From Candidatus Thorarchaeota archaeon SMTZ1-45 (lineage in GTDB: Archaea; Asgardarchaeota; Thorarchaeia; Thorarchaeales; Thorarchaeaceae): 10,454 bases of DNA. The translations under genes and the position numbers were made by a program. The stretch covers positions 1-10,454 of the forward strand of contig LRSL01000111.1 of assembly GCA_001563335.1 (NCBI GenBank), given 5' to 3'. Below, piece after piece: positions 1 to 10,454 of the stretch (position 1 is the stretch's first letter; each line of letters opens with the position of its first letter). Below the pieces are notes generated by a model. That model saw nothing but the letters and a program-made list of their open reading frames with translations. It did not search any database and was not told where the DNA came from.

Positions 1-1059
1 GTTATTGTTAGACCCATTGTTCTCATGTGGACTGACGCAACTGGCAAGGTCAGACAGGTCACTACACCAGAAACTGCTATCCTTGTTGAGAAAGGTGCAG
101 CTGTGGCTGCTCCTGCAGCAGTAGCCCCTGTACCTATAGAACCCACAGAAACATACGAACCCCCAGTGTTGACCGAAGAATCTCCATTCGGACCTGTAGT
201 TGGTACTGGATTTGGAACAAGTGAAGTACGTGACAAAGCATCTGAGATCTTGCATACAACAATGGCTCAAGATAGCGCTGAGTCACTAAAAGCTGCAGAA
301 GAACTTCTCGATCAGCTGTTTGGCGCTGACGAAAGCAGCGCTGCAATGGCAGAGATTGATGATATCGAAGCTCTTGCTGCTGAGCCTACTCCTGAAGAAA
401 CCGTAACAGCCGCCGTGGTGTCTGATGTTGAGAGCCAACTCATTTCAGAAATTCGGACCAGAAGACCAAAACCCCCACAACCAGGAACTGCTGCAGACTC
501 TTATCAGTTCTTATTCAAGACGATGGTCATCGGAGAAGGTGCTGTTGGAAAGACAACTCTCGTCAATCGTTATGTGACTGGCGTCTTCGAGCGTGATTAT
601 AAGACCACAATTGGTAGTCAGTTCGCTGTTAAACTCACACACATCTCACCACCAGAGAGAGAGTACTCGACTGGTATCAAGCTACAAGCTTGGGATGTAG
701 CTGGACAGGCACGATTCAAGGCAGTGCGGAAGATGTATTATTCTGGCGCTGCGGGTATCATTCTAGTTTTCGACGTTACTCGACGCCGTTCCTTCACTGA
801 ACTATCCAAGTGGGTCCAAGAGGCTGACGAGTCAATAGGGGTGCGTGTACCAATGGTCTGTGTGGGCAACAAGACTGACCTACCCGACCGTGCTGTACCC
901 TCTGATGAGGCGAAACGATGGGCTGAGGATCAAGGATTCTTGTATATGGAGTCATCAGCCAAGACCGGCGAGGGTGTAGCGGACATGTTCACTGTGCTTG
1001 CTGAGGTCATGTGGCGAGAGGCTCGCAAGCACCAGGAAGACAAGAAGTCTAGAATGTGA
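1..1059 (+). CDS. Multidomain Rab-like small GTPase (5'-partial): beta-strand-rich N-terminal segment, acidic/Ala-Pro linker, C-terminal Rab-like G domain (about 502-1059)
   Basis: Frame 1 is open from base 1 (VIVRPIVL precedes the ATG at 25), so the true start is probably upstream of the window. The G motifs are complete: G1 GEGAVGKT, G2 YKTTIGSQF, G3 WDVAGQARF, Rab-like MYYSGAAGIILVFDVT, G4 GNKTD, G5 ESSAK. There are no C-terminal cysteines. TGA at 1057-1059. Confidence 0.93.
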   Translation, partial: VIVRPIVLMWTDATGKVRQVTTPETAILVEKGAAVAAPAAVAPVPIEPTETYEPPVLTEESPFGPVVGTGFGTSEVRDKASEILHTTMAQDSAESLKAAEELLDQLFGADESSAAMAEIDDIEALAAEPTPEETVTAAVVSDVESQLISEIRTRRPKPPQPGTAADSYQFLFKTMVIGEGAVGKTTLVNRYVTGVFERDYKTTIGSQFAVKLTHISPPEREYSTGIKLQAWDVAGQARFKAVRKMYYSGAAGIILVFDVTRRRSFTELSKWVQEADESIGVRVPMVCVGNKTDLPDRAVPSDEAKRWAEDQGFLYMESSAKTGEGVADMFTVLAEVMWREARKHQEDKKSRM

Positions 1060-1075
1060 AAATTGTCATATTCCT

Positions 1076-1663
1076 TCAAAGAAGAGATTGAGTACCTTCA
1101 TTAAATGCAGTCAAGTCCATCTCAGATTCAAGAAGATCTAAGATTGCTTGTCGTAGATACTTGGAATCAAGTGGCATATCATCCAATGCAGAGAATGCAC
1201 CAATCATGTATGAATTCAGAACTCTTGTTGAACCCAGTTTTTTCATAACGGGCTCGGTATCAAGCATATACACTTGCTGGCAAATAGATTCGAGTGCTTT
1301 CTTGATGTCAGCTAAATCTGGATATCTCACATTTCCTGAGGTTACATTTGAGGGTGGCACTGGCATCATACTTACGATTGCAATAGTATCTTTACCTGCG
1401 AAACGCAAAGCTGTTCGAAGAGCCTCTACTGGTTCAAGACCGAGAATGATGTTTGCTTTCCCTCGTGGTATCAAAGGTCCCCAGTCCCGGGTTCCAATCC
1501 TAATATGGGTCACTACACTACCACCCCTACGTGACGCTCCAAAAGTATCTCCAACAATGGGTCGTAGACCCTGTTTCATTGTGGCTTCTGAGATAATTCT
1601 CCCGCAAACAAGATTTCCCTGTCCACCGACCCCCGCGACTAAAATAGAGTAAGGCTCTCTCAC
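1076..1663 (-). CDS. iorB: Indolepyruvate:ferredoxin oxidoreductase beta subunit (2-oxoacid:acceptor oxidoreductase gamma-type domain)
   Basis: N-terminal ILVAGVGGQG, then FGASRRGGSVVTHIRIG and LGLEPVEALR, are IorB/POR-gamma motifs. Start re-called to GTG at 1663, 1 nt after the iorA stop and preceded by GGAGGGTGA. This gives 195 aa. It lies directly downstream of iorA. Confidence 0.88.
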   Translation of the reverse strand: MREPYSILVAGVGGQGNLVCGRIISEATMKQGLRPIVGDTFGASRRGGSVVTHIRIGTRDWGPLIPRGKANIILGLEPVEALRTALRFAGKDTIAIVSMMPVPPSNVTSGNVRYPDLADIKKALESICQQVYMLDTEPVMKKLGSTRVLNSYMIGAFSALDDMPLDSKYLRQAILDLLESEMDLTAFNEGTQSLL

Positions 1664-1664
1664 T

Positions 1665-3521
1665 TCACTCACCCTCCAAAATGGCATTATGTGGACAGAC
1701 TGCAATGCATGCTCCACACTGGACACACACATGTGCCAAAACGACGGGATAATTGGTATTTGAGTCCCAGACGAGTGCAGGACACCCAAAGTCAGCGGCG
1801 CATATCATACATTTCTCTCTTCTACACAGACCCTGATCTATAATGACTGGTATTGCGCCAATGAATCCAGGTTTTCTCTTGACTTCTTCAAGTCTACAAA
1901 CACTGTTCAGCAAGAGTACCTTCAGACCATTCTTTTGCACAGTTGAGTAGAGTAAACTTATCATTGACTTGATGTCTGTTGCATCTCCTATGGCAAAGAA
2001 ATCTGGGTCAATAGCTCTGACTAGTTTCTCGATTTGAACTCTCTGCAAATTCTCATCCTGAATTTTTGATCCTGGATGAACTTGATACCCTGTCATTGCT
2101 GTAGTAGCATTATCAAGAATCGCAAATGTGAGGTCTGCGTTTTTGTGTCTGGCATTGATTAGCCCTGGCATACATGCATGGAAAAAGGTCGAGTCACCTG
2201 CAACTGATACTACCTTGGAATCAAATCCAAACCGTTGAAGTTTGCCAAGTCCACTCCCAATGCCAATACCTGAACCCATGGCATGCATTGTGTCCATTGC
2301 TTCATCATAGAACACACCAAGAGAATAACACCCGATGTCGCCTGAAACTATGAGTTTACCACCTAACCGCTTCTTTACAGTTCGAATAGACCAGTAGAAA
2401 TTGCGATGAGTACACCCTGCACAGAATGTCAGAGGTCTCTCAATTAACAGGTCTTCAAAATTACGCGCTTGCTCCTCTATTCTTTTCCTATCTTTTCCTA
2501 GCAGTTTCAATAATGCATCCAATACTACATCTGTATTCATTTCTCCATAGCTTGGAATATGTCCTGTCATTTTTCCAAAGAATTCTGGTGCTTTCTTCAA
2601 TTCAACTGAAAGCGATCTTATTGCCTCTTCCAAGAATGGGTCATTCTCCTCAACGAATAGAACACGCTCGCTTTCTTCAAGGAGTTGTTTGATTCTTTTC
2701 CTTGGTAATGGATTTGTAGTACCCAAATTCATGTGACTAATATTTTCAGACTCGAAAGCTTGAATCGCTTCTTGCGAATATAGAGAACTAATGCCACTGG
2801 AAATAACCAAGAGTTTCGCCCTCTCAGTACTCTTAACCTGATTGAACCCCGACTCTTCATACTCCTCTGCCACTCTTTCCATCTTCTCCAAAAGTTCTCT
2901 ATGTCTTATATGTGGGGAAGGTATATTGTAGAGCTTCTCATGTAAGCCAATTGTTTTCCTTGTCCTTGATGACACGTTTCCAACTTGAACCAATCCTCTG
3001 GAGTGCGAAAGCCTGGTCGTGCTTCTAACAAGCACTGGAACTTCATACTTCCTAGAGATTCTGAATGCTTCTTTTGTGATGTCCTTTGCATCTTGATGGT
3101 TTGAGGGTTCTAGTAGTGGGATTTTAGCTGCTTTTGCATAAAACCTAGAGTCCTGCTCATTACTAGAACTATGTCCTTTGGGGTCATCACAAACCACAAT
3201 TACAAGCCCTCCCTTCCCTGAGCCTGATAGATTGAGGTTTAGAAGAAAATCAGAGGCAACATTCAAACCCAAGGATTTCATTGAACATAGAGCTGGGACC
3301 CCTGCCCAACTTGCAGCAGCAGTAACCTCCATCGCCACTTTCTCATTTGTAGACCACTCAACATGGATACCTTGATCCACAGCTACCTCGAATAGGTTCA
3401 TGGCGATTTCTGTCGAGGGGGTTCCAGGATAGGATGCGCAAAACCCTATACCCGCCTCTAAAGCTCCTCTCGCTATTGCTTCATTGCCACTCATGATGGT
3501 GTTGCGCTTAGGTTTGTTCAT
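1665..3521 (-). CDS. iorA: Indolepyruvate:ferredoxin oxidoreductase alpha subunit (TPP-binding, C-terminal 2x[4Fe-4S])
   Basis: MSGNEAIARGALEAG, YPGTPSTEI, EWSTNEKVA, MKSLGLNVASD, SSSNEQDSR, RPLTFCAGCTHR, GDIGCYSL, TPP-binding GDSTFFH...NATTAMTG, and C-terminal Cys clusters CRREKCMICAADFGCP and CVQCGACIAVCP. 618 aa, with GAGG upstream of the ATG. Confidence 0.93.
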   Translation of the reverse strand: MNKPKRNTIMSGNEAIARGALEAGIGFCASYPGTPSTEIAMNLFEVAVDQGIHVEWSTNEKVAMEVTAAASWAGVPALCSMKSLGLNVASDFLLNLNLSGSGKGGLVIVVCDDPKGHSSSNEQDSRFYAKAAKIPLLEPSNHQDAKDITKEAFRISRKYEVPVLVRSTTRLSHSRGLVQVGNVSSRTRKTIGLHEKLYNIPSPHIRHRELLEKMERVAEEYEESGFNQVKSTERAKLLVISSGISSLYSQEAIQAFESENISHMNLGTTNPLPRKRIKQLLEESERVLFVEENDPFLEEAIRSLSVELKKAPEFFGKMTGHIPSYGEMNTDVVLDALLKLLGKDRKRIEEQARNFEDLLIERPLTFCAGCTHRNFYWSIRTVKKRLGGKLIVSGDIGCYSLGVFYDEAMDTMHAMGSGIGIGSGLGKLQRFGFDSKVVSVAGDSTFFHACMPGLINARHKNADLTFAILDNATTAMTGYQVHPGSKIQDENLQRVQIEKLVRAIDPDFFAIGDATDIKSMISLLYSTVQKNGLKVLLLNSVCRLEEVKRKPGFIGAIPVIIDQGLCRREKCMICAADFGCPALVWDSNTNYPVVLAHVCVQCGACIAVCPHNAILEGE

Positions 3522-3644
3522 TCTATTCCTCGCAGAATATCAGCCGCTGAGCATCACAAAACACTTTCGACTTGTTATTTTCTCTCCGAATACCTTACGG
3601 GAAGATAAAATAGGCCTACTTCTTACTCGTGATGATGAGCATAT
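3522..3644. promoter_or_regulatory. Divergent promoter region between iorA and the DHH gene
   Basis: 123-bp non-coding gap between two head-to-head starts. Individual promoter elements could not be resolved. Confidence 0.45.
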
Positions 3645-4718
3645 ATGCCTGAAGAACGAGAAAGCGAGCAAAAGACCAAGAGGATAACATCGCTCCTCTC
3701 CATTTCCCACGATAAAGACGTTGATGGACTAAATTCAGCAGCTATTGTATGGAGATATGCCAAAACAAAAGGTCTCGACTTCAAGGCTATTCTTACTGAT
3801 TATGGCTCCTTTGAGCAAGTGTTCTCTTTTATTGCGAAACAAAGAGATACTCTAATCATTATTACTGATCTAGGAATGGATGATACAATAATCGATGTTG
3901 TTGAAACTGGACTAACTAGAGCAATTGCTCAAGACTGTCGAGTTGTTTGGCTAGATCATCATCATTGGTCTGACCGAGCAATAAAGATGATTCTCTCGCT
4001 TGGAAATAATCCAATTCTGAAAGTTAATCATGAATTTTGTGCAGCGGAAATCACACATAAGGTACTCATGCCACGCGATGAGATTTCCACTGAATTGGCA
4101 AAGATCGCGCACGATACAGACTTCAACCTTCGAGAGATTGATGCTGCCACTGCGCTCACTGATGCAGTCAATGTTATCCGTTTTGGAGCGATTGACAAGA
4201 AGGAAGATGTGACTGATGCCCTGTACCCTATTCTTACAAAACTAGCTGAGGATGGGATGGATGGACTTTGGGACAAAGTGTCTCGCAAATTCAAGGACTT
4301 GCTCCTTGATCAACGTGTTGACAATTATAGAAAAGAGAAAATAAAGAAGATGAAGAAGGCTCTAGCTAGACATAGTGATCAGATTATTCATGGAAAACTT
4401 GTTCGTGTTGTGGAGATTCCAAGTGGTCTCACATCCACTGACATGGGCACTTTTGCATCAGATCCTGAGATTCTAACCTCCATCGATCCTGAGATGAAAG
4501 TTGCAGATCTCTTACTCTCACTTAGCCAGGGTGGGATGCTTGGTTTCAGAAGAGGCTCTGATGGGGTGCTATGCAATGCTGCTGCGAAATTATTCAATGG
4601 TGGTGGACATCCATATGCTGCAGGTGGTGAATATGGTCTCTACGAAGACTTCCACGCGGTCTGTGATGATATCTTTGTGACACTATCAAAGAACAAGGAT
4701 TGGATTTCCGATTCTTAG
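3645..4718 (+). CDS. DHH-family phosphoesterase with DHHA1 domain (nanoRNase/RecJ-like superfamily)
   Basis: Motif I SHDKDVDG, motif II ITDLG, motif III WLDHH, a motif IV-like AHDTD, and C-terminal GGGHPYAAGG (DHHA1). Its stop overlaps the convergent gene's stop at 4715-4718. Confidence 0.9.
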   Translation: MPEERESEQKTKRITSLLSISHDKDVDGLNSAAIVWRYAKTKGLDFKAILTDYGSFEQVFSFIAKQRDTLIIITDLGMDDTIIDVVETGLTRAIAQDCRVVWLDHHHWSDRAIKMILSLGNNPILKVNHEFCAAEITHKVLMPRDEISTELAKIAHDTDFNLREIDAATALTDAVNVIRFGAIDKKEDVTDALYPILTKLAEDGMDGLWDKVSRKFKDLLLDQRVDNYRKEKIKKMKKALARHSDQIIHGKLVRVVEIPSGLTSTDMGTFASDPEILTSIDPEMKVADLLLSLSQGGMLGFRRGSDGVLCNAAAKLFNGGGHPYAAGGEYGLYEDFHAVCDDIFVTLSKNKDWISDS

Positions 4719-5686
4719 GATGATTTCTTCTGCAACATTTTCTTCAATATATCAAGAACATCAATACCTGATTCCCATAGCTCGTCAAAGGTCTTTATTG
4801 CATCATTAATGAGCCCAGGGTTGTCACTACGATGGATTAAGGCTGCAACATCTGATTCTTTTGCATGTGTGAGATAGAGGAGCATCTTGTCTTCATTGAG
4901 ACAAATTATTCTATATGTTTTGATAGGCTCAGGTGTGAATCTTAATTGAATATTACCCGTTTTCGTTGCTTGTTCAAATACCTCCACCATCGGAGTCAGA
5001 TGACCCGCCATCAGATTCAAGTTAAGTTTCTCGGACTCAACAGGAGTTAAGAGTCCTTGGACTTTTACCCCTCTAAAACCAGATTGTATTAGCCTTAACT
5101 CAGTCACCCCCCCAGGGCCAAGACCCTCTGCAAGAGTGCTTACATGACCAAGAACTCTGATAAGGTCCCCCGCTTCTGCTTTATCTGCAAATTCTCGAAT
5201 AATATTACTTCTAACATTTTCGATTCCTTCAATCACTAGAGATTTTTCAATCGACTGAGCACCGACTAATTGTTTGTGCAGCATTAGTGCGAGTTCTTGA
5301 CTCTTGACTGATTTTAATCGATTGAGCTTTGTTGTCACTTCCTGTTTCTTTGTCAGATGATCAGCCAGTTTGACTTTTCGTTTTGTTTCGAGGGCTTTTG
5401 CGACACCTGTTTCTGTTATTGAATAAGTTCTGGGAGTATGAATAGTATCAATAGTGATGAACCCTTGTTCTTCCAAGTCGTTTAATCTTCGATAGATGTA
5501 AGCTTTGGTGTACCTTTTGTTGGCTATTTCTTCTAGACTACGAACTATTTCATCGTAATTCACAGATCTACTAGTACATCCAGCAGCTAAGAGAACAGCT
5601 CGAAATACTTGCATTTCGCTTGAAGTCGTATCTATTCCAAGTTTTTCGAGATTACTCTGGAACTTCTTACTGGACACAGTCGTCAC
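4715..5686 (-). CDS. TrmB-like protein, paralogue C (wHTH, coiled coil, PLD-like C-terminal domain)
   Basis: LEKLGID N-terminus; recognition helix and wing YIYRRLNDLEEQGFITID..PRTYS; helical linker; VIEGIENV, RGVKVQGLL, KTYRIICLNED, NPGLINDAIKTFDELW. Its GTG start overlaps the upstream TGA (GTGA at 5683-5686). Confidence 0.78.
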   Translation of the reverse strand: MTTVSSKKFQSNLEKLGIDTTSSEMQVFRAVLLAAGCTSRSVNYDEIVRSLEEIANKRYTKAYIYRRLNDLEEQGFITIDTIHTPRTYSITETGVAKALETKRKVKLADHLTKKQEVTTKLNRLKSVKSQELALMLHKQLVGAQSIEKSLVIEGIENVRSNIIREFADKAEAGDLIRVLGHVSTLAEGLGPGGVTELRLIQSGFRGVKVQGLLTPVESEKLNLNLMAGHLTPMVEVFEQATKTGNIQLRFTPEPIKTYRIICLNEDKMLLYLTHAKESDVAALIHRSDNPGLINDAIKTFDELWESGIDVLDILKKMLQKKSS

Positions 5687-6600
5687 CCTTCAAAAACTTC
5701 TAAATCAGATCCCAATTCATAGTCCTGATCGAAACTGTCTATGGCATTGTCAACTAATTCGGGATTCGCGGATCTCGGTAACCATGTTGCAGACAAGGGA
5801 TTCTCGGAAACCACAAGAACTATCCCTTCGGTATTTCGAGCCACAAATTGATAAGTTGCATCCTTTCGTGGGAATACCCTATAACCAACCTTTTGGAATT
5901 CTTTTCGCAAGTCCATAATTAGTTGCATAGCTTCTTTTCGGAGTTGCCTCTCACTTCTATTATGATCCAATGCCCTAAATTCTACTCCCTTTTTGAGAAG
6001 ATTTTCCGCGTTCAGCAATCTTCGTGTATTCAAGTAGTTTCCTTGGGACAACCACTCAAGTGTGATTCTTATCACATCCCCCTTTTTGAGACCTTTGTAT
6101 ACCTTGTCATCAAGCAACTTCAGCATGTTATCCATACCCTGCGCAAAGGCTGGTTTTTCGATCTTGCTCTTACCAGCTACATAATCTATCAAACGAGCCG
6201 CCAAAGTTACTGAGTTTATCTCTGAAAGAACCTCAATCTCAGAGTCAATCTCTTTCAGTTCATTTTGCATATCTACAATATTTTGACTAACAATTTTCTC
6301 TAATGCTCTCTCCATAGTCGCAATACTGGAATTGTAACCATGTTTGCGACCACTACTATCAATCTTTACAAATCCCTCTTTTTGAAGCCAAGAGAGACTT
6401 CTGTAAATTAGTGGATCCTTGCCTTTTCGTGATCCCTCATCTATTTCTAGTTGTTCCCGTAATGTTTCGAACTCAATATAGTCTGCAGGCTCTTCTTGAG
6501 ATTTCAGAAGAGCTCCAAGTATGACCATGTTTTTTTTGGTTGGATCTAGACCCAGCATCTCAAGCAATTCTTCATGTAATACTTCAGTTTCCACCCTCAC
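5683..6600 (-). CDS. TrmB-like protein, paralogue B (wHTH, coiled coil, PLD-like C-terminal domain)
   Basis: LEMLGLD, LIYRSLSWLQKEGFVKID, coiled coil MQNELKEIDSEIEVL, FAQGMDNM, KGVEFRAL, ATYQFVARNTE, NPELVDNAIDSFDQDY. The start is GTG at 6600 or 6594. Confidence 0.78.
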   Translation of the reverse strand: MRVETEVLHEELLEMLGLDPTKKNMVILGALLKSQEEPADYIEFETLREQLEIDEGSRKGKDPLIYRSLSWLQKEGFVKIDSSGRKHGYNSSIATMERALEKIVSQNIVDMQNELKEIDSEIEVLSEINSVTLAARLIDYVAGKSKIEKPAFAQGMDNMLKLLDDKVYKGLKKGDVIRITLEWLSQGNYLNTRRLLNAENLLKKGVEFRALDHNRSERQLRKEAMQLIMDLRKEFQKVGYRVFPRKDATYQFVARNTEGIVLVVSENPLSATWLPRSANPELVDNAIDSFDQDYELGSDLEVFEG

Positions 6601-6617
6601 TACCCCAATCAGTCTGA

Positions 6618-7649
6618 TTATTCTACTCCTTTTCTACTTGTAATCCTTCTAATTAGTTCTCCGGGTTCTGATGTAAAAGCCTGAATATCTTTGGGAGTCA
6701 TCTCCAAGAATGATTTTGATCGCTTCCATTCTCTGTCAAAAGTTTTCACCGCGTTATCAATAAGATCTGGGTTGAAGTCTCTAGTTATCCAAGTAGCGGT
6801 AACCGGGTCCTCCGCAATTATCAACGCCATGTTGTCTTTGTTGATGCTCACTTGATTGTAGGTTTTTGGTCCTTGATATATGCGAATATCAAACTTCACC
6901 CCATTCTTTCTCAGCTCTCCAAGATGTTGCATTACTTTCATTACCTCTTCCATGTTGAAAGAAACACCTGGAGCCAACTCTTCAATTTTGAAGACTTCAG
7001 TTGATATCATATACCTTACATCTACACCTCTCTGAGCAGTTTCGACGAACTTCATCGTTCTCTCTACAGCCCCCTCTGCAAAAGGAGCTAACCACAAAGC
7101 GGTTGCTCGAATCACGTCACCTCTCATTGCAACATCAAGCATATTGTATCGTAGAACTCTGTGAAGCTCATCAACACCTCGAACTATCCTTGAGCTGATT
7201 TTTTGTTGGGTCCCAGTAATTTTCTTGACAAACTCTTGTGCAAGAAGACCACACTCAAGACCTCTAACTTCTGCAAGAACATTATCAATCTCGTTTCTTT
7301 GGCCCTCGAGCTCGCGAATCCGTTCGCTTTTCAGTTGTTCTAGACCCGCCATCACTGTATTCACATCAGCAATGTACCTCTTGCGGTGTGCTGATGGGTT
7401 CTCCACTCGTACAAGCTGAGCTTCAACTAAGGACTTAAGCACTCTGTGGACCCATGTCTTTGATAGCTTTGTTTCTGTGTCCTCCACTGACAACTGATCA
7501 TAGATCTCCGCAAATGAAAGAGGAATAGGTGGATCGTTCTGAAGTTTGAGAATTACGCTTAGTAGATTCATTGAACGGGATTCCTGTCTGTCGCCAATCA
7601 TGAATCCGCATAGTTCAAGGGCTTTTGAAATACCATCATCTTGCGACAT
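6618..7649 (-). CDS. TrmB-like protein, paralogue A (wHTH, coiled coil, PLD-like C-terminal domain)
   Basis: LELCGF, WVHRVLKSLVEAQLVRVE..RKRY, coiled coil LEQLKSERIRELEGQRNEIDNVL, IVRGVDEL, RGVDVRYMIS, KTYNQVSINKD, NPDLIDNAVKTFDREW. ATG 7649 is preferred because GAGGG lies upstream. ATG 7670 is the alternative. Confidence 0.78.
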   Translation of the reverse strand: MSQDDGISKALELCGFMIGDRQESRSMNLLSVILKLQNDPPIPLSFAEIYDQLSVEDTETKLSKTWVHRVLKSLVEAQLVRVENPSAHRKRYIADVNTVMAGLEQLKSERIRELEGQRNEIDNVLAEVRGLECGLLAQEFVKKITGTQQKISSRIVRGVDELHRVLRYNMLDVAMRGDVIRATALWLAPFAEGAVERTMKFVETAQRGVDVRYMISTEVFKIEELAPGVSFNMEEVMKVMQHLGELRKNGVKFDIRIYQGPKTYNQVSINKDNMALIIAEDPVTATWITRDFNPDLIDNAVKTFDREWKRSKSFLEMTPKDIQAFTSEPGELIRRITSRKGVE

Positions 7650-7682
7650 TAAGTGTCCCTCTTTACTCATTTATGAGCAGCA

Positions 7683-7691
7683 CTAAAAAGT
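7683..7691 (-). promoter_or_regulatory. Candidate TATA-like element for the TrmB-like operon
   Basis: The minus strand reads ACTTTTTAG about 35-40 bp upstream of ATG 7649, in a ~30% GC gap. Confidence 0.3.
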
Positions 7692-7731
7692 TCCATGTTT
7701 TACTAACTTTATGACTGTATACAACCACACG

Positions 7732-7741
7732 ATATATATAT
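7732..7741 (+). promoter_or_regulatory. Candidate archaeal TATA box for the structured RNA
   Basis: ATATATATAT, centred about 25 bp upstream of G7761, where the GC-rich hairpin block begins. This is the expected archaeal TATA-to-TSS spacing. Confidence 0.5.
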
Positions 7742-7760
7742 GCACTTAGTTATATGATTC

Positions 7761-7900
7761 GTCAGCAGCTGTCCGCTGCTAACTCCGGGTGGATGCTTCA
7801 CGGTAATCCACAACGGGCATGGTACAGGGCATGCCGGTGGAACCCATCGGCCACGAAGCAGGGTGGCGCAGGGGGTGTCCCCTGCTTCTTCTCCGTGATT
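7761..7900 (+). ncRNA. Putative novel structured non-coding RNA (~140-155 nt)
   Basis: 63% GC over 7761-7890 (82/130 by hand count), against ~30% in the preceding 90 bp. Five consecutive helices: 7764-69/7775-80; 7789-94/7806-11 (plus 7785-87/7814-16); 7817-21/7830-34; 7833-40/7844-51; 7855-63/7880-88 with inner 7865-69/7875-79. Flanked by a TATA-like box and a T7 tract. No family recognised. Confidence 0.6.
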
Positions 7901-7916
7901 CTCTCTCACTTTTTTT
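7899..7916 (+). terminator. Pyrimidine/oligo-T archaeal terminator candidate
   Basis: TTCTCTCTCACTTTTTTT immediately after the last helix, with T7 at 7910-7916. It overlaps the stop codon of the convergent reductase gene. Confidence 0.5.
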
Positions 7917-9147
7917 AAAGGCCGCTCACAGCGATGGCTCGAAGATATCCTGCCCCAATCTTGGCTACCATCGGTAAGAAGTCTGTCATAAGCGTCATCA
8001 ATGTGCCAACACTTGCATGACCCTGAATCAGTTCGTTCAGAGTCTTGGCATCGAGTTGATTTAGCACGATTTCTGCAGCAGCTACTGGGTCGTTGAACAT
8101 ACTGTATTTGGAAACCGCCCACATACCTTTGCCCGTGTTCATGATGTTAGAGGCTAATTTGGTCTTTCTATACTCTCTCTCGTATTTTCCAACACTCTTC
8201 TCTGAGAAATCTTCTTCATCCACCATTCGTTTTGCATGTTTTGCAAGAACCTGCCCTGCATGAAAACAAGTCGTGACTCCCCCACCAACAATTGATGATA
8301 CCTGTCCTGCTGAGTTTCCACAGAGTGCAACTCCAGCATCAGTGAATTTGGGAATGATACCTGCGCAGGGGACAACACCACCATTCACTGCTGAAATCTT
8401 TGCATTTTGAGTTTCAGGATGAGTCTTCATGTACTTCCGAAGTACATCCTGCATTGGAGGGAGTGAATGCCAGTTCGCTTTTGATGATGGTACACGTCCT
8501 ATTCCAAGATTAATCTCAGTTTCAGATCTCGGATACAACCAGAGATAACCGAGGCCAACATCTTTTCCTACAAAGAAATATGCTACATCAGGGTCTATTC
8601 CTTTACAGTTCTTAAGTTTGAATCGATACCCATAGCTAAGTAGCCACTTTGGATGCTTGAAACCCGCGGTTTCTGAAACACGACTGAATGAACCATCAGC
8701 ACCCACAGTCAGCCTACCATGTTCCTTCCCACTCTGATTGAAATTCACACCAACTACAGAACCCTTCTCTTTTATGACCGAATTCACTCGTGATCTATAT
8801 CTGAACTCTGCATCATCTGAAAGTGCGCGGTCTCGCATGAGTTCCTGGCATTTGTCTTCATCGAAGAGATACGAATTACCAAGCAGGCTCCGATCAACGA
8901 CAATATTGGCTCCAGTGTCCAAACTCTCTCCCACAATTGAATTGTACTTGTTCCCGATATAGTCCGAGTCTGGTCTGACTCTCAAGAATTTCAATGCTTT
9001 ATCAGTGACCAACTCTCCCATGAGTGAGTGTGTGACACTCTCGCGTTTCTCTAGGACTAGTGTCTTTAGACCATATTTTGCAGTCCACTCCGCAGTCATA
9101 AGTCCTGCAGGTCCAGTCCCAGCGATAATCACGTCATATGTCATCAT
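7915..9147 (-). CDS. Geranylgeranyl reductase / DGGGPL reductase-family FAD-dependent oxidoreductase (atypical)
   Basis: YDVIIAGTGPAG dinucleotide-binding motif, VGADG, GYLWLYP (YxWxFP-like), INLGIG, GGVVP, and CGNSAGQV...GGGV (GDAAG-like). 410 aa, with GGAG upstream of ATG ATG. Confidence 0.85.
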   Translation of the reverse strand: MMTYDVIIAGTGPAGLMTAEWTAKYGLKTLVLEKRESVTHSLMGELVTDKALKFLRVRPDSDYIGNKYNSIVGESLDTGANIVVDRSLLGNSYLFDEDKCQELMRDRALSDDAEFRYRSRVNSVIKEKGSVVGVNFNQSGKEHGRLTVGADGSFSRVSETAGFKHPKWLLSYGYRFKLKNCKGIDPDVAYFFVGKDVGLGYLWLYPRSETEINLGIGRVPSSKANWHSLPPMQDVLRKYMKTHPETQNAKISAVNGGVVPCAGIIPKFTDAGVALCGNSAGQVSSIVGGGVTTCFHAGQVLAKHAKRMVDEEDFSEKSVGKYEREYRKTKLASNIMNTGKGMWAVSKYSMFNDPVAAAEIVLNQLDAKTLNELIQGHASVGTLMTLMTDFLPMVAKIGAGYLRAIAVSGL

Positions 9148-9279
9148 TCAGATGCTCCATGGTATTACTCAAATCCTCAATTTAGTGTCTATATCTCTTT
9201 CTGAGTGGTCTTTGCATAGCCATATAGTTATAATACAAAGTAAAATCAACAACCCTAGAAAACCTTTGGAAGGTAAATA
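9148..9279. promoter_or_regulatory. Divergent promoter region between the reductase and the acyltransferase-like gene
   Basis: 132-bp AT-rich gap between head-to-head genes, containing GTTATAATA at about 9227-9235. Confidence 0.4.
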
Positions 9280-10179
9280 ATGAAAGCCAGATCCATAGCT
9301 TACTCAATGTATCTCATAATTTCCATAATGATTAGTCTTACTTTGGCTGCTATTCCTGCAATCCTGCTTTTCGCAATTGTTGTTCAGAACTTCACTACTT
9401 TCCTTGACACGATCTGGCCTTTCTCGTTCATTCACAATTTTGTCATCGAGAACTTCTCCCAATGGATTCCTGGATTTGCTCTAGACTATTGGTGGTTGAT
9501 AATACTCTTTGTGCCCCTAGCCCTAATTTGCTACGCAGTTTTCCTAGCTTTTCTAATGGTTTTCTTTAAACTTTCACAGAAGGGCTTACCTTTCCTTGAA
9601 GATGGTTACTATGAAGCAGAATCGGAAGCCTGGTTATTGTATGAGTACTTCGAGGTCTATTATATTCTATACCCGTACTTTGCTGGATTCTTCAGCATCT
9701 TCTTTGATACTAAACCACGTCATCAAGCATTTGGTGCAAAGATTGGCAAAAACTCCATTGTGGGCAATGGTCGACTCTTCAACCCTGAGAGGACAATTAT
9801 TGGTGATAATTGCTTCTTTGGCTATGATGCCATTATGAGTGGTCATGTGTATGAGGGTAGACGACTCTATCTCAAAACAGTACGGCTTGGTAACAATGTT
9901 ACAGTTGGTGCAAACGCAGTAATTCTGCCAGGGGCTGATATTGGCGACAATGTGATTGTGGGTGCAAACTCTGTTGTTCCCAAGGATAAGATCATCCCTT
10001 CAAACACAATATGGGTCCATGGTAAAGCAATTCCGAGAGGGCCTCCCTATTTGGCTGAAGAGTTACACCAACCAATTGGAGGACCCACCGTTATCTTTGA
10101 GAAGATCGAGAAGATATCTGATAATGATGAAGAAGATGAGGAAGGAACTACAATTCCTTCAAATGGTGAGAGGTTTTAG
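9280..10179 (+). CDS. Membrane protein with C-terminal left-handed beta-helix (hexapeptide-repeat) acyltransferase-like domain and acidic tail
   Basis: Two long hydrophobic N-terminal segments; FGAKIGKNSIVG, IIGDNCFFG, VRLGNNVTVGANAVILPGADIGDNVIVGANSVV hexapeptide repeats; DNDEEDEEG tail. Confidence 0.85.
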   Translation: MKARSIAYSMYLIISIMISLTLAAIPAILLFAIVVQNFTTFLDTIWPFSFIHNFVIENFSQWIPGFALDYWWLIILFVPLALICYAVFLAFLMVFFKLSQKGLPFLEDGYYEAESEAWLLYEYFEVYYILYPYFAGFFSIFFDTKPRHQAFGAKIGKNSIVGNGRLFNPERTIIGDNCFFGYDAIMSGHVYEGRRLYLKTVRLGNNVTVGANAVILPGADIGDNVIVGANSVVPKDKIIPSNTIWVHGKAIPRGPPYLAEELHQPIGGPTVIFEKIEKISDNDEEDEEGTTIPSNGERF

Positions 10180-10201
10180 TCAATTTATCAAGGTGAAAAG
10201 A

Positions 10202-10454
10202 TTGCGTTTCCTAATGCTTCACTTGGAAAGCTTCTGGTATAGTCTAAACGAGTCCAATCCAGCGGACCGGACAGAGATTGGGGAGTCATTGCATGTTTGG
10301 ATCCATTCAGAAGAAGAGGATGAAGAGAACAAGTCTGGTGTTCTTAGGAAGATGGTGAAGAATATTCGCTGGCTTGCCCAGAAGGTTGATTGCAACAGAG
10401 TAACTTTGCACTCGTTCGCGCATCTTGATGATAGTAAATCTGATCCCGAGTTTG
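10202..10454 (+). CDS. Archaeal-type threonyl-tRNA synthetase editing-domain protein (3'-partial; absent from the ORF track)
   Basis: TTG start at 10202 preceded by AGGTGA (10191-10196). It translates MRFLMLHLESFWYS...VWIHSEEEDE...LRKMVKNIRWLAQKVDCNRVTLHSFAHLDDSKSDPEF, matching the tRNA-Thr_ED pattern (MRxLxxH...E..DE...AHL). No stop before the window ends. Confidence 0.85.
   Translation, partial: MRFLMLHLESFWYSLNESNPADRTEIGESLHVWIHSEEEDEENKSGVLRKMVKNIRWLAQKVDCNRVTLHSFAHLDDSKSDPEF

Follow-up and report, generated by a model that had tools for sequence, protein, structure and literature searches.

In Candidatus Thorarchaeota archaeon SMTZ1-45, three TrmBL2-like genes (gA, gB and gC, the triplet) and a gene for a structured RNA lie head-to-head, and the search for relatives recovered both from a single family of Thorarchaeia only. 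The locus is probably a regulator accompanied by a small RNA and not some novel type of RNA-protein machine, and we give not far short of an even chance to the specific reading that the two form a lineage-specific divergent pair, transcribed outward from one compact bidirectional promoter. The window, i.e., the whole stretch of DNA analysed, comprises 10,454 nucleotides (assembly GCA_001563335.1, contig LRSL01000111.1, positions 1-10,454 of the forward strand).

Anatomy of the locus and fold of the triplet proteins

The protein-coding genes of the locus are as follows.

3645-4718, plus strand: DHH gene (from the list of open reading frames, ORFs)
4715-5686, minus strand: gC, third TrmBL2-like paralogue, 323 aa (ORF list; orthologues aligned)
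5683-6600, minus strand: gB, second TrmBL2-like paralogue, 305 aa (ORF list; orthologues aligned)
6618-7670, minus strand: gA, first TrmBL2-like paralogue, 350 aa as listed (ORF list)
7915-9147, minus strand: geranylgeranyl-reductase-like gene, GGR (ORF list)

The genes of the triplet are closely packed, with 17 bp between gA and gB and a 4-bp overlap of the gB stop with the gC start. Judging from the sequence, a likelier start of gA is the ATG at 7649, with an SD-like GAGGG (7657-7661) ahead of it. The first ATG of gA (7670) lies 92 bp, and the likelier start 113 bp, from the onset of RNA-like conservation near 7763, and the head-to-head spacing of about 90-110 bp given in the initial annotation is thereby borne out. 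The same annotation had both ends of the unit closed by convergent genes, which is correct for the DHH gene (convergent with gC, their ends overlapping by 4 bp) and, as to position, for the GGR stop codon, whose TAA (7915-7917) coincides with a T7 tract (7910-7916); GGR, however, lies upstream of the triplet on the same strand and is convergent only with the plus-strand RNA. A Pfam search of the surroundings identified the DHH protein, POR subunits, the GGR-type reductase, a hexapeptide transferase and a Ras-like GTPase, and neither sugar genes nor, as had been remarked before, a transporter or catabolic operon adjoins the triplet in the window.

Identity to gA is 25% for gB and 23% for gC, and the three are old paralogues. 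The AF2 model of gA (pLDDT 93.3) displays a winged helix-turn-helix (wHTH), a long coiled-coil helix (residues 103-136) and a PLD-like alpha/beta domain, in this order, and its best Foldseek matches are TrmBL2 (5box, E 1.7e-11) and TrmB (3qph, E 3.3e-7), followed by PLD-fold proteins. According to this model, the triplet proteins are TrmB/TrmBL2-like at the level of fold, with a wHTH, a coiled coil and an inactive PLD-like domain, and at that level their earlier assignment holds. TrmBL2 (PDB 5box, 5bpd, 5bpi, 5bqt) is the best full-length structural match, having the wHTH, the long helix and the PLD-like domain and lacking a sugar-binding barrel, although identity is 12-14% and the TM-score only 0.33-0.45 (Foldseek). 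Likewise, TrmB of Pyrococcus furiosus (3qph, and 2f5t with E 4.4e-4) has a wHTH, a coiled coil and a PLD-like subdomain; in contrast with this sugar-sensing regulator, which is accompanied by a C-terminal sugar-binding barrel, the gA model stops after the PLD-like domain, and the triplet has neither a sugar transporter nor a catabolic operon beside it. Sequence profiles give fainter signals: the wHTH matches Fur DNA-binding domains (E 6.5e-5), and the TrmBL2 profile matches the triplet family weakly (E 0.004). No match to the TrmB wHTH family PF01978 was obtained for gA, gB or gC at E up to 0.01, while weak matches occur in 15 of 109 family members (best E 7.8e-5), where it is the commonest Pfam match; gC matches the PadR wHTH weakly. 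Searches of PDB and NCBIfam with the single protein sequences returned noise or weak wHTH matches only. Possession of a DNA-binding regulator fold (TrmBL2 and TrmB as best matches, a Fur-type wHTH) favours the reading as a divergent pair.

The C-terminal half points to a degenerate PLD-like domain. In the alignment of the three paralogues, inspected by eye, the catalytic HxK(x)4D is absent (no H-x-K in the C-terminal domain) and the residues kept are T/Y, N, R and N-P. PLDc_2 matches one of the 109 family members weakly, and among these and the window proteins Pfam searches detected neither the TrmB C-terminal family nor any RNA-binding domain. In a complex prediction of gA, gB and gC with a separate alignment for each, the real complex scored no higher than a control in which gA was replaced, and the prediction is counted neither for nor against binding.

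The structured RNA

The RNA gene and its parts, based on RNA alignments unless stated otherwise, are the following.

7763-7916, plus strand: structured non-coding RNA, ~154 nt (alignments, covariance models, pair counts)
7764-7780, plus strand: helix P1
7785-7816, plus strand: helix P2
7817-7832, plus strand: conserved unpaired motif GGCAUGGUACAGGGCA
7833-7851, plus strand: helix P3, variable
7855-7888, plus strand: helix P4 (arms also recovered as inverted repeat I2)
7871-7875, plus strand: G-run, in or near the P4 apical loop
7910-7916, plus strand: T7 tract, preceded by a CU-rich tail, forming the 3' end (sequence)

Compensatory changes are present in 28 of the 36 pairs. Alignment cells are paired in 88.6% of cases, vs 32-51% when the partners are slid, and none of 500 shuffles matches the observed values, all in an alignment that was fitted to the covariance model and is thus biased in favour of structure. 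The paired columns contain 111 G.U against 18 A.C, and 57 against 13 in a MAFFT alignment unfitted to the model; since a minus-strand RNA would show the reverse, the RNA lies on the plus strand. The limits of conservation agree with a TATA-like box at 7731-7742 and with the T7 tract. Together with its conservation in relatives, these results uphold the structured RNA of the initial annotation.

One alternative is that there is no RNA gene and that the conserved GC-rich stretch is a DNA element or an untranslated region of the minus strand, which as a single sequence does fold slightly better (z -3.66 vs -2.37 for the plus strand). This we regard as very improbable in view of the compensatory changes, of the G.U excess in the fitted and unfitted alignments alike, and of a plus-strand TATA box about 25 nt upstream combined with a terminal T-run; in addition, single-base indels among close relatives rule out coding by the 54-aa ORF that crosses the RNA (7754-7918).

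The family appears to be new. At E up to 1, Rfam 15 matches nothing between 7671 and 7916, ARAGORN identifies neither tRNA nor tmRNA in the gap, and neither this RNA nor TrmBL2-like triplets in Thorarchaeia were met with in the portions of the literature consulted, whose supplementary lists may hold RNA candidates. The sole CsrC match in the window, far below threshold, is at 2047-2074, outside the RNA.

Distribution, shared intergenic DNA and the RNA/gA junction

Blastn shows conservation of the RNA in 21 of the 27 further genomes from the genus, and the first covariance model recovers a single copy in each of 47 genomes among the 87 from the order. Within the family of Thorarchaeia it is present in 15 of 26 sampled genomes, as opposed to none of 124 outside it, while triplet-type proteins occur in 78 of 85 family genomes and give marginal matches only (E about 1e-6) among the 315 genomes searched outside it. 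Co-occurrence of RNA and triplet, as anticipated, therefore holds at the level of this single family, and such shared confinement speaks for a divergent pair. Among the RNA models R1-R3, the shorter R3 (3' half only) gives weak matches at the expected place in genera still blank (G067, E 0.01; G101, E 1.1; G071, E 3.3), while G066 and the genera g10 and g34 yield no match. By eye, the corresponding gaps of genera with weak or no R3 match contain GC-rich hairpins with G-runs, which lack statistical support.

The triplet family always comprises three or four paralogues, and in loci reaching far enough gA, gB and gC follow in this order, except for G001 and G066, where all three are missing. The triplet is thus kept or lost as a whole in the loci examined, which also favours the divergent pair; its products probably work together and are synthesised at a constant ratio.

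Between gA and the RNA, the shared DNA holds these elements.

7664-7679, minus strand: small hairpin in the gA leader, UGCUCA-UAAA-UGAGUA (inverted repeat, by eye in the genus alignment)
7701-7724, no strand assigned: conserved 24-nt motif TACTAACTTTATGACTGTATACAA (near-invariant in the genus, recognisable in six other genera)
7705-7712, minus strand: likely TATA box of gA, part of the TACTAACTTTATGACTGTATACAA motif (sequence)
7716-7723, no strand assigned: palindrome TGTATACA, part of the TACTAACTTTATGACTGTATACAA motif (sequence)
7731-7742, plus strand: predicted TATA-like box of the RNA gene, GATATATATATG (~25 nt before the onset of conservation)

An AT-rich box at the position of GATATATATATG also occurs in the other genomes compared. 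The leader repeat, inspected by eye, persists in the majority of the genomes of the genus although both arms have changed (TACTCA/TGAGTA vs TACCCA/TGGGTA), and only the minus strand allows the G.U pairs. About 20 bp separate the two TATA boxes, and the TGTATACA-bearing motif between them surpasses both boxes and the RNA in conservation, which points to a divergent pair and makes the motif (7701-7724) a candidate shared operator; it may also be nothing beyond the promoter of gA. In the genome of SMTZ1-45, one other match was found at up to three mismatches, inside a 640-aa ORF, and was put down to chance; no further copy lies ahead of another gene.

If the locus is a divergent pair, the three proteins would bind this motif (TACTAAC...TGTATACA) and there regulate the RNA gene jointly with the operon that encodes them, perhaps when a ligand occupies the degenerate PLD-like pocket. 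The RNA would then act alone and in trans, with the invariant G-rich loop and the CU-rich tail as its likely contact surfaces.

Comparison of coordinates by eye places the RNA next to gA, in divergent orientation, in 43 of the 47 genomes with an RNA match, spanning 7 genera and gA identities down to 32-48%. Adjacency alone is weak evidence, because the whole block (hexapeptide transferase-GGR-RNA-gA-gB-gC-DHH-POR) is syntenic in the family, being kept in 36 of 40 loci examined from 16 genera. Within this block, the RNA/gA junction is the most stable adjacency: five genomes carry insertions between the reductase and the RNA (an extra paralogue in G075, G033 and G003, a 485-aa membrane protein in G009, a 249-aa ORF in G024), and no insertion was observed on the gA side. 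The linkage proposed initially is thus recovered in other genomes and outlasts changes on the far side of the RNA, a survival that argues for the divergent pair. One apparent exception, G021, was set aside: the contig with its triplet breaks off within the conserved motif, and the one with its RNA meets a truncated kinase-like ORF at the TATA box, so that the separation is probably an assembly break or a chimera. G085, a scaffold with N gaps, is uninformative on linkage.

The chromosomal position of the unit does not vary among the 16 genera examined, there is no integrase (Pfam search), and flanking repeats, whether direct or inverted, are absent apart from short matches of the chance type. 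The idea of a self-contained cassette is accordingly not sustained, as the unit has no such borders, is embedded in a family-wide syntenic block and can lose its triplet while retaining its RNA (G001, see below).

The insertions also bear on a role in cis, in which the RNA gene opposes read-through from the reductase and shields the triplet promoter, or acts on the 3' end of the reductase. Reductase and triplet are co-directional, the RNA terminator overlaps the reductase stop codon, and no T-run belonging to the reductase precedes the gA leader: the first minus-strand T5 after the reductase stop lies just ahead of gA. Even so, we hold such a role to be improbable, as a gene other than the reductase faces the RNA in the five genomes with insertions, and helices with compensatory changes plus a conserved unpaired motif indicate a folded RNA product rather than mere transcription.

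The informative exception to linkage is G001, a genome 97% complete, in which the order is reductase-RNA-DHH and the triplet is nowhere to be found. It is sister to the triplet-bearing G012 (92% nucleotide identity in the reductase) and has no recognisable 24-nt motif, and its RNA retains all four helices and the conserved unpaired motif, with a divergence no greater than in triplet-bearing relatives (residual -0.07 vs an sd of 0.08). An intact-looking RNA showing no extra divergence in a genome devoid of the triplet indicates that the RNA does not need the proteins, although the loss may be recent, as four-fold sites differ by 21%. G001 counts against an obligate RNA-triplet module.

It bears on two alternatives. 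The RNA and the triplet may be neighbours only, unrelated in function, having arisen or inserted in the gap between reductase and DHH and been held together by rare rearrangement. Conservation of the block, the RNA of G001 and the lack of a regulon bearing the motif elsewhere in the genome all agree with this, and we consider it unlikely, yet deserving to be taken seriously; the confinement of insertions to the reductase side and a near-invariant palindromic motif, conserved beyond what a plain promoter would need, are the points against it.

The other is the ribonucleoprotein or decoy envisaged at the outset, where a triplet hetero-oligomer binds the RNA, for example through the degenerate PLD-like domain, and the RNA sequesters, scaffolds or guides. 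The PLD fold is used by many nucleases, and PLD-family members (Nuc, Zucchini, PLD3) follow TrmBL2 and TrmB in the Foldseek list; Arg, Asn and Tyr of the domain are conserved across paralogues, the RNA exposes an invariant G-run, and RNA and proteins share one family. We nevertheless find it hard to credit, since the nearest structures are proteins binding double-stranded DNA, no RNA-binding domain was detected in the Pfam searches and the RNA outlives the proteins in G001. More speculative still is a version in which the nuclease-derived PLD-like domains of the hetero-oligomer hold the G-rich loop and the RNA titrates or guides a chromatin-type DNA-binding complex.

Relation to known systems and significance

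Bacteria possess small RNA genes that diverge from the gene of their own transcription factor, as in oxyR/oxyS, gcvA/gcvB and sgrR/sgrS, and the earlier claim of a composition without described precedent does not stand against these examples. As in those pairs, a regulator and a structured small RNA lie head-to-head over about 100 bp, a separate promoter and terminator (here predicted) serve the RNA, and a candidate operator is located in the shared intergenic DNA. Unlike them, the Thorarchaeia locus has an archaeal promoter of the TATA/BRE type, its putative regulator consists of three TrmBL2-fold paralogues instead of a single LysR- or SgrR-type protein, and the RNA survives loss of the regulator in one genome. 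TrmBL2 is a chromatin protein of Thermococcales, from which the Thorarchaeia operon also differs in having three, in some genomes four, paralogues and in being restricted to one family. Small structured RNAs that sequester proteins through a repeated or exposed motif are exemplified by 6S and CsrB; the analogue in the Thorarchaeia RNA, which has no Rfam match, would be the G-run loop, its protein binding being hypothetical.

To our knowledge, the control of gene expression in Asgard archaea is poorly understood, and hardly any small RNAs are on record from them. The locus adds a new structured RNA family, a new and sharply bounded branch of TrmBL2-like proteins, and a compact bidirectional promoter with a candidate operator. 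Because the parts are small and can be expressed in vitro, the regulator/small-RNA idea is directly testable. Should the proteins control the RNA, the regulator/small-RNA pairs of bacteria would have an equivalent in Archaea, and should they not, the RNA remains a new family; if instead the RNA titrates or guides the complex, the locus would represent an RNA-controlled chromatin regulator of Archaea that is specific to Thorarchaeia.

Locus layout and neighbouring genes

The contig belongs to a genome that is 88% complete, placed among Thorarchaeota-type Asgard archaea by the database names of near-identical proteins. Three TrmBL2-like paralogues (gA, gB and gC, hereafter the triplet) are encoded on the minus strand, head-to-head with a structured non-coding RNA:

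3645-4718, plus strand, DHH-family gene, converging on gC with a 4-bp overlap
4715-5686, minus strand, gC ORF
5683-6600, minus strand, gB ORF
6618-7670, minus strand, gA ORF
7701-7724, motif TACTAACTTTATGACTGTATACAA, between gA and the RNA
about 7763-7916, plus strand, structured RNA
7915-9147, minus strand, geranylgeranyl-reductase (GGR)-type FAD reductase, ending on the T7 tract 7910-7916

Within the triplet, gA is separated from gB by 17 bp, and gB shares 4 bp with gC. Further neighbours encode POR subunits, a hexapeptide transferase and a Ras-like GTPase; no transporter or sugar operon is found among the neighbours in the window, consistent with the initial annotation, which had noted that no transporter or catabolic operon is adjacent. 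The reductase, previously described as convergent, is so relative to the plus-strand RNA only, being co-directional with the triplet. Repeats and an integrase are lacking at the locus and its position does not vary, so that a "cassette" in the mobile sense is unsupported.

The GTPase (25-1059, plus strand; Pfam Ras, E 1.9e-46, residues 165-328) is of the Ras-family type typical of Asgard genomes, and its N terminus is extended by about 160 residues that match no family. On the minus strand, a POR gamma-like ORF (1076-1789) overlaps a large POR/TPP/ferredoxin-domain ORF (1665-3521) by about 125 nt, and the upstream TTG of the former is probably not its true start.

A structured RNA found in one family

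The 244-bp gap between gA and the reductase (7671-7914) contains a GC-rich stretch without an Rfam match (E up to 1), and no tRNA is identified in the gap by ARAGORN. By blastn, the RNA is present in single copy per genome in 21 of the 27 other genomes of the genus (73-95% identity) and in none of 33 more distant genomes. A covariance model based on a four-helix structure drawn by hand was run on 87 genomes of the order and detects one copy in each of 47; these all belong to one family and to 7 of its genera, with detection weakening in the most distant genera. In an alignment of 46 sequences that was fitted to the model, and therefore favours the structure, both partners have changed in 28 of 36 pairs, and paired cells amount to 88.6% as opposed to 32-51% with slid partners, values matched by none of 500 shuffles. 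The RNA strand is the plus strand, because G.U exceeds A.C in the paired columns (111:18, and 57:13 in a plain MAFFT alignment); for the single sequence, folding slightly favours the minus strand. Conservation sets in about 25 nt downstream of a TATA-like box, and a T-run is present at the RNA end. A 54-aa ORF spanning the RNA was rejected because close relatives differ by single-base indels that disrupt it.

The most constant part across genera is GCAUGUUACAGGGC, followed by a variable hairpin and a 9-10-bp stem (GAAGCAGGG/CCCUGCUUC) whose loop has five to seven G in every case, with a CU-rich tail 3' of this stem. The terminal stem of genus g9 (loci L062, 5038-5123, and L074, 4253-4337) has two G-runs, resembling a duplicated G-rich apical module.

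A small family of TrmBL2-like proteins

The triplet proteins are 23-25% identical to one another and are the sole copies in the genome. Their only matches in Pfam and NCBIfam are weak ones to winged helices. Across 109 family members TrmB (PF01978) is the most frequent weak match (15 of 109, best E 7.8e-5), and searching the PDB with a family profile yields Fur DNA-binding domains at E 6.5e-5 as well as TrmBL2 at E 0.004. The gA model computed with AlphaFold from 109 sequences (pLDDT 93.3) combines a winged helix with a helix of 34 residues and an alpha/beta domain, and Foldseek ranks TrmBL2 first (E 1.7e-11), followed by TrmB (3.3e-7) and PLD-fold proteins, with modest TM-scores (0.33-0.45), as would be expected where domains are oriented differently. 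The HKD catalytic motif is absent from all three proteins on inspection by eye. From these profile and structure matches, the earlier assignment as TrmB-like wHTH/PLD-like proteins is right at the level of fold, the closest relative being TrmBL2 rather than the sugar-sensing TrmB. The family has few members and sharp limits: it counts 178 representatives among 1.84 billion proteins and occurs in 78 of 85 genomes of the host family, while 315 other genomes of the phylum yield marginal matches only (E about 1e-6).

Linkage, triplet loss and a probable shared promoter

When coordinates of RNA matches were set against those of protein matches by eye, the RNA was found to adjoin gA divergently in 43 of the 47 genomes with an RNA match. 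The four exceptions are G001, without triplet, G021 and G087, whose contigs stop at the junction, and G104, with a weak match on a different short contig. The adjacency proposed in the initial annotation thus holds, but alone proves little because synteny of the entire block (hexapeptide transferase-GGR-RNA-gA-gB-gC-DHH-POR) extends to 36 of 40 fetched loci from 16 genera. The related genomes are non-independent samples. That the RNA and the triplet are merely neighbours retains a substantial probability; the idea that the triplet proteins and the RNA form a ribonucleoprotein finds no support and keeps a small one. Two observations help to tell these readings apart, the first being that the RNA holds its junction with gA more stably than its junction with the reductase. 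Three genomes (G075, G033 and G003) have an extra gA-like gene between reductase and RNA, the RNA still being head-to-head with the next gA gene (covariance model R2, E 4.4e-5, 0.12 and 6.2e-4, respectively; R3, covering the 3' half only, E 2.1e-5 on G003, outside its training set). In G009 the gene opposite the RNA encodes a 485-aa membrane protein, in G024 a 249-aa ORF separates RNA and reductase, and no insertion between RNA and gA was seen.

The G009 protein (L014, 1684-3141, minus strand) is multi-pass with a kinase-like C-terminal part and occupies the reductase's place; the G024 ORF (L019, 1659-2408, plus strand) begins 18 nt past the RNA end and has an N-terminal hydrophobic segment. 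A fourth gA-like paralogue occurs in some genomes of genera g7, g8 and g10 and in G003 (L083, L082, L089, L090, L076, L081), either in the reductase-RNA gap or in tandem after the RNA, genus g7 alone showing three different arrangements. A PfkB-like kinase ORF in G021 (L064, contig C165, 4612-5278) enters the RNA TATA box, where the kinase likeness ends, and the triplet contig of this genome stops within the conserved promoter motif; assembly chimerism or rearrangement at strain level is the probable cause.

The second observation is that a triplet-less site, which the initial annotation had envisaged as empty, does exist in G001 (97% complete; reductase-RNA-DHH, no triplet homologue anywhere in the genome), but there the RNA is kept and the pair is split. 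This RNA retains all four helices and the unpaired motif, and compared with genomes that carry the triplet at equal distance it scores similarly (62-75 bits) and is no more diverged. In the reductase tree G001 pairs as sister with G012, a genome with the triplet (support 100/100), and differs from it at 21% of four-fold sites, so that the loss may be recent and the evidence is suggestive rather than final. In G066 (97% complete), reductase and DHH gene are separated by a 249-bp spacer with neither triplet nor RNA match; its nesting beside a triplet-bearing genus, with moderate support in the reductase tree, looks like loss. An out-family relative, G037, has zero spacer after the reductase.

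Most genomes of the genus share a short inverted repeat at the listed gA start codon (7664-7679, minus strand); both of its arms have undergone changes, and the gA mRNA strand is the only one on which its G.U pairs form. This repeat and an SD-like GAGGG (7657-7661) suggest ATG 7649 as the start of gA, preceded by a leader hairpin.

The motif TACTAACTTTATGACTGTATACAA is near-invariant in the genus and can still be recognised in six further genera; more variation is seen in the adjoining TATA region of the RNA and in the RNA proper. G001 lacks the motif. The motif includes the likely gA TATA box and a perfect palindrome, TGTATACA, midway between the two TATA boxes, where, judging from archaeal promoter layout, factor B would touch DNA on both promoters. 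Its sole other match in the genome is inside a long ORF, and no regulon is visible. A regulator/small-RNA pair fits the data best, in which the triplet regulators and the RNA would share one bidirectional promoter, the same arrangement as in bacterial oxyR/oxyS and similar regulator/small-RNA pairs.

Follow-up and report, generated by a model that had tools for sequence, protein, structure and literature searches.

The region at approximately 7762–7915 on the plus strand of the window (the whole 10,454-nt stretch of DNA analysed) is best read as an autonomous gene for a structured ncRNA of about 150 nt, specific to one family of Thorarchaeota. It is very probably a real plus-strand RNA gene and, if so, action in trans is likely; the joint claim of a real, plus-strand, trans-acting ncRNA gene is made with moderate confidence. 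The ncRNA core (7764–7888, +) comprises 125 GC-rich nt arranged as hairpins back to back, within a 244-nt gap flanked by minus-strand ORFs at 6618–7670 and 7915–9147. The first-pass annotation had described a GC island, and the composition bears this out: GC content is 0.33 in 7650–7749, 0.56 in 7750–7849 and 0.63 in 7800–7899. It had also proposed a new small RNA gene in an Asgard archaeon, a proposal supported by the lack of an Rfam match, the single copy, the covariation and the plus-strand bias of G·U pairs described below. The novelty of this lineage-restricted RNA family is real, if not a surprise in kind.

An ORF overlaps the element (7754–7918, +). Its ATG is not kept among homologues and indels are not multiples of three; judged by this comparison, the frame is not conserved and the element is non-coding. 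Stand-alone archaeal sRNA genes are a kind rather than a homology family, recognized by their own TATA promoter at about −27. Sequence signals and comparison together give the present element its own TATA box, an oligo-T end, a non-coding character and conservation.

Hairpins and single-stranded segments

Hairpin 1 (H1; 7764–7780, +) pairs AGCAGC (7764–7769) with GCTGCT (7775–7780) around the loop TGTCC. Among 39 distinct sequences 90.2 % of its cells pair, and all six pairs show changes on both sides. It is followed by a conserved single-stranded linker, AACT (7781–7784, +), which together with the next CCG reads AACUCCG; positions 7782, 7784 and 7785–7787 of this region are at least 85 % identical in 41 members. 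Hairpin 2 (H2; 7785–7816, +) is irregular, with a CCG/CGG base, a GTGGAT/ATCCAC middle, a GCT/GGT top and the loop TCAC. Its arms CCG.GTGGAT/ATCCAC..CGG correspond to 7785–7794 with 7806–7816, to which the three inner GCT/GGT pairs are added here. In the 39 distinct sequences, both sides have changed at two of the three pairs of the base helix and at eight of the nine in the upper helix, and in two relatives the CCG/CGG base is replaced by CCAA/UUGG and CCGA/UUGG.

Downstream of H2 lies a conserved 16-nt segment, GCATGGTACAGGGCAT (7817–7832, +), which is unpaired in the model and is at least 85 % identical at 7817–7821, 7823, 7825 and 7828 (41 members). On its conservation, this segment is the best candidate for a recognition surface. 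Hairpin 3 (H3; 7833–7851, +) pairs GCCGGTGG (7833–7840) with CCATCGGC (7844–7851) around AAC, with both-side changes at all eight pairs in the 39 distinct sequences. It is absent from one relative (L020) and from most of genus g3, a pattern that marks it as a variable, dispensable insert. The spacer CAC (+) separates it from hairpin 4 (H4; 7855–7888, +), a 9-bp stem of GAAGCAGGG (7855–7863) and CCCTGCTTC (7880–7888) with a bulged T7864. Above the bulge, a 5-bp inner helix, GGCGC/GTGTC (7865–7869 with 7875–7879), contains two G·U pairs and carries the G-rich loop AGGGG. Both-side changes occur at 10 of the 14 pairs of H4 and 93.8 % of cells pair (39 distinct sequences), and the sequence of the stem and G-run is nearly invariant in the 41 members. 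One G·U pair of this hairpin (alignment columns 166 with 181) is GU in 17 sequences, GC in six and AU in five.

The comparison shows two kinds of constraint: H1 and H3 are kept as structure only, and in H2, and most of all in H4 with its bulged U and G-rich loop, the sequence is conserved too. The single strands that join the hairpins, AACUCCG and GCAUGKUACAGGGC, are near-invariant. The helices listed in the first-pass annotation, namely AGCAGC/GCTGCT, CCG.GTGGAT/ATCCAC..CGG, GCCGGTGG/CCATCGGC and GAAGCAGGG/CCCTGCTTC enclosing GGCGC/GTGTC, are all present and kept among homologues. A further helix that it listed, GCATG/CATGC, fares only partly as proposed: 90.2 % of its cells are paired within the genus, but covariation is weak, with a both-side change in one of five pairs that 233 of 500 shuffles equal. 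It has two bases in common with H3, so that the two helices cannot both form fully, and it is missing in relatives that lack H3.

Covariation, folding and strand

RNAalifold, applied to a plain MAFFT alignment of the BLASTN homologues, recovered only H1 and part of H4, because H2 and H3 had been misaligned. The model was therefore built from eight sequences with a hand-drawn structure; all 22 sequences were realigned to this covariance model and the model was rebuilt twice. In the 22-sequence alignment 92.8 % of cells pair, and both-side changes are found at 17 of 40 pairs, compared with 5.5±1.6 in shuffled alignments (reached by 0 of 500) and 5–7 in slid controls. In the alignment of 41 sequences (39 distinct, from several genera) 90.7 % of cells pair, and both-side changes rise to 34 of 40 pairs, against 15.9±2.3 when shuffled (again reached by 0 of 500) and 12–18 in slid controls. 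Because cmsearch fitted these alignments to the model, they lean towards its structure and strand, and the shuffle counts overstate significance since the sequences are kin. Covariation among homologues, which had been named beforehand as a test of the element, is thus above shuffled and slid controls in both alignments (22 and 39 distinct sequences).

Folding energy is less informative. The plus strand has a z-score of −2.37, with four of 200 shuffles as good, and the minus strand one of −3.66, with none of 200 as good. Folding energy alone is weak and strand-blind; it is conservation and covariation that, at the level of sequence comparison, put the element beyond chance.

The strand is indicated by wobble pairs. 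Among 1401 pair cells there are 160 G·U and 27 A·C, and 90.7 % of cells are paired when read as plus, compared with 81.2 % as minus; the count was taken on an alignment to the plus-strand model and hence leans to plus, yet the ratio is large. Several conserved G·U pairs exchange with A·U or G·C. This agrees with the earlier view that wobbles favour the plus strand, and the three G·U pairs that it placed in the last two hairpins are found at G7837·T7847, G7866·T7878 and G7868·T7876; H2 holds two more. The single wobble said to favour the minus strand in the first hairpin does not exist, as all six pairs of H1 are Watson–Crick.

Promoter and terminator signals

The TATA-like box ATATATATAT (7732–7741, +) forms the A/T run of the RNA gene. 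Such a box had been noted ahead of the element in the first reading, and the comparison upholds it: the A/T octamer ATATATAT at 7732–7739 lies 32 nt before the first modelled base, and 34 of 41 members have an octamer, A/T at seven or more of its eight positions, that starts 27–35 nt upstream of that base. The spacer of about 20 nt between box and H1 (+) varies freely among homologues. Archaeal promoters have an established spacing from TATA box to start, and it was used here to place the start. By analogy with this usual spacing, transcription is predicted to start at about 7760–7766, and the RNA would therefore be about 150 nt long.

Beyond H4 there is a pyrimidine-rich single-stranded tail of 21 nt, the CU-rich TTCTCCGTGATTCTCTCTCAC (7889–7909, +). 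In the 22 members with a T-run within 25 nt the pyrimidine fraction of the tail is 0.42–1.00, and at least 0.71 in 19 of them; CU-rich tails also occur in other genera. The tail is followed by a T7 tract (7910–7916, +), which overlaps the TAA stop (7915–7917) of the convergent gene. Oligo-T ends archaeal transcription, and from its sequence the T7 tract is likely to be the terminator. It had been placed directly after the element; the tract is indeed there, although 21 nt past the last helix. Of 41 members, 22 have at least five consecutive T within 25 nt after H4; most of these belong to the genus of the window, and such runs are rare in g3.

Sequence shared with this stretch was found in 21 sequencing runs, one of them of RNA (X20, an oligo-dT library, with 0.04 of the sampled words). 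This RNA run yielded one 166-nt contig with a low depth of 2.8, which covers 7702–7831, including the promoter region, and then runs on as a variant without H3. Contigs from the DNA runs end at the same conservation borders.

Copy number and distribution

In its own genome (3.54 Mb, 87.7 % complete) the element matches itself alone, apart from four matches of 14–21 nt with E values of 0.56–6.8. The genus has 27 other genomes, and BLASTN gave a single clear homologue (73–96 % identity) in 21 of them and none outside the genus. With the second covariance model, 43 of the 86 family genomes had a match, one in each: 24 of 27 in genus g1, 11 of 17 in g3, three of five in g5, three of seven in g4 and one of seven in g7, with none in eleven other genera. 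A single copy in the own genome and in all 43 with a match means that the element is not a MITE, and a dispersed repeat, one of the concerns raised at first reading, is thereby ruled out.

A third model was run on 26 genomes of the family and on 124 that represent 26 other families of the phylum; it matched the own genome and 14 of the 26, and none of the 124. In five genera that had no match the same gene neighbourhood was checked, and four of them keep the gene order. With filters off, weak matches appeared where synteny places the element in g9 (19 bits, E 0.006) and g6 (15.9 bits, E 0.03) and a doubtful one in g36 (11 bits, E 0.35), and nothing in g33 or g32 at this neighbourhood.

A viral or mobile origin was considered and rejected. 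The hairpin-4 pattern matched 38 IMG/VR stretches, and the family model gave 18 matches at E ≤1, the best with 31.2 bits. The three best, the ones inspected, owe their score to the pre-selected hairpin and have neither the G-loop nor H2, and so they were not counted as members.

Comparison with known RNA families

No match at gathering score was found in the whole window with Rfam 15, and cmscan of 7600–8000 against Rfam gave none at E ≤10. Two distant members (L070 and L093) scored 8–23 bits against unrelated Rfam families, far below threshold. The Rfam check proposed in the first-pass annotation therefore returns no known family, either for the window or for these two members.

Individual families were also considered. 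ARAGORN found no tRNA or tmRNA gene in the window. The genome has its archaeal RNase P RNA elsewhere (contig C11, 168.5 bits), as it does its SRP RNA (C24, 85.5 bits, below the 96.5-bit cut-off). For a box C/D sRNA a C box (RUGAUGA) and a D box (CUGA) were sought near the ends: the C box is present in none of 41 members, a D-like CUGA in 10 and both together in none. A box H/ACA sRNA would have a hairpin with a pseudouridylation pocket, a K-turn or K-loop, and an ACA on the 3′ side of the hairpin base. Among these features, the sole conserved ACA (7824–7826) lies 8–10 nt past H2 and is lost in g3, and no tandem G·A was seen by eye. A riboswitch or cis-acting leader was rejected, as the next gene (7915–9147) is on the opposite strand and the structure favours plus.

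U6 snRNA was judged by a match to the U6 model and by an ACAGAGA box and AGC triad at fixed spacing. A whole-genome search with this model (RF00026) gave 10 sub-threshold matches, the best with 20.5 bits, and none at C111:7764–7916. The likeness to U6 is one of layout only: an ACAG within an unpaired stretch that follows a 5′ hairpin, then a long 3′ hairpin that has an AGC inside its base and a bulged U, and finally a U-tail; a TATA box is likewise accompanied by an upstream element. Unlike in U6, the sequence ACAGGGC stands in place of the box and is missing from g3, an optional hairpin parts it from the AGC, and no spliceosomal context is seen. Since the U6 model misses the locus and the ACAG box is lost in g3, the RNA is not filed as U6.

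To our knowledge, work on Asgard archaea has centred on proteins, and hardly anything has been learned about the non-coding RNAs of the group. A literature search, covering titles and the openings of abstracts, returned no structured ncRNA of this kind described for Asgard archaea or Thorarchaeota. With its clear borders and the support from covariation, the RNA family is well defined; it has a likely promoter and an adjoining candidate regulator, and functional work on Thorarchaeota RNAs could begin with it. The element is also a candidate for a new Rfam family, which would improve the annotation of Thorarchaeota genomes.

Neighbouring genes and synteny

Divergent from the RNA is a gene for a TrmB-like winged-helix regulator of 343 aa (6618–7649, −), the first of three tandem paralogues (4715–7649); the other two occupy 5683–6600 and 4715–5686. 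Its start is the ATG at 7649, which fits the N-termini of orthologues. The AlphaFold2 model (pLDDT 83.6) has as top Foldseek matches TrmBL2 (5box_A, E 1e-11) and TrmB (3qph_A, E 4.8e-7), with TM scores of about 0.3–0.45, and includes a PLD-like C-terminal domain. The TrmB family is marked by an N-terminal winged helix, a long helix and a PLD-like domain at the C-terminus. In Pfam the protein has sub-threshold wHTH and PLD matches, none of them significant, and its orthologues likewise match below the cut-off (TrmB in one of 23, E 0.003; FUR in seven of 23; PLDc_2 in seven of 23). Convergent with the RNA is a gene for a geranylgeranyl-reductase-family FAD protein (7915–9147, −), with Pfam FAD_binding_3 and GGR_cat domains and with matches below cut-off to the NCBIfam GG-red-SF and DGGPL reductase models. 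The 43 loci that encode relatives of the regulator are recorded as Candidatus Thorarchaeota (36), Promethearchaeota (three) and uncultured archaeon (four). These relatives of a neighbouring protein, and a Ras-family GTPase also encoded in the window, bear out the Asgard host that had been suggested from the sequence.

Between the TATA box of the RNA and the TrmB-like gene there is a conserved block of 29 nt, TTACTAACTTTATGACTGTATACAACCAC (7700–7728, strand unassigned). It is near-invariant in the genus and recognizable in other genera, and is unique in its own genome at up to three mismatches. It is absent from two loci that still have the RNA (L015 and L026). Separately, a small, covarying inverted repeat, ACTCA-N4-TGAGT, is situated just 5′ of the Shine–Dalgarno sequence of the regulator. 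The same regulator-side repeat reads ACCCA/TGGGT in L009 and TTGAG/CTCAG in g3.

In 36 of 42 loci the RNA is between the 3′ end of the reductase gene and the 5′ end of the TrmB-like gene, and three of the six exceptions are contigs that end early (L025, L071 and L076). One genome that is 97 % complete (G001) keeps the RNA at 72.5 bits with a DHH-family ORF upstream, and a search of the whole genome with the window's protein as query found no TrmB-like homologue. In G021 the RNA is beside a different ORF and the TrmB-like cluster is on another contig. On the reductase side, a membrane histidine-kinase-like ORF replaces the reductase in G009, and in G024 a 249-aa ORF is inserted between the RNA and the reductase. 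The RNA thus survives without either neighbour, needs neither in cis and looks autonomous, and the case of G001 means that the link with the TrmB-like gene is not obligatory.

Alternative explanations

The conserved synteny would also suit a cis-acting element, since the RNA lies between both minus-strand genes in those 36 of 42 loci. It could be a cis-antisense RNA whose sole mode of action is perfect pairing with minus-strand transcripts that run on past the reductase gene into the TrmB-like operon. From the reductase stop to about 7688 the minus strand has no run of at least five T, which makes such read-through conceivable. However, the RNA persists at loci that lack an adjacent reductase gene (G009 and G024) and where TrmB-like genes were not found (G001), and a pure antisense RNA needs neither covarying hairpins nor invariant loops; this explanation is improbable. 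The synteny, and the z-score of −3.66 at which the minus strand folds, could alternatively point to a structured part of a minus-strand mRNA, belonging either to the reductase transcript as its 3′ UTR or to that of the TrmB-like operon as a long leader. Against this stand the excess of G·U over A·C (160 to 27), with four conserved pairs becoming A·C mismatches on the minus strand, and the TATA and T-run signals placed for the plus strand. The persistence of the RNA without either neighbour weighs against both the UTR and the pure-antisense readings, and we regard the mRNA alternative as very unlikely.

Two further explanations do not involve the neighbours. The arms of H4 are almost invariant in sequence, as they would be in a DNA site, and transcription is here a prediction; the element could then be a cluster of protein-binding inverted repeats, or conserved sequence without RNA function. 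Such a DNA-level element is hardly to be expected to keep G·U pairs that exchange with A·U and G·C, to let H1 and H3 covary freely, or to have the TATA/T-run geometry seen here, and its probability is very low. The U6-like layout is what might favour a highly diverged member of a known family (an snRNA-like, H/ACA, C/D or SRP RNA, a fragment of RNase P RNA, or a riboswitch). The family searches tell against it: cmscan gives no match at E ≤10, distant members have chance matches only, the U6 model misses the locus, the RNase P and SRP RNAs are elsewhere, the C box is in none of 41 members, there are no tRNAs, and no plus-strand gene is situated downstream for a riboswitch to control. This is the least probable of the explanations considered.

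Possible function and regulation

The favoured reading, an autonomous plus-strand gene, would have the RNA transcribed from its own TATA box (7732–7741) and ended at the T7 tract, and acting in trans, either as a riboregulator or within a small ribonucleoprotein. The conservation of AACUCCG, GCAUGKUACAGGGC, the H4 stem and the G-loop in sequence, compared with the structure-only H1 and H3, points to sequence-specific partners, either RNA or protein. Contact with a conserved partner (an mRNA, an rRNA tail or a protein) may be made through the G-loop, the tail or the invariant single strand, with H1 and H3 as scaffolding only. A base-pairing regulator and a protein-binding RNA are about equally probable.

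In most genomes the promoter of the RNA would share a control region with the divergent TrmB-like operon, and the TrmB-like protein may set expression of the RNA via the block at 7700–7728. Control of the RNA by this neighbour is a tentative suggestion, and a rather unlikely one, made by analogy with bacterial regulator/sRNA pairs. In bacteria, the trans-acting sRNAs of the OxyS/OxyR, GcvB/GcvA and SgrS/SgrR pairs are transcribed divergently from the gene of their own transcription factor. The Thorarchaeota element resembles these in being a small stand-alone RNA gene with its own (predicted) promoter and a U-tract, in having a short control region in common with the divergent gene of a DNA-binding regulator, and in having a conserved unpaired segment flanked by structure-only hairpins. 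It differs from the OxyS/OxyR type in its archaeal host and the TrmB-like fold of the regulator, in that the regulator was not found in one RNA-bearing genome, and in that H4 is conserved in sequence far beyond the needs of a terminator hairpin.

Among archaeal sRNAs, those of Methanosarcina, Haloferax and Sulfolobus are also intergenic, 100–200 nt long, provided with TATA box and oligo-T and confined to one lineage. The present RNA matched none of them in Rfam, has no sequence or model similarity to them and, unlike them, is defined by comparative structure and not by expression. RsaE/RoxS, which masks Shine–Dalgarno sequences with C-rich loops, similarly has a homopolymer-like loop on a stable stem and a pyrimidine-rich single strand; the Thorarchaeota loop, in contrast, is G-rich and not C-rich.

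Several pairing partners can be suggested from the sequence. Purine-rich ribosome-binding sites are possible targets of the 14-nt single strand or of the CU-rich tail, and the G-loop could act as a Shine–Dalgarno mimic. Within the RNA, CUCC (7784–7787) is a candidate contact of the G-loop. The G-loop GGGGGUG forms six Watson–Crick pairs and one G·U with the 16S tail ...GGAUCACCUCCU, taken from the 16S 3′ end of one family member; the G-loop of g3, GGGGGCG, fits this tail less well. No 16S or 23S gene was found in the own genome, and among five relatives from the genus only one partial 16S was found. When the genome was searched for long trans targets, no exact match or complement elsewhere exceeded 14 nt (E 1.5), as would be expected by chance.

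A different view is that the RNA is the core of a housekeeping ribonucleoprotein peculiar to Thorarchaeota and not a regulator. The invariant H4 stem with its bulged U and G-loop, and the invariant single strand, would then be functional surfaces and not pairing seeds. Contact with the ribosome may be imagined, as the G-loop GGGGGUG is complementary to 16S CACCUCC, a sequence that the CUCC-rich tail in turn resembles; the U6-like layout might instead suggest an RNA-processing activity. The basis for this view is the pattern of conservation, and it is improbable.

At the level of the family, the data do not support a pseudoknot in which the G-loop would pair with the CU- or C-rich tail. In 26 sequences picked from the 41, own tails compared with shuffled tails gave a mean z of −0.2, and the energy of the loop–tail duplex was −17.6 kcal/mol with own tails and −17.7 kcal/mol with the tails of other genera. 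Genus g3 alone stands out, at −23.3 compared with −16.4 kcal/mol.

Intergenic region upstream of the proposed RNA gene

Between the promoter of the proposed structured RNA gene and the divergently oriented TrmB-like gene lies a conserved 29-nt block, TTACTAACTTTATGACTGTATACAACCAC (7700–7728), which contains the palindrome TGTATACA. The block is more highly conserved than the flanking coding DNA and occurs only once in its own genome. By eye, the words CTAACT and TG..TACA are common to this block and to the single strands of the RNA itself. The block may represent an operator or a core promoter.

A small inverted repeat (7665–7678, minus-strand sense) is located directly 5' of the TrmB-like gene's Shine–Dalgarno sequence. 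The repeat covaries in relatives, reading ACTCA/TGAGT or ACCCA/TGGGT, and TTGAG/CTCAG in genus g3, and the ATG at 7670, listed as the start by the ORF finder, falls within it. This repeat probably forms a hairpin in the 5'-UTR of the TrmB-like gene.

That gene is the first of three close-packed, tandem paralogues on the minus strand (4715–7649), encoding proteins of 343, 305 and 323 aa that share 24–29% identity and give weak winged-helix signals. The predicted fold of the first is TrmBL2/TrmB-like, with a PLD-like C-terminal domain. Beyond the three genes is a DHH-family ORF (3645–4718), similar by family to one that lies directly upstream of the RNA in the related genome G001 (locus L026). 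It looks as if the TrmB-like cluster has been deleted from G001, or was never inserted there.

Variation in hairpin 4

In the RNAs of genera g3 and g7 (L070, L072, L071 and L078), the tail that follows hairpin 4, the long 3' hairpin with a G-rich loop, carries a run of Cs complementary to this loop and to the bases 3' of it. The complements are GGGGGGCG/CGCCCCC, GGGGGGCU/GGCCCCCC and GGGGGUG/CACCCC. A lineage-specific alternative pairing may be formed here. The genus g9 member of the RNA (L093, 2750–2880, minus strand) scores only 19 bits with the covariance model of the family, yet its core motifs are readable; here the interior of hairpin 4 is enlarged and includes two G-runs.

Other genes

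At the C-terminus of a 344-aa protein encoded at 25–1059 (plus strand) is a Ras/Roc small-GTPase domain (Pfam Ras, E 1.9e-46), preceded by an N-terminal extension of approximately 160 aa with no Pfam match. Such proteins are typical of Asgard genomes.

Among the relatives, the 16S rRNA gene of G035 (L181) spans 2411 nt against a 1478-position model, and that of G062 (L180) has a 3' end that differs from the expected ...GGAUCACCUCC. Insertions or introns carried by rRNA genes of Thorarchaeota probably account for these oddities.
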